From Clostridium polyendosporum (GTDB taxonomy: Bacteria; Bacillota; Clostridia; Clostridiales; Clostridiaceae), in the NCBI RefSeq assembly GCF_018332455.1, contig NZ_BOPZ01000012.1, forward strand, positions 31,443 to 95,442: a stretch of DNA of 64,000 nucleotides, given 5' to 3'. Below, piece by piece: positions 1-64,000 of the stretch. The notes under the pieces were generated by a model. It had not been told where the DNA came from. It was given only the letters and a program-made list of their open reading frames with translations, and did no database searches. Within the stretch, counting starts at the first letter, position 1. Every line of letters starts with the position of its first letter. A program made the position numbers and the translations under genes.

Positions 1-1
1 T

Positions 2-784
2 CAATTTTATCCGGAAGTAGTTAGAGGAGCAGAGGATGTTTCTAATATTTATGACTATAATGTAATTTTATGTAACTCTGATGTTGATGTGGAAAAGGAA
101 AAGGAGTATCTTAAGGTTCTTAAAGAAAAGATGGTTGATGGAGTTCTTTATATGAGTAGTTCTCTTGATGATGAAATTCTTGATCTTATTAATGAGCTTG
201 ACCTTAAGACTGTACTTGTTGAAACTAAGGATAAAGAAGGTTCATTACCAAGTGTAACTGTAGATAATGTTCAAGCAATTTACGATGCTACAAACTATAT
301 TTTGGATAAAGGGGCCAATAAAGTGGCCTACATAGGAAAGAGAAGAGATGTTAATACTGCTTGGAGTGCTAGATACCTTGGATATGAAAAGGCGCTTCAA
401 GAAAGAGGAATTGAAGTTGATGAGAATTATGTATTTTGTGATACTTTAAGAGTTAAGACAGGGCATGAAGGTGTTATGTCAATCCTTGAAAAGGGCGGAA
501 AACCAGATGCCATAATTTGTGCTTCTGATGAAATTGCTATGGGAGCTATAAATACTTTAAGAGAAAATGGGATAAAGGTACCTGAAGAAGTAAGTGTTAT
601 TGGTTTCAGTAATATTTATGCAGCAGATATATTCTATCCAAAGTTAACAACAATAGCTCAGCCTATGTATGACATGGGTTCAATAGCAATGAGAATGCTC
701 ATAAAAATTATAAATCAAAAACCATTAGATGAAGGGCATGTTGTTCTTCAACATAATTTAATAGAGCGAGAAAGTTCTAGGTAA
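2..784 (+). CDS. LacI-family transcriptional regulator, 5'-truncated at the window edge (C-terminal periplasmic-binding-like sugar-binding domain)
   Basis: The reading frame is open from position 2 (…VVRGAEDVSNIYDYNVILCNSDVDVEKEKEYL…), which is typical of the LacI/CcpA ligand-binding core. The HTH domain would lie upstream of the window. A rho-independent terminator follows the gene. Confidence 0.8.
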   Translation, partial: QFYPEVVRGAEDVSNIYDYNVILCNSDVDVEKEKEYLKVLKEKMVDGVLYMSSSLDDEILDLINELDLKTVLVETKDKEGSLPSVTVDNVQAIYDATNYILDKGANKVAYIGKRRDVNTAWSARYLGYEKALQERGIEVDENYVFCDTLRVKTGHEGVMSILEKGGKPDAIICASDEIAMGAINTLRENGIKVPEEVSVIGFSNIYAADIFYPKLTTIAQPMYDMGSIAMRMLIKIINQKPLDEGHVVLQHNLIERESSR

Positions 785-813
785 AAAAAGCATGCTGTAT
801 AGCATGCTTTTTT
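784..813 (+). terminator. Intrinsic terminator (bidirectional hairpin aagcatgct…agcatgctt with flanking A and T runs)
   Basis: A 9-bp perfect stem followed by TTTTT, with an AAAAAAA run on the other side. It lies between convergent genes. Confidence 0.8.
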
Positions 814-836
814 ACTTTCTTTAGAATAGTTAAGTT

Positions 837-2093
837 TTATCTTATAAATCTACCTTCACTACCATCAGTTTTAATTGTATAAAAAATATAGCTGTTTTTA
901 TCTGTTATATAAATTGGGAATAAAAAAATTCTATCTTTTACTAAAAATATTTGTCCAGGATAAAGGTTATCCTTTGAAACATTAGATATAGTTTTAGTGT
1001 TTAAATTATACTTCTTTAAGAAAAAGTCATTATTTTCATAATTTCTAACATCGTTTGCGATAAAGTAAATATGGTTTTTATCCAAATTAAATGGTATACA
1101 ATTTGTATTTGTAGAAGCGTATGAGAATAGAGTTTTTTTATTGCAAGTTTTTATGTTATATTGAATCAAATAGACTTTATTATTACTAGAAGTATCCCCC
1201 TTGGTGATATGTGAACGGCTATAATAAATATAATCATTATCTACAATAAAATTTAATATAGTATCATTTAACACCTTGGTCAATCTCGTACCGTCTAAAT
1301 TCATTGAATAAAGGAAAGAAGACCAGTTGTTCGTATTATTCTCAGTGTTTTTAAAATTCATCTGTGTGATAGTTTGAAGATATATTTTATCATTAATCAC
1401 TACTAAGTTAGATACATAAAGTATATCTTCTTTCAATTGAATTGGATCAAGTTTTTGACCATTAATGTGGATTCTAAAAACACATTTTTTTTCAGGTTTT
1501 AAGTAATAAATTATATCTTTATAAATATAATATGAGATACATGTATCGTCAATGTTTATGGTGTCTTCTCCAGTTAAAGAAGTTTTTGTGAGAGTTTCGT
1601 TTAAGGTTATATAGTAAAGAGTATTATTTATTATGCACATCATTTTTCCTGCAGGAATATTAAGTTTCTTCATCATAGTTGAACCATCGGACATTACTCT
1701 ATAAATTTGTTTTTCAAGAGCTATTATTGTAGAAAAATATATATACGGTTCATTATAAGTGATAAACCCTCCATTTCTCATGTTTCCTTGTAAAGTAGGT
1801 TCATAAAAAGTTTTTGATAAAACTTGGCTTGCTGTCATTTCACGAAGTGAAATCTGACTCAATCTCAGTAGGCTCGGTGCCTGCTTAGATTTATTGATAG
1901 GTACAGTTAATGAAGAAGGGCTAAGGGTAATATACTCCTTTAGTTGCTTTTTAGATATATTAGTTGTTTGTTCAATGGCTTGAACAGTGGGTATTACTTT
2001 TAAATACTTAAAATATATTACATAGTGTGAGAAAAAGGCTATAGCAGCTATTATATTATAAATAATGGGAAGTGGTATGTGTTTTTTTTTCAT
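837..2093 (-). CDS. Membrane-anchored hypothetical protein with DUF5050-like beta-propeller repeats; the N-terminal region carries an in-frame copy of the dispersed repeat
   Basis: A 418-aa ORF with an N-terminal hydrophobic anchor. Repeated YxxxxDG…KL motifs match the DUF5050 type. Residues ~70-88 (PSLLRLSQISLREMTASQ) are encoded by repeat copy R1. Confidence 0.6.
   Translation of the reverse strand: MKKKHIPLPIIYNIIAAIAFFSHYVIYFKYLKVIPTVQAIEQTTNISKKQLKEYITLSPSSLTVPINKSKQAPSLLRLSQISLREMTASQVLSKTFYEPTLQGNMRNGGFITYNEPYIYFSTIIALEKQIYRVMSDGSTMMKKLNIPAGKMMCIINNTLYYITLNETLTKTSLTGEDTINIDDTCISYYIYKDIIYYLKPEKKCVFRIHINGQKLDPIQLKEDILYVSNLVVINDKIYLQTITQMNFKNTENNTNNWSSFLYSMNLDGTRLTKVLNDTILNFIVDNDYIYYSRSHITKGDTSSNNKVYLIQYNIKTCNKKTLFSYASTNTNCIPFNLDKNHIYFIANDVRNYENNDFFLKKYNLNTKTISNVSKDNLYPGQIFLVKDRIFLFPIYITDKNSYIFYTIKTDGSEGRFIR
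1833..1888. repeat. Dispersed palindromic repeat copy R1 (modules A+B) lying inside a CDS
   Basis: The sequence gtcatttcacgaagtgaaatctgactcaa + tcagtaggctcggtgcctgcttag matches the intergenic repeat family: an A module tttcacNNNgtgaaa palindrome and a B module ggcWtcgagcc hairpin. Confidence 0.7.
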
Positions 2094-2255
2094 CTAAATC
2101 ACCTTTATTAGTATTTCCCATAGTGGTATTTTCTTAGTATTTTTTTTGATTTAATTTTAGTATAGATAGATAATGATTAAAAATAAGTTAATAGAAATAA
2201 AAAGACTATTAAGATAAAGATAACAGAAGATCAGAGCATATGGTTATAAAAATAA

Positions 2256-2325
2256 AACTGAGCAGGTATCGAACTTGCTCAGTTTTAGCTAGATTTCACT
2301 TTGTGAAGTCGCAATAAACTAAAAG
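2256..2325. repeat. Dispersed repeat copy R2 (modules B+A)
   Basis: The sequence ctgagcaggtatcgaacttgctcag hairpin + agatttcactttgtgaagtcgcaa. Confidence 0.7.
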
Positions 2326-2378
2326 ACAACTTGTATCTTTAGTCGTCTTTGTAATAAGTAATATTAAATAAAACTATA

Positions 2379-2564
2379 CTAAATTATTCCTTCAGTCTTT
2401 AATATATCTTCAAGCTCCTGAACTTTTTCCGTTAGCACTAAGAATTGTTCTTTTAAGTTATCCTTAGATAATTCATTATTATCTAAGCTTTTTTCTATTG
2501 CTTCAACAGTTTGAAGTGCCTCATCAATGTCTTGCTGAGCTATCTTTAGATTTTTTTCATCCAT
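2379..2564 (-). CDS. Small coiled-coil hypothetical protein (~61 aa from MDEKNLKIAQQ…)
   Basis: The ORF has a strong SD (aaggagag) 8 nt before an internal ATG. The peptide is charged and helical. No family was recognised. Confidence 0.4.
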   Translation of the reverse strand: MDEKNLKIAQQDIDEALQTVEAIEKSLDNNELSKDNLKEQFLVLTEKVQELEDILKTEGII

Positions 2565-2604
2565 TAAAAACTCTCCTTTATTTTTGTGAATTAAGTATGC
2601 TATC

Positions 2605-2712
2605 ACAGATACACAACTTTATAATTCAATTGATAATTCATGAAAAAGCGTTGCATGTCGAGGCTATTTTCATGAATTGTTTAAGGATTAAAGCTGTATA
2701 TCTTTATAAGTT
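2605..2712. repeat. Dispersed repeat copy R3 (module C: nested inverted repeats)
   Basis: An outer arm gatacacaactt… and an inner perfect inverted repeat aattcatgaaaa/ttttcatgaatt flank agcgttgcatgtcgaggcta. The element is homologous to 3975-4090. Confidence 0.7.
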
Positions 2713-2814
2713 TTAAATTATTAGTTTCTAAAAGTATAGTTTTATGTTATCACTACTAAATTATCTATGCAAGGCATATATTATATGGAATTTAATAAGT
2801 TTTTGGAGGAAGAT

Positions 2815-3390
2815 ATGATTAATTACATATGGTTTACAATGGTATTACTAGGTATAGCAATAGGAATATTTACTGGTAATGGAGAGCTGATTTCAAAAGC
2901 AATCATAGACTCAGCTTCCTCAACCACTGATTTAATGCTGGGATTAATGGGAGTAATGTGCTTTTGGTGTGGAACAATGAAGGTAGCTGAAAAAAGTGGT
3001 TTAACAGATAAATTAGCCAATCTTTTAAAACCTTTTTTAAGAATACTCTTTAAAGGGGCAGCAAGGGATGATAAGGCTTTAGGTGCAATAGTAATGAATC
3101 TTACAGCTAATATGTTCGGGTTGTCTAATGCGGCAACACCCTTTGGTATAAAAGCTATGGAAGAGATGGACAAGTTAAATGATAAGAAAGAAATGGCTAC
3201 TAATGATATGGCACTTTTTCTTGTAATTAATGCTGCTTGTATACAACTAGTACCTTCAACTGTAATATCTATAAGAGCTGCTGAAGGATCCTCTAATCCA
3301 GGGATTATAATAATTCCAGCTACTATAGCAACAGGAGTAGCTGCTTTAGTGGGAGTTATATGTTGTAAAATCCTTCAGAGGTATTTTTAA
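2815..3390 (+). CDS. spmA: Spore maturation protein A (nucleoside-recognition/GATE domain membrane protein)
   Basis: The protein MINYIWFTMVLLGIAIG…GLMGVMCFWCGTMKVAEKSGL… resembles B. subtilis SpmA. An SD ggagga precedes the ATG at 2815. The gene is paired with spmB. Confidence 0.8.
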   Translation: MINYIWFTMVLLGIAIGIFTGNGELISKAIIDSASSTTDLMLGLMGVMCFWCGTMKVAEKSGLTDKLANLLKPFLRILFKGAARDDKALGAIVMNLTANMFGLSNAATPFGIKAMEEMDKLNDKKEMATNDMALFLVINAACIQLVPSTVISIRAAEGSSNPGIIIIPATIATGVAALVGVICCKILQRYF

Positions 3391-3401
3391 GGAGGATAAA
3401 T

Positions 3402-3923
3402 ATGTTTATATATCTATTAAAGAGCATTATACCTCTTATGTTTATTATTATAATAGCTTATGGTATGGTAACTGGTAAAAAGGTTTATGAATGGTTTGTA
3501 GAAGGGGCAAAGGAAGGACTTAAAGTTAATTATAAAATTTTTCCCTATCTTTTATCTATGATAATAGCTGTTAGAATATTTAAGGAAGCAAGATTGTTGG
3601 ACATGATAAATAACTTTTTAGCTCCAGTGGTAGGTCTTATTGGCCTTCCAAGAGAGATAGTACCTTTAATACTTGTTAAACCTATATCAGGAAGTGGAGC
3701 TTTAGGAGTTTTTACAGAGATTCTTAAGGAATATGGTCCAGATAGTTACATAGGCGTGGTAGCTTCTGTAATAATGGGAACCACAGAGACTATATTTTAT
3801 ACTATAACAATATATTATGGTGCTGTAGGAGTTAAGAAAATAAGGCATACTCTATGGGCTGCAATTATGGCCGATCTTACAGCTATAATAATGGCAGTTA
3901 CTATAGTGAGATATTTTTTGTGA
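3402..3923 (+). CDS. spmB: Spore maturation protein B
   Basis: A 173-aa polytopic membrane protein. The SpmB-like sequence (…LVKPISGSGALGVFTEILKEYGPDSYIGVVASVIMGTTETIFY…) lies immediately downstream of spmA. Confidence 0.85.
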   Translation: MFIYLLKSIIPLMFIIIIAYGMVTGKKVYEWFVEGAKEGLKVNYKIFPYLLSMIIAVRIFKEARLLDMINNFLAPVVGLIGLPREIVPLILVKPISGSGALGVFTEILKEYGPDSYIGVVASVIMGTTETIFYTITIYYGAVGVKKIRHTLWAAIMADLTAIIMAVTIVRYFL

Positions 3924-3926
3924 AGT

Positions 3927-3947
3927 GAGTTACGTAGGTAACTTTTT
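3927..3947 (+). terminator. Intrinsic terminator after spmB (agttacgtaggtaact + TTTTT)
   Basis: A perfect 7-bp palindromic stem followed by a T run. Confidence 0.7.
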
Positions 3948-3949
3948 AC

Positions 3950-4118
3950 TTGCTACCATTTCATAAGATGAAATCTAACTCAAACTATATATACACAACT
4001 TCATAACTGAATTTGTAATTCATGAAAAAGCATTGGATGTCGAGGCTATTTTCATGAATTTTTTTAGGGGTGAAGTTGTGTATCTTTAGTAGGCTCGATG
4101 TCTACTTAACTGAGTTAT
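3950..4118. repeat. Dispersed repeat copy R4 (modules A + C + B, composite)
   Basis: It reads atttcataagatgaaatctaactcaa (A), then atacacaacttca…aattcatgaaaaagcattggatgtcgaggctattttcatgaatt…tgaagttgtgtatc (a complete module C with outer and inner inverted repeats), then taggctcgatgtcta (B). Confidence 0.75.
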
Positions 4119-4292
4119 TGCCATCTAGAAAGTAAAATATGGCTAAAAGTGAATAAGTTTTAGGTTTATTTATTTTTATTGCTATATGATTAAATAATAT
4201 AGATACGATTTGTTAATGTAATTATTTAATAAATATGTAATATTTAATGAGTAAAGGTATGCTACTATATTTATAGATAGGGGGGGAAGTGT

Positions 4293-5018
4293 ATGATTGA
4301 AATAATAAGCGTTTCAAAAAGTTATAATAAAATCAATAATGCGGTTGATGATATTAGCTTAACTATAAACAAAGGAGAAGTTTTTGGTTTTTTAGGACCA
4401 AATGGTGCAGGAAAGACTACTACTATTAAGATGATTACTGGAATAATAGCGCCAACTAAAGGAGATATAAAGGTTAGTGGAATAAGTATCACTAAAAATC
4501 CCTTAGAAGCAAAGAAAAAGTTCGCTTATGTACCAGATACTCCAGATATGTTCTTAAGACTAAAAGGTATAGAATACCTTAATTTTATGGCAGATGTTTA
4601 TGGAGTATCAAAGAATGAAAGAAAGAAGAAGATTGAGGATTTAAGCAAACGCTTTGACATGGAAAGTGCGTTAGGGGATAAACTTCAAACTTATTCTCAT
4701 GGTATGAGACAAAAAATTGTGGTGATGGGAGCACTAATCCATGATCCAGAGGTTTGGATACTAGATGAACCGTTAACTGGATTGGATCCTAAGTCGGCCT
4801 ATATTTTAAAGGAAATGATGAGAGAACATACTGATGCAGGAAAAACTGTTTTCTTCTCCACCCACGTTTTAGATGTTGCAGAAAAGGTATGTGATAGAGT
4901 AGCTATAATAAATAAAGGCAAAATATTGTTCTGCGGAACGTTAGCAGAAATGAAGGAGCATTTTAAGGCTAATGAATCATTAGAGCAGATGTTCTTGGAG
5001 TTAACAGAAAATGAATAA
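4293..5018 (+). CDS. ABC transporter ATP-binding protein
   Basis: It has a Walker A GPNGAGKTT, an ABC signature region, and a Walker B ILDEP. It overlaps the downstream permease gene. Confidence 0.9.
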   Translation: MIEIISVSKSYNKINNAVDDISLTINKGEVFGFLGPNGAGKTTTIKMITGIIAPTKGDIKVSGISITKNPLEAKKKFAYVPDTPDMFLRLKGIEYLNFMADVYGVSKNERKKKIEDLSKRFDMESALGDKLQTYSHGMRQKIVVMGALIHDPEVWILDEPLTGLDPKSAYILKEMMREHTDAGKTVFFSTHVLDVAEKVCDRVAIINKGKILFCGTLAEMKEHFKANESLEQMFLELTENE

Positions 5019-6687
5019 AGTATGGATTCTTACTAAGGTTTTCTTAAAAACAGGTTTTGGAGAAGGAACGAGAATAAAGAAACAAAACAATTCTAAGATA
5101 TTTAATATAGTTCTCTTACTAGTTACTATGCCCATGATACTTTTCAGTATAGGAATTACAGTATTTGGAGTGTTTGAAGGGCTAAAAATGATAAATCAAG
5201 AGGATCTACTTATTGGCTTAGCTTATAATATTTCATCTGTGATTACATTTGTATTTGGAATAATGTCAGTGATGAGTATATTTTATTTTTCAAAAGACAT
5301 AAATTTTGTATTGCCGCTACCTTTTAGGCCGAGGGAAATAACCCTAGCAAAATTCATAACAGTAGTAATATACCAGTATGTAGTAACTGCTTTTATCTTA
5401 ATTCCAACTATATTTATATATGGAGTTAGAACAGGTGCAGAGATCGGTTTTTACCTTACATCATTAATTTGTTTTATATTACTTCCTATACTTCCCACAG
5501 TATACTGTTCTCTTATTTCTATGATATTAATGAATTTTACTAATTTATCAAAACATAAAGATGCTTTTAAGATATTCACTGGATTTTTAGCTATAGCTAT
5601 TGCTATAATAGTAAATTTCTTTTCAACTAAAATGGGAGCAAATGCTACAAATGGGCCAGGAGGCATTGCTGATGTAGCCAATTTAGGGAAGAATGTATTG
5701 ATAGATAAGCTCTCAAACTTCTTTATAACGGCAAAGGTAGGAGCTTATGCAACAGTGGGAGATACTCCTTCAAAGATTTTAATAAATATCACATTATTTA
5801 TATTAATAAATGTTTTAGCTGTAATAATATTTTCCTTAGTTACAGATAAGTTTTATTTTAAAGGAGCAGTAGGCGCTTCAGAAAGCTATGGAAGCAGAAA
5901 AAAACTTAAGGAAGAAGTTTTTCAGAAAAGTCTAATAGAAAAATCTCCTTTAAAGACATGGCTAGTAAAAGAATTAACTATACTTGTTAGAACACCAGCT
6001 TATCTTTTAAATTGTGTATCAACAATAGTTATTATCCCAATAATATTAGTAATGCCTATTTTAGCAGAAGAAAATTTTGAAACTGCAGTTTCTAGTGCAA
6101 GGAGGTTTTTATCAAATAGCTCCAATTTTACTATAATTATAGCTGCTACTTTTGGTATAGTATTATTTATTTCTTCCACTAATCCAACGGCTTCAACCTC
6201 CATATCAAGAGAGGGAGACAATTTATATATATCAAAATTCCTCCCTGTAGACTATTTAACTCAACTAACGGCTAAAATTCTTAGTGCTATAATAATCAAC
6301 GGAGCTTTAATTTTAATTGCAGTTGTTGTGATGATTTTGCTAGGAGGTTCTGTTACGGTAATATTGTTAATATTAATTTTAGCAATACTAGAGCTGTACT
6401 TTATGGCTGTAGTAGGAGTTCTTATAGATCTTTCATCGCCAAAACTTGTGTGGGATGATGAACAAAAGGCGGTAAAGCAGAATTTAAACCCATTAAAGTG
6501 TACTTTAATAGGTTTAATATTAGGAGGTGCTAGTACAGGCGTTACTGTAGCTAGCTGGGTATTTATAAAAGGAAGTTTTATTATTTACTTTGGAATTCTA
6601 GCAGTAATAATAATAACTCTTGATGTGGTTATGTATAATTTGCTTAGAACTAAAGGAGTTAAGATGTTTAAAAGCTTAAGTGATTAG
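5011..6687 (+). CDS. ABC exporter permease, large polytopic membrane protein (558 aa)
   Basis: The ORF is highly hydrophobic with multiple predicted TM helices, translationally coupled to the ATPase (overlap 5011-5018). The family cannot be named from sequence alone. Confidence 0.7.
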   Translation: MNKVWILTKVFLKTGFGEGTRIKKQNNSKIFNIVLLLVTMPMILFSIGITVFGVFEGLKMINQEDLLIGLAYNISSVITFVFGIMSVMSIFYFSKDINFVLPLPFRPREITLAKFITVVIYQYVVTAFILIPTIFIYGVRTGAEIGFYLTSLICFILLPILPTVYCSLISMILMNFTNLSKHKDAFKIFTGFLAIAIAIIVNFFSTKMGANATNGPGGIADVANLGKNVLIDKLSNFFITAKVGAYATVGDTPSKILINITLFILINVLAVIIFSLVTDKFYFKGAVGASESYGSRKKLKEEVFQKSLIEKSPLKTWLVKELTILVRTPAYLLNCVSTIVIIPIILVMPILAEENFETAVSSARRFLSNSSNFTIIIAATFGIVLFISSTNPTASTSISREGDNLYISKFLPVDYLTQLTAKILSAIIINGALILIAVVVMILLGGSVTVILLILILAILELYFMAVVGVLIDLSSPKLVWDDEQKAVKQNLNPLKCTLIGLILGGASTGVTVASWVFIKGSFIIYFGILAVIIITLDVVMYNLLRTKGVKMFKSLSD

Positions 6688-6723
6688 AGATATTCATGGA
6701 TATAGTATTAATAATTAATAAAA

Positions 6724-6751
6724 AAGGCAATTTTAAAAGATTGCCTTTTTT
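6724..6751. terminator. Bidirectional intrinsic terminator (aaggcaa…ttgcctt + TTTTT)
   Basis: A stem-loop flanked by A and T runs lies between the convergent ABC permease and MATE genes. Confidence 0.8.
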
Positions 6752-6757
6752 ATTATT

Positions 6758-6830
6758 GTTATTGCACAAAGTGAAATCTGGCTAAGGCTGAGAGGGCTCG
6801 ATGCCTACTTAACTTGAGTTTTAATCTTTA
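6758..6830. repeat. Dispersed repeat copy R5 (A+B)
   Basis: The sequence ttgcacaaagtgaaatctggctaaggctgagagggctcgatgcctacttaacttgag. Confidence 0.75.
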
Positions 6831-6848
6831 AATACAGATATGTCTTTC

Positions 6849-8189
6849 TTAAATGTTCTTATGTTTTCTTCTAAATATAATAAAAATAAGAATTCCGTCT
6901 ATGATCCATTGTATTGAAGTAATGATCCAGACATAAATTACTGATAATTTTAGAAGGTATATTATTACAAACATTAATGGTACCCTTATAATCCAACTGG
7001 TGAAAATAGATACTTTTAGTGGACTTTTTGTGTCACCATTACCTTTAAGTGCTCCGCCCACTACCATGGAGATTGCTATAAAAGGTTGTTCTATAGCAGC
7101 TATCATAAGACATAAAGCTCCTAATCTTATTACCTCTTGTTCTGATGAATTTATAAATAAAGAAATTAGTGTTCTAGGAAATAAGAAAAATAGCATTGAG
7201 CAAAAGGTCATCACTAAGGTTGCTAAAAAAATAGATACATATGCATATTCTTTTGCGCCCTTGTAGTCTTTTTCACCAATCTTATGACCTACTAGTGCTG
7301 TTGCAGCAACAGCAAAACCCCAACCAGGCATAAAAGATATTGATTCTATAGCCGTAGTAATTTGATTAGCTGCAAAGGCTATGCTTCCTAAAGATACAAT
7401 AAAGAAATTACTTAATAGTCTGCTTATGCTAAAGGCACCCTCTTGAAATGATGATGGTATTGAAAGGTCAAATAATCCTTTCAGCATAGAAGTATTCAAA
7501 TCTTTAATATACTTTAATCTTACCTTTATTGATGACACATTGTACATATAGAATACAATAAATAAAAATCCTATAATTTGAGCAGTTGTTGTAGCTATCG
7601 CTGCTCCCATTGTTCCTAATGTAGGAAATCCAAGCTTACCAAAGATTAAAATATAATCTAATGAAAGGTTAACTATGTTTACAATAATTGATGCTAAAAG
7701 TGGGGTTTTAGTATTACCAAATCCTCTTAAAGCTGCATTTAAAGCGTTCATTATCATATTAAATCCAATACCAATGGAAGTGATTTTCATATAAACTGAT
7801 CCTAGAATTACAACTTGTTTTTCTGCGCCCACAGCTGTTAACAGGTGTGTAGAAAGTAGGAAGAAGGTTAGACTGAAAAGTATAGATATAAATAGAGAAG
7901 TTAAAAAGCCTAAAGTAGCATATTCTTCCGCCATAGCATATTCTTTTGCTCCTACGTTTCTTGCCACAAGTGAAGTAATGCCTATAGATATACCACAAGA
8001 TATTAAAATGTTAGAAAAAGTATATAATATCTCTGAACTTAATCCTACACTACTTAGAGCCAAATTACCTCCGTATTGACCAACCATCATGGTATCAAAA
8101 ACCCATATCATCATATATAAGGTCATTTCACCCACAGCAGGAAGGGCAAGCTTTAGTACGTCTTTTACTATTTTTCTATTAAACTTCAT
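6849..8189 (-). CDS. MATE-family multidrug efflux transporter
   Basis: A 446-aa protein with 12 TM-like segments and an architecture typical of MATE (NorM/DinF-like). Confidence 0.85.
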   Translation of the reverse strand: MKFNRKIVKDVLKLALPAVGEMTLYMMIWVFDTMMVGQYGGNLALSSVGLSSEILYTFSNILISCGISIGITSLVARNVGAKEYAMAEEYATLGFLTSLFISILFSLTFFLLSTHLLTAVGAEKQVVILGSVYMKITSIGIGFNMIMNALNAALRGFGNTKTPLLASIIVNIVNLSLDYILIFGKLGFPTLGTMGAAIATTTAQIIGFLFIVFYMYNVSSIKVRLKYIKDLNTSMLKGLFDLSIPSSFQEGAFSISRLLSNFFIVSLGSIAFAANQITTAIESISFMPGWGFAVAATALVGHKIGEKDYKGAKEYAYVSIFLATLVMTFCSMLFFLFPRTLISLFINSSEQEVIRLGALCLMIAAIEQPFIAISMVVGGALKGNGDTKSPLKVSIFTSWIIRVPLMFVIIYLLKLSVIYVWIITSIQWIIDGILIFIIFRRKHKNI

Positions 8190-8792
8190 AAGCTTCTCCT
8201 TTCAAAACATAAGACAATACATTAATAATAAACAAGTTTAATTATTACCGTTAATTCCATATTATATTATCACAAATTTTAAAAATAAAAAAAACATGCC
8301 GTCTAAACTGCATGTTTAATAGAGATATATGTTGTATTGTTAGCAATAATATTCCTATGTAAAAAAGCCCCTATTTATCTTTGCTTATTGCTATTTAATA
8401 TTTATAAAGTTAAAATTGAGTGAAGTGGAAAACAAAACATATTTTATAGCCCCAAAAATATGTTTAAATGTATTATATCAGATACAAAAAATAAAAAAAG
8501 GGGTTTTTAAAGATTAATGATTAATTGCGTATTAGAGGGAAAATACCTGGAAGAGTACAATAATAATCTCTATTATCGATTAATTATCCTAAATAATAGT
8601 TGATTTTGCAGAACTAAAATAATAGTAGAAGGACAGATTGAAGGATTTGTTTTCTTCAAAAGTACAAATTGCTAAAAAGAAGAAGTTTAGTGTTAGTTGA
8701 ATTTTTGCAGAAACTACAAGTTTATTATAAATATGTTTGTAGGTTTTCTAGTTTTACTATTATTATAAAATAGTAAATGAGGTGATAGATAT

Positions 8793-9233
8793 ATGAGAGA
8801 GGATAGATTCTATATAGTAAATGAAAAAGTTCTTCCAGAGATATTTCTTAAAGTTATAAAGGTAAAGGAACTTCTTTATACTGGTCAAGTAAAGGATATT
8901 ACTGAAGGGGCTAGAGAGGTAGGTATAAGTAGAAGTGCTTATTATAAGTATAAGGATTATGTATATCCTATGAGTGAGGGTGTAAATTCAAAGAAGTTAA
9001 CAATGTATGTGTCGGTGAGTCATGAAGCTGGATCCCTTTCTAGAGTACTTGATGAGGTAGCGGAGGCAAAAGGAAATATACTAACTATAAACCAAGATAT
9101 TCCTATAAATATGACGTGTTATTGTACTATTACTATAGACGTTTCTAGTATGAATATACAGGTAAATGAATTAATTGAAAGGATTACAAGTATTCCAATA
9201 GTGAAAAATGTAAAGGTCTTTGCTATGGAATAA
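8793..9233 (+). CDS. ACT-domain protein (UPF0735/PheB-like)
   Basis: A 146-aa ORF. The C-terminal ACT-like region (…LSRVLDEVAEAKGNILTINQDIP…) resembles Bacillus PheB. Confidence 0.65.
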   Translation: MREDRFYIVNEKVLPEIFLKVIKVKELLYTGQVKDITEGAREVGISRSAYYKYKDYVYPMSEGVNSKKLTMYVSVSHEAGSLSRVLDEVAEAKGNILTINQDIPINMTCYCTITIDVSSMNIQVNELIERITSIPIVKNVKVFAME

Positions 9234-9285
9234 TTTGTGTTATAATGCATATAAGAGTAAATATTTAGAAAAAGGAGAGTTATCT

Positions 9286-10530
9286 ATGAAAAAAGAAGTT
9301 TTTATCAATAATAGAGAAAGGCTTATGATGGAATTAGAGGATAACTCAGTAGTAATTTTATTTGCAGGAACTGCTCCGAAGAAAAGTGCTGATGAGAATT
9401 ATCCTTTTACACCCAATAGAAACTTTTACTATATTACTGGCATTGATGAAGAAAAGCATATTGTTATGCTTTCTAAAATAGATAACACTGTTGAAGAAAT
9501 TATCTTTATACAAAAACCAGATCCTGTTATGGAAAGATGGGTTGGTAAAACTATAACAGAGGATGAAGTTAAAGAGATTTCTGGAATAGATAAGGTTAAG
9601 TTTCTTGACGAATTTCATGCAGCATTAAATCAAAAGCTTACAGGTGGAAAGATTGATGTTGTTTACTTAGATTTAGAAAGAAATAGTTTTGAACAAATAG
9701 AGACTCAATCACAAAGGTTTGCTTCAGAGGTTATTTTAAGATATCCATATACAAGGATTAAGAATGTATATAATTATATAGTGGAGCTTAGAATGATAAA
9801 AGTTCCAGAAGAAGTAGATGAAATAAGAAAAGCTATAAAAATAACTATAGAGGCAGTTAAATTTCTAATGAAGAATATGAAGATAGGAGTTAAAGAATGT
9901 GAACTAGAGGCTTATTATGACTTCTATTGTAAAAAGAATGGAGTTAAAGATTATGCCTTTAAGACTATTGCAGCAGCAGGGGTAAATGCTACGATACTTC
10001 ATTATGTAGACAATAATAGCATTATTAAGCAGGATGATTTGCTTCTTTTTGATTTAGGTGTGCAGGTAAATTACTATAATGCTGATATCACGAGGACCTT
10101 TCCTGCAAGTGGAAAATTCACTGAGAGGCAGAAGGCTGTTTATGAAGCAGTTTTAAGAGTAAATGAAAAAATAATCAGTAAAATAAAGCCGGGTATTAAT
10201 TTTATAGATTTAAATAGCATGGCAACAGATCTTATTGCTGAGGAGTGTATAAAATTAGGTCTCATTACCGACAAGAAAGATGTTAGGAATTACTATTGGC
10301 ACAGTATAGGGCACAGCTTAGGTTTAGATACACATGACGTAGGCAATAGAAATACTACTCTTAAACCAGGTATGGTATTCACTATAGAGCCAGGAATATA
10401 TATAGAAGAGGAAGGCATTGGAGTAAGAATAGAGGATGATGTTCTTATTACAGAAGACTGCTGTGAAGTATTAACTAAAGATATGATTAAGTCTGTTAAT
10501 GATATAGAAGCTTTTATAGTAAGTAAATAA
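9286..10530 (+). CDS. pepP: Xaa-Pro aminopeptidase (M24B family)
   Basis: It has the M24 'pita-bread' metal-ligand motifs (…HSIGHSLGLDTHD…, …EPGIYIEE…GVRIEDDVLIT). An SD aaaggagag 6 nt upstream of the ATG at 9286 favours the internal start. Confidence 0.8.
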   Translation: MKKEVFINNRERLMMELEDNSVVILFAGTAPKKSADENYPFTPNRNFYYITGIDEEKHIVMLSKIDNTVEEIIFIQKPDPVMERWVGKTITEDEVKEISGIDKVKFLDEFHAALNQKLTGGKIDVVYLDLERNSFEQIETQSQRFASEVILRYPYTRIKNVYNYIVELRMIKVPEEVDEIRKAIKITIEAVKFLMKNMKIGVKECELEAYYDFYCKKNGVKDYAFKTIAAAGVNATILHYVDNNSIIKQDDLLLFDLGVQVNYYNADITRTFPASGKFTERQKAVYEAVLRVNEKIISKIKPGINFIDLNSMATDLIAEECIKLGLITDKKDVRNYYWHSIGHSLGLDTHDVGNRNTTLKPGMVFTIEPGIYIEEEGIGVRIEDDVLITEDCCEVLTKDMIKSVNDIEAFIVSK

Positions 10531-10583
10531 AAAGTTAATGATAAAAGTTTTATACTAAAGATACATCACTTTAAACCGTAAAC

Positions 10584-10676
10584 AATTCATGTTAAATAAA
10601 ATTTAATAGGCATCGAGCCTGTTAAATTTGAGCCAGATTTCACTTCGTGAAATGGCAGCAAATAGCCTCGGCATTA
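10584..10676. repeat. Dispersed repeat copy R6 (fragment of C + B + A in inverted orientation)
   Basis: The sequence aattcatgttaaataaaatttaat aggcatcgagcct gttaaatttgagccagatttcacttcgtgaaatggcagcaaatagcctcggca. It is near-identical in order to the copy at 33711-33800. Confidence 0.75.
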
Positions 10677-10849
10677 ATACTTTTTCTAAGGATATATAAG
10701 TTCAATCATTAATGAATCTTAGAGAAAAGCCTGGTAATTCCATAATTTCCATAAAGTTGTTAATTAAATTATGAACTTGTATATCTGAATTATAAGTTCA
10801 GTTATGAAGTTATTTATCTATATTAGACATTAGTTTTAGGAGGATGGTT

Positions 10850-11293
10850 ATGAAATTTTTTAGAGGGAGATATGGGTTTGATCTTTTATCAAAAATTACT
10901 GTAATTTTAGGACTTATTTTTTCACTATGGAAATATACTTTTGGACTTGGATTTGTACTATTAATTATAGGGCTTTATAGAGCTTTCTCAAAAGACATTC
11001 TAAAGAGAAGTAATGAAGCATTAAGATTCGAGCAATGGCTAAGAAATAAAGCTGTGGAGATAGGTGCGAAGGTCTATGAAAAGAAACAGCAAGGTACTAG
11101 GGGATATAATACTTCTATAAAAGAAGTTATTCAGCAGCATAAGGACAAAGTTGAAGTTTGGTATAATCAAAAAAAGAATTTTAAAATAGTTAAATGTTCT
11201 CAGTGTGGACAAAAGTTACGACTTCCTAGAAAAAAAGGAAAAGTAATAGTAACCTGTAAAAAGTGTGCCTATGAATTTAAAATGAAAACATAA
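10850..11293 (+). CDS. Hypothetical membrane protein with a C-terminal zinc-ribbon (CxxC…CxxC)
   Basis: It has N-terminal hydrophobic segments and C-terminal CSQCGQKLRLP…CKKCAYEF. An SD aggagg is followed 6 nt later by the ATG at 10850. Confidence 0.5.
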   Translation: MKFFRGRYGFDLLSKITVILGLIFSLWKYTFGLGFVLLIIGLYRAFSKDILKRSNEALRFEQWLRNKAVEIGAKVYEKKQQGTRGYNTSIKEVIQQHKDKVEVWYNQKKNFKIVKCSQCGQKLRLPRKKGKVIVTCKKCAYEFKMKT

Positions 11294-11371
11294 TATTATT
11301 TTTAAAAAAGTGATAATTAAATCCATAAAGTGGTATAATAAATATATAATACCATTTAAGGAGCTGGTTAC

Positions 11372-11713
11372 ATGATTAATGAGCTTAAAAAAGCTTTACT
11401 CATTGGTGTAGGTGCAGTAGCAGCTACATATGAAAAGGCAAATGAACTTATAAGTGAAATGGTACAAAAGGGAAAATTAACTGTAGAAGAAGGTAAAGAA
11501 CTCACAGAGGAACTTAAAAGAGATTTTAAAGAAAAGACTTCATCTACTACTAATAAGGTAAAGAGTAAGTTTGATGATCTAAAGCCTATTACTAAAGATG
11601 ATTTAAAAGCTTTTGTTCAAGAAAGTGATATTCCTTCGAGACTAGAATTAGAAGCTTTAAGGAGAAAGATAGAAGAACTTGAAGAAAAGTTAAATAGAAA
11701 AGAAGAAAGCTAG
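11372..11713 (+). CDS. Phasin-like / PHA-granule-associated-type small coiled-coil protein
   Basis: A 113-aa helical, charged protein (…TVEEGKELTEELKRDFKEK…LEALRRKIEELEEKLNRKE). It precedes an ABC1/UbiB kinase gene, a common pairing. Confidence 0.45.
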   Translation: MINELKKALLIGVGAVAATYEKANELISEMVQKGKLTVEEGKELTEELKRDFKEKTSSTTNKVKSKFDDLKPITKDDLKAFVQESDIPSRLELEALRRKIEELEEKLNRKEES

Positions 11714-11790
11714 GGGAGGACTAACAGTCAGCCCCTTTAATTATATTTAAAAATTAGTAGACTAAAGAAGTATTTATGTAGAGGTGAGAT

Positions 11791-13395
11791 ATGAGAAAAA
11801 AGTCACTTCAAAGATTTAAAAAAATAATAAAGGTTTTTGCTTTTTATGGGTTTGGATATATTTTTGATAGTAAGATAAGTGAGGAAAAAAAGTCTCCAGC
11901 AAACTTAAGAAAAGCTTTTGAAGAATTAGGTCCAACATTTATTAAAATTGGACAGATTTTAAGTACTCGTACAGATATCCTGCCTGAAGAATATGTGAGA
12001 GAATTGTCAAAACTACAGGATAGCGTTCCTTCTGAAAGCTTTAGTATTATAAATCATGTTTTTGAACAGGAGTTTAATAAACCCATATATGAGGTTTTTA
12101 CATATTTTCAAGAGAAACCTCTTGCATCAGCTTCAGTGGCTCAAGTTCATGAGGGCATTTTAGAGGATGGGAGAGAGGTTGTTATTAAGCTTCAGAGACC
12201 CAATATCTATGAGAAAATGCATTTAGATATTAGCATTTTAATGAGAATTGTAAGGTTTAGAAAAGAAAAATTCAATGAGATGCTTATTGATCCTTTAGAT
12301 GTGCTTCAGGAAATATTGAATGCTACTGAGAAAGAATTAGACTTTAAAAGAGAATGTGAAAACGTTAAGAGTTTTAGAAATCTTAATTCTAGCGTAGAGT
12401 GTACTTATGCTCCTTACATTGTGGATGAATTTTCATCATCAAGAGTAATAACAATGGAAAACATAAAGGGCTTTAAAATTACAGATATACACTCTATAGA
12501 AAGAGAAGGATATGATAGGTGTGATGTGGCAAAGAAGCTTGCCCTTTCTTATTGCAAGCAGATTTTTAATGATGGTTTTTTTCATGGGGATCCTCATCCA
12601 GGAAATCTCCTTATATACAATAATAAAATATGTTTTATAGACTTTGGACTTGTAGGTAAGTTGTCTAAAAATCTTCAAAGGTGGCTAAATGAAGCACTGC
12701 TTGCGACTGTAACTAAAGATGTAGATAAAATAATTAATTTTATAATGTCTGTAGGTGTTAAAAAGGGAAGAGTAAATAGAAATATACTCTACGAAGATAT
12801 AGATTACTTATTTCAAAATTACCTATCTACCTCATTAAAAAATATAAAAGTGTCTGTATTGTTAAAAGAGATATTTGAGATAGCAAAGAGAAACAACATA
12901 CAACTTCCCAAAGAACTTGTGCTTCTTATAAGGGGAATGGTTATACTAGAAGGTGTAATAGCAGAAATAGCTCCAGAAATGGAGATATTAGAAGTGATAA
13001 TTCCTTTCGTAAAGTCAAAAAATAAGTATTATGTTCTAAATAAGTTATATTCAGATGAATTCATGCTATCACTTTATAATTTTGCAGATGATACATTAAA
13101 GCTCCCATCTAAGATAGTTGAACTTTCAGAAAGCCTTATTCAAGGAAGGGTTAAGGTAAATCTTCAAGTGGATGAAATCGGAAAACCGTTGAATCAACTA
13201 AATAAGATGGTAAACAGGCTTGTTTTTGGAATTATTGTTGCAGCTATGATAATGGGTTCTTCTATAATAATTAACTCTAATACTAGCCCTAAGATATATG
13301 ACCTTCCTGTCATAGGTATAACTGGTTATTTTGTTTCAGGAATCTTTAGTCTCTGGCTTTTAGTATCAATAATTAGGTCGGGGAGTCTTAAATAG
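11791..13395 (+). CDS. ABC1/UbiB-family atypical protein kinase with a C-terminal TM region
   Basis: ABC1 kinase motifs are present (…ASASVAQVHEG…, …HGDPHPGNLL…, …DFGLVG…). Hydrophobic helices sit at the C-terminus. Confidence 0.85.
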   Translation: MRKKSLQRFKKIIKVFAFYGFGYIFDSKISEEKKSPANLRKAFEELGPTFIKIGQILSTRTDILPEEYVRELSKLQDSVPSESFSIINHVFEQEFNKPIYEVFTYFQEKPLASASVAQVHEGILEDGREVVIKLQRPNIYEKMHLDISILMRIVRFRKEKFNEMLIDPLDVLQEILNATEKELDFKRECENVKSFRNLNSSVECTYAPYIVDEFSSSRVITMENIKGFKITDIHSIEREGYDRCDVAKKLALSYCKQIFNDGFFHGDPHPGNLLIYNNKICFIDFGLVGKLSKNLQRWLNEALLATVTKDVDKIINFIMSVGVKKGRVNRNILYEDIDYLFQNYLSTSLKNIKVSVLLKEIFEIAKRNNIQLPKELVLLIRGMVILEGVIAEIAPEMEILEVIIPFVKSKNKYYVLNKLYSDEFMLSLYNFADDTLKLPSKIVELSESLIQGRVKVNLQVDEIGKPLNQLNKMVNRLVFGIIVAAMIMGSSIIINSNTSPKIYDLPVIGITGYFVSGIFSLWLLVSIIRSGSLK

Positions 13396-13465
13396 TTAAA
13401 TTTATTGTAGTATTATCCTATATGTTTAGGTTATTAATATAATTTATTATTAAATATTGACATTA

Positions 13466-13494
13466 TTTATAACATAAACTAATATTATATTTGG
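13466..13494 (+). promoter_or_regulatory. Sigma-A-type promoter driving the metG T-box leader (TTGACA-17-TAATAT)
   Basis: A consensus -35 with a 17-nt spacer and a -10-like hexamer lies just upstream of the T-box leader. Confidence 0.5.
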
Positions 13495-13499
13495 TAAAT

Positions 13500-13818
13500 G
13501 CATTGAAAAGAATAGTAGTAAGGATAAGTGTCTAAAGAGAACTGGATTAGGTGAAAGCCAGTGACAGGTACCTTTATGAAGATGGCCTTGGAGCAGATTT
13601 CCTGAATTTTTTAGGGAAGTACGGGAGCAACCGTTATATTGCAAAGTGATAAAAGCTTAGTGAATAAGTTAAATTAGTTCTTAAAGAATTAGTTAATTAT
13701 TAGTTTGCTAGTGGAGTTACTTAGAGAGATGTTTATCGTGAGATAAGCATAAAGTAGAGTGGTACAGCGTATTTTACGCCTCTACATAGACAATAATGTC
13801 TATGTAGAGGCGTTTTTA
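13500..13818 (+). promoter_or_regulatory. T-box riboswitch leader (Met specifier) with terminator/antiterminator for metG
   Basis: It has an AGAGA element, a specifier-like AUGA at 13575-13578, and a T-box core aaaGUAGAGUGGUACAGCG (consensus AGGGUGGNACCGCG). The GUAGAG is complementary to the 5' arm CUCUAC of the terminator, which gives the antiterminator. The terminator stem gcctctacatagac/gtctatgtagaggc (13777-13812) is followed by UUUUU. Confidence 0.75.
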
Positions 13819-13820
13819 TT

Positions 13821-13855
13821 TGTTGCCATTTCACAAAGTGAAATCTGGCTCAAAT
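13821..13855. repeat. Dispersed repeat copy R7 (module A only), within the metG 5'UTR
   Basis: The sequence tgttgccatttcacaaagtgaaatctggctcaa lies between the T-box terminator and the metG RBS. Confidence 0.7.
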
Positions 13856-13901
13856 TTATATTAATATAGTTAAATGTAGTTACAAAAAGGAGGCAATAAG
13901 A

Positions 13902-15836
13902 ATGAGTAAAAAGACTTTTTATATTACAACACCAATTTATTATCCATCAGCTAATCTGCATATAGGAAATACATATACAACTGTAGCTGCAGATGCGATA
14001 GCAAGATTTAAGAGATTAACAGGATATGAGGTTATGTTCTTAACAGGAACTGATGAACATGGACAGAAGATTCAGAGAATAGCCGAAGATAAAGGAGTAA
14101 CACCAAAGGAATATGTTGATGGCATTGTAGCAGGAATTAAGGAATTATGGACTATGATGAATATTAGTTATGATAAGTTTATCAGAACTACTGATGATTA
14201 TCATATTAAAGCTGTTCAAGATATATTTAAGAAGTTATATGATAAAGGAGATATATATAAAGATTCATATGAAGGATGGTACTGTACACCATGTGAATCC
14301 TTTTGGACAGAGACACAGCTTGCAGATGGCAATTGCCCGGATTGTGGAAGACCAGTTGAAAAAGCAAAGGAAGAAGCATATTTCTTCAAAATGAGCAAGT
14401 ACGCTGATAAACTAATAGAACATATAGAAAATAATCCAGAGTTCATTCAACCTGAGTCAAGAAAGAATGAGATGTTAAATAATTTCTTAAGACCAGGATT
14501 ACAAGATCTATGTGTATCAAGAACCAGCTTTAATTGGGGTATTCCTGTAACTTTTGATGAAAAGCATGTAATATATGTATGGATAGATGCTCTTTCAAAT
14601 TATATTACTGCTTTAGGATATGGTAGTGAAAATACTGAATTTTATCAGAAGTATTGGCCAGCAGATGTTCACTTAATTGGAAAAGATATTTTAAGATTCC
14701 ATACAATTTATTGGCCAATTATGCTTATGGCATTAGATCTTCCACTTCCAAAACAGGTATTTGGTCATGGATGGTTATTAGTTGACGGCGGAAAGATGTC
14801 AAAGTCAAAGGGAAATGTGGTGGATCCAGTAACTCTTGTGAATAATTTTGGAGTTGATGCAGTAAGATATTACCTATTGAGAGAAATACCATTTGGTGCA
14901 GACGGATTATTTAATAATGAAATATTTATAAAGAAGATTAATTCAGACTTAGCTAATGATTTAGGAAACCTTTTATCAAGAACAGTTACAATGATAGAGA
15001 AATACTTTGAGGGGGAAATTCCTGCTCCTATAACTAAGGATGTCTTAGATGATGAACTTATAAACCTAGCTCTTACTGCTCCGAAGAAGGTTGAAGATGC
15101 TATAAATGCCTTAAAGATTCCTGAAGCTCTTGAGGTGATTTGGGAACTTATAGGAAGAGCAAATAAGTACATTGATGAAACAACTCCATGGATACTTGCT
15201 AAGGATGATAGCAATAAAGAAAGACTTGGAACAGTTCTCTATAATTTAATCGAAAGCTTAAGATTTATTTCTGTTATGATTTATGCATTTTTACCAACAA
15301 CTAGTGAGAAAATCAATGAACAAATAAATACAGAGACTACAGCTTGGAATAGCTTATCTTCTTTTGATGGAACTAGCGCAGGAACAAAGGTAAACAAGGG
15401 AACTGTTATATTTCCAAGAATAGATGTAGAAGCTAAACTAGCTGAACTTGAAGCTTTAAGAGAAGCACAAATAAAGACAATGCAAAAATCTCAGATTAAA
15501 CCTATCAAGGAAGAAATAACTATAGATGATTTTGAAAAGATAGATTTAAGAGTAGTTAAGGTACTAAGTTGTGAACCTGTAAAGGGAGCAAAGAAGCTTT
15601 TAAAGCTGAAGGTAGACTTAGGTGGAGAAGAGAGACAGGTTATTTCAGGTATAGCTAAATACTACAAGCCAGAAGAACTTATAGGAAAAAATGTTGTGCT
15701 TGTAGCAAATCTTAAACCTGTAAAATTAAGAGGAGAGTTATCTCAAGGAATGATACTTGCTGCAGCAACAGATGATGATTCTGAACTTTTTGTAGTAAAT
15801 CCAGGTGAGCTGCCAACAGGAAATATAGTACGATAA
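13902..15836 (+). CDS. metG: Methionyl-tRNA synthetase with a C-terminal tRNA-binding (EMAP/Trbp111-like) domain
   Basis: It has HIGN (…ANLHIGNTYT…), KMSKS (…GKMSKSKGN…), and a zinc knuckle CTPCES…CPDCG. A T-box leader lies upstream. Confidence 0.95.
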   Translation: MSKKTFYITTPIYYPSANLHIGNTYTTVAADAIARFKRLTGYEVMFLTGTDEHGQKIQRIAEDKGVTPKEYVDGIVAGIKELWTMMNISYDKFIRTTDDYHIKAVQDIFKKLYDKGDIYKDSYEGWYCTPCESFWTETQLADGNCPDCGRPVEKAKEEAYFFKMSKYADKLIEHIENNPEFIQPESRKNEMLNNFLRPGLQDLCVSRTSFNWGIPVTFDEKHVIYVWIDALSNYITALGYGSENTEFYQKYWPADVHLIGKDILRFHTIYWPIMLMALDLPLPKQVFGHGWLLVDGGKMSKSKGNVVDPVTLVNNFGVDAVRYYLLREIPFGADGLFNNEIFIKKINSDLANDLGNLLSRTVTMIEKYFEGEIPAPITKDVLDDELINLALTAPKKVEDAINALKIPEALEVIWELIGRANKYIDETTPWILAKDDSNKERLGTVLYNLIESLRFISVMIYAFLPTTSEKINEQINTETTAWNSLSSFDGTSAGTKVNKGTVIFPRIDVEAKLAELEALREAQIKTMQKSQIKPIKEEITIDDFEKIDLRVVKVLSCEPVKGAKKLLKLKVDLGGEERQVISGIAKYYKPEELIGKNVVLVANLKPVKLRGELSQGMILAAATDDDSELFVVNPGELPTGNIVR

Positions 15837-15960
15837 TTCATTTATCGATACACGTTTTTTAAAATTAAAACTCGTCCTTGAAAGAGGATGGGTTCTATTC
15901 TTTTTTAGAGAATAAAGAAGGTATACTTTTGTTTTCAATTAAACTTTAAAAGGCAAAATA

Positions 15961-16005
15961 CCTTGAAAGTACATATAAGGGGGACCGTTACTTTCAAGGT
16001 ATTTT
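15961..16005 (+). terminator. Intrinsic terminator after metG (ccttgaaagta…tactttcaagg + T-rich)
   Basis: An 11-bp perfect stem. Confidence 0.75.
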
Positions 16006-16113
16006 ATAATATTAAAAGGGTAAATAATTAAGTGCTTAGCTACTTTATATCTTTAATATATATTAGTTTTATGTCAGTTTTATGTCAAAAAAATGAAGAT
16101 TCTATTAATAATT

Positions 16114-16797
16114 TTAATTTTCACTTTCTATACCTTCTATATCGAGTATAGTTATAGTTTTTCTGTCATAGTCTATAAGTCCATCATCTTTCATTTTTAT
16201 AAGTTCTCTAGAAAGAGAAGGACGTTGAACACCAAGTTTTTCTGCCCATTCTTTTTTTGACATGTTTAAATCTATTATATTTTCACCTGTTTCTTTGTAT
16301 TTTGCCGTGATAAAGTGACATATCATTTGACGAAGAGATCTCATACTAACTTGTTTTAACTTTGAGCTTAAAACCATTGCTTTATTTGAAAGAATTCTTA
16401 GCATTTGTCTCATAAATATATGATCAGTCTCACATAGGGTATATACATAGTCTTTTGAAATATGGAGCACAAAAGATGAGGATTTACATACTACTGACAT
16501 AGGATAAAAATGTCTATCTCCAAATAGAAGATTTTCACCGAAAACATTACCTTCTTCTAGAGTAGATACTATGAGTATATTTCCATTAGAATCAAATTTT
16601 TGAATTTCTACTGTTCCTGAAATAATGACACTTAAATATTGACAAGGTTCTTCTTCTATAAAAATTACGTCATTAGAGCTATATTTTTTTAAGTAAGTAC
16701 ACTTGTTGTTTATAATAGATTTTAAGTTTTCTTCTGTAAAATGGGTAAAGAGTCTACACTTACTAAGAGTCCCAATTATCATTAATATATCTTGCAT
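16114..16797 (-). CDS. Crp/Fnr-family transcriptional regulator
   Basis: An N-terminal cNMP-binding-like beta-roll and a C-terminal HTH (…WAEKLGVQRPSLSRELIKMKDDGLI…). The start was chosen at the ATG preceded by ggtgg. Confidence 0.8.
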   Translation of the reverse strand: MQDILMIIGTLSKCRLFTHFTEENLKSIINNKCTYLKKYSSNDVIFIEEEPCQYLSVIISGTVEIQKFDSNGNILIVSTLEEGNVFGENLLFGDRHFYPMSVVCKSSSFVLHISKDYVYTLCETDHIFMRQMLRILSNKAMVLSSKLKQVSMRSLRQMICHFITAKYKETGENIIDLNMSKKEWAEKLGVQRPSLSRELIKMKDDGLIDYDRKTITILDIEGIESEN

Positions 16798-17126
16798 ATT
16801 ACCACCAACCATTCAGAGTTAAGTAAGCAAATTTATTTCTAAACAAACTTTACAAGTATTTTAGAAGTTGGTTACCTTTATCTAAAACTTTAAGTTTATT
16901 TTATACTTGCTTACTATATACTAAATTTTAAGTATTATAATTAATATTATGATTATATTGATTGAAATTGCAAGTGGGGAATTTTATAATAACTTTAGAT
17001 TATATATATCAAATAATATCAATAGCAAACTCCCCTAAAGGGATGGTGGTTTTACACCTTAATTTTATAAAATAGGATTATGTTTATGTGTAAATTTAAT
17101 TTTATAAATAGAAAGGAAGAGGTTCT

Positions 17127-18644
17127 ATGAAGTATATATTTGGCATTGTCATTGGAGCTATCATAGGGTATATAACTAACTGGATTGCAATAAAAATGTT
17201 ATTTAGACCTTATACTGAAAAGAAAATTTGGGGCTTAAGAGTACCCTTCACACCAGGGTTGATACCTAAGGAGAGAAGTAGAATAGCTCAGAGTGTAGGG
17301 GAGACAGTAGGTACTCATTTATTATCAACAGATACTGTAATAAGAGCTCTTGAAAGTGAAAAGATTGAAAATCATATTAAGAAATTAATAGATAATAAAA
17401 TTAAAGAGCTTTCGAGTTCAAATGATAGTATAAGGACAAAGTTTGAAAAGAATTTTGGATTGTACTTCCAGGAATTTAAACTGAAATTAGAGATGAAGAT
17501 TTCATCTTACCTAATAGCTAAACTAAAAGAAGATAGGCTTATTAATAAGGTTTTAGAAATTATAGTAGAAAAGGTTAAAATAAGCTTAAAGGAAAAGCCA
17601 GAAAAGCTTATAGAATTTTTAAAGAAAGATGAAATGAGAGAAAAGATTTTTAAAAATCTTCAACTTTTAGGAGAACAGCAAAATATAAAAGAAGCTGTTG
17701 TTAGTTTCATTTTAGAAGGATTAAAAGAGATTGAGGATAGTCCTAAGCTTGTTAAGGACTTAGTGCCTGAAGAAACCTTCGGAGCAATAAATGTATACAT
17801 ATTTAACGAGAGAGAAGCAATAACAAATAAAATAGTTGATATACTTAGAGAAGATGTAGTAGCAGAAAAAATAAAACAATCAATAAGTACAAATATACTA
17901 TCCTCAATGACTCCACTAGTTTCAATGTTTTTAAGTGTAGATTCACTTTATGAGAAATTTTTAGCTGCAATAGATGGATACTTAAGAGAAGATGAAAATA
18001 AAATTGCTATTGCTTCAGTGGTTGGAAAGGCACTAGCTGAATTTGGGAATAAAGAACTTAAAGATGTATTTTCTAAGATTCCTCAAAATTCTAAAGAACA
18101 GATTGCAAAATATTGTGGAGATTTAATTGTTAGTAATACCATTAGTGACAGGTTTTTCAAAAAAAGTGTTGATTGCATAATTTCAAGTTTAGAAAATTTT
18201 AATTTATATGAGGAGCTTTTAAAGGTACTTGATGAAGGTTTTGAGATGAATATTAAGAATTACATTAAAGATACAATTTCTGTAGTAGTAAAAAGTACAG
18301 AAGTAGAAAAAAATATATCATTAATGGTTTCTAATGTTTTTGATCAATTATTAGATGTATCAATAAATCAGTTTGTTAATGATGAAAAAGGTACAATTAC
18401 TAAAAGTATATTTAGCATTGTTAAAAATACTTATAAGAATTTTATAGAAAATGAAGCAGTGAATGTGATTAAATTAATAAACATTCCAAGAATAGTTGAG
18501 GAGCAGATAAATAGCTTTGAGGTAGACTATGTGGAAAGGATTATTCTTGACATTGCAGATAAAGAATTAAAGGCTATTACATGGCTTGGGGCACTACTAG
18601 GAGGAATCATAGGAATTTTATCACCAGTTCTAGGTAGTTTATAA
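17127..18644 (+). CDS. DUF445-family membrane-associated protein
   Basis: An N-terminal TM and the conserved …NWIAIKMLFRPY…PFTPGLIPKER… motif characteristic of DUF445 (YheB-like). Confidence 0.75.
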   Translation: MKYIFGIVIGAIIGYITNWIAIKMLFRPYTEKKIWGLRVPFTPGLIPKERSRIAQSVGETVGTHLLSTDTVIRALESEKIENHIKKLIDNKIKELSSSNDSIRTKFEKNFGLYFQEFKLKLEMKISSYLIAKLKEDRLINKVLEIIVEKVKISLKEKPEKLIEFLKKDEMREKIFKNLQLLGEQQNIKEAVVSFILEGLKEIEDSPKLVKDLVPEETFGAINVYIFNEREAITNKIVDILREDVVAEKIKQSISTNILSSMTPLVSMFLSVDSLYEKFLAAIDGYLREDENKIAIASVVGKALAEFGNKELKDVFSKIPQNSKEQIAKYCGDLIVSNTISDRFFKKSVDCIISSLENFNLYEELLKVLDEGFEMNIKNYIKDTISVVVKSTEVEKNISLMVSNVFDQLLDVSINQFVNDEKGTITKSIFSIVKNTYKNFIENEAVNVIKLINIPRIVEEQINSFEVDYVERIILDIADKELKAITWLGALLGGIIGILSPVLGSL

Positions 18645-18689
18645 GAATAACCGAGAATAGTTTTGATTAGTTATATTTACTATAATTTC

Positions 18690-18745
18690 AATTTCATAAA
18701 GTAAAATCTAGATAAAACTGAGCAGACTCGATGTCTGGTCAGCTT
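18690..18745. repeat. Dispersed repeat copy R8 (A+B)
   Basis: The sequence atttcataaagtaaaatctagataaaactgagcagactcgatgtctggtcag. Confidence 0.7.
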
Positions 18746-18952
18746 TATTTTAGGGTTATTGTAAAATATCTTAAATGTATTAAGAATGCTGTGCTTAAAA
18801 TCATAAAGAATAGTGGTATATATGTATGTGAAATGTGTAATTTTATGTTAATAACGGACGAATTAACGGAATTATCTGAATATTAAATTTGACAGTTTGG
18901 AATTATTATGTAATAATTTATATATTCAAGGATGTCAGAGGTGACTATAAAG

Positions 18953-19729
18953 ATGAACCAAAAACTAAAGATTTTTGATACTCATGCTCACTATGATGAT
19001 GAGGCATTTAATGAGGATCGAGAAAGAGTAATTGAACAGATACAGAATAATGGAGTTATAGGAGTACTTAATTGTGGCGCTTCTATAGAAGGAGCAGAAA
19101 ATTCAGTAAAGCTCTCAAGTGAATATGATATCTTTTATGCTGCAGTAGGCATTCATCCAGAACATGCTGACACTGTAGATGAGAATACATTACATAGATT
19201 AAGAGAATTAGCACAAAATCCTAAAGTAAAGGCTATAGGTGAAATTGGTTTAGATTATTATTGGAAGGAGAATCCTCCTAGAGAAGTTCAAAAAAATGCA
19301 TTTAGAGCACAAATGAGATTGGCAAAGGAATTCAATCTTCCAGTAGTAATACATGATAGAGAAGCTCATGGTGATACTCTAGAAATATTAAGGGAATTTC
19401 CGACTGTTAAGGGTATAATCCATTGTTTTTCTGGAAGTGTAGAATTTGCTCAAGATTGCATAAGACTCGGTTATTATATAGGTTTTACGGGAGTTGTAAC
19501 CTTTAAGAATTCTAGAAAAATCATGGAGGTCGCTAAAGAAATCCCTCTAGAGAGAATGCTTGTAGAGACGGATTGTCCTTATATGGCACCAACACCGTAT
19601 AGAGGTAAGAGAAATCAATCAGATTATATAAAATTTATTTTGGAAAAGTTAGCAGAAATTAGGGGAATGGAAGTCGAAGAAATAAACAACCAATTGGTAA
19701 AAAACATTAAAGGGTTGCTAAAATTATAA
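18953..19729 (+). CDS. tatD: TatD-family metal-dependent DNase/hydrolase
   Basis: It reads …IFDTHAHYDDE… and …VVIHDREAHGD…. It lies in the conserved tatD–yabE–rnmV–ksgA arrangement. An SD agaggtga lies upstream of the ATG at 18953. Confidence 0.85.
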   Translation: MNQKLKIFDTHAHYDDEAFNEDRERVIEQIQNNGVIGVLNCGASIEGAENSVKLSSEYDIFYAAVGIHPEHADTVDENTLHRLRELAQNPKVKAIGEIGLDYYWKENPPREVQKNAFRAQMRLAKEFNLPVVIHDREAHGDTLEILREFPTVKGIIHCFSGSVEFAQDCIRLGYYIGFTGVVTFKNSRKIMEVAKEIPLERMLVETDCPYMAPTPYRGKRNQSDYIKFILEKLAEIRGMEVEEINNQLVKNIKGLLKL

Positions 19730-19963
19730 TTATAGTATAAAATAGATTTAAACATTTTACTTTATATGGAAAAAAGGAACGATTAACAAAGGAAAATAAC
19801 ATATATTAAAGACAAATATAGTTGGGCTATTTATGTGTAAACCCCCTGTAGCTGGCTGTTCTAGGTAGAATGCTCTGAATAAAGATCTACAATTTATTTG
19901 TTAAAATTAACTTTATGCAATGGCGCATTTAAACAGTCAAAAGTAATAGCAGGAGTTGGAAAA

Positions 19964-19992
19964 TTGACAAATTTCGATTCGTTAGTTATAAT
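19964..19992 (+). promoter_or_regulatory. Consensus sigma-A promoter (TTGACA-17-TATAAT) for the yabE-like gene
   Basis: A perfect -35 and -10 with a 17-nt spacer, about 35 nt upstream of the start codon. Confidence 0.6.
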
Positions 19993-20025
19993 GCAACATA
20001 TGCTCTTGCCAAAGGAGGGGAAGAA

Positions 20026-21042
20026 ATGGTAGAAAAAATAAAAGGTAACCTAAAAAAGATTTTTTCGAATAGTCCTAAGGCAAAAATCGTGTTGGGGCTT
20101 GTTATAATTGCAGGCTTGTCATTGACAATTTACAACATGAAAAAGACAGTAATAGTTAGTATAGACGGAAAAGAACAGACAGTAATGACATTTAAGAGGA
20201 CTGTTAAAGGGGCGTTACACGATAATGGAATAGTTTTAGGCCCAAAGGATAAAGTGGAGCCAAATTTGGACAGTAAGGTTTATAACAATGAAAAGATAGT
20301 GGTTAAAAAACCTGTTCAAGTTGAGGTTGTTGTAGATGGAAAAAATCTAAAGATAGAGACTGCAGAAAGTAATGTAAGTGATTTATTAGCTGCTGAAGGT
20401 ATAAAGTATGACGAGGTTGATAAGATATCTCCATCAGTAGATACCCAGGTGACAGCAGAAATGAAAGTCGAAATTACAAGAGTTGAGACTAAGGTAGTAA
20501 CAGAAAATCAAGATTTAGATTTTGATACAATAGTTAAAAATGATGACAATTTAGACAGTAGTGTTAGTAAGACAATTCAAGAAGGTATACTTGGAGAAAA
20601 AGAAGTGACCTACAAAATTCTATATGAAAATGGCAAGGAAGTAGAAAAGAATGTAATCTCAGAAAAGGTCATTAAAGAACCAACAACTAAGATTGTTGCT
20701 AAGGGAACAATGAATACAGTGGCTCTTTCAAGAGGTGAAAGTATAGGTTACAAGAAGAAACTATCAATGATTGCTACAGCTTATAGTGGCGATGGAATTA
20801 CAGCCACTGGAGTAGTTCCGAGGAGACAGCCAGGTGGATTGAGTACCATAGCAGTAGATCCTAGGGTAATTCCTTTGGGAACAAAGGTGTATATTCCAGG
20901 GTATGGATATGCAATGGCTCATGATACAGGTGGAGTAATAAAAAACAATAAAATAGATTTATTTATGAATTCTAATAGTGAAGCAATTTCATGGGGTGTA
21001 AGAAGAGTAGATGTTTATATTATTGCTTATCCAGGGCAATAA
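20026..21042 (+). CDS. YabE-like cell-wall protein (N-terminal TM, DUF348/G5-like middle region, C-terminal 3D domain)
   Basis: The C-terminal 3D-domain signature (…AYSGDGITATG…IAVDPRVIPLGTKVYIPGYGYAMAHDTGGVIKNNKIDLFM…) is present. The gene sits between tatD and rnmV as in Bacillus. Confidence 0.75.
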   Translation: MVEKIKGNLKKIFSNSPKAKIVLGLVIIAGLSLTIYNMKKTVIVSIDGKEQTVMTFKRTVKGALHDNGIVLGPKDKVEPNLDSKVYNNEKIVVKKPVQVEVVVDGKNLKIETAESNVSDLLAAEGIKYDEVDKISPSVDTQVTAEMKVEITRVETKVVTENQDLDFDTIVKNDDNLDSSVSKTIQEGILGEKEVTYKILYENGKEVEKNVISEKVIKEPTTKIVAKGTMNTVALSRGESIGYKKKLSMIATAYSGDGITATGVVPRRQPGGLSTIAVDPRVIPLGTKVYIPGYGYAMAHDTGGVIKNNKIDLFMNSNSEAISWGVRRVDVYIIAYPGQ

Positions 21043-21052
21043 TAATCTAAAA

Positions 21053-21088
21053 TGGAGATAACAGTTCTGTTATCTCTATTTTTTTTTT
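21053..21088 (+). terminator. Intrinsic terminator (ggagataacag…ctgttatctc + T10)
   Basis: A perfect stem followed by a long T run. Confidence 0.85.
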
Positions 21089-21254
21089 GCTTGGTAATAA
21101 TATTAATAAGTAGGGTCTTTATATTGAGTATCAAAGATATTTATAGTTGTTAAGTTTGAGATCATACTTTTTATATAATTATGATAAGTTGACATAATTC
21201 TCCCCAGTAGGTAAATTTAAATAGGAATTATTTAATTTGAAAGGAAGTTTTTTT

Positions 21255-21809
21255 GTGATCAAAGAAGTAATCGTTGTAGAGGGTAGGGATGACATTGCTG
21301 CAGTTAAAAGAGCAGTAGAAGCAGAAGTAATAGCAGTAGGTGGTTTTGGAATAAATAAACAAGTAATAGATAGAATAAAGGAAGCACAAAGGAGACAAGG
21401 TGTAATAGTACTAACGGATCCTGATTTTGCAGGAGAAAAGATAAGAAGGATCATTTCTAAAAGGGTACCAGATGTAAAGCATGCTTTTATAGCTAGAGAA
21501 GATGGCACTAAAGATGGAGATGTTGGTGTAGAGAATGCATCACCAGAAATAATTCTTAAGGCTCTTGAAAGTGCAAAAGCTGAAGAAAAAGTTAAGAGGG
21601 AAGAATTCACTACTCAAGATATGGTGTTTTTTAAACTAATAGGTGATCAAAAAGCTAAGGAAAGGAGACAACTTTTAGGTAAACAGCTAGGAATAGGCTA
21701 TGGTAATGGTAATCAGTTTCTTTCTAGATTAAATAATTATGGAATAACTAAAGAAGAGTTTGTTGAAGCTATAAAAAAGTTAGAAAATATTATTAGTACA
21801 GGAGAATAA
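21255..21809 (+). CDS. rnmV: Ribonuclease M5 (5S rRNA maturase, Toprim domain)
   Basis: The protein begins IKEVIVVEGRDDIAAVKRAVEAEVIA…VLTDPDFAGEKIRR. It probably starts at the GTG at 21255, which is preceded by aaaggaag. Confidence 0.85.
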   Translation: MIKEVIVVEGRDDIAAVKRAVEAEVIAVGGFGINKQVIDRIKEAQRRQGVIVLTDPDFAGEKIRRIISKRVPDVKHAFIAREDGTKDGDVGVENASPEIILKALESAKAEEKVKREEFTTQDMVFFKLIGDQKAKERRQLLGKQLGIGYGNGNQFLSRLNNYGITKEEFVEAIKKLENIISTGE

Positions 21810-21812
21810 TAA

Positions 21813-22661
21813 ATGGATATAAAAGATATAAAAACTCAAGAACTTGTAAAAAAATACAACTTTAAATTTTCAAAAAGTTTAGGACAAAACTTTTTAGTAG
21901 ATGGTTCTGTCTTAGAAGATATAGTTGAAGGAGCAGACGTATGTGAGGATGACTTAGTTATAGAGATAGGTCCTGGTGTTGGAACATTAACTGCTCAAAT
22001 TTTGAAAAAAGCTAAAAGAGTGGTTGCAGTAGAGCTTGATACGGACCTTATACCTATACTTGAAAATGAACTTGGAGATAATCCTAAGTTTTCTTTAATA
22101 CATAAAGATGCTCTAAAGGTTGATTTTAATGAAATCATAGGAGATGAAGAAAGTGTTAAACTTGTTGCTAATCTTCCTTACTATGTAACGACACCAATAA
22201 TAGCAAAACTATTAAATGAAGGATATAAATTTAAGTCCTTAACCATAATGATACAAAAAGAAGTTGCTGAACGAATAAATTCAGAACCAAATTGTAAGGA
22301 ATATGGTGCTTTATCTATACTTGTTCAATATTATTGTGATACAAGAATTGTAAGAAGAGTACCACCTTCATGTTTTATTCCAAGACCTAAAGTTGATTCT
22401 ATTGTAATAAGATTAGATAAACTTGAAAAACCTAGAGTTGATGTAAAAGATAAAAAATTATTCTTTGATGTGGTAAGAAACTCCTTTAACATGAGAAGAA
22501 AAACCCTTTGGAATGCAACAAAAGGTTTCAACCTTTCAAAGGAGGATTTGGAGAAAGCTTTTGAAAATAGTGATATAGACCAGAAGAGAAGAGGAGAAAC
22601 TTTAAGTCTTCAAGAATTTGCAAATCTTGCTAATGCCATTTATGATCAAATACATAAATAA
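21813..22661 (+). CDS. rsmA: 16S rRNA (adenine1518/1519-N6)-dimethyltransferase
   Basis: KsgA/RsmA motifs (…[12 protein letters not shown]…, …[12 protein letters not shown]…, …[11 protein letters not shown]…). Confidence 0.95.
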
Positions 22662-22680
22662 AATAATTGATTACATTAGA

Positions 22681-22712
22681 GGGAATTCAAAAAATTTGAG
22701 TTCCCTTTATTT
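22681..22712 (+). terminator. Intrinsic terminator after rsmA
   Basis: The stem gggaattcaaa/tttgagttccc followed by TTTATTT. Confidence 0.65.
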
Positions 22713-22776
22713 GTTGCCATTTCATAAAGTGAAATCTAGCTAAAACTGAGCAGACGTGATGTCTGGTCAGTTTTAC
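22700..22776. repeat. Dispersed repeat copy R9 (A+B)
   Basis: The sequence ttgttgccatttcataaagtgaaatctagctaaaactgagcagacgtgatgtctggtcag. Confidence 0.75.
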
Positions 22777-22936
22777 TTTTTAAAAACTTTTATGAATTAT
22801 ATTTTTCTATAAATTTAACTGTTATTAGTGAATTTTTCATTAGTATTAATTAAAAGGTACTAAAAATGAATTTGTAATATAACATTAAAACTATCATATA
22901 ATATAAAGAATAAATGTATGTGGAGGGACTGTTAAG

Positions 22937-24283
22937 TTGTCACACGGAAAATTATATAGGAGCTTCATAATATTACAAGAGGATGAGCGAGGATATTCAG
23001 TTTCAGGAGATAAACCTCTATCAGGATATGCTAAGATTGAGGCGAAGAATGACAAATGTAAAATATCTTTCTATGCACAAAATCTTAGAAAAGATGGGGA
23101 TAAGTGCTGTAGGGTTTTAATATGCTCAAGGAAAGATAAAAAGCAGCTTATTAAATTAGGACCGGTGAATATTAGTGAACAAGGTAAGGCAGAAGCAACT
23201 AGTGAGTTTACTGTAGATAACATAGGCGGAACAGGCATTCATTATGAAAAGATATCAGGTGCAGCTTTATGTAAAGAGAAAGCTGGTAAGATCATTTTTT
23301 TAATGGTGGGATTTATGAATGGAGAAATGCCTTCTGATGATTGGAAGAACTATAATATGATAACAGTAAAAACGAGTTCAGAAGAAGAATTTAAAGTAAT
23401 TGAAGAAAAGATTCAGGAAAAGATTGAAGTTAAAAAAGAAGAAATAAAAGTTGAAAAAGAGGATATTAAAGAAAAATGTCCAGAAGAAAAGATCGAATTT
23501 GAAATTAAAGAAGATATGAAAGAATATATGAAAGAAGATATGAAAGAGGATTATTCAATGGAAGAATATATGCAGGAAGAATATATGCAGGAAGAACGAC
23601 ATCGCAATAATGACAATAATCAAGATTATAATGAACATAATTATGATTATAAGCATGAGGAGATAGTTAAGAGTGAAATAGAAGAAGAATTAAAAGATAA
23701 AAAAGATTATAAAAATCATTATGAAGAAGAGGCGAAGAATATAAAAGCATTAGAAGAAGAAAGTAAATTTGATAATTACGAAAGACATATAGAAGATACA
23801 AAGAGAGAAGATACAAAGAGAGAAGATACAAAGAGAGAAGAAACAGATTGGGAAGATAATTTTACGATAAGGGGTAGTGTAGGAGAGTTTTTCCTAAGTG
23901 TAGTAGGTGATTTTGAAGAGGCAAGAGGTCATAAAGACATAAAATACTGTAAGTGGTATAAGGTTCCAGTTGAGAGCTTAGATGTAATGTGTAACATATC
24001 AAATTATAATAAATATACAGTGGTTTATTATCCAATGATAAATTACTATCCATACATTAAGAAACATGGACATTTTATGATAGGTTTTAAATGTGATGCA
24101 GCTGGAAAGATGAAGTATTTAGTCTATGCAATTGCTGGTACAAAGGATAAATCAAATCAACCTTATGGTGGAAAATCTGGCTTTGTAACTTGGATGCCAT
24201 ATCCAGATAGGGGTACGAATATAGGTTATTGGCTTATGTTCTATGATTTTAAGAATTCTATGGTCGTTGTACCAATGAAGTAG
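22937..24283 (+). CDS. Hypothetical protein with a central acidic/low-complexity tandem-repeat region (TTG start)
   Basis: A 448-aa ORF preceded by ggaggga. It has an N-terminal ~150-aa domain, a middle region rich in E/K/D/Y with repeats (MKEDMKE, EEYMQEEYMQEE, EDTKREDTKREDTKRE), and a C-terminal ~150-aa aromatic-rich domain. No family was recognised. Confidence 0.55.
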   Translation: MSHGKLYRSFIILQEDERGYSVSGDKPLSGYAKIEAKNDKCKISFYAQNLRKDGDKCCRVLICSRKDKKQLIKLGPVNISEQGKAEATSEFTVDNIGGTGIHYEKISGAALCKEKAGKIIFLMVGFMNGEMPSDDWKNYNMITVKTSSEEEFKVIEEKIQEKIEVKKEEIKVEKEDIKEKCPEEKIEFEIKEDMKEYMKEDMKEDYSMEEYMQEEYMQEERHRNNDNNQDYNEHNYDYKHEEIVKSEIEEELKDKKDYKNHYEEEAKNIKALEEESKFDNYERHIEDTKREDTKREDTKREETDWEDNFTIRGSVGEFFLSVVGDFEEARGHKDIKYCKWYKVPVESLDVMCNISNYNKYTVVYYPMINYYPYIKKHGHFMIGFKCDAAGKMKYLVYAIAGTKDKSNQPYGGKSGFVTWMPYPDRGTNIGYWLMFYDFKNSMVVVPMK

Positions 24284-24492
24284 TTCAGGATAAGCAATTT
24301 TGGTTCTAAGTTAGATTATGAACTTGTTTAATCGTAAATTACACATTATGAAGGTGTCGTATCAGTGCACGTTAAGGTGGTGTTGAACGGCTCCTTTTTA
24401 TATTTTGCATAGTTGTACAATATTATAATCATAAAAGTTCAGTACATATAGTATATTTTATCATGAAGGGTATATATTTAGGAGGGAATAAG

Positions 24493-25077
24493 GTGAATCA
24501 ATTTATTAATAAGAAGCAGCTCGGGGTAACTTTGATACTTATAGGTTTAATGATGGTACTTTTTTTAGCCCAAAAAGGTTTCAATGATAGATTAAAACTT
24601 GTCATGCTTATGGATAGTAATATAACAAACTTAAAAGAGTATAGTATAGGCACGGAAGGATATTCTTATAGCTTGCCAGCAGAATGGACAACTAATCAAA
24701 AGAGTTATCCAGGTAGTTATATTGTTTATCATAACTCTTTTAGAAGCGAGAGCATGGGAATTATAGGATATGTTGAAGTTATGAATTCAAAGGATGGGTT
24801 AGAACATATAACGATTAGTGATGGTAATAAATTACCACAAAATAAGGTGAAAGAATATAAATCATTAAAAACTAAAATAAACGATAAGGAAGGATATAGG
24901 ATATCTTACAAATTAAACTTAGATGAAGGTAAGCTTGTATACGATAACGTTTATTACATTAAAGTAGATGAGGAAAAGTACTTCAAGTTATTATTTAGCG
25001 TTGGAGAGGAGAAGTATAAAGAAAACCTTTTAGCAGTATTTGATGCCATAGTTGAGACTTGTAAGGTCAATAAATAA
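24493..25077 (+). CDS. Hypothetical membrane-anchored protein
   Basis: It has an N-terminal TM (LGVTLILIGLMMVLFLA). A GTG at 24493 lies 6 nt after ggaggg. Confidence 0.5.
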   Translation: MNQFINKKQLGVTLILIGLMMVLFLAQKGFNDRLKLVMLMDSNITNLKEYSIGTEGYSYSLPAEWTTNQKSYPGSYIVYHNSFRSESMGIIGYVEVMNSKDGLEHITISDGNKLPQNKVKEYKSLKTKINDKEGYRISYKLNLDEGKLVYDNVYYIKVDEEKYFKLLFSVGEEKYKENLLAVFDAIVETCKVNK

Positions 25078-25080
25078 AGT

Positions 25081-25205
25081 TGAGCAGGCATCGAGCCTAT
25101 TTAACTTGAGTCAGATTTCACTTCGTGAAATGATGGCAAATAAAGCTGAGAGGACATCGAGTCTAATCAGTTTTAACCAGGTTTCACTTTGTAAAATTGC
25201 AGGAA
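25081..25205. repeat. Dispersed repeat copy R10 (two tandem B+A units)
   Basis: The pattern is gagcaggcatcgagcct…cagatttcacttcgtgaaatgatggcaaat, then gagaggacatcgagtct…caggtttcactttgtaaaattgcagg. Confidence 0.75.
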
Positions 25206-25298
25206 ATAAGATTTGATTTAATATTCTAATAGTATTATAATTTATCTTAGAGTTACGGGAGAAGCATGTGCTTCTCCTATTTTTAAGGTGGTGAAAGT

Positions 25299-26069
25299 AT
25301 GAGACCAGTACTTTTTGAGATTCTTGAGATCAAGGTTTATGGTTATGGATTTATGATAGCTTTAGGAATTCTCTCTGCCATCACTCTGTTAAATTATAGA
25401 GCTAAAAATAAAAACTATAATGAAGATTACATTTTTAATATGGCAATATTTGCTGTGGTTTTAGGAATTATAGGTGGTAAGATTCTATATATAATTATAG
25501 ATTTAAAAAATTTAGCAAAAGATCCGATGAGTATACTTACAGACTTTGGATTAGGGTTTGTTATTTATGGTTCCATTATAGGTGGTATTTTAGCAATTTA
25601 TATATATTGCAGAATAATGAAATGGAATGTACTTGATATAGTTGATTTAACAATACCTAGTCTTCCTTTAGCGCAAGGTTTTGGTAGAATAGGCTGTTTT
25701 CTAGCAGGTTGTTGTTATGGAGTTCCAACAAGGCTTCCCATTGGAATTACTTTTCCTGATAACTGTTTAGCCCCATCAGCGGTATCACTATATCCTACTC
25801 AATTAGTTTCAGCACTTTTTGATTTTTTGCTTGCTGCTTTTTTGTTATGGTTTGATAGTAGAAATAAAAAAGCAGGTAGGGTATTTGGGGCATATCTTAT
25901 TATCTACAGTATAGGAAGATTTGCTATAGAATTTTTCAGGTACGATCCAAGGGGGAGTGTAGGAATTTTATCTACGTCACAATTTATTGCTATTTTTACA
26001 TTAATATTGGGATTAGTATTTTTTTATATTAACAATATAAAGGGGAGATTAGTAAAGGGTGAAAAATAA
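25299..26069 (+). CDS. lgt: Prolipoprotein diacylglyceryl transferase
   Basis: The Lgt signature (…GRIGCFLAGCCYG…) in a polytopic membrane protein. Confidence 0.9.
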   Translation: MRPVLFEILEIKVYGYGFMIALGILSAITLLNYRAKNKNYNEDYIFNMAIFAVVLGIIGGKILYIIIDLKNLAKDPMSILTDFGLGFVIYGSIIGGILAIYIYCRIMKWNVLDIVDLTIPSLPLAQGFGRIGCFLAGCCYGVPTRLPIGITFPDNCLAPSAVSLYPTQLVSALFDFLLAAFLLWFDSRNKKAGRVFGAYLIIYSIGRFAIEFFRYDPRGSVGILSTSQFIAIFTLILGLVFFYINNIKGRLVKGEK

Positions 26070-26883
26070 GCAAACACCAATTTTGATTAGTTTAGTTATA
26101 TTAATTTGTTTGTTTTTAACAAGCTGTAGTACTTTTGAAAACTTTCAAGTAAACATGGGGTGGAAAAACAAGGATTTTGATTATATAAAGAATAATAAAG
26201 TAGGTAAGATTGTTATTCAAAGTACTAGGGATACAGGTTTTCGTTTTGTTGTAACAGATCATAGAACCATAAGTGAACTATATTCATTACTTTCATCAGC
26301 GAAGGATGTAAGTAAAAAGTCAGGTCTTCAGGCCGATTATATATTTGAACTCCATATTGGAAAAGAAATAAAAAAGTTTAACTATGTAGTAGGTATATAT
26401 GACAAGAAGATAGGTAATTTTTATGATGAAAGTAATATTTATTCTGTGTCAAAGAGGTTAGATAATGATATAATTCAAAATCTTTCTTTTATAAGAAAAC
26501 CAAGAGAGTTTGAGAATGTATATTATCCATCTATATTACAAACATTGAAAGAAAATAAGGATACTCTTTTAGAGAGTGGCAAGGTTGGAATAGATTTATC
26601 AGGTGATGTAGATTGTGCAAAGTACATATTTTCTACTGATCTTGAAGATTTTAAGAGGGACTTAAAAGAAATATTACCCGATGCAGAAATTGTAAATCGT
26701 AATAAGGAAGATTTTCGTGTAATTGTATCTGTGAAGAATCAGGGATATAAGACAAAAACTTTTAAAACTATTGTTTCAATTGATAATAAAGATGATAAAA
26801 GTCAGACTAATTATTACGTTAATTGTACGTATGATAGTGATTGGCAGATAGAAATAAGTACAAGTAAGCCGAATTCTTGGTAA
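26059..26883 (+). CDS. Hypothetical lipoprotein (lipobox LTSC)
   Basis: A signal peptide ends in a L-T-S-C lipobox. The gene overlaps the lgt stop. Confidence 0.6.
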   Translation: MKNKQTPILISLVILICLFLTSCSTFENFQVNMGWKNKDFDYIKNNKVGKIVIQSTRDTGFRFVVTDHRTISELYSLLSSAKDVSKKSGLQADYIFELHIGKEIKKFNYVVGIYDKKIGNFYDESNIYSVSKRLDNDIIQNLSFIRKPREFENVYYPSILQTLKENKDTLLESGKVGIDLSGDVDCAKYIFSTDLEDFKRDLKEILPDAEIVNRNKEDFRVIVSVKNQGYKTKTFKTIVSIDNKDDKSQTNYYVNCTYDSDWQIEISTSKPNSW

Positions 26884-26901
26884 TAATAGGAGGTAAATAA
26901 A

Positions 26902-27741
26902 GTGGGAAATTGTTCAACTTGCACAAGTAAGGATAAGTGTTCTAGTAAAGGTGAATCAAATATTTGTATAAAAATAATGCCTAAGTATGGTAATGTTAAA
27001 AATATCATAGGTGTTATAAGTGGCAAAGGCGGAGTAGGTAAATCTACTGTAACTGGGATAATGGCTACTCAATTAAGAAAAAAAGGATATAAGGTTGGAG
27101 TACTTGATGCTGATATAACAGGTCCTTCAATGCCAAGATTCTTTGGTATAAATAAAAAGAGAGCAGAGATGATGCCAATAGATGATAAAAACAACTTTAA
27201 ATTTGTTCCAGTAGAAACAGCTATGGGAATAAAAGTTATGTCCATGAATCTTTTAACAGCATCAGAGGATCAACCAGTTATATGGAGAGGACCTGTTATA
27301 ACAGGTGTATTAAATCAAATGTACACTGATACTGAATGGGGAGATTTAGATTATCTTCTTATTGATATGCCTCCGGGAACAGGAGACATAGCACTTACAG
27401 TTATGGAGAACTTTCCAATTTCAGAACTAGTTATAGTTTCAACACCGCAAGATATGGTTTCAATGATAGTTAAGAAGGTTGTAGTAATGGCTCAGAAGGT
27501 TGGAGTAGCTATTAAGGGTGTTGTTGAAAATATGGCATATATAGAATGCGACGGCTGTGAAAAGAAGCTGAAGGTGTTTTCTAAGAAATCTTCAGAGGAA
27601 CATGCAGAATATCTTGGTTTACCTTTGATCTGTGAAATGCCAATAAGTTTGGATTTAACAGAAGCTTTAGAAGAAGGTAGAGCAGAAAGTTTTGTAGCTG
27701 ATAGTCCACTATATGATTTATTATTTAGTGCATTATATTAA
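26902..27741 (+). CDS. Mrp/NBP35-family iron-sulfur cluster carrier ATPase (ApbC-like), GTG start
   Basis: It has a P-loop GKGGVGKST. An N-terminal Cys-rich segment (CSTCTSKDKCSS) and a CxxC are also present. Confidence 0.85.
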   Translation: MGNCSTCTSKDKCSSKGESNICIKIMPKYGNVKNIIGVISGKGGVGKSTVTGIMATQLRKKGYKVGVLDADITGPSMPRFFGINKKRAEMMPIDDKNNFKFVPVETAMGIKVMSMNLLTASEDQPVIWRGPVITGVLNQMYTDTEWGDLDYLLIDMPPGTGDIALTVMENFPISELVIVSTPQDMVSMIVKKVVVMAQKVGVAIKGVVENMAYIECDGCEKKLKVFSKKSSEEHAEYLGLPLICEMPISLDLTEALEEGRAESFVADSPLYDLLFSALY

Positions 27742-27758
27742 TATTAATTAGAGTGAAA

Positions 27759-27786
27759 GGAGTATAGGAAACTATGCTCCTTTTAT
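27759..27786 (+). terminator. Probable intrinsic terminator after the mrp-like gene
   Basis: A stem ggagtatag/ctatgctcc followed by TTTTAT. Confidence 0.55.
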
Positions 27787-27942
27787 AATAAGAATTAGTT
27801 AAGTGTTATTTGCATAGAATTAATACAGATAATAAGTACAGTATATAATCATTTTAAAATAAGAATTCTTATTTTTTACATAATTTATGGTTAAAAAGAA
27901 ATAATACTATTGTCGTTAATTCTATTTAAAGGAGTGAAATAT

Positions 27943-28131
27943 ATGAAAGCTCATGTTGATCAGGATACTTGTATAGGATGTGGTTTATGTCCATCTATTT
28001 GTCCAGAAGTTTTTCAAATGAATGATGATGGAAAAGCAGAAGAAATCGTAGATGAAGTACCAACTACTGCTGAGGATTCAGCAAAAGAAGCTGCAGATGG
28101 TTGTCCTGTTAATGCTATTTCAACATCATAA
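27943..28131 (+). CDS. Small 4Fe-4S ferredoxin
   Basis: It has [12 protein letters not shown] and a distal C…CP. An SD aaaggag lies 8 nt upstream of the ATG at 27943. Confidence 0.8.
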
Positions 28132-28146
28132 TAATAAAGAAGTAAA

Positions 28147-28171
28147 AAGCAGCAAAATCGCTGCTTTTTTC
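28147..28171 (+). terminator. Intrinsic terminator after the ferredoxin gene (aagcagc…gctgctt + T6)
   Basis: A perfect hairpin followed by a T run. Confidence 0.85.
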
Positions 28172-28277
28172 TATGATATTCGTTAGATAAGTTATAAAAA
28201 TTAATGAATAAATTAATTCTCAGCTTAAGATATTTTTGGTGTATATTGCTAAATACAAACTAATTGTACAACTAATT

Positions 28278-28490
28278 CTAAAAGAAATCACTCAACTTAT
28301 TATTTGTTAGTCTATCATGTAAGAATGTATCAGAATTAATAGAACTAGTTGTAGAAATAGGGATATCCACTACATCACCTACTTTTACATTATTAGGTAA
28401 ACGGGAGGTTGAAATATCCATTGTTGTTCCATCTTCAAAAGAAATAAATACATCTGTTTGATTTAAATCTAGTACTTTACCTTTCATCAT
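28278..28490 (-). CDS. Small hypothetical protein, possibly DUF3006-like
   Basis: A 70-aa ORF. The pattern MKGKVLDLNQTDVFISFEDGTTMDIS…LPNNVKVGDVVDI resembles DUF3006 proteins. Confidence 0.4.
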   Translation of the reverse strand: MMKGKVLDLNQTDVFISFEDGTTMDISTSRLPNNVKVGDVVDIPISTTSSINSDTFLHDRLTNNKLSDFF

Positions 28491-28652
28491 GTCACCTCAT
28501 CTTAATAAAGTTACTATTAGTATTTTCTACCTGTGGAAAAGTTTTATTCATTGTTGTATTAAGTTGTTCTTATTTGTCTTAGTTATCTTTACTATAGATG
28601 CAATCTATTTCAAGTTATAATTATACATATGTAATATAAGTACTTATAAAGT

Positions 28653-28681
28653 AAAAAGCAGTTACAATAGGTAACTGCTTC
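28653..28681 (-). terminator. Intrinsic terminator for the DUF3048 lipoprotein gene
   Basis: A stem aagcagttac/gtaactgctt. The A run on the plus strand gives a T run on the minus strand. Confidence 0.7.
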
Positions 28682-28714
28682 AAGGATAAGTATTCCGAGT
28701 TTGGATTTTTATAG

Positions 28715-29752
28715 CTATTTGAATGAAGGTTCTATATTTTTATCTATTATGTGCCAGATGGTGTTACCTTTTGCCAAGGAAAGCTTATTACCTTGTTCAT
28801 CAATAATTTCTGTAGGGGATTCTGCACTTTTTTTATTCCATTTTATTTTTTTTACTTTACCTTTTGAGAAGATATATCCATCTCCACTTCCTACAAGAGT
28901 AATATCTAAGTGCAGTTTATCTTCTTGGAGCTTCACAGGTGTTTTTTGTACAACTATATTTGTAAAAGCAAGTGGAGTGTTGTTATTAGCATCAAAAGAT
29001 TCTTTTCCATCCATATTTTTTATATATTTATTATTTTTATAAATATAAGAAGTAGTATAACTAATATTTAATTTTAAAGAAACTTCATTAGCAGTTTGGA
29101 GAGGTGGGTTGTCCCAGAATTTATCATCAAAACGTAAGAATGACGCTCCGTTTGATTGTAAATTCTTATCTAATATAAATTTTCTTATCTTATCAGAAGA
29201 TGTATAAAGGTTATGTGGAGCTTTTCTTTTGGTATCTCTCCAAAAGTAAGAACTATTTACTATTTCATTTATACTTTTTATAGAAGTATTGTCTTTTATG
29301 GAGTTTAATGCTTCATTGCTTCCACCACAGTGTGCAAAAGGCAGAGAATACTCTTGTGCTATGGAGATAAAATAGGGGCGTATACTTCTAATAGGACCGA
29401 TCTTTTGAGGACTATTTTTTTGAAAAAGGGCAAAAAATCTGGGGATTCCACCTTCTGCCATGGTTTCATAAACTAAGTCTGCTTCACTAAGTCCACTTTG
29501 AGGACGTGCTGAGGATGAATTTTCTATTATAGCCATAAAAGGCAGATTGGTCATCTCTTCTTTAGATAATTGTTCTCCTGTATAAAGTGACGAATTAACC
29601 TGAGATTGCTCATTTTGAATATTATTAGTGACATTAAGAGTGGGAAGTTCTTCTTTCTTAGTTGTAGTATCTTCTTTTGGTTTAATAGGTATGCCGCAAC
29701 TAATTAATGTTAAACAGCAAACAATAAAAAGGAATACTAATTTTTTTTTCAA
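28715..29752 (-). CDS. DUF3048-family lipoprotein (YerB-like)
   Basis: A lipobox LISCG and the conserved block …PFMAIIENSSSARPQSGLSEADLVYETMAEGGIPRFFALF…. Confidence 0.75.
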   Translation of the reverse strand: MKKKLVFLFIVCCLTLISCGIPIKPKEDTTTKKEELPTLNVTNNIQNEQSQVNSSLYTGEQLSKEEMTNLPFMAIIENSSSARPQSGLSEADLVYETMAEGGIPRFFALFQKNSPQKIGPIRSIRPYFISIAQEYSLPFAHCGGSNEALNSIKDNTSIKSINEIVNSSYFWRDTKRKAPHNLYTSSDKIRKFILDKNLQSNGASFLRFDDKFWDNPPLQTANEVSLKLNISYTTSYIYKNNKYIKNMDGKESFDANNNTPLAFTNIVVQKTPVKLQEDKLHLDITLVGSGDGYIFSKGKVKKIKWNKKSAESPTEIIDEQGNKLSLAKGNTIWHIIDKNIEPSFK

Positions 29753-30002
29753 AAAACTTACCTCCTATAAAATTTAATTTATATATCTTTATAATAATTT
29801 TACTAAATTTCTATACAGTAAATATATACAAAAATAATTATTAATATTATAAAAATTCTTTTAAGTAAATGACAATTAGATTTGTTCCCAATTGTTGTAA
29901 ATTTTCCCAATGTCAATATCAAAAATGATATAAAAAAGCTAAGAAAATGAAGTATGAAAGACTTAAAGTAAAATAGTATACAAAAAGAGTTCAAATTAAA
30001 AT

Positions 30003-30030
30003 TGCCTATAAAATATTAGTGAAGTATAAT
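30003..30030 (+). promoter_or_regulatory. Candidate sigma-A promoter for nrdD (TTGCCT-16-TATAAT)
   Basis: The hexamers were read directly from the sequence. The position relative to the candidate NrdR box is typical. Confidence 0.45.
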
Positions 30031-30036
30031 ATGTCA

Positions 30037-30052
30037 GTACAATATATAGTGC
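30037..30052 (+). promoter_or_regulatory. Candidate NrdR box (GTACAATATATAGTGC), with a degenerate second box around 30009-30024
   Basis: It matches the remembered 16-bp NrdR palindrome at about 13 of 16 positions. It overlaps the -10 and +1 region of the nrdD promoter. Confidence 0.4.
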
Positions 30053-30068
30053 AATGGGGGGAATAGAT

Positions 30069-32189
30069 ATGCTAGATGTTGTGAAACGCGATGGTAGAGA
30101 GGTTTCGTTTAATGCCGTTAAGATAAGTATGGCTATTAAGGGTGCCGCAGAGGAGATTGGTAAAAGTTTAAAAGAAAGTCAAGTTATTGACACTATGCAA
30201 AAGGTGATTAATTATATAGAAATGTCAGGCAAGGATAAAGTTACCGTAGAAGAAATACAAAATCTTGTTGAGAAGGCGCTTAATGATAATGGTTTTAAGG
30301 ATATAGCTAGTGCATATTCTCATTATAGACACGAAAGAACGAGAGTTAGAGAGATTAAATCTGACCTTATGAAAGCTATAGGGAAAATAGGTATTGAGAC
30401 AGATCGGGATAATGCTAATGTAGGAAATAACTTCTCCTCAAAACTACTTAGAATAGCTTCAGAGTCAAATAAGTGGCATAATCTAGCTTCTATGCCTAAG
30501 CATTTAGCAAAAGCTCATGAGAATGGTGATGTTTATTATCATGATTTAGATAGTTACAATTTGACAACAAATTGTTTGCATATACCAACAAAAGAGATAC
30601 TAGAGAATGGGTTTAATACAGGTTACGGAACTATAAATAATCCAAAGAGAATAGAAACAGCGGCAGAACTTTCATGTATACTACTTCAATCAACTCAAAA
30701 TGATATGTTCGGTGGACAATCACATCCAGACTTCGATAATGATATGTCTATATTTGTAGACCCAACAAGAGAAGAAATAAGAAAAGAGCTTGTTGAATAT
30801 GGAATTGATGGAGAAAAGTTAAATCAGCTTGTTGAAAAGAAGCTTAAGGAGAGAGTACATCAAGCTATGCAGGGTGTGGTATATAACCTAAATACTATGC
30901 ATTCACGTGCTGGATCTCAAGTTCCATTTTCTTCTGTTAATTTAGGCATACCATATAGCAAAGATGCAGCGCTTGTTTGTGAAGTATTCTTACTGGAATA
31001 CGAAAGGGGTCTTGGAAAGGGAGAACAACCAATATTCCCGAATATAATCTTCAGAGTTAAGCAAGGAGTAAATAGGGAGCCAGGAGATCCATATTTCTAT
31101 TTATTTGAGCTTGCATGTAGGGTTGCAGCTAAGAGAATGAATCCAACTTTCATGAATATAGATGCAGATTTTAATAAGGAATATTATGATATGGGATACA
31201 TGCCAGCTACAATGGGGTGTAGAACCTATTTGATGAATAATATAAATGGAGATCACGGATGCAAGGGTAGAGGGAATATTGCACCAACTACAATCAATCT
31301 ACCAAGGATAGGTATACTTGCAAAAGGTAATGTAGATAAATTCTTTGATATATTACAAAATAGATTAGAACTTGCAAAACAATCATTAATGCATAGATAC
31401 TCAGTTCTTAAGAACTTAAGAGTTAAGGATCTTCCATTTGTTGCAGGTCAGGGACTTATGAAAGGTTCAGAGGGATTACGTCCAGATGATTCTATAGAAC
31501 CAATCTTAATACAAGGAACTTGGGTTGTAGGATTTATAGGACTTGCCGAAACTCTTCTAGCTTTAACTGGAAAGCATCATGGAGAAGATGAAGCTTCAAG
31601 AGAGCTTGGAATTAGAATAGTTTCTTATATTAGAGATTATACTGATAGACTTAAGGAAGAAACGCACCTTAACTGGAGTTGCTATGCAACACCAGCAGAA
31701 GGGTTAAGTGGTAAGTTTATAAAACAAGATAAGAAGATATTTGGAATTATTAAGGGCGTCACAGATAAAGAATATTATACAAATAGCTATCATGTTCCAG
31801 TTGGTTATCATATATCAATTAAAGATAAAATTGATATTGAGGCACCATATCATAAGTTATGTAATGGTGGTCATATAAGCTACCTTGAAGTAGATGGAAC
31901 GCCAGATACTGAAGCAGTAATGAATATTCTTAATTATGCATATAAAAATACTAATATAAGTTACCTAGGAATTAACTTCCACATTAGATATTGTAAGAAT
32001 TGCGGAACTTATTTAAATAACGGTGAAAGCAAATGCACAAGTTGTGGAAGTCACGATATTCAAGGAGTTTCAAGAGTAACTGGATACTTAAGTTTAGATG
32101 AAAGATTCGGTCCAGGAAAGTATCAAGAAAGAAAAGATAGAACAACTCATACTGAGGAACATAAGCATAGTTATTACGTAGAAAAATAA
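30069..32189 (+). CDS. nrdD: Anaerobic ribonucleoside-triphosphate reductase (class III RNR)
   Basis: It has an ATP-cone N-terminus and a C-terminal zinc ribbon CKNCG…CTSCG. The glycyl-radical motif …RVTGYL… is present. Confidence 0.95.
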   Translation: MLDVVKRDGREVSFNAVKISMAIKGAAEEIGKSLKESQVIDTMQKVINYIEMSGKDKVTVEEIQNLVEKALNDNGFKDIASAYSHYRHERTRVREIKSDLMKAIGKIGIETDRDNANVGNNFSSKLLRIASESNKWHNLASMPKHLAKAHENGDVYYHDLDSYNLTTNCLHIPTKEILENGFNTGYGTINNPKRIETAAELSCILLQSTQNDMFGGQSHPDFDNDMSIFVDPTREEIRKELVEYGIDGEKLNQLVEKKLKERVHQAMQGVVYNLNTMHSRAGSQVPFSSVNLGIPYSKDAALVCEVFLLEYERGLGKGEQPIFPNIIFRVKQGVNREPGDPYFYLFELACRVAAKRMNPTFMNIDADFNKEYYDMGYMPATMGCRTYLMNNINGDHGCKGRGNIAPTTINLPRIGILAKGNVDKFFDILQNRLELAKQSLMHRYSVLKNLRVKDLPFVAGQGLMKGSEGLRPDDSIEPILIQGTWVVGFIGLAETLLALTGKHHGEDEASRELGIRIVSYIRDYTDRLKEETHLNWSCYATPAEGLSGKFIKQDKKIFGIIKGVTDKEYYTNSYHVPVGYHISIKDKIDIEAPYHKLCNGGHISYLEVDGTPDTEAVMNILNYAYKNTNISYLGINFHIRYCKNCGTYLNNGESKCTSCGSHDIQGVSRVTGYLSLDERFGPGKYQERKDRTTHTEEHKHSYYVEK

Positions 32190-32202
32190 TAACTTAGAAA
32201 AG

Positions 32203-32231
32203 ATTGCGGCTATTTGGTCGCAATTTTTTTG
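32203..32231 (+). terminator. Intrinsic terminator after nrdD
   Basis: A stem attgcg…cgcaat followed by T7. Confidence 0.7.
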
Positions 32232-32365
32232 TGCTTAATTTTTACAAAGTAAACTAAGCTTAGATGAATATAATATAGAATTAATTGTATAAATATTAGA
32301 GAAAAGAGCAAGAATCAAAATGGTTAATATATAATTATTTATTTCAAGTATAAGGAGATATAAAG

Positions 32366-32995
32366 ATGAACATCATTTCTAATATATTAGATAATTTATT
32401 AAGTTTCTTTTTTACTATTTCAGGTGACTGGGGAATAGCTATTACTTTCTTAACTGTATTTATAAGAGTTATTCTTTTACCATTATCAATAAAACAAAAA
32501 GTTAACATTGAAAAGAATCAAGACCTATATAAAAGTATGGAAGAAATAAGAAAAATATATAAAAATAATAAAGGGAAGTTAGAGACTGAAATGCAAAAAC
32601 TTTATAAACAAAACATTAAGGGGATGTTAGTGAACTCTGTAGGTTTGCTGCAGATACCTATAGTCCTTGCTTTATACAATGTTATTCTTAAGATGCCTGT
32701 ACAAGAAAGTACGTTAATTATTCCGTGGGTTACAAGTATAAAGATGATAGACAGCTATCTAATTGTTCCAGTAATATATACACTCATAATATTAAGTCCT
32801 TACTTATTATCGTACATACCATTCTTCAAGACTAGTTTTCAAGCCAAGGTTTCAAAAGCAAATCTTATATTTACTAGTATATTCAGCATATTAATAACTT
32901 TTAAAACCCCTATAGCAGTGGGAATATATTTTATAACAACAGGTTTTTTTTCTTTGGTTGAAGAAGTTGTATTTAGGTTATATTTAAAAAAATAA
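32366..32995 (+). CDS. YidC/Oxa1-family membrane protein insertase-like protein (short form)
   Basis: It reads …GDWGIAITFLTVFIRVILLPLSIKQ… and …EMQKLYKQNIKGMLVNSVGLLQIPIVLALYNVI…. These parallel the YidC conserved TM2/TM3 blocks (…IIVRLLLLPL…, …[28 protein letters not shown]…). Confidence 0.65.
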   Translation: MNIISNILDNLLSFFFTISGDWGIAITFLTVFIRVILLPLSIKQKVNIEKNQDLYKSMEEIRKIYKNNKGKLETEMQKLYKQNIKGMLVNSVGLLQIPIVLALYNVILKMPVQESTLIIPWVTSIKMIDSYLIVPVIYTLIILSPYLLSYIPFFKTSFQAKVSKANLIFTSIFSILITFKTPIAVGIYFITTGFFSLVEEVVFRLYLKK

Positions 32996-33170
32996 AAGTT
33001 TCAATTCTTAAATTAAAAAGGAGTAGTGTGAACTGCTCCTTCTTAGTTTCTATATCATTTATATTGAAACATTTAAAGTCAGGGTATACTGATTATAAAA
33101 AATAAGATAAGAAAGTATTTTTCTTTTTATGGTAAAATACAAATATACAATAAGAGAAAAAGGTGATTAC

Positions 33171-33686
33171 ATGAATAACGATAAGCTAATAAGATTATCA
33201 GGAATATTGCACGAAAGCCTTGTCAATGGACCAGGTATAAGAAGGGTCTTCTTTTCACAGGGATGTAAGCATAATTGCCCTCAGTGCTTTAATCCTGAAA
33301 CCCACAGTTTTGAGGGGGGAGAGTTAAGAAGCATGGATGTACTTATAGAAGATGTTAAGAAAAATTCAATGATAAGTGGAATAACCTTTAGTGGAGGAGA
33401 CCCCCTAGAGCAAGCAGAAGAATTTGCATATATGGCAAAAAAATTTAAAGACATAGGACTTAATATATGGTGTTATACAGGATATACCTTTGAATACATA
33501 ATAAATCACTTAAATGAGAAAAGAGAATGGAAGAACCTAATAGAAAATATTGATATTTTGGTTGATGGTCGCTTTGAAATGGATAAAAAGGATGAAACAT
33601 TAAAGTTTAGAGGATCTTCTAATCAACGAATTATAGATGTTAAAAAGAGTTTAGAAGTAGGAAAAGTAGTAACACTCTCTTATTAA
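33171..33686 (+). CDS. nrdG: Anaerobic ribonucleotide reductase activating protein (radical SAM)
   Basis: It has the Cys motif CKHNCPQC and the …GITFSGGDP… block. The start is at the ATG at 33171, preceded by aaaggtga. Confidence 0.9.
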   Translation: MNNDKLIRLSGILHESLVNGPGIRRVFFSQGCKHNCPQCFNPETHSFEGGELRSMDVLIEDVKKNSMISGITFSGGDPLEQAEEFAYMAKKFKDIGLNIWCYTGYTFEYIINHLNEKREWKNLIENIDILVDGRFEMDKKDETLKFRGSSNQRIIDVKKSLEVGKVVTLSY

Positions 33687-33689
33687 AGA

Positions 33690-33850
33690 TAAACAACTTC
33701 AATCTTTAAATAATTCCTGTTAAATAAAATTTAATAGGCATCGATCCTATTAAATTTGAACCAGATTTCACCTTGTGAAATGGCAGCATAATAGCCTCGA
33801 CATGCAATGCTTTTTCAGGAATTATAAGTTTAGTTATGAAGTTGTGTATC
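33690..33850. repeat. Dispersed repeat copy R11: a nested composite in which module C is interrupted by modules B+A
   Basis: The outer arms aaacaacttcaat…atgaagttgtgtatc and the inner arms aattcctg…caggaatt enclose aggcatcgatcct (B) and ccagatttcaccttgtgaaatggcagc (A). Confidence 0.75.
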
Positions 33851-33870
33851 TATAATTTAATATGTAAAAA

Positions 33871-33901
33871 AAGCCTGCCACAAAAGAGGCAGGCTTTTTT
33901 T
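33871..33901. terminator. Strong bidirectional intrinsic terminator (aaaaaagcctgcc…ggcaggcttttttt)
   Basis: A 9-bp GC-rich stem flanked by A7 and T7. It lies between nrdG (+) and the alpha/beta hydrolase gene (-). Confidence 0.85.
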
Positions 33902-33929
33902 ACTCCATTTAATTGATACTAATTGATAC

Positions 33930-34018
33930 TAATTCACAAAGTGAGATTAGACTAAAATCCAACTGTTTGGTAGCTGTTGAATTTTATTTCATAAAAAACC
34001 TAGCTAAAACTTAGAGGA
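33930..34018. repeat. Dispersed repeat copy R12 (two degenerate A modules), preceded by the short tandem repeat attgatacta ×2
   Basis: The pattern ttcacaaagtgagattagactaaaa…atttcataaaaaacctagctaaaacttagagg. Confidence 0.6.
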
Positions 34019-34020
34019 CA

Positions 34021-34938
34021 TTACCCTAAAAATTTAAATAATGCACTAAGGAACGAATCTCTTGCTTCGATAAAGGGAATATGGCCACAATTTTGAAAAA
34101 TTACTAGAGAACTATCTTTAATTTGATCATTAAGTTTATATCCATTATCTAAGGTTGCTATCTTATCATTAACACCCCACAGGATTAAGGTTTTAGATTT
34201 AACATTAATGGCATGTTCTTTTCCCATTTCACTACAGTAGATTTTGCTAATTGCTGAAAGAGTTTCTTTAGAAATTTTTCTATTATAATACAAGTTTTTT
34301 TCAAAGAAATCAAAATCTATATAGTCTTTATTAAAAAAGCATTGGCTATAAAATATAAGCTGTCCAAGATAGTTCACGGAAGCTTCCTTTAGGAGAAGTG
34401 GAGAAATATTTGCAAAAAAACTAGGAGGTATACCAAGATATTGTTTACAAGAAAATTCTACTATATCAACTAATACTAGTTTCTGTACTTTTTCGGGAAA
34501 AAGCGTACTAATGCTTAAAGCGACTTCTCCACCAGCTGAATGACCAAGTACGTAATACTTATCATACCCCAGACGTTTCATAAATTTATTACATAAATTT
34601 GCTATATTCTCATCTGAATAATCAAGATTCGGTGATTTATCAGAAAGCCCGAATCCTATCAAATCAATAGCAATAACTCTGTACTTTTCAGACAAAGAGG
34701 GAAGTATTTCACTAAAAATTTCAGAGGAAGTTTGATAGCCGTGAATTAGAAGTAAAGGAGGAAGAAGTTCATTTCCTGTAGCTCTGTAATGAATATTTGT
34801 ATTATTAATGGCAATTTGGTTTTCGGGTTCATCATTATATGAAAGTTCTACTCTCTTTGTAACAACGATATTAATTATTAAAATTAACACAACAAAAGTT
34901 GCAAGAATACCTAGTATAGTCTTAAGAAATTTTTTCAT
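34021..34938 (-). CDS. Alpha/beta-fold hydrolase with an N-terminal membrane anchor
   Basis: A nucleophile elbow GHSAGG and HGY… near the N-terminus. An N-terminal TM is present. Confidence 0.8.
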   Translation of the reverse strand: MKKFLKTILGILATFVVLILIINIVVTKRVELSYNDEPENQIAINNTNIHYRATGNELLPPLLLIHGYQTSSEIFSEILPSLSEKYRVIAIDLIGFGLSDKSPNLDYSDENIANLCNKFMKRLGYDKYYVLGHSAGGEVALSISTLFPEKVQKLVLVDIVEFSCKQYLGIPPSFFANISPLLLKEASVNYLGQLIFYSQCFFNKDYIDFDFFEKNLYYNRKISKETLSAISKIYCSEMGKEHAINVKSKTLILWGVNDKIATLDNGYKLNDQIKDSSLVIFQNCGHIPFIEARDSFLSALFKFLG

Positions 34939-35171
34939 AAATTTTACTCCTTATAACACGATACAATTAATTAATGCCCCAATGTCTTATGAATTATTTA
35001 ATTATAGTAAAAAATATATATTTTTTTATAAGCTAGTATAATAATAGTTTTATAATAATTAGAAGTTTTTACTTCATTATGGTATATTATTGTTAAATAA
35101 TAATAATTATAAATTATAATTATTACGTTTAACAGAAAAAATAAAGGTATATAAAATAGAGGAGTGAGTTT

Positions 35172-36647
35172 ATGAATATAGGATTTAAAAAATTTGCTTG
35201 TACTGGTGGAGATATAGCAATAACCTGTCTTTTTGAAGATAGGCTGCAAACACCAAATAATGAAGTGAATTCAATAGTTCAATATTTTAATAATAAGGGA
35301 TCATTCAAGGGGGCCAATGGAGAGATAGCAAGTTTTTTTAGGACAATAAATGGGATAACTCAAGATTTTATTGTTGTAGGATTAGGTAAAGAGGCCGAAG
35401 TTGACAGTGAAAAAATAAGAAGAGCATTAGGTAAAGCAGTAAAGAAAGCAATAGAACTAAAAAGTAAAAAAATTTTTGTAAGAATTATACCAACTGAAGT
35501 ACTTACATTAAAGGAAATAGTAAAGGCTATGGTAGAAGGTATGGGGCTTGCTGCGTACAAGTTTGATAAATATAAATCAGATAATAAGAGTGAGGCAGTA
35601 TTAGAGTTTTCACTAGGAAGTCCTGATATAGATGATTTAAGGGCTAAGGAAGTTGATGAAATAATAGAAGAAGCAAAGGATTTAGTTGAAGCAACTGAGC
35701 TAGCAAGAAATCTTGTAAATGAGCCAGCTAATGTTATTTATCCAGAAACCTTAGCTCAAGAGGCTGTTAAAGCTGGGAATGAAGGTGGATTTGAGGTTGA
35801 GGTTTTTGATAAGAGTAAGATAGAAGACCTTAAAATGAATGCATTTCTTTGTGTAGCGAGAGGATCAAATAATGAGCCAAGGTTTATAATAATGAGATAC
35901 TTTGGAGATCAATCAAATAAAGAGAAGGTTTTAGGCTTTGTTGGTAAAGGAGTAACTTATGATTCTGGTGGATATTCATTAAAACCCAATGAAAGTATGG
36001 TGACAATGAAATCAGATATGGGTGGAGCTGCTGCAGTTATAGGTGCCATGAGTGCTATTGCTAAAAGAAAACTTAAAATAAATATTATAGCAGTTGTTGC
36101 TGCTTGTGAAAATTTAATATCAGGAAATGCATATAAACCAGGAGATGTAATAAGCTCAATGGCAGGTAAAAGTATAGAAATATTAAATACTGATGCAGAG
36201 GGAAGACTTACTTTAATTGATGCTGTTCACTATATCATTGAAAAGGAAAAGGTATCAGAGGTTATAGATGTAGCGACATTAACTGGAGCTGCTCTTGTAG
36301 CTCTTGGTACAACAACTACTGCAGTAGTAACAAATAATCAAGAATTTTATAAGGAGCTTGAAGATGCATCTAAGATTTCAGGAGAAAAGATATGGCAACT
36401 ACCAACTTTCCCAGATTATAAAAAAATGTTAAAATCACATATTGCTGATCTTAAGAATGTAGGTGGAAGACATGCAGGAACAATAACAGCAGGTCTTTTT
36501 ATAGGAGAATTTGTCCAAAACAAACCATGGCTTCATCTTGATATAGCAGGCACTTCGTGGACAGATTCACCAACAGACTACTGCCCTAAGGGTGGAACCG
36601 GTGCTGGAGTTAGAACATTTTATGAATTAGCAAAGAATAGATGTTAA
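35172..36647 (+). CDS. pepA: Leucyl aminopeptidase (M17 family)
   Basis: The M17 signature NTDAEGRL and the metal-binding block [11 protein letters not shown]. Confidence 0.9.
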
Positions 36648-36715
36648 TAAAATTAGGACTGATATCTATATCTTCAGTTAAATTTTACTTTTTTAAATGG
36701 TAGCAAATAAAAGCA

Positions 36716-36745
36716 AAAGACAGCTTATACAAACAAGCTGTCTTT
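36716..36745. terminator. Bidirectional intrinsic terminator (aagacagctt…aagctgtctt)
   Basis: A 10-bp perfect stem with T and A runs on both sides, between convergent genes. Confidence 0.8.
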
Positions 36746-36776
36746 TATTGATTCTTAAGAAATAGGAGAATTTATA

Positions 36777-37916
36777 TTAATTTTTTTTCTCAGATTCTTT
36801 ACCGTTTCCTCTATTTTCTTGTGACTTTGAAGATGCACTATTACTTTTAACTTTTTCTTCTTCAATCTTAGAAGTTTCAACTTTAGTTTCTTGCTTTTCT
36901 TCTACCTTTTTAATAGATGCTTGACTATTATTATTTTGGTTTCTAAGTGATGAAGGTGATTCCTTCTTTTCTTCTTTTTGTGTAACTTCAGTAGTAAAAG
37001 AGTTCGTAGCAGTATTATTTACATCCGCATCATTATCTACAGATGTATTTGATGAAGAAACTTCGGTCTTATCTTCATCAGTCTTAGATTTATCATCTTT
37101 AGACTCATCAGTAGTTTTCATATGTCCTTTACCAATCTTATTTTTCATAATAACTTCTTTTTTATTTTCTTTAGCAATATTCCAAACGTTCTTTTTTTCA
37201 TCATACTGTTTTAGAGCATCTTGTAAGGTCCCTTGAGCTTTTTCAATTTCTTCTTTGTTTCCGCTTTTTTCAGCCTCTTTCAAAGCTTTCTTCGCTTCAA
37301 TTAATTCTTTCTTAGCTGTGTTAAGTGCATGTCTACTTTCCACCATTTCCTTTACAGCTTCTTTTTTTGCTTGTTGCATTTCAATAACTTGAGTTATTTT
37401 TTCAAAAGATTGTTCAGGAAGTTTATCCTTAACTTTATTTAAAACCTCTAATGAGTTTTTATTAAAGTCATCAACTTTAGTGGTTATCTTTTCGATTTCA
37501 GAATCAGTCTTTTCAGTTATAGCAGTATCCTCAGTAACTACTTTTTCAATATCAGTATCAATATCAGTTATGTTTTCATTTTCAGTAAGTTTATCTACTT
37601 CAGCAGATAGTTTATTCGAAGCATCTTCAAGAATTGTTATCGGCTTATCAGCAAGAACAACTTTGTTTTTTTCAACTAATTGTTCAATTTCTCCTAATCT
37701 TTCTTCTTGTATTTTAAGTAAATATTGAATTTTATTATCTCCTGAATTCATAAGTTTTAGTTTGAAATTTTCTGCAGTAATATCTAACTTATAGAATATA
37801 CCGTCTGGAGTTATACCAGCATTTGATTTATATGTTCCTTCCTCTGCTGCAAAAGCAGTTGTTGAAAAAGAAATAGATAATAGTATAGCTAAGTTTAAAA
37901 GCATTTTTTTCTTCAT
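36777..37916 (-). CDS. Secreted Lys/Glu-rich coiled-coil protein (signal peptide, low-complexity S/N/K/E C-terminus)
   Basis: An N-terminal signal peptide MKKKMLLNLAILLSISFSTTAFAA. The protein is highly charged and helical. It is divergent from sigI–rsgI. Confidence 0.55.
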   Translation of the reverse strand: MKKKMLLNLAILLSISFSTTAFAAEEGTYKSNAGITPDGIFYKLDITAENFKLKLMNSGDNKIQYLLKIQEERLGEIEQLVEKNKVVLADKPITILEDASNKLSAEVDKLTENENITDIDTDIEKVVTEDTAITEKTDSEIEKITTKVDDFNKNSLEVLNKVKDKLPEQSFEKITQVIEMQQAKKEAVKEMVESRHALNTAKKELIEAKKALKEAEKSGNKEEIEKAQGTLQDALKQYDEKKNVWNIAKENKKEVIMKNKIGKGHMKTTDESKDDKSKTDEDKTEVSSSNTSVDNDADVNNTATNSFTTEVTQKEEKKESPSSLRNQNNNSQASIKKVEEKQETKVETSKIEEEKVKSNSASSKSQENRGNGKESEKKN

Positions 37917-38030
37917 GTTTAATGTCCTCCTCCACGGTTCTTACCAATATGTTTTTCACTAATATTTACGGATTTACAGTATAATTTTAAGGGGGGGTAA
38001 AAAGATATTTTTTTACCTATGAAAATTCAT

Positions 38031-38038
38031 TGTATAAT
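38031..38038 (+). promoter_or_regulatory. Extended -10 element (TGtATAAT) upstream of sigI
   Basis: Read directly from the sequence. The -35 is weak. A G7/C7 run at 37991-37997 lies just upstream. Confidence 0.35.
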
Positions 38039-38079
38039 CGTATATATATAATGAAGCCTTGGAAAGAAAGGTGAGGGGA

Positions 38080-38754
38080 ATGAAGGAAAATTTAAAGATA
38101 AATGATAAAAACTTATTTATAGAAGATAATCTTGAGTTTATATATAAAACTACAAATACTATCTGTAAAAGAAAGTTGGATCATAGAAACGATGAAGAAA
38201 TAAGTGTTGCTCTTCAGGCATTCAATAAAGCTTGTGATACATTCAGTGAAAAAAAGGGGAATTTCTTTTCGTATTCTAGAGCAGTGATTAAAAATGCTCT
38301 TATTGATTTTTTTAGGAGTTCTAAAAAAGTTCCACTACTTTCTTTTGAAGAAGAAGAAAATTATGATTACATAGATAATACACTTTCAATTTCCCAATAT
38401 GAAAAAACTTTAGAAGGGCAAAATCGTGAGGAAGAAATAGGTCTTTTTAAGAAGGAACTTTCAGAGTATGGGATTGACTTTTTTCAGCTTGTGGAGGCAT
38501 CGCCTTCTCATAAAGATACAAGAGAGGAACTTCTTAATATAGCGATTTATTGCATAAGGGATCAGGAAGTATTAATTACATTAAAAAAAAATAAAAGGCT
38601 TCCAATAAGTAAAATAAGTAGCGGTACAAATAAGAGCAAAAAGCTTATTGAAAAGTGGAGAAAGTATCTAATTGCTCTTATTATAGTACTTTCAAATAAA
38701 GAGTATCTCTATTTAAAATCTTATTTAAGTATTAGGCAAAGAGGTGAGAAGTAA
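38080..38754 (+). CDS. sigI: RNA polymerase sigma factor SigI-like
   Basis: The region …DEEISVALQAFNKACDTFSEKKGNFFSYSRAVIKNALIDFFR… parallels B. subtilis SigI (…DDEFSIGLIAFNEAIDQYSPDKGSSLLSFAEVVIRRRVIDYIR…). The stop overlaps the rsgI start (TAATG). Confidence 0.7.
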   Translation: MKENLKINDKNLFIEDNLEFIYKTTNTICKRKLDHRNDEEISVALQAFNKACDTFSEKKGNFFSYSRAVIKNALIDFFRSSKKVPLLSFEEEENYDYIDNTLSISQYEKTLEGQNREEEIGLFKKELSEYGIDFFQLVEASPSHKDTREELLNIAIYCIRDQEVLITLKKNKRLPISKISSGTNKSKKLIEKWRKYLIALIIVLSNKEYLYLKSYLSIRQRGEK

Positions 38755-39689
38755 TGATCAGGAGAGGAATAGTAATGGAGGTTAAAGGGAAAAAGGTTCT
38801 TCTTATGACTTCGGCAGGAGAATTTACTATGGTTAAGGTAGGAAAAGAATTGCCAGTCAGGGGAAGAGAATATGAAGGAAAGGTTCTGGTGAAAAGTACT
38901 ATAAACAAGAGAATAATTGCAGCAGTAGCCTCTTTTGTACTTATTTTTACTTTGGGAGCAAAAGATTATTATACCCCAGTTAAGGCGTTAGAGATTTATG
39001 CAAGTTCTAATATAAAACTGGAACTTAATAGATGGGATAGAGTTATAGAAGCATCTCCTCTTAATGATAATGGTAGGAAGGTTCTTTCTAAAATAGCCTT
39101 AAATAACAGAGATATTGAGAAAGCTGTTAATATGATTTTAGAACAAGTTTCAAAGGAGAATATTTTAGGAGGTCAGCATCAGATATCTATTAATTCAATA
39201 AATGGAAAGTTAAATATTGACAACCTTAAAAAAATTATAGAAGAAAAAGGATTAAAGATCATTGATATCAACTCTTATAATGAAAATAATAAAATAAAAA
39301 GTCAACAGAGTGAAGTAATTAATGAGGAAAAGAGTAATAGTAAAAATAATGAAGAAAAAAATTTAAGTGAAAATAAATCGAATAAATCTATAGATAATAA
39401 AGGTAATAATGGACGGGAAGTTAATAATAGTAACAAGCATAGTATCTCACAAGACCAAGACACTAATAAGGATGTGAATTATAGTAAAAATAGCCAAGAT
39501 AATAAAATCAAGAGTTCTAGTTCATCTAGTAATGAAAAAGAAATAAAAGGTAATTCAAAACAACAATTAAAAGATACGGGAATAGAAAAGACTGATGGTA
39601 ATTATAAACATAATTTACAGGATACTCAAGGGAGCAATGAGCAATCAAATAGTTCTGAAAAAGAAAATAATACAATAAAGAAAAAGTAA
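38754..39689 (+). CDS. rsgI: Anti-sigma-I factor RsgI-like: RsgI N-terminal domain, single TM, then an Asn/Ser/Lys-rich low-complexity extracytoplasmic tail
   Basis: The N-terminus MIRRGIVMEVKGKKVLLMTSAGEFTMVKV matches the RsgI_N pattern (M.RGII.E…V.LLT.DGEF). A TM spans about aa 53-70. The C-terminal ~150 aa have no recognisable globular sensor domain. Confidence 0.65.
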   Translation: MIRRGIVMEVKGKKVLLMTSAGEFTMVKVGKELPVRGREYEGKVLVKSTINKRIIAAVASFVLIFTLGAKDYYTPVKALEIYASSNIKLELNRWDRVIEASPLNDNGRKVLSKIALNNRDIEKAVNMILEQVSKENILGGQHQISINSINGKLNIDNLKKIIEEKGLKIIDINSYNENNKIKSQQSEVINEEKSNSKNNEEKNLSENKSNKSIDNKGNNGREVNNSNKHSISQDQDTNKDVNYSKNSQDNKIKSSSSSSNEKEIKGNSKQQLKDTGIEKTDGNYKHNLQDTQGSNEQSNSSEKENNTIKKK

Positions 39690-39711
39690 AAATGAATAGG
39701 AATAGACTTAC

Positions 39712-39779
39712 TCGCTTTTAGTTAGATCTTACTTTGTAAAATAGCAGTAAATAAGGTGATGGGGACAGTACGTCCCCAG
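39712..39779. repeat. Dispersed repeat copy R13 (degenerate A) plus the hairpin ggggacagtacgtcccc
   Basis: The pattern ttagatcttactttgtaaaatagcag, then a GC hairpin. The hairpin may act as the asnS (-) terminator. Confidence 0.5.
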
Positions 39780-39783
39780 TTTA

Positions 39784-41175
39784 TTAGAATTCAGATTGAC
39801 CAGTAGTTCTTGGAAATGGTATAACGTCTCTGATGTTTGACATTCCAGTGATATACATTATTAATCTTTCAAAACCTAGACCAAAACCAGAGTGAATAGT
39901 TTCACCGTACTTTCTAAGTTCTAGGTACCACCAGTAGTTTTCTTTATTTAAGCCGAGCTCAGCCATTCTTTTTTCTAAAACAGCTAATCGTTCTTCTCTT
40001 TGACTACCACCTATGATTTCTCCAACTCCTGGAACTAGGCAATCCATAGCTGATACTGTCTTACCATCTTCATTTAATCTCATGTAGAATGCCTTTATGT
40101 CTTTTGGATAGTTTATAACAAATACTGGTTTCTTAAATATTTCTTCTGTTAAGTATCTTTCATGTTCAGTTTGAAGATCAATTCCCCATTCTACAGAATA
40201 TTCGAATTGATGGCCTGACTTTTTAAGTAGGTCAACAGCTTCTGTATAAGTTATTCTCCCAAAGTCTGATGTTATAATATGATTTAGTCTTTCAAGAAGA
40301 CCCTTATCTATAAATTGATTAAAGAATTCTAACTCTTCCGGACATTCATCCATAACGTACTTTATTACATACTTAAGCATATCTTCTGCAAGTTCCATAT
40401 CATCTTGAAGATCAGCAAAAGCAATCTCAGGCTCTATCATCCAAAACTCCGCTGCATGTCTGGCTGTATTTGAATTTTCAGCTCGGAAGGTTGGACCAAA
40501 GGTATAAATGTTTCTAAATGCAAGGGCAAAACACTCACCGTTTAATTGACCTGAAACTGTTAGATTAGATTCTTTCCCAAAAAAGTCTTTCTTAAAGTCT
40601 ATATCGCCTTTTTCTGTTTTGGCGATATTGCTTAAGTCTAGAGTTGTAACTCTAAACATTTCTCCAGCACCTTCGCAATCACTGCCAGTTATTATTGGTG
40701 TATGAACATACACAAAGTTTCTCTCATTGAAAAACTTATGTATTGCATAGGCAGCTACTGAACGAATTCTAAATACTGCTGAGAAGGCATTGCTTCTTGG
40801 CCTTAAGTGAGCAATACTTCTTAAATATTCAAATGTATGTCTTTTCTTTTGAAGTGGGTAATCTGATGATGACATACCTTCAACTATAATTTCATCTGCT
40901 TGAATTTCAAATGGTTGTTTGGCGTCTGGTGTAGCCATTAAGGTACCAACAACAGAAATTGATGAGGATATTGGAAGTTTTGAAATTTCTTTAAAGTTTT
41001 CAAGTTTTGTATCGAATACTACTTGAAGGTTTTTAAAGAAAGAACCATCATTAACCTCAATAAATCCAAAAGCATTTGAAGCTCTTAAAGTTCTTAACCA
41101 TGCAGAAAATTTAACTTTCTTTCCTATATATTCATCAGTATTTCTATATAGTGATTTGATTGAAACTTTTTCCAT
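39784..41175 (-). CDS. asnS: Asparaginyl-tRNA synthetase
   Basis: Class II aaRS motifs with an AsnRS-type OB-fold N-terminus. It reads …[21 protein letters not shown]… and …GGSQREER…. Confidence 0.95.
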
Positions 41176-41457
41176 AATATAACCTCACTTTCTTTTTATA
41201 TTATAGACATAAAATAACTTTAAATTACTATTAAATAACTTTATGGAAGTGTTTAATACATTAAAGCAAAAAATCCTTTCATCTTTATGAGACGAAAGGT
41301 GTGTACTTCGTATTATAATTCAATTGATACATTAGAAAATGTAATCTTTCAACTGGATTATTTTAGTGTTATTAGTAATATTATATAATTAATTTTTAAT
41401 AAATGCAATTAGTACATCATAAAATTATATAGTGTATTAAATAAATAAGAGGTATTT

Positions 41458-41901
41458 ATGTGTAAGTTAAAAGAGGAACTTTTAGCGGAAAAGTATTGCC
41501 AAATAAATTATTTAAAGGGGATGCTATGGATAAGTCACAAAAGTAAAAATTTTGACTATATACTTAGGATGTTGAAAAAGGTGCTTTTGCAAGTAGAAAT
41601 GATTAAAAATTTACCAGGTAACGATAAGGTTATTATTAAAAAAAGTGATGATGAAAGGGTGGAGTCAGATAGAAGGGAATTTACGTTAGAAGAACTTGCT
41701 AAATTCGATGGTAAAGGAGACAATCCTGCCTATGTAGCGATTAATGGTACAGTTTATGATGTAACAGATCAAAAAAGTTGGGGTGGAGGAACACATTTTG
41801 GTCTTTATGCTGGTAAGGATTTGTCTGATGCATATAATTCATGTCACACCAATAGTCCAGCGTTAAGCAAGCTTAAAGTAGTAGGAGTTTTAAAGCAATG
41901 A
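41458..41901 (+). CDS. Cytochrome b5-like heme/steroid-binding domain protein
   Basis: The C-terminal half (…FTLEELAKFDGKGDNPAYVAINGTVYDVTDQKSWGGGTHFGLYAGKDLSD…) matches the cyt-b5-like fold pattern. The N-terminal half and the start are uncertain. Confidence 0.5.
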   Translation: MCKLKEELLAEKYCQINYLKGMLWISHKSKNFDYILRMLKKVLLQVEMIKNLPGNDKVIIKKSDDERVESDRREFTLEELAKFDGKGDNPAYVAINGTVYDVTDQKSWGGGTHFGLYAGKDLSDAYNSCHTNSPALSKLKVVGVLKQ

Positions 41902-42677
41902 AGAAAATTAATGTGATATGGCTTGAGGCAGATGGATGTTCTGGGAATATAATTTCATTCTTAAATTCAGTAGAACCTTCAATAAGGTATCTTCTAGAAA
42001 ATGTAATAAACATAACCTATGATAATGCAGTAACGGGAGAAGAAGGAGAAGTAGCCTGGGAAAGATTTTTAAATACATTAAATACCGAGTTTATCTTAAT
42101 AGTAGAGGGTGCCATAAGTCTTAAGAGTGATGGATATTATAACGTTATAGCTAACTATAAGGGAGAGAGAATTACAGCTAACAAAGCCGTTGAATTAGCT
42201 GCACAGAAAGCAAAGTATATTATATCAGTAGGGGTTTGTGCTTGTTATGGCGGCGTATCTGCTGCTAGACCTAATCCAACACAATGTATTTCTGTTAAGG
42301 AATTTTTAGGAGAAAAGCAGGTGATACGGGTACCTGGATGTCCATGTAATCCAAGATGGCTCTCAGGAACAATTCTTCAGTTAGTTAATGGTAATAGGAT
42401 AATGCTTGATGAGGAAGGAAAACCTCTTATGTATTATGGAAGAACTATTCATGATAGATGTCCTAGAAGAGGTGATTTCGAGGAAAAGAGATTTGCTAAA
42501 GGCTTAGGTGAACCAGGGTGCCTTTTTAGATTAGGTTGTAGAGGGCCTGTTACAAGAGCAGATTGTCCAGTAGAGAAATGGAATGATCAAAAGAATTGGC
42601 CGATAGGAGTAAACACCAACTGTGTAGGCTGTACAAATAAGTACTTTCCAGATGGCATGGAGCCCTTTGAAAGATAG
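41898..42677 (+). CDS. [NiFe]-hydrogenase small subunit, no Tat signal peptide
   Basis: The N-terminal WLEADGCSGN motif and the Fe-S Cys clusters (GVCACYGG, GCPCNP, C…C…C near the C-terminus). There is no RRxFxK twin-arginine leader. Confidence 0.85.
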   Translation: MKKINVIWLEADGCSGNIISFLNSVEPSIRYLLENVINITYDNAVTGEEGEVAWERFLNTLNTEFILIVEGAISLKSDGYYNVIANYKGERITANKAVELAAQKAKYIISVGVCACYGGVSAARPNPTQCISVKEFLGEKQVIRVPGCPCNPRWLSGTILQLVNGNRIMLDEEGKPLMYYGRTIHDRCPRRGDFEEKRFAKGLGEPGCLFRLGCRGPVTRADCPVEKWNDQKNWPIGVNTNCVGCTNKYFPDGMEPFER

Positions 42678-42691
42678 GTAGGTGAAACTTA

Positions 42692-44113
42692 GTGAGTAAA
42701 AAAATAATTATTAATCCAATTACTAGAATAAGCGGATTGTTGAGCATAGAGGTTGAAATAGAAAATCATAAGATAATTGATGCAAGAAGTACGGGAAATA
42801 TGTTTCGTGGCTTTGAAATGATGTTGAAAGGAAGACCTCCTAAAGATGCAACTTATATAACTGAGAGAATATGCGGGATTTGTTCAACTGCTCATTCTTA
42901 TGTATCTACTTTAGCTGTAGAAAAGGCAATTCAGATTGAAGAAAGTGAGAATTCAAAAGCCATTAGAGATTTGGTGCATGGGTGTGATTTGATACAAAGT
43001 CATACTAGGCATTTTTATCTTTTTGTTTTGCCTGATTATATTAGTGGAGATTGGGGCATGCCGAGCTTTAGGGAAACTCTTGCAGATAGTAGGATACCCA
43101 AAGCCATAGCTGATAAAATATTCTCTCATTATGTTGAGTCACTAGAAATTTCAAGAAAAGCTCATGACCTTTTAGCTATGCTAAGTGGTAAGGCTCCTCA
43201 TAATCATGGAATCTTTCCAGGCGGAGTTACTCTAGTACTTACTGAACCCAAGAGAGTAGTATTTAAAGAAATACTTCAGGATATTCTAAATTTTGCTAGA
43301 GAAAAAATGTATGAGGACACATTTATGATTAGTAAATACTATGATGATTACTATGATAAGGGATATACAGGCGAAAACTTTTTAACCTTTGGAATGATAA
43401 ATGGGTATAGCAATAAGGAGTTAAATTATGTTGATCCTGCTGTAATGCTTGATGGTAAAATTGAGCCTATAGATTTTTCGATGATATATGAAAATATAAA
43501 AAGTTCTTGGTTTAGAGCAATAGACCCGGGACAGAATCAGGATGTTATGAACCTAAGTGATACAGCATGGATTGATGATATTAATAAACAAGGAGGATAC
43601 AGTTTTATAAAGGCTTCAAGATATAGAGAGCAGCCAATGGAAGTAGGGCCCTTGGCTAGGATGAAGCTTGGTGGATATTATCAAGGAAAGTCTTCTGTTA
43701 TTGGTAGAATAGTAGCTAGAACAAATGAAGTTATACAGGTTTGCGAGCTAATGATGAAACTTATTGACAGAGTAAAGATTAATGAAAAGAGTTTTATAAG
43801 TAAGGATGTTCCAGAAAAAGGGGAAGGTATTGCATTTAAAGACACTATGAGAGGTGCACTTTGTCACTATGTTTCAATAAGAAATAGTGTTATCGATAAA
43901 TATAATATAATAACTCCTTCTACATGGAATCTAGGTCCATCAATACCTGGTGGAGAAAAGGGCATTGTAGAAAGAGCACTTATTAATACTCATATAGAAA
44001 ATGAAGATCATCCTATAGAGATAGGACGGGTAGTTAGAAGTTTTGATCCGTGTATTTCTTGTGCTACTCACGTATTTAAATATAAAGAAAAGATTATGGA
44101 GGTTATATTTTAA
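42692..44113 (+). CDS. [NiFe]-hydrogenase large subunit
   Basis: The L1 motif RICGICSTAHS and the C-terminal L2 motif DPCISCATH. A GTG start lies after aggtaggtga. Confidence 0.9.
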   Translation: MSKKIIINPITRISGLLSIEVEIENHKIIDARSTGNMFRGFEMMLKGRPPKDATYITERICGICSTAHSYVSTLAVEKAIQIEESENSKAIRDLVHGCDLIQSHTRHFYLFVLPDYISGDWGMPSFRETLADSRIPKAIADKIFSHYVESLEISRKAHDLLAMLSGKAPHNHGIFPGGVTLVLTEPKRVVFKEILQDILNFAREKMYEDTFMISKYYDDYYDKGYTGENFLTFGMINGYSNKELNYVDPAVMLDGKIEPIDFSMIYENIKSSWFRAIDPGQNQDVMNLSDTAWIDDINKQGGYSFIKASRYREQPMEVGPLARMKLGGYYQGKSSVIGRIVARTNEVIQVCELMMKLIDRVKINEKSFISKDVPEKGEGIAFKDTMRGALCHYVSIRNSVIDKYNIITPSTWNLGPSIPGGEKGIVERALINTHIENEDHPIEIGRVVRSFDPCISCATHVFKYKEKIMEVIF

Positions 44114-44166
44114 AAAGAGCTACTTATCTCTATTGGCCTTGTACAAATATTAATAAGGAGAGAAAT

Positions 44167-44619
44167 ATGAGCAAGATTATAGCTATAGGAAATACTCTGA
44201 TGAGAGATGATGGCGTGGCAATTAAAGCTTTAAGAATTATAGAAGAACCATTAAAAAAATTAGGCTTTGAAGTTATCTTTGGAGGAGTATCTATAGAACC
44301 TGCATTTTTAATAGATAAAGATGAAGATGTTATAGTTGTTGATGCAATGAATATAGGAGTAAGTGGTGGTGAAGTACATGCTTTTCCTCTTGAAAATTTC
44401 AAGGGTATAAGCTTTATTTGTGCATCTGAACATGACATTGATCTCTTATCAATGATGAGGATTTTGAAACACTCTATGAAAGGAATATTTATAGGAATAG
44501 AAATCAAAGAAATATCTTTTCATGATGAATTAAGCATTGAAATAAACAAAAAACTTCATTTTATAAGTAAAAGAATATATGAAGTATGTAAAAATTATGA
44601 GGAAGGTAAAAAAATATAG
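44167..44619 (+). CDS. Hydrogenase maturation endopeptidase (HyaD/HybD/HycI family)
   Basis: The protein is 150 aa. The N-terminal GNTLMRDDGVAIKA motif matches the family. Confidence 0.8.
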   Translation: MSKIIAIGNTLMRDDGVAIKALRIIEEPLKKLGFEVIFGGVSIEPAFLIDKDEDVIVVDAMNIGVSGGEVHAFPLENFKGISFICASEHDIDLLSMMRILKHSMKGIFIGIEIKEISFHDELSIEINKKLHFISKRIYEVCKNYEEGKKI

Positions 44620-44622
44620 AAA

Positions 44623-44646
44623 AGTAGCATTATATGCTACTTTTCT
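44623..44646. terminator. Bidirectional terminator (agtagcata…tatgctact)
   Basis: A palindromic hairpin with flanking A and T runs, between convergent genes. Confidence 0.7.
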
Positions 44647-45343
44647 ACTCGGTTCCTGTTTCATAAGAGTGAACTAGAGGTGTTGGAAAACCTTTCATTT
44701 CAGCATCTTTTACTGTTCTCTTATATTCATAATTTATCTCTTTGATTTGTGTTTTTATGTTTGGATCTTTAGTTATTTCTAATATAACATAGGTGGCATT
44801 TGGTCTTCCTATCTTAGGTTTGCCAACGCTACCATCATTGATTAAAAGCTTGTGTCCAAATCGCTTAACATAAGGGATATGAGTATGAGCACATACTAGT
44901 ACATCACTATCTAGATTTTTCATTATTGTTTCAATCTCTTTATTATCTTCTGATAAATATTCATTTATTTTTTGAGGACTTCCATGCACAAAAAGGACTT
45001 TTTTTCCTTCTATTGTTAAGGAAAGATTTTCAGGAAGATTTTCTAGAAAATATTTATTAGAAACTCTAAGTTCTTCAACTGTCCATGGAAGAGAGAAGGA
45101 ATTAATATTTGTATCTCTTATATAAGTAAAACCGTTGTCCACTACAGAGGCATCATAATTGCCTTTTAGACAAATAATATTTCTTCTTTTTATCATAGCT
45201 ACAACTTCATTTGGATGTGGGCCATAACCAACGAGATCACCAAGACAGATAATGGTGTCAACATTCTGACTATCTATATCTTCAAGCACTCTTATAAGTG
45301 CATAGACGTTGCTGTGAATATCAGATATTACTGCTATTTTCAT
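44645..45343 (-). CDS. Metallophosphoesterase (calcineurin-like, YfcE-type)
   Basis: It reads MKIAVISDIHSN…, …GDLVGYG… and …GHTHIP…, the classical phosphoesterase motifs. Confidence 0.8.
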   Translation of the reverse strand: MKIAVISDIHSNVYALIRVLEDIDSQNVDTIICLGDLVGYGPHPNEVVAMIKRRNIICLKGNYDASVVDNGFTYIRDTNINSFSLPWTVEELRVSNKYFLENLPENLSLTIEGKKVLFVHGSPQKINEYLSEDNKEIETIMKNLDSDVLVCAHTHIPYVKRFGHKLLINDGSVGKPKIGRPNATYVILEITKDPNIKTQIKEINYEYKRTVKDAEMKGFPTPLVHSYETGTE

Positions 45344-45575
45344 AAACTTCCCTCCTAAAAATTATTATATAAATTTATTATAACATTTAATGGCTACTTG
45401 TATTTGAAATTTTTCGTTAATTATATTTTTTTACTTTTTATTATATATGTATAATTAAAAGGATATGGAGTCTGAAGGTTATTTAACAAAAAGTAATTTA
45501 ACATAAAACAATTAATGAATGTTTATTACAGTTTTTTATAATTAAAGTAAATTTGAAATAAAGGAGTGAAAAAGG

Positions 45576-46652
45576 GTGAATGAAAATAGATTAGAAAGAG
45601 TACTAACAGAGATGGAGAAACAAGGGTTAACTCAAATGCTTATATCATCACCATCAGCAGTGTTTTACTTAACAGGAAAGTGGATTGAGCCTGGAGAGAG
45701 AATGCTTACATTTTACATAAATATAAGTGGAGATAAGAAGTTAATAATAAATGAGCTTTTTCCTATAAATGAAAAATTCGATTTTGATTTAATTAGGTAT
45801 AGCGATACTGAGGACCCAGTAAAAAGACTGTGCGAATTCGTGGATCACTCAAAACCTTTAGGAATAGATAAAAATTGGCCATCTCATTTTTTGATAAGAT
45901 TAATGGAGAAAAAGGGTGTATCAGTTTTTGTTAATGGGTCTTATATAATTGATAGAATCAGGATGATAAAGGATTCAGAGGAAATAAAACTTATGAAAAA
46001 GGCTTCCTCTATTAATGATAAGGTAATGGAGGAGATAGTAAATGAATTTTCTAGTAATAGAAGTGAGAAAGAGATGTGTACTATCTTAAGAGATTTATAT
46101 GAAAGTAAAGGAACACAGGGCTTTTCATTCTATCCTATAATAGCTTATGGTGCTAATGCAGCAGATCCACATCATGACTCTGGTAATTCTTTAGTGAAAG
46201 ATGGAGATAGTATTATCATAGATATGGGCTGTAGAAATAAATACTACTGCTCAGATATGACAAGAACCTTCTTTTTTGGTGAACCTTCTAAGGAAGCTGA
46301 AAGAGTTTACAATATTGTTTATGAAGCGAATTTAAATGCAATCAGTAAGATCAAGCCAGGAACAAGATTTTGTGATATAGATAGAGCAGCCAGAGCAGTT
46401 ATTGAGGGTTATAATTATGGAAAGTACTTCACTCATAGAACAGGACATTCTATAGGTATAGAAGTTCATGATTTTGGAGATGTGAGTTCAATAAATGAAG
46501 AAACGGTGCAACCAGGGATGATATTCTCTATTGAACCTGGAATTTATTTACCAGGAAGTGTTGGAGTAAGAATAGAAGATCTTGTGCTTGTAACTGAGAA
46601 TGGATGTGAAGTCCTTAATAAATATTCTAAAGAATTGAGAATATTTAAGTAA
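45576..46652 (+). CDS. M24-family Xaa-Pro dipeptidase/aminopeptidase (GTG start)
   Basis: M24 metal ligands (…DMGCRNKYYCSDMTRT…, …HRTGHSIGIEVHD…, …EPGIY…GVRIEDLV…). Confidence 0.85.
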   Translation: MNENRLERVLTEMEKQGLTQMLISSPSAVFYLTGKWIEPGERMLTFYINISGDKKLIINELFPINEKFDFDLIRYSDTEDPVKRLCEFVDHSKPLGIDKNWPSHFLIRLMEKKGVSVFVNGSYIIDRIRMIKDSEEIKLMKKASSINDKVMEEIVNEFSSNRSEKEMCTILRDLYESKGTQGFSFYPIIAYGANAADPHHDSGNSLVKDGDSIIIDMGCRNKYYCSDMTRTFFFGEPSKEAERVYNIVYEANLNAISKIKPGTRFCDIDRAARAVIEGYNYGKYFTHRTGHSIGIEVHDFGDVSSINEETVQPGMIFSIEPGIYLPGSVGVRIEDLVLVTENGCEVLNKYSKELRIFK

Positions 46653-46689
46653 CTAGAATTAATGTTAATATAGAATTTATAAAGATAAA

Positions 46690-46718
46690 TGACAATTGAC
46701 TTAGTGTGTCAATTGTCA
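46690..46718 (-). terminator. Probable terminator for punA (tgacaattgac…gtcaattgtca)
   Basis: An 11-bp perfect stem with a T-rich tract on the minus strand. Confidence 0.55.
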
Positions 46719-46736
46719 ACTTTCAATATTTACTGA

Positions 46737-47564
46737 TTAAATATTTCTTATTATGTTGGCCATAAGAGTTATAAATTTTTCTTTTACTTTTACTGAAGTC
46801 TCCATAACTTCTTCATGGTTTAATGGTTGTTCTAATATACCAGCTGCCATATTAGTCATGCAGGATACTCCTATAACTTTCATACCACTGTGATTTGCTA
46901 TTATAACTTCGGGTACAGTGGACATTCCAACAGCATCTCCACCTAGAACTCTTACCATTCTTATTTCAGCAGGAGTTTCATAAGTTGGACCACTAAACAT
47001 AGTATAGACACCTTCTTTTATATCAATACCAAGATTTTTCGCTATATCCTTAACCTTTGTTATTAGTTGTTTATCATAAGCATTAGACATATCAGGAAAA
47101 CGAGTACCAAATTCCTCTAGATTTCTTCCTATAAGAGGATTGTTTCCTGATAAGTTTATATGATCATTTATAATCATAAGATCTCCTGGAATAAAGTTAG
47201 TATTTACTGCACCAGCGGCATTAGTTACTATGAGTTTTTCAACGCCTAAGAGTTTCATTACTCTTATAGGGAAAGTAACATCTTCCATTGTATAACCTTC
47301 ATAATAATGAAATCTTCCTTGCATAGCTACAACTTGTTTGCCTTGGAAGTTACCAATAACTAATCTTCCTTCATGTCCTTCAACAGTTGAAATGGGAAAG
47401 TGAGGAAGAGAATTATATGAATAATATTCAGCCTGTTCAATTTGATCCGCTATTGCTCCTAATCCAGAACCTAATATTAGTCCTATTTCTGGTTTATATG
47501 TTGTCTTAGATGTTATATAATCAGCAGCAGTTTTGATTTTTAATGATAAGTTCATTATACTCAC
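46737..47564 (-). CDS. punA: Purine nucleoside phosphorylase (PNP family 1, inosine/guanosine type)
   Basis: It reads …IGLILGSGLG… and …GHEGRLV…. It is adjacent to deoB. Confidence 0.85.
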   Translation of the reverse strand: MSIMNLSLKIKTAADYITSKTTYKPEIGLILGSGLGAIADQIEQAEYYSYNSLPHFPISTVEGHEGRLVIGNFQGKQVVAMQGRFHYYEGYTMEDVTFPIRVMKLLGVEKLIVTNAAGAVNTNFIPGDLMIINDHINLSGNNPLIGRNLEEFGTRFPDMSNAYDKQLITKVKDIAKNLGIDIKEGVYTMFSGPTYETPAEIRMVRVLGGDAVGMSTVPEVIIANHSGMKVIGVSCMTNMAAGILEQPLNHEEVMETSVKVKEKFITLMANIIRNI

Positions 47565-47592
47565 CTCAAATAATTTTTGTTTTTATTTGCTA

Positions 47593-48765
47593 CTATTTTT
47601 TTATTTCCCTTAAGAAACTAGATCCATTCTTAATTTTACCTGCATTAAAGATATCGCATATAGTTTGACCGATATCAAAAAAGCCTCTTCTTGTACCTAA
47701 GTTCACATTTTCTTTTAGATTCTTACCATAAGCTAAAAATGGAATGTATTCTCTCGTGTGATCACTACCTTCTAATGTTGGATCACAGCCATGGTCTGCA
47801 GTTATAAATAATACATCAGTATCTTTCATAGCTTTAATTATTTCAGGAAGTCTTCTATCAAAATCTTCTAATCCTTTACCATAAGCTTTAGCATCATTTC
47901 TATGTCCCCATTTCATATCAAAATCTACAAGATTTGTAAATATGAGGCCTTCGGTATCTTCATGCATATATTCTAAGGTTTTATCTACACCATCCATGTT
48001 GTCTTTTGTATGAACAGCATCGGTAATTCCTCTACCAGAGAAGATATCCTCAATTTTGCCGACAGCCATTACATTTAAACCTTTTGCCTTTAATAGGTCA
48101 AGAGCTGTATCGTGAGGCGGAATTAAAGCATAATCTTTTCTATTAGGGGTTCTGCTAAAGTTACCTAAGGTTCCGATAAATGGTCTTGCTATTACCCTGG
48201 CAACTGAATGTTCTCCAGTCAACATTTCTCGTGCAATTTGGCAATACTTATATAAATCTTCTAATGAAACAATTTCTTCATGGGCTGCGATTTGGAATAC
48301 ACTATCAGCAGAAGTATAAACAATAAGCGCTCCAGTATTCATATGTTCTTCTCCGAGTTCATCTATTATGGCAGTACCTGAGGCGGGTTTATTTCCTATA
48401 ACTTTTCTTCCAGTAAGAGTTTCAAACTTTTTAATAATTTCTTGGGGAAAACCATCAGGGTAAGTTCGGAAAGCGACCTCTGATTTAACTCCTGCTATTT
48501 CCCAGTGTCCAGTTACAGTATCCTTTCCTTGTGATATTTCATCAAATCTTCCATAACAGCCTATTGGATTTTCTACTTTCTTTACATTTTTGATATCATC
48601 TATTAATCCAAGGCCTAAATTTTCCATGTTTCCAATGGCTAATCCACCGTTATATTCTATAACATGACCTAAAGTGTCAGCACCTAAATCACCGTATTTA
48701 TCGGCATCCGGAAGTTGGCCTATACCAACACTATCTAAAATAATCAATATAACTCTTTTAATCAT
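47593..48765 (-). CDS. deoB: Phosphopentomutase
   Basis: The DeoB N-terminus MIKRVILIILDSVGIG and metal-binding blocks. The start was chosen at the second ATG, preceded by gaggtga. Confidence 0.9.
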   Translation of the reverse strand: MIKRVILIILDSVGIGQLPDADKYGDLGADTLGHVIEYNGGLAIGNMENLGLGLIDDIKNVKKVENPIGCYGRFDEISQGKDTVTGHWEIAGVKSEVAFRTYPDGFPQEIIKKFETLTGRKVIGNKPASGTAIIDELGEEHMNTGALIVYTSADSVFQIAAHEEIVSLEDLYKYCQIAREMLTGEHSVARVIARPFIGTLGNFSRTPNRKDYALIPPHDTALDLLKAKGLNVMAVGKIEDIFSGRGITDAVHTKDNMDGVDKTLEYMHEDTEGLIFTNLVDFDMKWGHRNDAKAYGKGLEDFDRRLPEIIKAMKDTDVLFITADHGCDPTLEGSDHTREYIPFLAYGKNLKENVNLGTRRGFFDIGQTICDIFNAGKIKNGSSFLREIKK

Positions 48766-48932
48766 AATAATCACCTCAATCATATATAAATATAATTTAT
48801 TGTACCCATAAATAGTGGTATAAACATTAGTGGTAACAAATGTTATGTAACTTTGGAATCCAATGTCTTCTTTAAAAGAGTGCCTGTAGACATTCTAAAG
48901 TCATGAAATAATTTAATTTTTTACAGTAAAAA

Positions 48933-48956
48933 AAAGTATCCATAATATGGATACCA
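48933..48956 (-). terminator. Intrinsic terminator after mntH (gtatccata…tatggatac)
   Basis: A palindromic stem. The A8 run on the plus strand gives a T run on the minus strand. Confidence 0.8.
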
Positions 48957-48968
48957 AGTTTAATTATA

Positions 48969-50276
48969 CTATACTTTACCGGAAAATGTGAGAAATAGAA
49001 GAAATATATTTAATGAAATAATTACAATAGTTATTATCCATCCAATAACTTTGGTTAGTAATTTGTTAACAAATATACCCATAATATCTTTCTTGCTTGT
49101 TATTATCATCATAGGAATAATGGCAAAGGGGAGAGCGAAGCTTAAAAAAACTTGACTTATAACTAATGCCTTCATAGGATTTATACCTACTCCTATGATT
49201 ATCATGGCAGGAGCCATTGTTATTATACGTTTGATATTAGTAGGTATTTTAATATTTATAAAACCGTCCATAACTGTTTCTCCAGCCATAGCACCTACAG
49301 CTGAAGATGAGAATCCAGATGCAAGTAAGGCTATAGCGAAGATACTACTAGATAATGAACCTAGTAAAGGTGAAAGAGATTGGTGTGCTTGTTCAATTGA
49401 ATCTACTGTTATACCTTTGCTAAAGAAAACTGTTGCAGATACAATAACCATGGATGCATTTACAATAAATGCAATATTCATTGCTAAGGTAATATCTATT
49501 CTTTCCATACGTAAATGTGAAATCTTATCTGCTAAAGTCATTCCTTTATTTCTAGATTGAACTAATTGAGAATGAAGATAAATTACATGAGGCATAACAG
49601 TGGCGCCTAACATACCTACAGCTATTAGAACAGCCTCACTGTTAGGGATGGATGGAACTAATGTGTGATAACCTACCTGTACCCAATCGGGTTTTGCTAA
49701 AAATATTTCCGTGGTGTAGCAAATACAAATAATAGCAACAAATACAGTGATAATTATTTCGACAATACGCTGACCATATTTTTGCATATATATAATAAAG
49801 AATGTAACTACACCAGTAAGAAGTCCTGCATAAATTAAAGGTATTCCAAATAACAAATAAAACCCAAGGGTGCCACCTAAAAATTCAGCTATAGTAGTAG
49901 CTATAGCTGCTAATTCAGCAACAACCCATAAAAGCCAATTGATCTTCTTTGAAAAAACTCTACTACATACCTCAGATAGATTAGCATCAGTAGCTATTCC
50001 TAATTTAGCTGACATAGTTTGTAAGAAGATAGCCATCAAGTTACTCCATAGAATTACCCATATCAGATTATAGTTAAATATTGAACCACTACTAATATTG
50101 GTTGCAAAGTTACCTGGATCAACATATGCTACACTTACTACAAATGCAGGTCCTAGAAATTTGAACAATTGGCCTATGGATTTTCGTTTCGAAATCAATC
50201 TATGACTTTCTAGTTCTACAATGTTTGAATTAGTAGAACTTACATAGACTTTTTTAAGGTTTTTATTAATTTGCAT
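48969..50276 (-). CDS. mntH: NRAMP-family divalent metal (Mn2+/Fe2+) transporter
   Basis: NRAMP consensus blocks (…GPAFVVSVAYVDPGNFATNI…, …MPHVIYLHS…). Confidence 0.9.
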   Translation of the reverse strand: MQINKNLKKVYVSSTNSNIVELESHRLISKRKSIGQLFKFLGPAFVVSVAYVDPGNFATNISSGSIFNYNLIWVILWSNLMAIFLQTMSAKLGIATDANLSEVCSRVFSKKINWLLWVVAELAAIATTIAEFLGGTLGFYLLFGIPLIYAGLLTGVVTFFIIYMQKYGQRIVEIIITVFVAIICICYTTEIFLAKPDWVQVGYHTLVPSIPNSEAVLIAVGMLGATVMPHVIYLHSQLVQSRNKGMTLADKISHLRMERIDITLAMNIAFIVNASMVIVSATVFFSKGITVDSIEQAHQSLSPLLGSLSSSIFAIALLASGFSSSAVGAMAGETVMDGFINIKIPTNIKRIITMAPAMIIIGVGINPMKALVISQVFLSFALPFAIIPMMIITSKKDIMGIFVNKLLTKVIGWIITIVIISLNIFLLFLTFSGKV

Positions 50277-50331
50277 CTCAATGTACCTTCCTTAAGATTT
50301 TCTAGACTTAAGTAATTTATAAGTAACTAAT

Positions 50332-50354
50332 AAATTTAGCCATGACTAAAATTT
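50332..50354. promoter_or_regulatory. Imperfect palindrome AAATTTAGCCATGACTAAAATTT in the mntH/mntR divergent region, a candidate DtxR/MntR-family operator
   Basis: The inverted repeat was read directly from the sequence. A second site CCTTAAG/CTTAAG motif lies at 50293-50322, next to the mntH RBS. Confidence 0.35.
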
Positions 50355-50466
50355 TTTCTCTTATATAAAATATGAATATTTCAAAATAAATGTTACAAAA
50401 AGGTTATTATTCTCAAATATTTAGCATATTATTTAGTAGTAACTATAATTTAATTTAGGTGATAAC

Positions 50467-50949
50467 ATGAATAACGAAGATTTTTTTACATTTAGGGAAT
50501 ATATGAAAAAGGAAGGTAGTCATCTAACTGCATCAATGGAGGATTATCTTGAAATGATATATAGATTATCAAAGGAAACAGGCTTTACAAGAATACATGA
50601 TTTATCAACTTCACTTAATGTTCAACCATCATCGGCAACGAAGATGATGCAAAGACTTGCAGAGTTAAAGCTTATAAGCTATGAAAAACATGGATTTATA
50701 GCATTAACTCAGGAAGGAAAAGTAATTGGAAAAGCACTTCTTGATAGGCATAATGTAATAGAAATGTTTTTAAGGTTATTGGGAATATCAGAAAGTATAT
50801 TAGAAGAAACAGAAAAAATAGAGCATACAATAAGTAATGAAACACTTAAATGCTTCGTAGGTTTCATTGAGTTTTTAAAAAGCAATCCAGATATTAATGA
50901 AAAATTTGAAGACTATAGAACCTTAAAGAAAAAAGATATAGATAGCTAA
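50467..50949 (+). CDS. mntR: DtxR/MntR-family metal-dependent transcriptional regulator
   Basis: An N-terminal HTH (…TASMEDYLEMIYRLSKETGFTRIHDLSTSLNVQPSSATKMMQRLAE…). It is divergent from mntH. Confidence 0.8.
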   Translation: MNNEDFFTFREYMKKEGSHLTASMEDYLEMIYRLSKETGFTRIHDLSTSLNVQPSSATKMMQRLAELKLISYEKHGFIALTQEGKVIGKALLDRHNVIEMFLRLLGISESILEETEKIEHTISNETLKCFVGFIEFLKSNPDINEKFEDYRTLKKKDIDS

Positions 50950-50970
50950 TACGCTATCTATATCTTTTTT
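50936..50970 (+). terminator. Terminator overlapping the mntR stop codon
   Basis: The stem atagatagc/gctatctat followed by ATCTTTTTT. Confidence 0.65.
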
Positions 50971-51101
50971 ATCTTTAAAATAGAAAAGCAACTCCTTTTA
51001 TCGAGTCAAATGTTAATAAAAAAGAAAATAATCAGTGGAAACTGAAATTAACTCCAAATAACAGCATATTATAATAATAAGTATGTTTTTGGAGGGGTAT
51101 T

Positions 51102-51908
51102 TTGGATACTTATAACCAGGAAGAAATACTGTTTGAACATCGTTTTTGGCTACAAATTTTAGGGGATCATGCTCGATTCTTATCGGATGCACTATCTTCT
51201 ACAGAAGTAGATTTACTTAAAAAAAGCAATTACTTTAAAGACTTATTCGATAGTTTGTTAGATAATGCTAGAAAGCAATTACATGATGAAAAATTGAATG
51301 AGTTAACTAATTTAGCAAGTAATGCAGCTCAGGAAATAAGATGTTTTAAGCTCTTTATAATAGCTCAACAAATATGTGGAAAAGTTAAGATAAATTTACC
51401 GCCAACTTTTATAAATCACATGGTAAATGAAGTTGAGGAATACTTGTATATCCTGAACTGTTATATGGGTAAGTATTCTAAATTGATAAACCCTATATAT
51501 CATCATTTATTATGGCTTCCAGATGGATCAGGGCATGCTAGTTCTATAATAGCATCATTAGACATGACTGAAAAAGAACTAATAAAGATAAGTAAAAAGT
51601 TTGAAAAAACATTTAATGATTTATACTTAAGAGCTATAGAGTTTAAAGGTTATATGAGAAGTGGTCTATTTGAATTTCCTGCCTTAGATAGACTTAATGA
51701 ATGTGCTAACATAGAAATGATGACATTTAAACAATTTTTGCAGGATTTAAAACTTGCTGTTATTGAAAAAAGAGTTTTGGGGGCATTGAATCCTCTTGCT
51801 CCTGACCATATGTATAGAGAGGAATGCTACTATCAAACTAAGTTATCACAAGTTTCTAAGGTTAAAGCGCCAGAATGTGATCCTACTAAGGAACGTATTA
51901 AAGTATAG
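51102..51908 (+). CDS. DUF2935-family protein (TTG start)
   Basis: The N-terminal FEHRFWLQILGDHARFL motif is typical of DUF2935. An SD ggagggg lies upstream. Confidence 0.55.
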   Translation: MDTYNQEEILFEHRFWLQILGDHARFLSDALSSTEVDLLKKSNYFKDLFDSLLDNARKQLHDEKLNELTNLASNAAQEIRCFKLFIIAQQICGKVKINLPPTFINHMVNEVEEYLYILNCYMGKYSKLINPIYHHLLWLPDGSGHASSIIASLDMTEKELIKISKKFEKTFNDLYLRAIEFKGYMRSGLFEFPALDRLNECANIEMMTFKQFLQDLKLAVIEKRVLGALNPLAPDHMYREECYYQTKLSQVSKVKAPECDPTKERIKV

Positions 51909-51920
51909 TTCTTATAATAA

Positions 51921-51954
51921 AAACTCATCTAGTCTTTGCTAGATGAGTTTTTTT
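51921..51954. terminator. Bidirectional terminator (aaactcatctag…ctagatgagttt + T7)
   Basis: A 12-bp perfect stem. Confidence 0.85.
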
Positions 51955-51955
51955 A

Positions 51956-51996
51956 CTTGCCATCATTTCACAAAGTGAAGTCTGGCTAAAACTTAA
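51956..51996. repeat. Dispersed repeat copy R14 (module A)
   Basis: The sequence ttgccatcatttcacaaagtgaagtctggctaaaac. Confidence 0.7.
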
Positions 51997-52021
51997 TAGA
52001 TTTAATAACTATTAAATTTTA

Positions 52022-54172
52022 TTACTTAGTATTCTTAATATCTGATGGCTTTACATAGCTTAATATTTCTTGTTTGATTTTTTCTGCTTCTTCTGAAAGC
52101 TGTGCATTACCGGAATCTTGGGATGTTAATTTTTCGCTTAAGAGCATCATTACTAAGTTTTCAAAGACATTATGAATGTTATTTTCTCCATCCTTGGATC
52201 CAGTGGTGATAAGGGTTTTCGGAACAATATCAATCTTGGAGGTTTTTATAGCGTCAGCAAAGTTATTCATTATTTCTTGAACTATCTTGAATTGAGCTCC
52301 ACCAAAGGCATTAACCTGCTCTTTTGCAGCAATGGCCTTTGATATACCAACTCTAGCCTCTCTATCAGCATCGGCTTCCCCCACAGTTTTAATCTTAAAG
52401 GATTCTGCTTCACCAGTCTGCTTGAGTCTGAAAGCCTCAGCTTCAGCTTGCTGCTTTGTTTGATATGCAGAAGCTTCTGCTTGTTGTTTTAATCTAAAAG
52501 CTTCAGCTTCTGCTTGTTGTTTAACTTTGTATGCTTCAGCCTCTGATAATCTTTGTATTTTCTCAGCATCTTGTCTAGATTTCATAAGTTCAGCTTTACC
52601 TTGGTTTTCTTGAATTCTAATATTAATGTCTGATTCAGTAAGTGAAGTTTGCTGTTTTGCAATAGCCTGAGCTTCTTTTAATTCTTTTTCCTTTTCGGCA
52701 GCGGTCTGTTGAGTGGCATAGGTTTCAAGTTGTTCTTTAGCAATTTGTCTTGAACGCAGCTGAGTTAATATTTGTTCAATGTTACTATCATTCTTTGAAC
52801 TTGTTGGTGTACCAATTAATACTTCTTCAAGTTCTAGATTATAATGTGAGAATTTAGCTTTCATTTCTACTGAAGATTGGTTTTGGATTTCATTTCTTTG
52901 TTGAATTAATTCTATGAGCGTCTTTGTTTGACCAATGTTTTTAAAGTATGCCGATACCATTGGGTCTAGGGTTTGATCAACTAGCATTTTAATATCACCG
53001 AACCTTTGAATAACCATAGGAGCTTTCTTATAATCGATATGAAATACTACTGATAATGGAAGTGACGGTTCAAAGGCATCCTTAGATATTAAGCTAACTT
53101 CCTTAAGATTTTCATCATATTTATGATTTCCATTTTGATTACTTATCCACTTCAATATTACATTAGTTGTTGGAACTTGGATTATGCTACCTGCATAGGT
53201 GTTAAAAGCGTATTTACCTGGCATAAGTGCTTCCCCCCAGACACCTCGATAACCCTTTTGGACAAGCTCGCCGTGTTTATAATCTTCACCAGAAGAGTCT
53301 TCCCCTTTAGCGCCCATATAGGATACAACTACACCAACATATCCAACAGGTATTATAGTTTTGGAGATATATTCGACTGTAGCAAATAATCTATTTATAA
53401 AGTAAGAACCATCAGCGAGTACTTGATACTGTCTACCTCTATATCCGCCTGCTTTTAAAAATCTTTCGGGATCTTGAAAATTGTTGTGGTAATTTTCGTC
53501 ACTTGGATCATCTCCAACAGTAGGGCATATGATATTGTCTTTTCCTAGTGATGGACCGTCATGTACTGTTACTATACCAACTAAATCACTTTCACCTTGA
53601 ATTACAATAGGATCAAACCCATTCCTTATGGCTATCTTTTGGGCCATTTCTAAAATTGTTTTCTGTTCACTGCTGTTACCCATTGGTAAGTAATACGTTT
53701 TATTTTCAGTAATTATTATAAATTGTGCAAGGTTAAAGGAGTAGGTACCTTCACGGATGATGCCTCTTTGAGGACCTCTTTGTCCACCATTTTGAATAAA
53801 AGCTCTAACATCTTGGAAGTTATTACACTGAGGAACTATTTTGCCTAAGGTTTGAGTTGGTTCTAAGGGTTTGCCATCTCTTGAAAATACATAAGCAATT
53901 TTTCCCTGAGGTATTGTAACTAAAGGGACAGTGTGTATTTTATAGAGTAATGGAGTTTTAAAGTGAATACCACCTCTTAGTACATCGGGTTGATAACCGG
54001 CTTCACCATTTAATGCAATGATTTGTTCCTTTAGTGAGCCTTTTGATGACCACCATTTTTCTACAATAGCAACCTTATCATTTGGAATGATTTTGAATCC
54101 TGATAGCCAAACTAAGAAAAAGAAACCAAGGATTCCTATTCCGGTATTGATTAATAATGTTGTTTCGACCAT
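52022..54172 (-). CDS. Flotillin-like SPFH/band-7 domain membrane protein (YqiK-like) with C-terminal tandem Ala/Glu/Gln repeats
   Basis: An N-terminal TM, then an SPFH-like region. The C-terminal region has about four ~18-aa repeats (QQAEAEAFRLKQQAEASAYQTKQQAEAEAFRLKQTGEAESFKIK). Confidence 0.7.
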   Translation of the reverse strand: MVETTLLINTGIGILGFFFLVWLSGFKIIPNDKVAIVEKWWSSKGSLKEQIIALNGEAGYQPDVLRGGIHFKTPLLYKIHTVPLVTIPQGKIAYVFSRDGKPLEPTQTLGKIVPQCNNFQDVRAFIQNGGQRGPQRGIIREGTYSFNLAQFIIITENKTYYLPMGNSSEQKTILEMAQKIAIRNGFDPIVIQGESDLVGIVTVHDGPSLGKDNIICPTVGDDPSDENYHNNFQDPERFLKAGGYRGRQYQVLADGSYFINRLFATVEYISKTIIPVGYVGVVVSYMGAKGEDSSGEDYKHGELVQKGYRGVWGEALMPGKYAFNTYAGSIIQVPTTNVILKWISNQNGNHKYDENLKEVSLISKDAFEPSLPLSVVFHIDYKKAPMVIQRFGDIKMLVDQTLDPMVSAYFKNIGQTKTLIELIQQRNEIQNQSSVEMKAKFSHYNLELEEVLIGTPTSSKNDSNIEQILTQLRSRQIAKEQLETYATQQTAAEKEKELKEAQAIAKQQTSLTESDINIRIQENQGKAELMKSRQDAEKIQRLSEAEAYKVKQQAEAEAFRLKQQAEASAYQTKQQAEAEAFRLKQTGEAESFKIKTVGEADADREARVGISKAIAAKEQVNAFGGAQFKIVQEIMNNFADAIKTSKIDIVPKTLITTGSKDGENNIHNVFENLVMMLLSEKLTSQDSGNAQLSEEAEKIKQEILSYVKPSDIKNTK

Positions 54173-54493
54173 AAATTCTCTCCCCCTATAAGTCGTTTTA
54201 TAGCGATATAATAATTATATAATAAGGTAATAAATAACTCAAAATGAGTTTAGTGTTACAATTATGGAAATTAATTGGTTTTAATAAAGCAAGCGTAGAT
54301 ATCTTTTATTAGCTAATTAAATCTAAGTATTTCTTAAATTACTATCATATTATATTAAATATGGTAGTAATTATATGCAAAGTAAATATTTTTAACTAAA
54401 TTATAATTTTATTTTAGTACCTTCTTTTAATTGATTTAGTGTATATGTTACAATTTATTCTATGGAAATTATTACATGATGGAAGGTGAAGGT

Positions 54494-55108
54494 ATGAGCA
54501 ATAAGATATCAAGAATAAAAAAAATAACTCCATTAGCTGAAACAAAGTTTTTGAGTTTGTATAATGCGGAGTATTTAAACAAAAAAGGAGTAACACGACA
54601 TTGGACAGTAGCTTCAAGAAAAGATATTGAAACATTAAATGCTCAATTTTTTGAAGGTAAGGAAGAAAAGATTGATGCAGTTATTATTGTGGCACTTCAT
54701 AAGGATAGTAAAAAACTCGTTTTGGTTAAACAGTTTAGAGTGCCTCTAAATGATTATGTTTATGAACTTCCAGCAGGTCTTGTTGATGGTGATGAGGATA
54801 TGTTAAAGGCTGTTGAAAGAGAACTGAAAGAAGAGACGGGACTTAAGGTAGTAAAAATAAATACATCAAAAACAACTAAAGGATTATATGTTTCTGTTGG
54901 AATGACAGATGAGTCTGTAGCACTAGTATATTGTGTATGCGAAGGAGAAGTATCAAAGGATTACTTAGAAGATGATGAGGATATAGAAGTTGTTATGGTA
55001 TCCCAAGAGGAAGCGAAAGAACTCCTAAAAAAAGACATAAAATTTGATATAAAGGTATATATGATTCTTCAAAGCTTTGTTGCTATGGGAGAAAAGCTTG
55101 TGGATTAG
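54494..55108 (+). CDS. NUDIX hydrolase (ADP-ribose pyrophosphatase-like)
   Basis: The Nudix box …GLVDGDEDMLKAVERELKEETGLKV…. The start is at the ATG at 54494, after ggaaggtgaagg. Confidence 0.75.
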   Translation: MSNKISRIKKITPLAETKFLSLYNAEYLNKKGVTRHWTVASRKDIETLNAQFFEGKEEKIDAVIIVALHKDSKKLVLVKQFRVPLNDYVYELPAGLVDGDEDMLKAVERELKEETGLKVVKINTSKTTKGLYVSVGMTDESVALVYCVCEGEVSKDYLEDDEDIEVVMVSQEEAKELLKKDIKFDIKVYMILQSFVAMGEKLVD

Positions 55109-55521
55109 CCTCTTTTAATAACAAAGATTTGGTAAATAGAAATATATTAATTAATAGTTAGAATTTAAGGGGCTGTAGATAAGGTTGCCTTTATAGCAAT
55201 CTGTATACAGTCCTTAGGATTTTCTGATACAACCTTTGCTTAATTTCCAATACAGACAGGAGTTATTAATATTTTCAACTTATGATAAATTATGTGAATA
55301 AATCAAGATGTTTACGGATATATGAACATTTCATATTTTTAACTATAAACAAATATTGTTAAAAAGTAAAAAACAAAACTATATAAAAATAAAAAAATAT
55401 AAAAACATATAGTAAAAATGCAGATTCAGGAATTTAAGTTCTCGTTGCAAAGTTATCACATTATTATAGTGGGCAATTCTAATAAAAAAGTATATTTATT
55501 TGATACATATTTTTATAAAAA

Positions 55522-55545
55522 TGGCGCCGGAGCGCCACTTTTGTT
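55522..55545. terminator. Bidirectional terminator (tggcgccggagcgcca)
   Basis: A GC-rich hairpin flanked by an A run and a T run. It lies just 3' of the ABC operon on the minus strand. Confidence 0.65.
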
Positions 55546-57331
55546 AAGCTCCTTCATTTAAGAAGCGGTATTGTGCCATATAGAGATTATGGTAAATCTC
55601 TTTCTTTTCTATGAGCTCATTATGAGTTCCGTACTCTTTGATTTTGCCACCATCAACAACCATAATTTTGTCACAGTCTCGTATAGTAGAAAGTCTGTGA
55701 GCAATTACGAAGGCGGTTCTTCCCGAAAGAAGTTTTTCAATACCTTTTTCAACTAATTTTTCTGTATAGGTATCGATATTTGAGGTTGCTTCATCAAGAA
55801 TCAATACCCTTGGATTTGCAAGTAGTGCTCTAGCAAAGGAAATAAGTTGTCTTTGTCCTAAGGAAAGTCTTGAACCTCTCTCGTTAACTTCTGTGTCATA
55901 ACCTTTTTCCATTTTTATTATAAAGTCGTGAGCATTAACAGCTTTGGCGGCTGCAATAACTTCTTCATCAGTAGCATCAAGCTTCCCATATCTTATATTT
56001 TCTTTTATAGTTGTAGAGAAGAGGAAGGTATCTTGAAGCATAATTCCCATCTGACTTCTTAAAGATTCAATGTCAACATTTTTTATATTTTTCCCATCAA
56101 TTAAAATTTCTCCAGAAGTAGGATCATAGAACCTACTTAGTAGTGAAACTATTGTAGTTTTACCAGATCCGGTGGCACCAACTAAAGCTATTGTTTCACC
56201 AGAATTCACTTTAAAACTTATATTATTAAGCACTGGTGAACTTTTATCGTAGGAGAAGGTCACATTTTTAAATTCTACAACTCCTTTTATTTTACCCATT
56301 TTAGGAGCATTCTCAGAACTTATGATATCTGGACTAATATCTAAGATGTCAAAGATCCTGTCAGCGGCAGAGAAGTTTGTTATAAGAGTATTGTAGAAGT
56401 TTGACAGATTCATGATTGGTCTCCAGAACATTCCTATATACATTGAGAAAGCAATTAAAGTACCTACAGAAATTTCACCCGATATTACAAGAGAATACCC
56501 AGTATAGAAAACAACAACTATACCAATACCCCAGGAGAGCTCAACTAAAGGCCAAAAGAAATCATTCAGTCTCACTGCTTTAGTAAAGGCATCCATAAGC
56601 GCACTTACCATGTTCCTAAAACATAATAAGGTATCGTATTCCTTTCCAAAGGCCTGAACAACCTTAATTCCTGAGAAGTCTTCATGTGTATAAGCATTTA
56701 GATTTGAACGTTTCTTTCTATATATTTCCCATCTTTTTCTTGATTGAGTTTCGATAAGAAACATTGAGACTGTTAAGAAGGGAAGTATTATTATCGATGC
56801 TAAAGCCAATTTAATGTTTAAGGTAAACATCATCAGTGAAACACAAATCAAGCTTAAAAGCTCAGGAATAAGTGTCTGAATGCTCTGATTGAACATATTT
56901 TGAAGAGCATTTACATCACCTATAACTCTTGCTAGTATCTTTCCAACAGGTCTATTGTCAAAGAATGAAAATGACAGTCTTTGAATGTGGGTATATAATT
57001 GATGTCTTATGTTTACCAAAATATTATTAGTGATAAAGGACATCATAATCAATCTAACCTTGGATGCAATCATTGATAGAAGGTTTAGCACTAATAAAAG
57101 GGTGCCAATATACATTAAACCTCGGACATTACTTTCTTTTACATGAGTGTCGATTGCAATCTTAAGTAGATAAGGATTTAGTATTCCACATACCATTACA
57201 AATAGCATAAGCAGTATTACCAAAAAGGTTTTAATTCTATAAGGAGCCAAATAGTTTAAAAGTCTTAAGGTTATTTCAATTTTATTTCTGCTCATTTGAT
57301 ATTCATCTTGCCTTACTGTATTTTTAGCCAT
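55544..57331 (-). CDS. ABC transporter permease/ATP-binding protein, half-transporter (BmrD/YheH-like partner of a heterodimeric multidrug exporter)
   Basis: An N-terminal 6-TM domain plus an ABC ATPase (GATGSGKTT, LSGGQRQ, ILDEATS). The start overlaps the stop of the upstream half-transporter. Confidence 0.9.
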   Translation of the reverse strand: MAKNTVRQDEYQMSRNKIEITLRLLNYLAPYRIKTFLVILLMLFVMVCGILNPYLLKIAIDTHVKESNVRGLMYIGTLLLVLNLLSMIASKVRLIMMSFITNNILVNIRHQLYTHIQRLSFSFFDNRPVGKILARVIGDVNALQNMFNQSIQTLIPELLSLICVSLMMFTLNIKLALASIIILPFLTVSMFLIETQSRKRWEIYRKKRSNLNAYTHEDFSGIKVVQAFGKEYDTLLCFRNMVSALMDAFTKAVRLNDFFWPLVELSWGIGIVVVFYTGYSLVISGEISVGTLIAFSMYIGMFWRPIMNLSNFYNTLITNFSAADRIFDILDISPDIISSENAPKMGKIKGVVEFKNVTFSYDKSSPVLNNISFKVNSGETIALVGATGSGKTTIVSLLSRFYDPTSGEILIDGKNIKNVDIESLRSQMGIMLQDTFLFSTTIKENIRYGKLDATDEEVIAAAKAVNAHDFIIKMEKGYDTEVNERGSRLSLGQRQLISFARALLANPRVLILDEATSNIDTYTEKLVEKGIEKLLSGRTAFVIAHRLSTIRDCDKIMVVDGGKIKEYGTHNELIEKKEIYHNLYMAQYRFLNEGA

Positions 57332-59067
57332 TATACCACCTCACTTTCTATTTCGTTGAAGTCCTTGAACTGTTCGCAGTAAATATCATAATATTTCCCT
57401 TTAAGCTGAAGTAGTTCATTATGGTTTCCGCATTCTTTTATTTCTCCATCTTCTATGAACAGAATGATATCGGCATTTTTTACGGCAGAAATTCTATGAG
57501 CTATTATGAAAGTCGTATTTTTAATTTTTCTTTCAGACAGGTTTTTTAGTAATGTATATTCTGTTTCCATATCCAGTGCAGAAGTAGCGTCATCAAGTAC
57601 TAATATAGGAGCTTTTCTCAACAATGCTCTAGCAATGGAAATTCTTTGTTTTTGACCACCGGATAATCCTATACCTCTCTCACCTATTTCTGTATTAAAG
57701 CCTTTTTCAAGGGAAGTAATAAAGTTTAGACAACAAGCTGTCTTACATATACTTTTAATATCCTCTATAGAAGCGTTTTTATTACTAAATTTTATATTAT
57801 TTTCTATACTATCAGAGAAAAGGAATGTATCTTGAGGGACAACGGACATACTGCTTCTCAATTTATTAAGGTTAATGTCTTTAACATTTATTCCATCTAC
57901 TAAAACTTCACCGTCAGATACATCATAATATCTTCCAATTAGATAGAGCAGAGAAGATTTACCAGAACCGGTAGTTCCCATTATAGCAACAGTACTTCCA
58001 GCAGGAATACTTAGATTAACATTCTTTAATATAGTTTCATCATTGTATTTAAAGGAAACATTCTTAAATTCAATTTCTCCACTTATTTCAGAAAGAGAAT
58101 TTGTATGTTCTTTGTTTTTAATTTCTGGTTCTCTATCGATGATAGTAAAGATTTTCTTTGCGGAGGCTTGGTTTTGAGCTAGCATGTTAGTTAGCCAACC
58201 TAACATTCTCATTGGCCATATGAGGTTCCATATATAACCACTAAATGCCACTAACGTACCTAAACTCATTTCATTTTTAATAACTAAAATACCACCAAAT
58301 ATAATCATGATTACTAATGAAATATTTGTTAAAAATTCCATAGGAGGGAAGTAATTTCCTATAATTTTAGCCTGTGTCATGGTTAAATCATAATAGGATC
58401 TATTCATTCTTAAAAACTTTAATACTTCATGTTTTTCTCTAGCAAAGGCCTTTACTAATCTAACACCAGCTATATTTTCCTGAGCAGCAGTATTAATTTC
58501 TGCAGTTTGGTCACTGATCTTGCCACAACAATCGGAGAACTGTTTTTCCAATTTTATTGCCATATATCCTATAGGTACCATTATGATGATACAAGCTAGG
58601 GCAAGTTTCCAACTTAAATAGAACAATATTATGGTGCTAATAACCAAGTAAACTATATTTTCTACAAAAAGCCTTAATCCAAAAGCTATTGTTTGCCATA
58701 TATTCTCTATATCTTCGCCTATCCTTGACATCAATTCACCGGTATTCATATTATCAAAGTACTTAAACTCAAGCTCTTGGATATGCTCAAAAAGTTCATT
58801 TTTGATATCTTCATGAACTTTTGCAGATAGGCTGTCAAAAAGATATTCTTTTGCATATCCGAAAATAGCTTTGATCAATGTAATTGCAAGTATCGATCCG
58901 AGTAGTGGTACAAGTAGAGAAGCTTGCTTATCCATGATGGCCTTATCAACTATTAACTTTTGTAAATAAGGTGTTATATTATCTACAGCTATGATAAAAA
59001 GCATTACTGATGATGCAATAAGCAGTATAGCTTTATGTCTTAGCAGATAGCTAAAAATTCTTTTCAT
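57331..59067 (-). CDS. ABC transporter permease/ATP-binding protein, half-transporter (BmrC/YheI-like)
   Basis: An N-terminal TMD plus NBD (GTTGSGKSS, LSGGQKQR, VLDDATS). It is the first gene of a two-gene operon. Confidence 0.9.
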   Translation of the reverse strand: MKRIFSYLLRHKAILLIASSVMLFIIAVDNITPYLQKLIVDKAIMDKQASLLVPLLGSILAITLIKAIFGYAKEYLFDSLSAKVHEDIKNELFEHIQELEFKYFDNMNTGELMSRIGEDIENIWQTIAFGLRLFVENIVYLVISTIILFYLSWKLALACIIIMVPIGYMAIKLEKQFSDCCGKISDQTAEINTAAQENIAGVRLVKAFAREKHEVLKFLRMNRSYYDLTMTQAKIIGNYFPPMEFLTNISLVIMIIFGGILVIKNEMSLGTLVAFSGYIWNLIWPMRMLGWLTNMLAQNQASAKKIFTIIDREPEIKNKEHTNSLSEISGEIEFKNVSFKYNDETILKNVNLSIPAGSTVAIMGTTGSGKSSLLYLIGRYYDVSDGEVLVDGINVKDINLNKLRSSMSVVPQDTFLFSDSIENNIKFSNKNASIEDIKSICKTACCLNFITSLEKGFNTEIGERGIGLSGGQKQRISIARALLRKAPILVLDDATSALDMETEYTLLKNLSERKIKNTTFIIAHRISAVKNADIILFIEDGEIKECGNHNELLQLKGKYYDIYCEQFKDFNEIESEVV

Positions 59068-59109
59068 AATTTTCCCTCCCGTATTAATTAAGTAGCGCCC
59101 TATATATGC

Positions 59110-59143
59110 AAAAAAAGGTCACAGGAATACCCATGACCTTTTT
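59110..59143 (-). promoter_or_regulatory. Leader terminator hairpin (attenuator segments 3:4) upstream of the ABC exporter operon
   Basis: On the minus strand the sequence is aaggtca…tgaccttt followed by a T7 run, 40-75 nt upstream of the ABC start codon. Confidence 0.55.
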
Positions 59144-59153
59144 GGTAATATAA

Positions 59154-59181
59154 AAGGTCATGAGCAATAGCCCATGACCTT
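59154..59181 (-). promoter_or_regulatory. Leader hairpin (segments 1:2). Its 3' arm catgacctt can instead pair with segment 3 aaggtcatg, forming an antiterminator
   Basis: A 9-bp perfect stem aaggtcatg/catgacctt. The arm sequence is repeated verbatim in the downstream terminator, which allows mutually exclusive structures. Confidence 0.55.
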
Positions 59182-59209
59182 AATTACCGATTAAAATGTA
59201 TAAGAAAGA

Positions 59210-59317
59210 TTAATTATCAGTAATCGTCCACGTAGAGATAGGGCTATTGTTAATATATATTAAAGAATTAGTCTTTATAACGATGCTAAATCCAAGTTGA
59301 TATCTTACTGTTAACAT
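59210..59317 (-). CDS. Candidate 35-aa leader peptide (MLTVRYQLGFSIVIKTNSLIYINNSPISTWTITDN) upstream of the ABC exporter operon
   Basis: A very strong SD aaaggaggt lies 8 nt upstream of the ATG. The ORF ends about 29 nt before the first leader hairpin. It is embedded in the larger 63-aa ORF of the track. Confidence 0.4.
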   Translation of the reverse strand: MLTVRYQLGFSIVIKTNSLIYINNSPISTWTITDN

Positions 59318-59549
59318 ATTTCCTACCTCCTTTTTGTATAATTTATTTAATCGTATAAATTGATTAATTCTATTATATACATATTTTGAAATTAATGTCA
59401 AATAAACACAAAAAAATTTAAGTTAAAGAAATTGTAGTTTATAGTTTAGAAATAGATTTATATATTGGTTATTTTTTAACGAAATATTCTTTTACTATTA
59501 TGCACTGTTTTGATATGTTATTACTATTTATAAAGTAAGGAGTAAAGAT

Positions 59550-60116
59550 ATGAAGAAGAGGATGTTTATGTTTTTAGGAATAATAATAGCACTAGTTGTA
59601 GTTCTTGAAATGTTTATATTTTCCCTTCCCATGATTTCCAGACCAAAGAAAGCAGATGTAATAATAATATTAGGGTGCAAACTTTCCAAAGGGAGTCCAG
59701 GGTTATTTTTGCAGAAGCGAATAGAAAAGGGAATGGAACTTTTTAAGCAAGGATATGGACGTTATATCATAGTTTCTGGAGGAAAAGAAAAAGGAGAAAA
59801 GATTTCAGAAGCTGAGAGCATGTATAGGGTTTTAATTAAATATGGGATAAATGAAGATAGTATAATTTTGGAGGATAAGTCTCAAAATACTTCCGCCAAT
59901 ATCAAAAATTGCACTGAAATAATGAGGGATAGACAATTTAACAGTTCTATAATAGTTTCTAATTTTTTTCACTTAAGAAGAGTATGGATACTAGCTAAGA
60001 GAAATAATATTGATGCTACTTATGATGGGATATTTATTTGGAGATACTTCTGGAAAGAGATACAAGGGTCTATAAGAGAAATACCAGCTATAATTAAGGA
60101 TTCTATATATAGATAA
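59550..60116 (+). CDS. DUF218/YdcF (SanA/ElyC)-family membrane-anchored protein
   Basis: An N-terminal TM. The DUF218 blocks …ADVIIILGCKL… and …YIIVSGGKE… are present. Confidence 0.75.
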   Translation: MKKRMFMFLGIIIALVVVLEMFIFSLPMISRPKKADVIIILGCKLSKGSPGLFLQKRIEKGMELFKQGYGRYIIVSGGKEKGEKISEAESMYRVLIKYGINEDSIILEDKSQNTSANIKNCTEIMRDRQFNSSIIVSNFFHLRRVWILAKRNNIDATYDGIFIWRYFWKEIQGSIREIPAIIKDSIYR

Positions 60117-60129
60117 GTCATAAATAAAG

Positions 60130-60258
60130 TTGGGCAGGTATCCAGCCTATTAAAGATACACAACTTTAATCAGTAAACAATTCATAAAAATAAGAATTTA
60201 GGCATCAGCTCTATTAACTTTGAACCAGATTTTACTTCATGAAATGATAGCAAATAAA
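60130..60258. repeat. Dispersed repeat copy R15 (B + C-fragment + B + A)
   Basis: The pattern ttgggcaggtatccagcct…agatacacaacttt…aattcataaaaa…taggcatcagctct…ccagattttacttcatgaaatgatagcaaat. Confidence 0.7.
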
Positions 60259-60261
60259 AAA

Positions 60262-60300
60262 CCATGTGGTTTTATAAACCTCATGGTTTTTTGGGTTTTT
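60262..60300 (-). terminator. Probable terminator after murC (two overlapping hairpins aaaccatgaggttt / aaaccacatggtttttt)
   Basis: Read on the minus strand. The second stem is followed by a T6 run. Confidence 0.55.
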
Positions 60301-60302
60301 TA

Positions 60303-61679
60303 TTATGAATTTAAATACATTTCTCCCACATTAACAACGTCTCCTGCACCTACGGTTAGAAGTAAGTCCTCTGCTGAGGCTTTTTCTTTTACATAATTTA
60401 ATGCTTCCTCATGAGAGTGAACATTTGTGCACTTAACGCCTTTCGCTCTTAAAGCATCACCAAGTTGCTGTGAACTTACCGTACCTGTATCCTTTTCTCT
60501 TGCTGCATATATATCCATAAGTATAACTTCATCAGCATCGAAAAAGGCTTCTGTAAATTCATTAAATAAGGTTTTAGTTCTTGTGTAGGTATGGGGCTGG
60601 AATACGCAGTATATAGTTTTATGAGATACTTTTTGAGCAGTACTCAAAGTTGCTTTTATTTCAACTGGATGGTGAGCATAGTCATCTATAACTGTAACAC
60701 CATTCTTTTTACCCTTATATTCAAACCTCTTATGAGCGCCTTTACATTGTAATAATCCTTCTATAATTGCATTTGATGATATATTAAATATGAGTCCAAC
60801 ACAAATTGTACAAAGGGCATTTAGAATATTATGCTGACCTGGAACACTCAGATCAACTGAGAATAGTTTGTCTTCTCCTTTATAAGCATCAAAGGATGCG
60901 CATCCTCTTTCGTTAAAGCTAATGTTTCTAGCAGTTACATCGCCATTTTCAAATCCATAGCTTAAGATATTACACTTTGACTTTGCAATTATATCTTGTA
61001 CTCTTGGATCGTCGGCATATCCTACAAGATATCCATCTTTAGGAATTAAGTTAGAGAACTTCTCAAAAGTTTCTTGGATATGATTTATATCTCTATAGTA
61101 ATCTAAATGATCCGCGTCTATATTTAATATTATTCCAATGTATGGATAGAACTTTAAAAAGGATTCTTTATATTCACAAGCTTCAGTAATAAAATAGTCA
61201 CTGTTACCTATTCTAAAGTTTCCGTTTATTATATCTAGTTCTCCGCCTACAAGTATTGTAGGATCAATATCTCCAGTCAAAGTTACATGGGAGATCATTG
61301 ATGTACAAGTGGTTTTTCCATGAGTGCCTGCTACAGCTACGCCATATTTATGACCTTGCATTATCTTACCTAAAAATTCTGCTCTGTCCATAAGTGGTAT
61401 ATTTTCATTTTTTGCCTTAACAAGTTCAGGATTGTCTTGAGGGATAGCAGCAGTATAGACAACCAGGTTTACATCCTTTAAATTTTCACTACTATGGCCT
61501 ATGTATACCTCTGCACCCTTTTCTTCAAGTCTTTTAGTAAGCTCTGATGCCTTTGCATCTGACCCTGAAACCTTGTAGCCTTTATTTAGTAGTACAGCAG
61601 CAAGGCCGCTCATGCTTATTCCACCTATTCCAATAAAATGTACCTTTTTATGCTTATCTTTTATAAAATGAAATGACAA
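60303..61679 (-). CDS. murC: UDP-N-acetylmuramate–L-alanine ligase
   Basis: It reads …[15 protein letters not shown]… and …[11 protein letters not shown]…. A probable TTG start at 61679 lies 7 nt after aaaggag. An ATG at 61706 has no RBS. Confidence 0.9.
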
Positions 61680-61793
61680 AGTATCAACTCCTTTACAAAC
61701 TACCATTATTAATTATATACATTTTTTCCGAATTGACACAACAATTTACAATTATTTTATGAAAAAACAGAAGTTTTTGATACAAAATAATAA

Positions 61794-61812
61794 AGAGCCC
61801 TTTAAGGCTCTG
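61794..61812 (-). terminator. Hairpin terminator for the small minus-strand ORF (agagcc…ggctct)
   Basis: On the minus strand the stem is followed by UUAUUAUUUU. The stop codon lies in the loop. Confidence 0.5.
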
Positions 61813-61936
61813 GTTTAACATTATCATTTTTTCTTGTAGTTTTAACCTTATCAGCTCTATGTTCAATTTCACCATTGTCAACACGGTCAATACCGGCTGC
61901 AGATAATTGTTTGTTTGTTAGTTTTATATTTTTCAT
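61802..61936 (-). CDS. Small hydrophilic protein, 44 aa (MKNIKLTNKQLSAAGIDRVDNGEIEHRADKVKTTRKNDNVKPEP). It is not in the ORF track
   Basis: A strong SD aaaggggtg lies 5 nt upstream of the ATG, with its own terminator downstream. The 65-aa track ORF on the same strand is in another frame. Confidence 0.4.
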   Translation of the reverse strand: MKNIKLTNKQLSAAGIDRVDNGEIEHRADKVKTTRKNDNVKPEP

Positions 61937-62073
61937 AAGAACACCCCTTTCAATAATTATAGTTTCCAGTAAGACGATGTTTATACTTTTGTTTTATATT
62001 GTTAAGATTGCATGAAATTCTCCTTTGGGTAAAAAATAAGACATAGAAAGGAGAGTTGATTATGTCAAAAAAT

Positions 62074-62211
62074 CATGTAAGAAATAATGTAACGGATGAT
62101 GGTCAGAGAAGACAACGACTTCATAAACACCAAGATAATAGAGGTACTAAAAAGAATCCACCAGAATATGAGAACTTAAATGGAGATCCAATTAAATAAG
62201 TAATATTTAGG
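62074..62211 (+). CDS. Small basic Asn/Arg/His-rich protein, 45 aa (MSKNHVRNNVTDDGQRRQRLHKHQDNRGTKKNPPEYENLNGDPIK). It resembles a minor SASP and is not in the ORF track
   Basis: An SD aaaggagag lies 6 nt upstream of the ATG. Its composition resembles Bacillus minor small acid-soluble spore proteins (SspP/SspO-type). It sits where sspF lies in Bacillus, between ksgA and purR. Confidence 0.45.
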
Positions 62212-62230
62212 GACTTAGACTAATAATTAA

Positions 62231-62262
62231 GGCAGGAATTCAATTATAGTGGAATTCCTGCC
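62231..62262. other. Perfect 11-bp hairpin ggcaggaattc…gaattcctgcc without a clear U run
   Basis: Read directly from the sequence. It may be a terminator for the 45-aa ORF or a binding site. Confidence 0.4.
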
Positions 62263-62559
62263 ACAAAAACTTATCATTTGCTTAATCCTTCCTTAAATGG
62301 CTTTATCTATAGCATCTTTTGATTTTTAACAATTCTTATACAATAATTTAGTATCTATACTTATATCTTAGGTAATGGGAAAATTACCCACAGTTTAGTT
62401 AAAAATACATGTATTTTACAAAAAAATTACATAAAAATTAAATTATAGGATAACTGTAAAAGGATTAGTGTTAAAAATATTGATATTGGATATAATATTG
62501 AATACAATATGAATGTTAAGTAGATTTTTTTTAGTTATAGTTCGGATTCATTAAATAAA

Positions 62560-63390
62560 ATGTGGGTGATTGATGTGGAAAAACTAAGTAGAAATAGTAG
62601 AATGGTTGCTATTACAAAGACGTTGTTAGAAAATCCAAATAGGGTTATTGGACTTAATACATTTTCAGAACTATTAAATGCAGCTAAATCAACTATAAGT
62701 GAAGATATAGTTATAGTACGAGAAGTTCTAGAAAAGCTAAGTATGGGAAGGGTAGAGACTATATCAGGAGCAGCAGGTGGAATTAAATATATATCAGGGA
62801 TAGGAGAAGAACAGAGAAAAGGTTTTGCAAATGAGTTGTGTGAAAAGCTGAAGGATAGTAGTAGAGTAGTGCCTGGAAACTTTATTTTCATGACTGATGT
62901 CATGTATAATCCTTACATAATAAGCAGAGCTGGAGTTATACTATCTTCATTTTTTGATAAAAGCAAAGTTGATTATGTTGTTACAGTAGAAACAAAGGGG
63001 ATTCCTCTTGCTTATGAAGTTGCAAGAAATCTTGGGGTTCAATTGGTTATCGTTAGAAGGGATAATAAAGTTACTGAAGGTCCTACAGTAACTATAAATT
63101 ATGTTTCAGGTTCCTCAGGAAGAATACAGCAGATGTCTCTTTCAAAGAGATCTCTTAAGACTGGTAGTAAGTGTATATTTATAGATGACTTTATGAAAGG
63201 TGGAGGAACAGCAAAGGGGATTATAGACTTGTTAAAAGAGTTCGAAAGTGACCTAGTTGGAATTGGAGTATTAGTTGATAATATAGAGGCAGAAAAGAAG
63301 CTTATAAAAGAGTATGTATCCATAGTTGATCTTAGAGGGGTAAGTGATGATGGAGAAGTTAATATGGCTCCATCAAAATTTTTTGAATAA
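62560..63390 (+). CDS. purR: Purine operon repressor PurR (N-terminal wHTH plus a PRT-fold domain)
   Basis: Extensive block identity with B. subtilis PurR (…GAAGGIKYI…, …VVTVETKGIPLAYEVA…, …VIVRRDNKVTEGPTVTINYVSGSS.RIQ.MSL.KRS.KTGS…IDDFMK.GGT…). Confidence 0.9.
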   Translation: MWVIDVEKLSRNSRMVAITKTLLENPNRVIGLNTFSELLNAAKSTISEDIVIVREVLEKLSMGRVETISGAAGGIKYISGIGEEQRKGFANELCEKLKDSSRVVPGNFIFMTDVMYNPYIISRAGVILSSFFDKSKVDYVVTVETKGIPLAYEVARNLGVQLVIVRRDNKVTEGPTVTINYVSGSSGRIQQMSLSKRSLKTGSKCIFIDDFMKGGGTAKGIIDLLKEFESDLVGIGVLVDNIEAEKKLIKEYVSIVDLRGVSDDGEVNMAPSKFFE

Positions 63391-63579
63391 AAGTATATAT
63401 CAGTTATTAATAGCCTCAATATATGATATTTTTTAATGAATTATACATTCAGTTGTGAAGTTAAACATCTATATATTTCTTAAAATAAAAAAAATTTCGA
63501 AAAGTTTAAATAAAAAAAAGGATTTTTCTAAGTTAATATAGAAATATAAAATCATTAAAGCAACTGGAGGTGGAGTGAA

Positions 63580-63858
63580 GTGCAAATCACAGACGTTAGG
63601 ATCAGAAAGATAGCTGCTGAAGGAAAGATGAAAGCCATAGTTTCTGTAACTTTGGACAATGAATTCGTTGTTCATGATATAAAGGTTATAGAAGGACAAA
63701 ATGGTCTATTTATTGCTATGCCAAGTAGAAAGACTCCTGATGGAGAATTCAAGGACATAGCTCATCCAATAAATACCGATACAAGAGAAAAGATACAAAA
63801 AGCTATTTTAGATGAGTATGAAGTGGCGTTAGCAACTGAAACCGAGCAACAGGGGTAG
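63580..63858 (+). CDS. spoVG: Stage V sporulation protein G / SpoVG regulator (GTG start)
   Basis: The protein begins [11 protein letters not shown]…[34 protein letters not shown]. An SD ggaggtgga precedes the GTG start. Confidence 0.9.
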
Positions 63859-63863
63859 TGAAT

Positions 63864-63892
63864 AAAAGGAAGTTTTACTTCCTTTTATTCAG
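63864..63892 (+). terminator. Intrinsic terminator after spoVG (aaaaggaagt…acttcctttt)
   Basis: A 10-bp stem followed by ATTC. A second hairpin ccctctgttt…aaacaggggg + T5 follows at 63905-63933. Confidence 0.7.
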
Positions 63893-64000
63893 TTTGCTGA
63901 AAAACCCTCTGTTTTTTAAACAGGGGGTTTTTCTAGCAAACTTGTGGATAAATTTTAAAAGAGAGCTTTTCTATTAATTTGAATAAAATTTTATATAAAT

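What the first reader, a model, noticed from the sequence alone, without database searches (positions are those of the whole stretch)
41458..44619. Compact cytoplasmic-type [NiFe]-hydrogenase cluster led by a cytochrome b5-like domain gene
The cluster is small subunit (259 aa), then large subunit (473 aa; L1 RICGICSTAHS, L2 DPCISCATH), then a maturation endopeptidase.

The small subunit has no twin-arginine signal peptide and is short. This rules out a periplasmic group-1 uptake enzyme and points to a cytoplasmic group (2 or 3-like), or to an unclassified lineage. No diaphorase, FrhB/MvhD, HoxFU or membrane cytochrome b partner gene is present.

Instead, the gene immediately upstream (41458-41901) ends with a cytochrome b5-like heme-binding domain, and its stop overlaps the small-subunit start (41898-41901). 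It is therefore a candidate for an unusual electron-transfer partner. No hypA–F maturation genes lie in the window. The apparent stop-start coupling across all four genes suggests a single operon.
Basis: partly seen in the sequence, partly recalled or inferred. Interest (0 to 1): 0.55.

Follow-up and report, generated by a model that had tools for sequence, protein, structure and literature searches.

The report
Clostridial cytoplasmic [NiFe]-hydrogenase with cytochrome-b5M partner
This is a real four-gene operon for the Tat-less [NiFe] uptake hydrogenase already known to be common in Clostridium, and its leading gene encodes a small heme protein (cytochrome b5M type) that sits next to this hydrogenase in about 80% of related genomes and is probably its electron acceptor, though nobody has tested that.

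Summary
Window 41458-44619 (+) encodes a b5-like protein (147 aa), a [NiFe] small subunit (259 aa), a large subunit (473 aa) and a maturation protease (150 aa). They lie between a conserved promoter-like block and a terminator hairpin. Only the first gene junction is a true ATGA overlap.

The enzyme has no Tat signal and no membrane segment, so it is probably cytoplasmic. By sequence it is not group 2/3 or unclassified. It belongs to the known clostridial group-1 family, which HydDB calls 1a, and it carries the published RICGICSTAH/DPCxSCATH signature. Published analyses already found this family to lack Tat signals.

The b5 gene is a conserved companion. It is linked in 67 of 81 b5-anchored loci (80 species genomes plus pSOL1) and in 57 of 71 hydrogenase-anchored metagenome loci. 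Apart from hyp genes, no other gene travels with the operon. The protein is a helical hairpin, a flexible linker and a cytb5M domain, whose two invariant histidines match the heme ligands of crystal structures 6NZX/6VZ6.

Best model: a soluble H2-uptake enzyme that hands electrons to a tethered heme b. This is unproven, and the downstream acceptor is unknown.

It is a new member of a known but biochemically uncharacterised kind.

The parts
41396..41425 (+). Promoter-like site (TTAATA, 18 nt, TAAAAT) about 33 nt upstream of the b5 start codon
   Evidence: Consensus scan. It lies inside the only well-conserved intergenic block shared by five short-form-clade loci (alignment A3). Function is inferred, not shown.
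41458..41901 (+). Gene for the 147-aa cytb5M-type protein: N-terminal helical hairpin (residues 3-50), flexible linker (51-72), b5M heme domain (73-147)
   Evidence: ORF. PF00173 E=9e-12. AF2 model with mean pLDDT 86, helices 3-25 and 32-50, disordered 61-66. Foldseek to 6NZX: TM 0.88, rmsd 1.6 A, 48% identity. Profile against PDB: 6nzx E=1e-23. dN/dS 0.28.
41794..41847 (+). Segment bounded by the codons of His113 (41794-41796) and His130 (41845-41847), the predicted axial heme ligands
   Evidence: Both are invariant in 28 of 28 homologs. They align with H42 and H61 of 6NZX/6VZ6, which are the bis-His heme ligands in the crystal structures (bioRxiv 10.1101/2021.11.30.470528). Codons checked.
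41898..42677 (+). [NiFe]-hydrogenase small subunit, 259 aa, no Tat signal, no C-terminal anchor. Proximal-cluster positions C14/N17/C114/C148, medial C223/P235/C242/C245, distal H185/C188/C208/C214
   Evidence: Alignment to the mature D. baculatum chain from residue 6. Ligand columns across 68 family members. Codons. dN/dS 0.155.
42692..44113 (+). [NiFe]-hydrogenase large subunit, 473 aa, GTG start. L1 at 42866-42898, L2 at 44045-44071, cleavable 13-aa C-terminal extension at 44072-44110
   Evidence: Best PDB matches are group 1a [NiFeSe] large subunits at 299 bits. dN/dS 0.135.
44167..44619 (+). Hydrogenase maturation endopeptidase, 150 aa (HybD/HycI family), with GNxxxxDD, DA (59-60) and His89 motifs present
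   Evidence: TIGR00072 E=2e-21, PF01750 E=7e-7. Motifs read. dN/dS 0.23.
44616..44648 (.). 15-bp palindromic hairpin between the protease gene and the convergent metallophosphoesterase gene; probable bidirectional terminator closing the operon
   Evidence: Terminator scan, reported on the minus strand. The sequence read shows the same stem on the plus strand, with T-rich 3' stem and tail bases. Function is inferred.

Best explanation
The locus is one operon (b5M-hupS-hupL-protease) of Clostridium polyendosporum. It encodes a soluble, cytoplasmic, H2-oxidising [NiFe]-hydrogenase of the clostridial group-1(a) family.

Proposed mechanism:
1. The large subunit is loaded with NiFe(CO)(CN)2 by HypA-F, which must be encoded elsewhere in the genome. 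The operon's own endopeptidase then cuts it after His460.
2. H2 is split at the Ni-Fe site.
3. Electrons run through the small subunit: a proximal cluster held by Cys14/Cys114/Cys148 with Asn17 in the fourth position, then a medial [3Fe-4S]-type site, then a distal [4Fe-4S] with His185.
4. The first gene product takes the electrons from the distal cluster. It is anchored to the enzyme by its N-terminal helical hairpin. Its bis-His heme-b (cytb5M) domain swings on a flexible linker of about 20 residues.
5. The heme domain passes single electrons to a soluble cytoplasmic acceptor that is not encoded in the operon and remains unknown.

In effect, cytb5M would be the cytoplasmic, b-type stand-in for the periplasmic cytochrome c3 or membrane cytochrome b used by Tat-exported group-1 enzymes.

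Shown here: gene identities, lack of export signals, conservation of ligands, the b5M fold, conserved synteny and purifying selection.

Inferred: heme loading, physical docking, direction of catalysis and the electron path beyond the distal cluster.
For: Identity of the four genes.

No export or anchoring:
- No RR motif or TM segment in any product.
- The S frame is closed eight codons upstream of its start.
- S ends where the soluble D. baculatum chain ends.
- Relatives were also found to lack Tat signals (PMC9431212).

b5M is a real heme-type domain:
- Foldseek to 6NZX: TM 0.88, rmsd 1.6 A.
- Profile E=1e-23.
- H113 and H130 are invariant and equal the crystallographic bis-His ligands H42/H61.

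The functional link is conserved:
- Of 81 b5-anchored loci (80 species genomes plus pSOL1), 53 are b5-S-L, 12 S-L-P-b5 and 2 divergent.
- Of 71 assessable S-anchored metagenome loci, 57 carry b5.
- All four S-anchored look-ups had b5.
- The only other genes that co-travel are hypA-F.
- In this clade, b5 and S overlap by 4 nt in every member seen, down to 65% S identity.

Tethered architecture:
- Confident hairpin plus a low-pLDDT linker.
- Linker length varies widely and is low-complexity in homologs P0073 and P0120.

The distal His ligand is retained in 68 of 68 members.

All four genes are under purifying selection.

The uptake role is supported only by literature on clostridial [NiFe] clusters:
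- Antisense knock-down of hupCBA in C. saccharoperbutylacetonicum raises H2 output. I could not verify that this cluster belongs to the family.
- Presence of the cluster correlates with no gas distension in C. estertheticum.
- The C. pasteurianum enzyme rises 8.7-fold under N2 fixation.

Asn at proximal-cluster position 2 is compatible with activity. It is natural in Nostoc HupS, and the C81N variant of the A. macleodii enzyme is active (PMC4070099).
Against: - No experiment links cytb5M to any hydrogenase. Heme binding is shown only for two archaeal homologs expressed in E. coli.
- Many clostridia are thought to lack a complete heme pathway. PMC9431212 found only partial candidates in acetogens.
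- About 20% of family loci have no b5 gene nearby, so it is not obligatory in cis.
- In 12 b5-anchored loci (11 species genomes and pSOL1) the b5 gene sits after the protease and next to hyp genes. Its C. acetobutylicum depositors called it 'HypQ3', which would fit an accessory role.
- Hydrogenase-unlinked paralogs exist.
- No natural b5-S fusion was found.
- The homologous enzymes are barely expressed in standard cultures.
- The acceptor downstream of the heme is unknown.
- hyp genes were not seen for this genome, and I could not look beyond the window.
Confidence: 0.5

Rival explanations
1. The hydrogenase is as described (cytoplasmic, clostridial group 1a), but the b5M protein is not in the main electron path. 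It would be an accessory factor: an assembly or stability chaperone for the small subunit, or a heme-based redox or gas sensor (O2/CO/NO) that protects or gates the enzyme. The physiological acceptor would be a general carrier such as ferredoxin, flavodoxin or rubredoxin.
For: - In 12 b5-anchored loci (11 species genomes and pSOL1) the gene lies between the protease and hyp genes, and it was deposited as 'HypQ3'.
- 14 of 71 hydrogenase loci lack it nearby and have no substitute partner.
- The N-terminal half evolves faster: dN/dS 0.35 against 0.14 for the b5 domain.
- Heme supply in clostridia is doubtful.
- A near-invariant Cys129 sits next to the His130 ligand, which could serve redox sensing.
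Against: - Both crystallographic heme ligands are invariant. The fold is that of an electron-carrier domain.
- The commonest position is first in the operon, tightly packed against or overlapping the structural gene S. That suggests stoichiometric co-production.
- A variable tether with a mobile domain is typical of redox shuttles.
- No other acceptor gene co-travels.
Confidence: 0.27
2. The enzyme is still exported or surface-associated like other group-1 enzymes, by an unrecognised signal or by hitch-hiking. The b5M protein would act outside the cytoplasm.
For: - Sequence affiliation is with periplasmic group 1a/1b enzymes.
- PMC9431212 leaves atypical Tat or Sec export open.
- Most relatives carry a conserved N-terminal extension of about 32 aa at the position of the Tat peptide.
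Against: - In this window the small subunit starts directly at the mature core, with a stop eight codons upstream.
- None of the four products has an RR motif or a hydrophobic stretch.
- The extension in relatives is hydrophilic and lacks RR.
- Three further members of this clade also lack the extension.
Confidence: 0.04
3. One reading: a group 2- or 3-like enzyme, or a wholly unclassified [NiFe] lineage.
For: - Tat-less, short small subunit and no standard partner.
- The proximal-cluster Cys-to-Asn at position 2 is otherwise known from cyanobacterial group 2a HupS (PMC4070099).
- The window's large subunit is the most divergent member of its family: median 45.5% identity against a family median of 55.4%.
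Against: - PDB ranking for the large subunit: 1a 299 bits, 1b about 245, 1c about 210, 1d about 190, 2a 155, 3c 100, 3a 94.
- NCBIfam best hits are the NiFeSe/HydA group-1 models. FrhA, VhuA and sulfhydrogenase models score far lower.
- The distal His is retained, unlike the Gln of Nostoc HupS.
- A C-terminal extension and a protease are present.
- The motifs equal the published clostridial group-1 signature.
- Relatives are HydDB group 1a.
Confidence: 0.04
4. The cluster is a silent or decaying relic. With no hyp genes at hand and a truncated small subunit, it would make no active enzyme.
For: - No hyp genes in 64 kb.
- The small subunit lacks the N-terminal extension found in 58 of 68 relatives.
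- Homologs are unexpressed or weakly expressed in the laboratory.
- One related locus (L022) is visibly decayed.
Against: - dN/dS of 0.13-0.28 for all four genes, equal to that of the neighbours.
- The same architecture, with intact frames, is kept in at least four further members of the clade down to 65% S identity.
- All metal ligands and the protease motifs are intact.
- A conserved promoter block is present.
- Other family members also keep hyp genes elsewhere (L010, L016, L033).
Confidence: 0.05

Closest known systems
Clostridium acetobutylicum pSOL1 [NiFe]-hydrogenase cluster (CA_P0141/0142 'HupSL/MbhSL', protease, 'HypQ3' cytochrome-b5-domain protein); the clostridial group-1 family of Calusinska et al. 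2010, HydDB group 1a reference WP_010890826.1
   Same: - Same four protein families.
- S 57%, L 44.5% and b5 domain 54% identical.
- GCSGN proximal motif, RICGICSTAH and DPCxSCATH motifs.
- No Tat signal.
- C-terminal extension of 13-15 aa.
   Different: - Gene order here is b5-S-L-P with a 4-nt b5/S overlap. pSOL1 has S-L-P-b5 followed by hyp-like genes.
- The window's S lacks the N-terminal extension of about 33 aa with the Cys-Pro motif.
- No hyp genes are adjacent.
- The window's L is the most divergent family member.
Periplasmic group 1a/1b [NiFeSe]/[NiFe] hydrogenases of Desulfomicrobium/Desulfovibrio (PDB 1CC1, 4KL8, 5JSU, 1FRV) with soluble cytochrome c3 as acceptor
   Same: - Best structural and sequence relatives of both subunits.
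- A soluble heterodimer without a C-terminal membrane helix.
- A His-ligated distal cluster.
- A soluble one-electron heme protein as proposed acceptor (works-like, inferred).
   Different: - No Tat signal, so cytoplasmic.
- Cys, not Sec, in L2.
- Medial site has Pro (3Fe type), unlike the 4-Cys site of D. baculatum.
- Proximal position 2 is Asn.
- The partner is a b-type cytb5M instead of a c-type tetraheme cytochrome.
Archaeal cytb5M proteins (Hadesarchaea KUO41884.1, PDB 6NZX; Methanococcoides burtonii WP_011499504.1, PDB 6VZ6), the MAPR-like prokaryotic cytochrome b5 class
   Same: - Fold: TM 0.88 and 0.83.
- 48% and 41% identity.
- Both axial His conserved.
- No MIHIR insertion and no classical loop 2.
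   Different: - The archaeal proteins are stand-alone 78-aa domains of unknown function.
- This protein adds a 50-aa helical hairpin and a linker and is operon-linked to a hydrogenase.
- The cytb5M papers never mention this context: zero occurrences of 'hydrogenase', 'Clostridi' or 'Firmicutes'.
Cyanobacterial uptake hydrogenase HupSL (group 2a)
   Same: - Tat-less cytoplasmic uptake enzyme (Tat-lessness of HupSL is from my own knowledge, not tested here).
- Proximal-cluster position 2 is Cys-to-Asn (PMC4070099 Table 1).
   Different: - Much lower sequence similarity. The only solved 2a enzyme, Huc, scores 155 bits (L) and 100 bits (S) against 299 and 187 for group 1a.
- Nostoc HupS has Gln at the distal His position, whereas here His185 is invariant.
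- No b5 partner is known for HupSL.
Enzymes with a tethered, mobile cytochrome b5 domain (flavocytochrome b2, sulfite oxidase, Ncb5or)
   Same: A b5-fold heme domain on a flexible linker that shuttles electrons from a catalytic module. These appear among the fold hits (1FCB, 1SOX, 3LF5). The resemblance is in how it works only.
   Different: - Those are single polypeptides with a classical (clade-2) b5 domain.
- Here the heme domain is a separate gene product of the cytb5M clade.
- Docking through the hairpin is inferred.

Membership tests
Group 1 [NiFe]-hydrogenase (HydDB 1a as applied to clostridia) | Large subunit with L1 RxCGxCxxxH and L2 DPCxxCxxH Ni-Fe ligand motifs, and best sequence similarity to group-1 enzymes | tested here: met
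   RICGICSTAHS at 59-69 and DPCISCATH at 452-460. PDB ranking: 1a 299 bits, 1b about 245, 1c about 210, 1d about 190, 2a 155, group 3 about 100 or less. NF033181 at 439 bits is the top NCBIfam hit but below its 600 cutoff.
Group 1 [NiFe]-hydrogenase (HydDB 1a as applied to clostridia) | Formal HydDB / phylogenetic placement | not testable with these tools
   HydDB was not available. Relatives, including pSOL1 WP_010890826.1 (44.5% identical), are HydDB group 1a according to PMC9431212.
Group 1 [NiFe]-hydrogenase (HydDB 1a as applied to clostridia) | Twin-arginine signal peptide on the small subunit (periplasmic location) | tested here: not met
   S starts at the mature core and aligns from residue 6 of mature 1CC1/4KL8. 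A stop lies eight codons upstream. No RR motif. The same holds for 68 relatives and in the literature.
Group 1 [NiFe]-hydrogenase (HydDB 1a as applied to clostridia) | Three Fe-S clusters in the small subunit with the standard 4Cys / 3Cys(+Pro) / His+3Cys ligand pattern | tested here: inconclusive
   The distal set (H185, C188, C208, C214) and the medial set (C223, P235, C242, C245) are standard and invariant. The proximal site has only three invariant Cys (C14, C114, C148), with Asn17 at position 2. Asn at this position occurs naturally in Nostoc HupS and is tolerated experimentally. The cluster type cannot be decided in silico.
Group 1 [NiFe]-hydrogenase (HydDB 1a as applied to clostridia) | Cytochrome partner (c3, or membrane cytochrome b) or another membrane module | tested here: not met
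   No such gene is in the window or conserved in 80 related loci. A cytb5M gene occupies the partner position instead.
Group 1 [NiFe]-hydrogenase (HydDB 1a as applied to clostridia) | C-terminal extension of the large subunit plus a dedicated endopeptidase | tested here: met
   13 residues follow His460, and 13-15 in 64 of 65 relatives. The protease gene matches TIGR00072 at E=2e-21 with intact motifs.
Clostridial Tat-less [NiFe]-hydrogenase with adjacent b5 gene (pSOL1 type) | Signature motifs RICGICSTAH / DPCxSCATH and GC[SAE]G[ND] in the small subunit | tested here: met
   The signature is quoted in PMC6362236.
Clostridial Tat-less [NiFe]-hydrogenase with adjacent b5 gene (pSOL1 type) | Cyt-b5-domain gene in the same operon | tested here: met
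   b5 at 41458-41901 overlaps S. Linkage: 67 of 81 b5-anchored loci, i.e. 80 species genomes plus pSOL1, and 57 of 71 S-anchored loci.
Clostridial Tat-less [NiFe]-hydrogenase with adjacent b5 gene (pSOL1 type) | Hydrophilic N-terminal extension of about 32 aa on the small subunit with a conserved Cys-Pro motif (58 of 68 members) | tested here: not met
   Absent here and in P0121, P0122, P0123 and P0125. This is a clade-specific loss, so the window is a variant within the family.
Clostridial Tat-less [NiFe]-hydrogenase with adjacent b5 gene (pSOL1 type) | hypA-F maturation genes adjacent | tested here: not met
   None in the window. They are adjacent in 43-46 of about 66 related loci, and unlinked in others such as L010, L016 and L033.
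cytb5M (prokaryotic MAPR-like cytochrome b5) | b5 fold closest to 6NZX/6VZ6, without the MAPR MIHIR insertion or classical loop 2 | tested here: met
   Foldseek: 6NZX E=3e-8, TM 0.88, rmsd 1.6 A; 6VZ6 TM 0.83. Classical b5 and PGRMC1 score TM 0.53-0.70. Profile E=1e-23 against about 1e-2 for classical b5.
cytb5M (prokaryotic MAPR-like cytochrome b5) | Two axial histidines equivalent to H42 and H61 | tested here: met
   H113 and H130 are invariant in 28 of 28.
cytb5M (prokaryotic MAPR-like cytochrome b5) | Binds heme b non-covalently | not testable with these tools
   Shown only for the two archaeal proteins. The heme supply in this organism is unknown.
   Huc 155 bits, Mvh 100, Frh 94, against 299 for group 1a. 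FrhA, VhuA and ShyA models score 115-149 bits against cutoffs of 392-800. No partner genes are present. Only the proximal Cys-to-Asn is shared with cyanobacterial 2a.

The most novel reading that the evidence does not exclude
The clostridial 'group 1a' enzymes are really a distinct cytoplasmic hydrogenase class. Its third subunit would be a tethered cytochrome b5M: H2, then NiFe, then a 3-Cys/Asn proximal cluster, then [3Fe-4S], then the His-ligated [4Fe-4S], then a bis-His heme b on a swinging arm.

That would give the first physiological function for prokaryotic cytb5M proteins, the proposed ancestors of eukaryotic MAPR/PGRMC1. It would also show a heme-dependent, higher-potential H2-uptake route in bacteria usually regarded as cytochrome-free.

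The short-form clade in this window has no N-terminal extension and translationally coupled b5/S. It would be the minimal version and the best one to reconstitute.
Probability: 0.4. Interest if true: 0.62.

Novelty: new member of a known kind. Interest (0 to 1): 0.4.

Why it matters
Clostridial [NiFe]-hydrogenases occur in most Clostridium genomes, including solvent producers, acetogens, C. botulinum and meat spoilers. They influence H2 yield, yet none has been purified, and neither their location nor their electron acceptor is known.

This survey shows that a cytb5M gene is their regular companion, at about 80% of loci, and the only one besides hyp genes. The protein keeps the crystallographic heme ligands and has a tethered-domain architecture.

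That turns two open questions into direct experiments:
- What does this hydrogenase reduce?
- What are prokaryotic cytb5M proteins for?

The four-gene, extension-less version in this window is a compact construct for such work.

For the window itself, the result is mostly reassurance. It is an ordinary member of a known family, not a new hydrogenase group.

Tried and rejected
- **Compensating cysteine.** I tested whether the window's extra Cys116, Cys130 or Cys150 replace the missing N-terminal-extension Cys, or Cys at proximal position 2. No clean covariation appeared across 68 sequences. The other short-form members lack Cys116. Rejected.
- **Natural b5-small-subunit fusions.** I looked among the longer b5 homologs and found none.
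- **T-box or other Rfam element in the 41176-41457 intergenic region.** No hit. The footprint shows the T-box core present in L083-L085 is deleted here.
- **Walking beyond the window.** I tried to look for hyp or heme genes beyond the window edges with five look-ups. None of these products, including the 100%-identical P0001, is on record in that index.
- **Primary papers.** Calusinska et al. 2010 and Nakayama et al. 2008 are not held. What I cite from them is second-hand, and I could not verify that 'hupC' is the b5 gene.
- **Small redox carriers near the operon.** A motif scan found only one ferredoxin-like ORF, 13 kb away.
- **AlphaFold on a b5-S construct.** Not attempted. The tool returns no coordinates or contacts, so an interface could not have been evaluated.
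- **HydDB or a reference phylogeny.** Could not be run. Classification rests on PDB and NCBIfam score ranking and on published HydDB calls for relatives.
- **Chance adjacency of the b5 ORF, or a wrong start.** Rejected by synteny, by a confident model of residues 3-50 and by conservation in L082.

Full report
**1. What is in the sequence**

| Gene | Length | Best family matches |
|---|---|---|
| b5-like protein | 147 aa | PF00173, residues 76-143, E=9e-12 |
| Small subunit (S) | 259 aa | PF01058 + PF14720; TIGR00391 at 212 bits, above its cutoff |
| Large subunit (L) | 473 aa | PF00374, E=5e-95 |
| Protease (P) | 150 aa | TIGR00072, E=2e-21 |

L2 is followed by 13 residues that the endopeptidase would remove.

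The b5 stop overlaps the S start as ATGA. The other two junctions are gaps of 14 and 53 nt, each with a Shine-Dalgarno sequence. So the 'coupling across all four genes' is overstated. Even so, no plus-strand terminator lies inside the cluster. A promoter-like site (41396-41425) precedes it, and a 15-bp hairpin (44616-44648) follows it. The promoter-like site falls in the only conserved intergenic block shared with four related loci.

The organism is Clostridium polyendosporum. The b5 protein is 100% identical to CPJCM30710_17160.

**2. The genes are alive**

A sister species from a sequencing-run assembly (L082) has the same four genes, the same lengths, the same ATGA overlap and the same flanking genes.

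| Gene | dN/dS, window vs L082 |
|---|---|
| b5 | 0.28 |
| S | 0.155 |
| L | 0.135 |
| P | 0.23 |
| Two flanking housekeeping genes | 0.11 and 0.16 |

Three further loci from two more distant relatives (S 69% and 65% identical) again show the same arrangement in the same chromosomal position: asnS(-), b5, a 4-nt overlap, S, L, P, metallophosphoesterase(-).

**3. Which hydrogenase**

Both subunits are most similar to periplasmic group 1a [NiFeSe] enzymes.

| Group (solved structures) | Large-subunit score, bits |
|---|---|
| 1a | 299 |
| 1b | about 245 |
| 1c | about 210 |
| 1d | about 190 |
| 2a (Huc) | 155 |
| 3c | 100 |
| 3a | 94 |

S aligns to the mature D. baculatum chain from its residue 6 to its end. 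This means S has neither a Tat signal peptide nor a C-terminal membrane helix. The S reading frame is closed eight codons upstream of its ATG. None of the four products has an RR motif or a hydrophobic stretch.

This combination is not new:
- PMC9431212 reports that HydDB classes the [NiFe] enzymes of eight Clostridium acetogens as group 1a, and that no Tat signal was found in any of them.
- PMC6362236 quotes RICGICSTAH and DPCxSCATH as the signature of clostridial [NiFe]-hydrogenases.

The inference of a cytoplasmic enzyme stands. HydDB itself could not be run.

**4. Fe-S ligands**

Across 68 family small subunits:
- The distal set (His185, Cys188, Cys208, Cys214) is invariant.
- The medial set (Cys223, Cys242, Cys245, with Pro235 in the fourth position) is invariant.
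- The proximal site has only three invariant cysteines (14, 114, 148). Position 2 of the usual CxxC is Asn, or Asp in two sequences.

I tested whether other cysteines compensate. They do not do so consistently.

The pattern has precedent. Cys-to-Asn at proximal position 2 is listed as a natural variant in Nostoc punctiforme HupS, and the equivalent C81N substitution leaves an Alteromonas enzyme active (PMC4070099). Unlike Nostoc HupS, this family keeps the distal histidine.

**5. The upstream protein**

An alignment of 28 homologs shows two invariant histidines, H113 and H130.

A profile of that alignment hits two solved 78-residue archaeal proteins far better than classical b5 or PGRMC1. The scores are E=1e-23 for 6NZX and 5e-19 for 6VZ6, against 3e-5 for PGRMC1 and about 1e-2 for classical b5.

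An AlphaFold model (mean pLDDT 86) has three parts:
- a confident two-helix hairpin (residues 3-25 and 32-50);
- a low-confidence linker;
- a b5 domain (residues 73-147).

The b5 domain superposes on 6NZX with TM 0.88 and rmsd 1.6 A at 48% identity.

6NZX and 6VZ6 define the 'cytb5M' class, the MAPR-like prokaryotic cytochrome b5. Both bind heme b through H42 and H61. In the profile alignment these are exactly H113 and H130.

The cytb5M papers give no function for these proteins. They never mention hydrogenases or Firmicutes.

**6. Is the link to the hydrogenase real?**

*Starting from b5.* A scan of one genome per species found 362 genomes with a relative. The best 80 loci plus pSOL1 were sorted as follows.

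| Arrangement | Loci |
|---|---|
| b5-S-L | 53 |
| S-L-(P)-b5 | 12 |
| Divergent | 2 |
| No hydrogenase next to b5 | 14 |

Of those 14, two sit at a contig end and two on short contigs.

*Starting from the small subunit.* A metagenome scan gave 80 loci.

| Arrangement | Loci |
|---|---|
| b5-S-L | 45 |
| S-L-(P)-b5 | 11 |
| b5 elsewhere in the flank | 1 |
| No b5 despite room | 14 |
| Too truncated to judge | 9 |

That makes 57 of 71 assessable loci linked.

Clustering all neighbouring ORFs showed that the only other genes that travel with the operon are hypA, B, C, D, E, F and an 86-aa HypA-like gene. No ferredoxin, flavoprotein, diaphorase or membrane protein travels with it. The b5-less loci have no Tat signal and no substitute partner.

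The C. ljungdahlii-group locus carries a PF00173 gene after the protease. PMC9431212 reported a b5 gene in only three other acetogens.

Hydrogenase-unlinked b5M paralogs with other appendages exist. This suggests the hairpin is the hydrogenase-specific adaptor.

**7. Mechanism**

The best-supported model is a soluble cytoplasmic uptake hydrogenase whose distal cluster reduces the heme of a hairpin-anchored, linker-tethered cytb5M domain. It would be a b-type, cytoplasm-compatible counterpart of cytochrome c3.

Support for the tether comes from the disordered linker. Its length also varies widely, and it is low-complexity in homologs.

The uptake direction rests on literature for clostridial [NiFe] clusters:
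- antisense knock-down of the C. saccharoperbutylacetonicum cluster raises H2 output (family membership of that cluster not verified);
- presence of the cluster correlates with less gas in C. estertheticum;
- expression peaks in stationary phase in C. beijerinckii;
- expression is induced under N2 fixation in C. pasteurianum.

Weak points:
- Heme loading is untested, and heme synthesis in clostridia is doubtful.
- One fifth of loci lack b5.
- In the S-L-P-b5 order the gene sits among maturation genes, and it was once named HypQ3.
- The homologs are poorly expressed in the laboratory.
- The final acceptor is unknown.

I give this model 0.5 and the accessory or sensor alternative 0.27.

**8. How this copy differs from its family**

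- **Missing extension.** The small subunit lacks the hydrophilic N-terminal extension of about 32 aa with a Cys-Pro motif, which 58 of 68 relatives carry. The loss is shared by a small clade at this same locus.
- **No hyp genes nearby.** None within 64 kb. They are adjacent in about two thirds of relatives.
- **Divergent large subunit.** It is the most divergent in the sample: median 45.5% identity against a family median of 55.4%.

These make it a variant within the family, not a new kind.

**9. Verdict**

This is a new member of a known, widespread, biochemically uncharacterised family.

The part worth pursuing is the systematic hydrogenase-cytb5M link. It is only touched on in the literature, and it is directly testable.

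Noticed in passing
L002-L081 small-subunit genes (e.g. L004:10392-11264, L001:8108-8983); absent at window 41898: 58 of 68 family small subunits carry a hydrophilic, non-Tat N-terminal extension of about 32 aa with a conserved Cys-Pro...SK..TA pattern, at the position where periplasmic enzymes have the Tat peptide. Cys-Pro is also the core of heme-regulatory motifs. Its role is unknown: a fourth proximal ligand, a chaperone handle or a heme contact are all possible. The window's clade has lost it.
   Followed up: partly
window 41176-41457, minus strand (hairpin 41299-41275): The asnS leader keeps a terminator-like hairpin with a T-run but has no Rfam T-box hit. In related loci L083-L085 the same intergenic region is about 170 nt longer and contains the T-box core (reverse complement of CGCGGTACCACC). 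That core is deleted in the window and in L082.
   Followed up: partly
L086/L087:11743-12156 (C. ljungdahlii-group genomes GCA_001675165.1, GCA_019056555.1): A PF00173 Cyt-b5 gene follows the hydrogenase protease gene. [quoted passage not shown]
   Followed up: partly
L056:9944-10516, L071:9938-10495, L066, L028; proteins P0091, P0105, P0111, P0118, P0119: A second cytb5M subfamily (about 185-190 aa, starting MSIYFD.KTI.EL) has the b5M domain at the N-terminus and a conserved C-terminal helical extension. It occurs in C. botulinum, C. beijerinckii and relatives and is not next to a hydrogenase.
   Followed up: no
Cluster c8 in 34 loci, e.g. L043:10374-10634, L074:10425-10685, L001:11290-11550: A conserved 86-aa protein resembles the N-terminal half of HypA without the zinc-finger cysteines. 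It sits between the protease or b5 gene and hypF in many family operons.
   Followed up: no
L022:9915-13015 (Lutispora sp. MAG): A decayed version of the operon. A 101-aa b5 gene is followed by only a fragment of the large subunit (35% identity over residues 198-347), then intact hypD and hypE.
   Followed up: no
window 41396-41440 and alignment A3: The conserved upstream block contains TGCAAT and CATAAAAT elements within and around the predicted sigma-70-like promoter. CATA-type -10 elements recall sporulation sigma factors, and the C. beijerinckii homolog peaks in stationary phase (PMC6362236). No regulator was assigned.
   Followed up: no
window 42692-44113: The large subunit of this clade is a long branch: median 45.5% identity to 64 family members, which share a median of 55.4% among themselves. 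The small subunit is not unusually divergent (55.8% against 61.0%).
   Followed up: partly
window 26902-28131: An Mrp/NUBPL-type Fe-S carrier ATPase (26902-27741) is followed by a 73-aa ORF with a ferredoxin-like CxxCxxCxxxCP motif (27910-28131). This is the only small Fe-S protein candidate in the window, 13 kb from the hydrogenase.
   Followed up: no
window 38059-39689: A SigI-like sigma factor and RsgI-like anti-sigma pair lies two genes upstream of the operon. It is syntenic in L083 (PF04542 weak; PF12791 RsgI_N).
   Followed up: no
window 48969-50949: An Nramp metal transporter (minus strand) lies divergent from a DtxR/MntR-family metal-dependent repressor, a typical Mn/Fe homeostasis pair.
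   Followed up: no
L141, L143, L145, L146, L157, L162, L164 (metagenome loci) and L069: A psychrophile-like subclade has the order hypA-hypB-S-L-(about 221-aa gene)-P with no b5 gene in the same orientation nearby. L069 (C. frigoris) has b5 divergently placed about 1.4 kb upstream. The 221-aa gene between L and P was not identified.
   Followed up: no

Follow-up and report, generated by a model that had tools for sequence, protein, structure and literature searches.

A leader RNA predicted to act as a translation-sensing transcription attenuator of a heterodimeric ABC exporter operon in Clostridium polyendosporum and its relatives

The DNA analyzed here, a stretch of 64,000 nt from Clostridium polyendosporum (hereafter the window), contains a two-gene ABC exporter operon preceded by a short ORF and two hairpins; no transcription-factor gene adjoining the operon was seen in the window annotation. 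How, then, might expression of the pump be controlled? An initial annotation proposed a leader-peptide attenuator of the classic type, in which a ribosome on the leader ORF selects between alternative hairpins. The ORF, its Shine-Dalgarno sequence (SD), the two hairpins and the pairing between them (designated 2:3) were all located where that annotation had placed them (Table 1).

Table 1. Features of the exporter operon and its leader; coordinates are those of the window.
Feature	Coordinates	Strand	Description
Promoter	59372..59401	-	-35 TTGACA, 18-nt spacer, -10 TATAAT; 12/12 consensus matches
Leader translation-initiation region	59322..59333	-	SD proper, AAAGGAGGU; X2-pairing strand, GGAGGUAGG (59330-59322)
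Leader ORF	59210..59317	-	35 codons plus stop; ATG at 59317, TAA at 59212-59210
Hub element X	59234..59249	-	16 nt, inside the leader ORF; X1 plus X2
Hairpin 1 (putative terminator 1)	59154..59181	-	12 bp, 4-nt loop UAUU, -19.7 kcal/mol
2:3 antiterminator (predicted)	59128..59166	-	15 bp, -18.7 kcal/mol
Hairpin 2 (putative terminator 2)	59110..59143	-	14 bp at 59143-59112, -18.3 kcal/mol; U7 run to 59110
ABC half-transporter A	57331..59067	-	578 aa; Walker B LVLDD, without catalytic Glu
ABC half-transporter B	55544..57331	-	595 aa; canonical Walker B LILDE, degenerate signature LSLGQ

Subunits A and B each match ABC_membrane and ABC_tran, as expected for fused TMD-NBD half-transporters, and the start codon of B overlaps the stop codon of A (ATAATG). 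The signature motif of subunit A is the canonical LSGGQ and, judging from the motifs of both subunits, A and B constitute a heterodimeric ABC exporter with one degenerate ATP site, of the type of TM287/288, BmrCD, LmrCD, EfrCD and PatAB. The pump had been described as BmrCD-type, but it is not an orthologue of BmrCD: subunit A is only 34% identical to BmrC, which makes the two pumps paralogues, and Thermotoga TM287/288 outscores BmrCD for both subunits (for subunit B, 432 bits vs. TM288 and 343 bits vs. BmrD/YheH). Likewise, the BmrC chain was absent among the 60 PDB matches listed for subunit A. The best genome matches of this subunit, with 78% identity, are from Clostridium folliculivorans and C. 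zeae.

Inspection of the leader revealed a denser organization than that initially described. The sigma-70 promoter in Table 1, not mentioned in the initial annotation, is the sole perfect site within positions 58800-60400; it is predicted to be strong and to direct synthesis of a leader RNA of ~300 nt. The 9-nt SD AAAGGAGGT (59333-59325) is followed by 7 nt and the ATG of an ORF with the deduced product MLTVRYQLGFSIVIKTNSLIYINNSPISTWTITDN; it is predicted to form 9 bp (-13.6 kcal/mol) with the 3' end of 16S rRNA. An extension of the SD, UAGG, is mismatched to the same 16S end, yet pairs with an element internal to the ORF that we designated hub X. This element is composed of X1 (CAAUAGCCC, 59249-59241), whose partner is the apex of hairpin 1 (GGGCUAUUG, 59173-59165), and X2 (CCUAUCUCU, 59242-59234), whose partner is the leader SD, with the CC at 59242-59241 being common to both. 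The two hairpins have the same arms and U-rich tails (UUUUAUAUU in hairpin 1), and look like two tandem intrinsic terminators, the U7 run of the second lying 42 nt before the ABC start codon. Hairpin 1 and the 2:3 antiterminator, which joins the hairpin-1 3' arm (59166-59152) to the hairpin-2 5' arm (59142-59128), are present as initially noted, although both are longer than the 9 bp then assigned to them (12 and 15 bp, respectively). The sequence AAGGTCATG occurs four times in the window (0.33 expected), three of them in the leader; the fourth (position 43163) was rejected as a further element because it lies in coding sequence without a hairpin, and is a chance match. The pattern formed by the SD followed by CCTATCTC occurs once (0 expected), and folding of the whole leader, compared to shuffled sequences, gave a z of -4.5.

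The same arrangement, with the parts in the same order, was found in 71 distinct leaders of other genomes, using a comparison set of 80 genomes plus 92 metagenome pattern matches. These leaders are carried by ~70 genomes of Clostridium, Gottfriedia and Bacillus species, and the exporters downstream of them are orthologues (58-78% protein identity). About two thirds of the 92 metagenome matches were discarded as chance matches in GC-rich coding DNA, for instance in actinobacterial ORFs, and each of the 24 genuine metagenome leaders for which the downstream DNA was long enough is followed by the same ABC orthologue. Across the 80 genomes and the metagenome matches, the leader family was located solely upstream of orthologues of this exporter, and the leader and the ABC cassette appear to have moved together between Clostridium and Bacillaceae. 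The spacers between conserved blocks vary from 10 to 100 nt and sequence outside the helices is poorly conserved. The tails of both hairpins contain at least six U in eight positions in 53 of 54 leaders, in agreement with the designation of hairpin 2, with its U7 run, as a terminator. Two related leaders (L030 and L042) show an unrelated hairpin 1, and poor complementarity both for X1 and for the 2:3 pairing. A search of Rfam with the window leader, allowing E-values up to 10, retrieved best scores of 14-20 bits, where the gathering scores are 35-376 bits, and no matches were found at gathering score with five loci of the family or with the bmrB locus. The leader represents a new and well-defined family of RNAs that has no entry in Rfam.

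Is the short ORF a working part of this RNA? Its frame is uninterrupted up to the end of X2 in 69 of the 71 distinct leaders, compared to one and four leaders for the other two frames; X falls inside the ORF in all leaders, and the stop codon is invariably found no more than 24 nt past X2. These patterns indicate that the leader ORF is under selection as an ORF. The peptide itself, for which the initial annotation recognized no obvious homologue, does have relatives, and most leader peptides share an N/S-P-I-S motif. Seven of the 71 leaders read X2 in another frame; among these, L013 and L016 encode GLSL, and L067 and L070 ALSL, in place of SPIS. In 69 of the 71 X2 variants listed, the central triplet has the form purine-pyrimidine-pyrimidine (codons for Ile, Thr, Val or Ala), which is exactly what pairing to the UGG of the SD requires, and X is thus constrained as RNA. 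As deduced from this variation, it is not constrained as a peptide, and the SPIS motif would reflect the RNA-level constraint. The same data bear on a simpler explanation, according to which the ORF is a separate gene for a small protein, ending in tandem terminators of its own, and the ABC genes depend solely on constitutive leak-through or on a promoter that escaped notice, with no conditional switch. The strong promoter, the strong SD and the two terminators are as in a stand-alone gene; nevertheless, the explanation is highly improbable, because the peptide is unconserved except for the RNA-constrained stretch, with a different frame in those seven leaders, the unit is invariably followed by the ABC orthologue, and downstream of hairpin 2 no promoter-like site precedes the ABC start codon. 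Additionally, the X1:apex and 2:3 pairings covary, which would be needless for a plain pair of terminators.

This covariation was evident in four of the five helices. Duplexes of X1 with the apex were more stable within a locus than across loci (-11.5 vs. -7.7 kcal/mol; 0 of 10000 permutations), with compensatory changes in six of nine pairs and 91-96% of the cells paired, vs. 27-52% when the partners were slid. The 2:3 antiterminator showed the same tendency (-13.3 vs. -11.3 kcal/mol; 0 of 10000 permutations), with double changes in six of ten core pairs, and is lengthened to ~20 bp by complementary spacers in several loci. Double changes were also found in eight of 11 pairs of hairpin 1 and in six of ten pairs of hairpin 2. 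Together with the presence of the small ORF and the hairpins upstream of the orthologous exporters, these results support the initial proposal of an attenuator composed of a leader ORF and alternative hairpins before a heterodimeric ABC exporter. The SD:X2 helix comprises 9 bp, with 95% of its cells paired in the leader alignment, and was also predicted independently by RNAalifold; its changes across leaders are one-sided only, with no double changes, and covariation does not therefore prove this pairing. The sequence GGAGGTAGG is found in the SD region of 63 of the 71 leaders.

SD:X2 and X1:apex are mutually pseudoknotted, such that their coexistence is not scorable by the folding tools used. 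Removal of the shared CC reduced the stability of one of these helices from -13.4 to -6.8 kcal/mol and of the other from -11.6 to -5.7 kcal/mol; according to this modelling, they compete for an invariant dinucleotide that contributes around half of the energy of either helix. Two other pairings were considered and rejected. Sequestration of the ABC ribosome-binding site by the spacer after the leader stop codon, suggested by the minimum free energy fold of the window leader, is unconserved (-6.8 kcal/mol within loci vs. -7.1 across loci; 4152 of 5000 permutations), and an extended pairing of X1 with the start-codon region, visible in leaders L020 and L044, did not hold for the family in general (1308 of 10000 permutations).

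Covariation in a long-range helix, together with conservation of the apex sequence, could also be expected from a riboswitch-like leader or from one binding a protein or a tRNA, in which the ORF would be incidental and a trans factor would stabilize either X1:apex or hairpin 1. We consider this very unlikely, since the ORF is kept in nearly all the leaders with a near-perfect 9-nt SD at the correct spacing, there is no match in Rfam, and the poor conservation outside the helices leaves little room for a ligand pocket.

The position of a ribosome is a more plausible signal, and we examined its effect by folding leaders with segments masked. When the window leader was folded as far as the hairpin-2 5' arm (segment 3), the unmasked RNA formed SD:X2 and hairpin 1, whereas masking of the start region, as by a ribosome, gave X1:apex and the antiterminator, and masking of X gave hairpin 1. 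Among 54 leaders, the start-region mask increased the number with X1:apex from 10 to 34 and that with the antiterminator from 26 to 36; with the X mask, hairpin 1 was formed in 37 leaders, the antiterminator in 17 and X1:apex in none. Ribosome occupancy of the ORF segment thus changes, in silico, which structure is formed. When hairpin 2 was included, the OFF fold was the minimum under every mask, and in these models the ON state is an optimum only kinetically or at an intermediate stage.

In the classic four-segment attenuator of the initial annotation, the leader ribosome would mask the 5' arm of hairpin 1 (segment 1), freeing segment 2 for the 2:3 pairing. The helices 1:2, 2:3 and 3:4 are indeed present and nearly isoenergetic, and masking segment 1 in silico produced the anticipated switch to the 2:3 antiterminator. 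However, hairpin 1 (59181) begins 28 nt past the leader stop codon, and 35-105 nt past X2 across the family, so that the ribosome is unable to mask it; a ribosome extends only ~12-15 nt downstream of the stop codon at which it sits, and a mask placed at this codon left hairpin 1 intact. This geometry would also leave the covarying X1:apex helix unexplained, and we regard it as improbable. The three elements initially described are real, but that reading missed the link to translation, which is the ORF-internal hub X, and did not recognize that hairpin 1 is itself terminator-like.

We favor instead a longer relay, as deduced from the conservation and folding data, in which six leader segments lie in a row: the SD, X, the hairpin-1 5' arm with the apex, the hairpin-1 3' arm, the hairpin-2 5' arm and the hairpin-2 3' arm. 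Adjacent segments can pair, giving SD:X2, X1:apex, hairpin 1, the 2:3 antiterminator and hairpin 2 in succession. In the naked RNA, X2 would pair with the SD, and hairpins 1 and 2 would fold, causing termination. During normal translation, the ribosome would cross X, being released within the next 24 nt; X would be unable to hold the emerging apex, and the hairpins would again fold and terminate transcription. A ribosome held at or near the start codon, or queued there by slowed elongation, as with a ribosome-targeting drug, would occupy the SD and leave X free; X1, with its 9 bp including the CC otherwise given to the SD, could then take the hairpin-1 apex before the 3' arm is made. The released 3' arm would pair with the hairpin-2 5' arm, neither terminator would form and RNA polymerase would read through into the ABC genes. 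The pump is, in this model, most likely switched on upon ribosome stalling. We conclude that the leader probably acts in cis through these steps, as an attenuator that senses translation and controls transcription of the operon of two ABC exporter genes. X1 leaves the eight lower bp of hairpin 1 untouched, and how completely terminator 1 would be blocked is therefore uncertain. Likewise, coupling of transcription and translation is loose in Bacillota, which makes timing arguments for the attenuator uncertain.

It is conceivable, though we hold this more tentatively, that the six-segment relay reads ribosome occupancy of its own start site, being ON only with a ribosome loaded but not progressing, and OFF both without translation and in normal translation. 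This would be a distinct design of sensor for stalling at the start site and, if true, would suit drugs that trap ribosomes at initiation. A different logic, following that proposed for bmrB by Reilman et al. (PMC4191407), is that X1:apex and the antiterminator are the default unless a ribosome covers X: efficient translation would mask X at the critical moment and lead to termination, any slowing would induce, and SD:X2 would coexist with X1:apex as a coaxial pseudoknot that only limits or shuts leader translation. The constant location of X inside the ORF with the stop codon close behind is consistent with this logic, as is the effect of the X mask, which allowed hairpin 1 in 37 of the 54 leaders and X1:apex in none; besides, the order SD, X1, X2 and apex, with no linker between X1 and X2, would geometrically allow a feasible H-type pseudoknot. 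Nevertheless, the two helices compete for the invariant CC and around half of the stability of each, nested folding of the naked RNA excludes X1:apex in favor of SD:X2, and the strictly conserved, non-16S UAGG and X2 would be left with an auxiliary role only. We thus consider this alternative rather unlikely.

In the trp, his and leu attenuators, a leader ORF precedes mutually exclusive hairpins and an intrinsic terminator, and the position of the ribosome decides among them during transcription. The present leader has in common with them the ORF and a hairpin chain ending in an intrinsic terminator, but it lacks runs of regulatory codons and is composed of six segments rather than four, with two terminators; moreover, its own SD would be the first partner of the switch and the ribosome would never be at the terminator-proximal hairpins.

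The closest parallel in organization is bmrB-bmrCD from B. subtilis, with a short translated leader ORF before a heterodimeric exporter with a degenerate ATP site, an intrinsic terminator with antiterminator and anti-antiterminator alternatives, and the translating ribosome as the proposed sensor (Reilman et al., 2014; PMC4191407); when we folded the bmrB leader, its start region likewise paired with a segment internal to the ORF. In bmrB, the leader coding sequence itself contains the terminator and the antiterminator (nt 60-162; PMC4191407), and further control is exerted by AbrB and Rae1 (Rae1/bmrX layer; PMC10351889). Conversely, our leader has two tandem terminators past the stop codon, instead of one inside an annotated 53-codon ORF, and no counterpart of hub X, SD:X2 or X1:apex is described in bmrB. 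The two leaders are unrelated in sequence, as initially suggested: the SD...X2 pattern had no match in six bmrC loci from five Bacillaceae species (L081-L082, L175-L178), and neither inspection nor alignment revealed similarity of sequence or motif to bmrB.

The leader of patAB from Streptococcus pneumoniae contains a terminator hairpin that limits expression of a heterodimeric ABC exporter, and its weakening leads to overexpression (PMC4319486). That work describes one hairpin only, and reports neither a leader ORF nor sensing by the ribosome. The leaders of ermC and cat-86 (translational) and of vmlR, lmo0919, msrD and other ARE-ABCF genes (transcriptional; PMC9226507, PMC10314930) also have a short uORF sensing a stalled ribosome, with RNA refolding that turns on a resistance gene; a signal of this kind is what we propose for the exporter leader. 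These uORFs are usually very short or cause stalling at defined peptide motifs, and their targets are methylases, acetyltransferases and ABCF factors, unlike the membrane exporter found here. Neither an SD-pairing hub nor a two-terminator relay is reported for any of them.

From its conserved sequence features and predicted folding, the leader is most likely a more elaborate version of ribosome-mediated attenuation, unrelated to bmrB in sequence. To our knowledge, this kind of attenuation has been demonstrated only once for a membrane multidrug-type ABC exporter, in bmrBCD from B. subtilis. The RNA family is well suited to modelling and annotation, and it suggests a possibly general design, an antitermination relay across two terminators with the leader's own SD as its first partner. 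Should ribosome-targeting antibiotics prove to be the inducers, the operons would be candidates for inducible efflux determinants of clostridia from gut and soil.

Reading of the minus strand from 59700 to 58950 confirmed the leader ORF, its SD and two hairpins, the second followed by U7, at the places where the initial annotation had put them. Hairpin 1 was listed there with 9 bp but reaches 12 bp on folding; likewise, the proposed 9-bp antiterminator between the 3′ arm of hairpin 1 and the 5′ arm of hairpin 2 (2:3 pairing) exists, is conserved and covaries, but comprises 15 bp and, at -18.7 kcal/mol, is nearly isoenergetic with both hairpins. Hairpin 1 also scored as terminator-like in a consensus scan. 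The leader region folds with z = -4.5 versus shuffles, and three of the four copies of the 9-mer AAGGTCATG in the window (0.33 expected) are within it; this pattern is not due to chance.

Features of the leader preceding the ABC exporter genes
Feature	Coordinates	Strand	Details and basis
Promoter TTGACA-18-TATAAT	59401-59372	minus	perfect consensus (consensus scan)
SD AAAGGAGGT	59333-59325	minus	sequence reading
Leader ORF	ATG 59317 to TAA 59212-59210	minus	35 codons; read from 59700-58950
Hub X	59249-59234	minus	conserved motif within leader ORF, two halves (X1 and X2)
Invariant CC common to X1 and X2	59242-59241	minus	used by either X1:apex or SD:X2
Hairpin-1 apex GGGCUAUUG	59173-59165	minus	top of 5′ arm, loop and first 3′-arm base
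Hairpin 1	59181-59154	minus	12 bp, UAUU loop, -19.7 kcal/mol (folding)
Hairpin 2	59143-59112, then U7 ending 59110	minus	14 bp, -18.3 kcal/mol (folding)
ABC start codon	59067	minus	42 nt beyond U7

The four hairpin arms (59181-59112, minus strand) are built on one palindromic core, so that a further helix (1:4) is possible between the 5′ arm of hairpin 1 and the 3′ arm of hairpin 2; a fold constrained to 2:3 gains this helix and reaches -65.4, less than 3 kcal/mol apart from the fold with both terminators formed (OFF, -68.2). In the MFE structure of the window leader the post-stop spacer (59199-59212) pairs with the ABC ribosome-binding site GGGAGGG (59068-59086, minus strand), a pairing that is not conserved across the leader family.

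Subunits A (57331-59067) and B (55544-57331) are half-transporters, each with a transmembrane domain fused to a nucleotide-binding domain, and the start of B overlaps the stop of A (ATAATG). Subunit A has a Walker B lacking the catalytic Glu (LVLDD) with a canonical signature (LSGGQ), and subunit B has Walker B LILDE with a degenerate signature (LSLGQ), a motif combination characteristic of heterodimeric exporters in which one ATP site is degenerate. The best match of subunit B among bacterial half-transporters in PDB was Thermotoga TM288 (432 bits, versus 343 bits for BmrD), and subunit A scored about equally against Sav1866, MsbA and TM287/288; the BmrC chain was not found among the 60 PDB matches listed for subunit A, which is 34% identical to BmrC. 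From these scores and this identity the pump belongs to the BmrCD kind of exporter without being a BmrCD orthologue, so that the earlier BmrCD-type label holds for the transporter class but not for orthology. The operon is flanked by DUF218 and Mur ligase genes upstream and by NUDIX and SPFH genes downstream, with no regulator gene in the flanks.

Subunit A, searched against species-representative genomes, retrieved 80 loci (58-78% protein identity), mostly from Clostridium species plus a Gottfriedia/Bacillus group, the closest genome being only 78% identical. No identical copy of subunit A was present in a large assembly collection either, so the window belongs to a Clostridium-like organism that lacks close sequenced relatives in these two sets. 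Their upstream regions contain the same parts in the same order as the window leader, with the small ORF and both hairpins recurring before orthologous exporters as the attenuator proposal predicted. As SD element, 63/71 leaders have GGAGGTAGG and six have GGAGATAGG; the leader ORF has 25-55 codons, and the motif (A/G)(G/A)(C/U)CCUAUCUC is conserved close to its end. The frame is open through this motif in 69/71 distinct leaders, versus 1/71 and 4/71 for the other two frames, and the two exceptions look like start-codon-picking failures. The stop codon always lies within 24 nt past the motif (median 18 nt in the 71 distinct leaders). The first hairpin has the consensus GGYCRUGGG...CCAUGRCC and the second, similar to it, carries a U-run; since at least six U are found in the 8 nt past the stem of both hairpins in 53 of 54 leaders, these are two tandem terminator-like elements. 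A metagenome scan with the SD...X2 pattern returned 92 stretches, where the matches with a proper start codon and ORF were AT-rich leaders, and the same ABC orthologue lies downstream of all 24 genuine leaders whose stretches extend far enough; the remaining matches, which sit in unrelated GC-rich genes, were discarded as chance. No Rfam family was matched by the window leader, five other family loci or the bmrB locus.

Several variants were seen among the relatives. The ABC pair with its leader occurs in Bacillaceae (L007-L039, Gottfriedia/Bacillus loci), where protein identity to the window's exporter is 66-70%, a level about equal to that of many Clostridium species, which suggests that the cassette moved horizontally, leader included, between both groups. 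Upstream of the exporter in L066 (MAG Clostridium sp. AA16) and L069 (Clostridium hydrogeniformans), a second AAAAAGGAGGTAGG plus ATG follows the first CCTATCTTC, about 500-390 nt before the ABC start, in what looks like two leader modules in tandem, then several GGTCATGG-type hairpins. Leader peptides ending in Pro (…TP, …LP or …FP before the stop) are found among loci L052, L055, L060, L068, L072, L073 and L076, and those of the Gottfriedia group (L011, L014, L015 and others) end in …QDGPR. A C-terminal Pro slows translation termination, and thus a ribosome lingering just beyond X may be part of the timing.

The first half of hub X, X1 (CAAUAGCCC), is complementary to the hairpin-1 apex in a long-range helix. 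Its mean duplex energy is -11.5 kcal/mol within loci versus -7.7 kcal/mol across loci, the within-locus value being reached in 0 of 10,000 permutations. In a MAFFT alignment of extracted blocks, 6/9 pairs changed on both sides and 91% of cells were paired (96% when natural contiguous sequences were aligned), whereas sliding the partners by 1-3 columns left only 25-52% paired in both alignments; by these comparative measures, the X1:apex helix covaries strongly. The 2:3 pairing averages -13.3 kcal/mol within loci versus -11.3 kcal/mol across loci (0/10,000 permutations), with double changes in 6/10 core pairs, and as judged from these sequences its complementarity per genome exceeds what the shared consensus of the arms explains. 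In several genomes the spacer itself is complementary, which extends the 2:3 helix to ~20 bp and makes it the most stable hairpin in local folding. Covariation was seen in hairpins 1 and 2 as well.

The second half, X2 (CCUAUCUCU), is complementary over 9 bp to the SD element GGAGGUAGG. This pairing is present in the MFE structure of the window leader, was independently predicted by RNAalifold from natural sequences, and has 95% of cells paired in 33 diverse leaders; its changes are one-sided only, so that its support is conservation and not covariation. The SD extension UAGG is nearly invariant across leaders and presumably has no match in the 16S rRNA 3′ end. Additionally, 69/71 listed X2 variants have a purine-pyrimidine-pyrimidine middle triplet (coding for Ile, Thr, Val or Ala), exactly what can pair with UGG of the SD, and in seven of the 71 distinct leaders the motif is translated in a different frame (e.g., GLSL or ALSL, not SPIS, in L013, L016, L067 and L070). 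Together, these three features point to a constraint at the RNA level. Without the shared CC, the energy of X1:apex drops from -13.4 to -6.8 kcal/mol and that of SD:X2 from -11.6 to -5.7 kcal/mol, so that either helix owes about half its stability to this CC, which we read as a putative toggle.

In loci L030 (Clostridium hominis) and L042 (C. disporicum), an unrelated GC-rich hairpin, GAGAUCGCG...CGCGAUUUU, stands in place of hairpin 1; its complementarity to X1 is close to nil (-1.5 and -3.8 kcal/mol) and 2:3 is weak, with SD, ORF, X2 and hairpin 2 retained.

The leader thus comprises six consecutive segments with pairable neighbours and two terminators, and the ORF always contains X and ends just past it. 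Hairpin 1 begins 35-105 nt after X2 across the family, and 28 nt after the stop codon in the window, so that a ribosome cannot mask it directly; the initial annotation, which read a classic 1:2/2:3/3:4 attenuator and missed hub X, was right in kind but incomplete in mechanism. We folded the window leader, cut after segment 3, with masks as ribosome footprints. SD:X2 and hairpin 1 formed without a mask, X1:apex and the antiterminator with a footprint on the start region, and hairpin 1 with a footprint on X. Predictions shifted in the same direction across 54 leaders: the start-region mask raised X1:apex from 10 to 34 leaders and the antiterminator from 26 to 36, and with X masked 37 leaders formed hairpin 1 and 17 the antiterminator. 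The OFF fold was always the minimum once hairpin 2 was made, so the ON state, with read-through into the ABC genes, must be kinetically set, as in other attenuators.

We infer that most likely a stall at the start region opens a relay. Termination would occur on untranslated RNA, since X is held there by the SD, and also under normal translation, since the ribosome passes over X and leaves the RNA shortly afterwards. With a ribosome stalled or queued at the start region, X would remain free to capture the hairpin-1 apex; the 3′ arm of hairpin 1 would then pair with the 5′ arm of the second hairpin, so that neither terminator would act. The main rival explanation keeps the relay with SD:X2 as a bystander, only ribosome coverage of X being relevant, a logic put forward for bmrB; the predictions of both models diverge at one point, the effect of breaking SD:X2. 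Comparative support for this putative variant of regulation is unusually good. Ribosome-targeting drugs are the obvious candidate inducers, by analogy with bmrCD (PMC4191407).

For comparison, the bmrBCD locus of B. subtilis was retrieved with a BmrC sequence that had been checked against the solved BmrC (YheI) structure. A single terminator (AAAAAAGGCAUGGAGC...GCUUCAUGCCUUUUUU) lies within the annotated 53-codon ORF of its bmrB leader (L082); in this leader we found neither the GGAGGUAGG nor the CCUAUCUC motif, nor any alignable similarity to the window leader, and in alignments it diverges fast even among Bacillus species. These comparisons bear out the view of an analogous but sequence-unrelated system: the window leader would work like the bmrB system, yet its sequence places it outside the bmrB family. 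L082 (positions 1190-1275) also contains a 23-codon ORF (MPRNLRVYQTVSYWRGKPFVLFS) that starts with an ATG at 1204, preceded at a distance of 6 nt by AAGGAGGG. This ORF is read in a different frame from annotated bmrB (GTG-1220) and stops short of the terminator. Its start region, GGGUUUGCUAUGCCAA, is paired in the MFE structure with UUGGCGCGGCAAACC, which lies inside the ORF 13 nt ahead of the stop codon, an arrangement resembling the SD:X2 design of the window leader. The published bmrB start-codon knockout also deleted alternative starts and ribosome-binding sites, and cannot therefore separate this ORF from annotated bmrB.

Structurally, the window leader qualifies as a leader-peptide attenuator; further comparators are the patAB attenuator and the drug-inducible leaders of erm, cat and ARE-ABCF genes. 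Unlike the trp-type scheme, it has two extra upstream segments, two terminators and its own SD as putative switch partner, and would thus represent a known kind of regulation in a new version.
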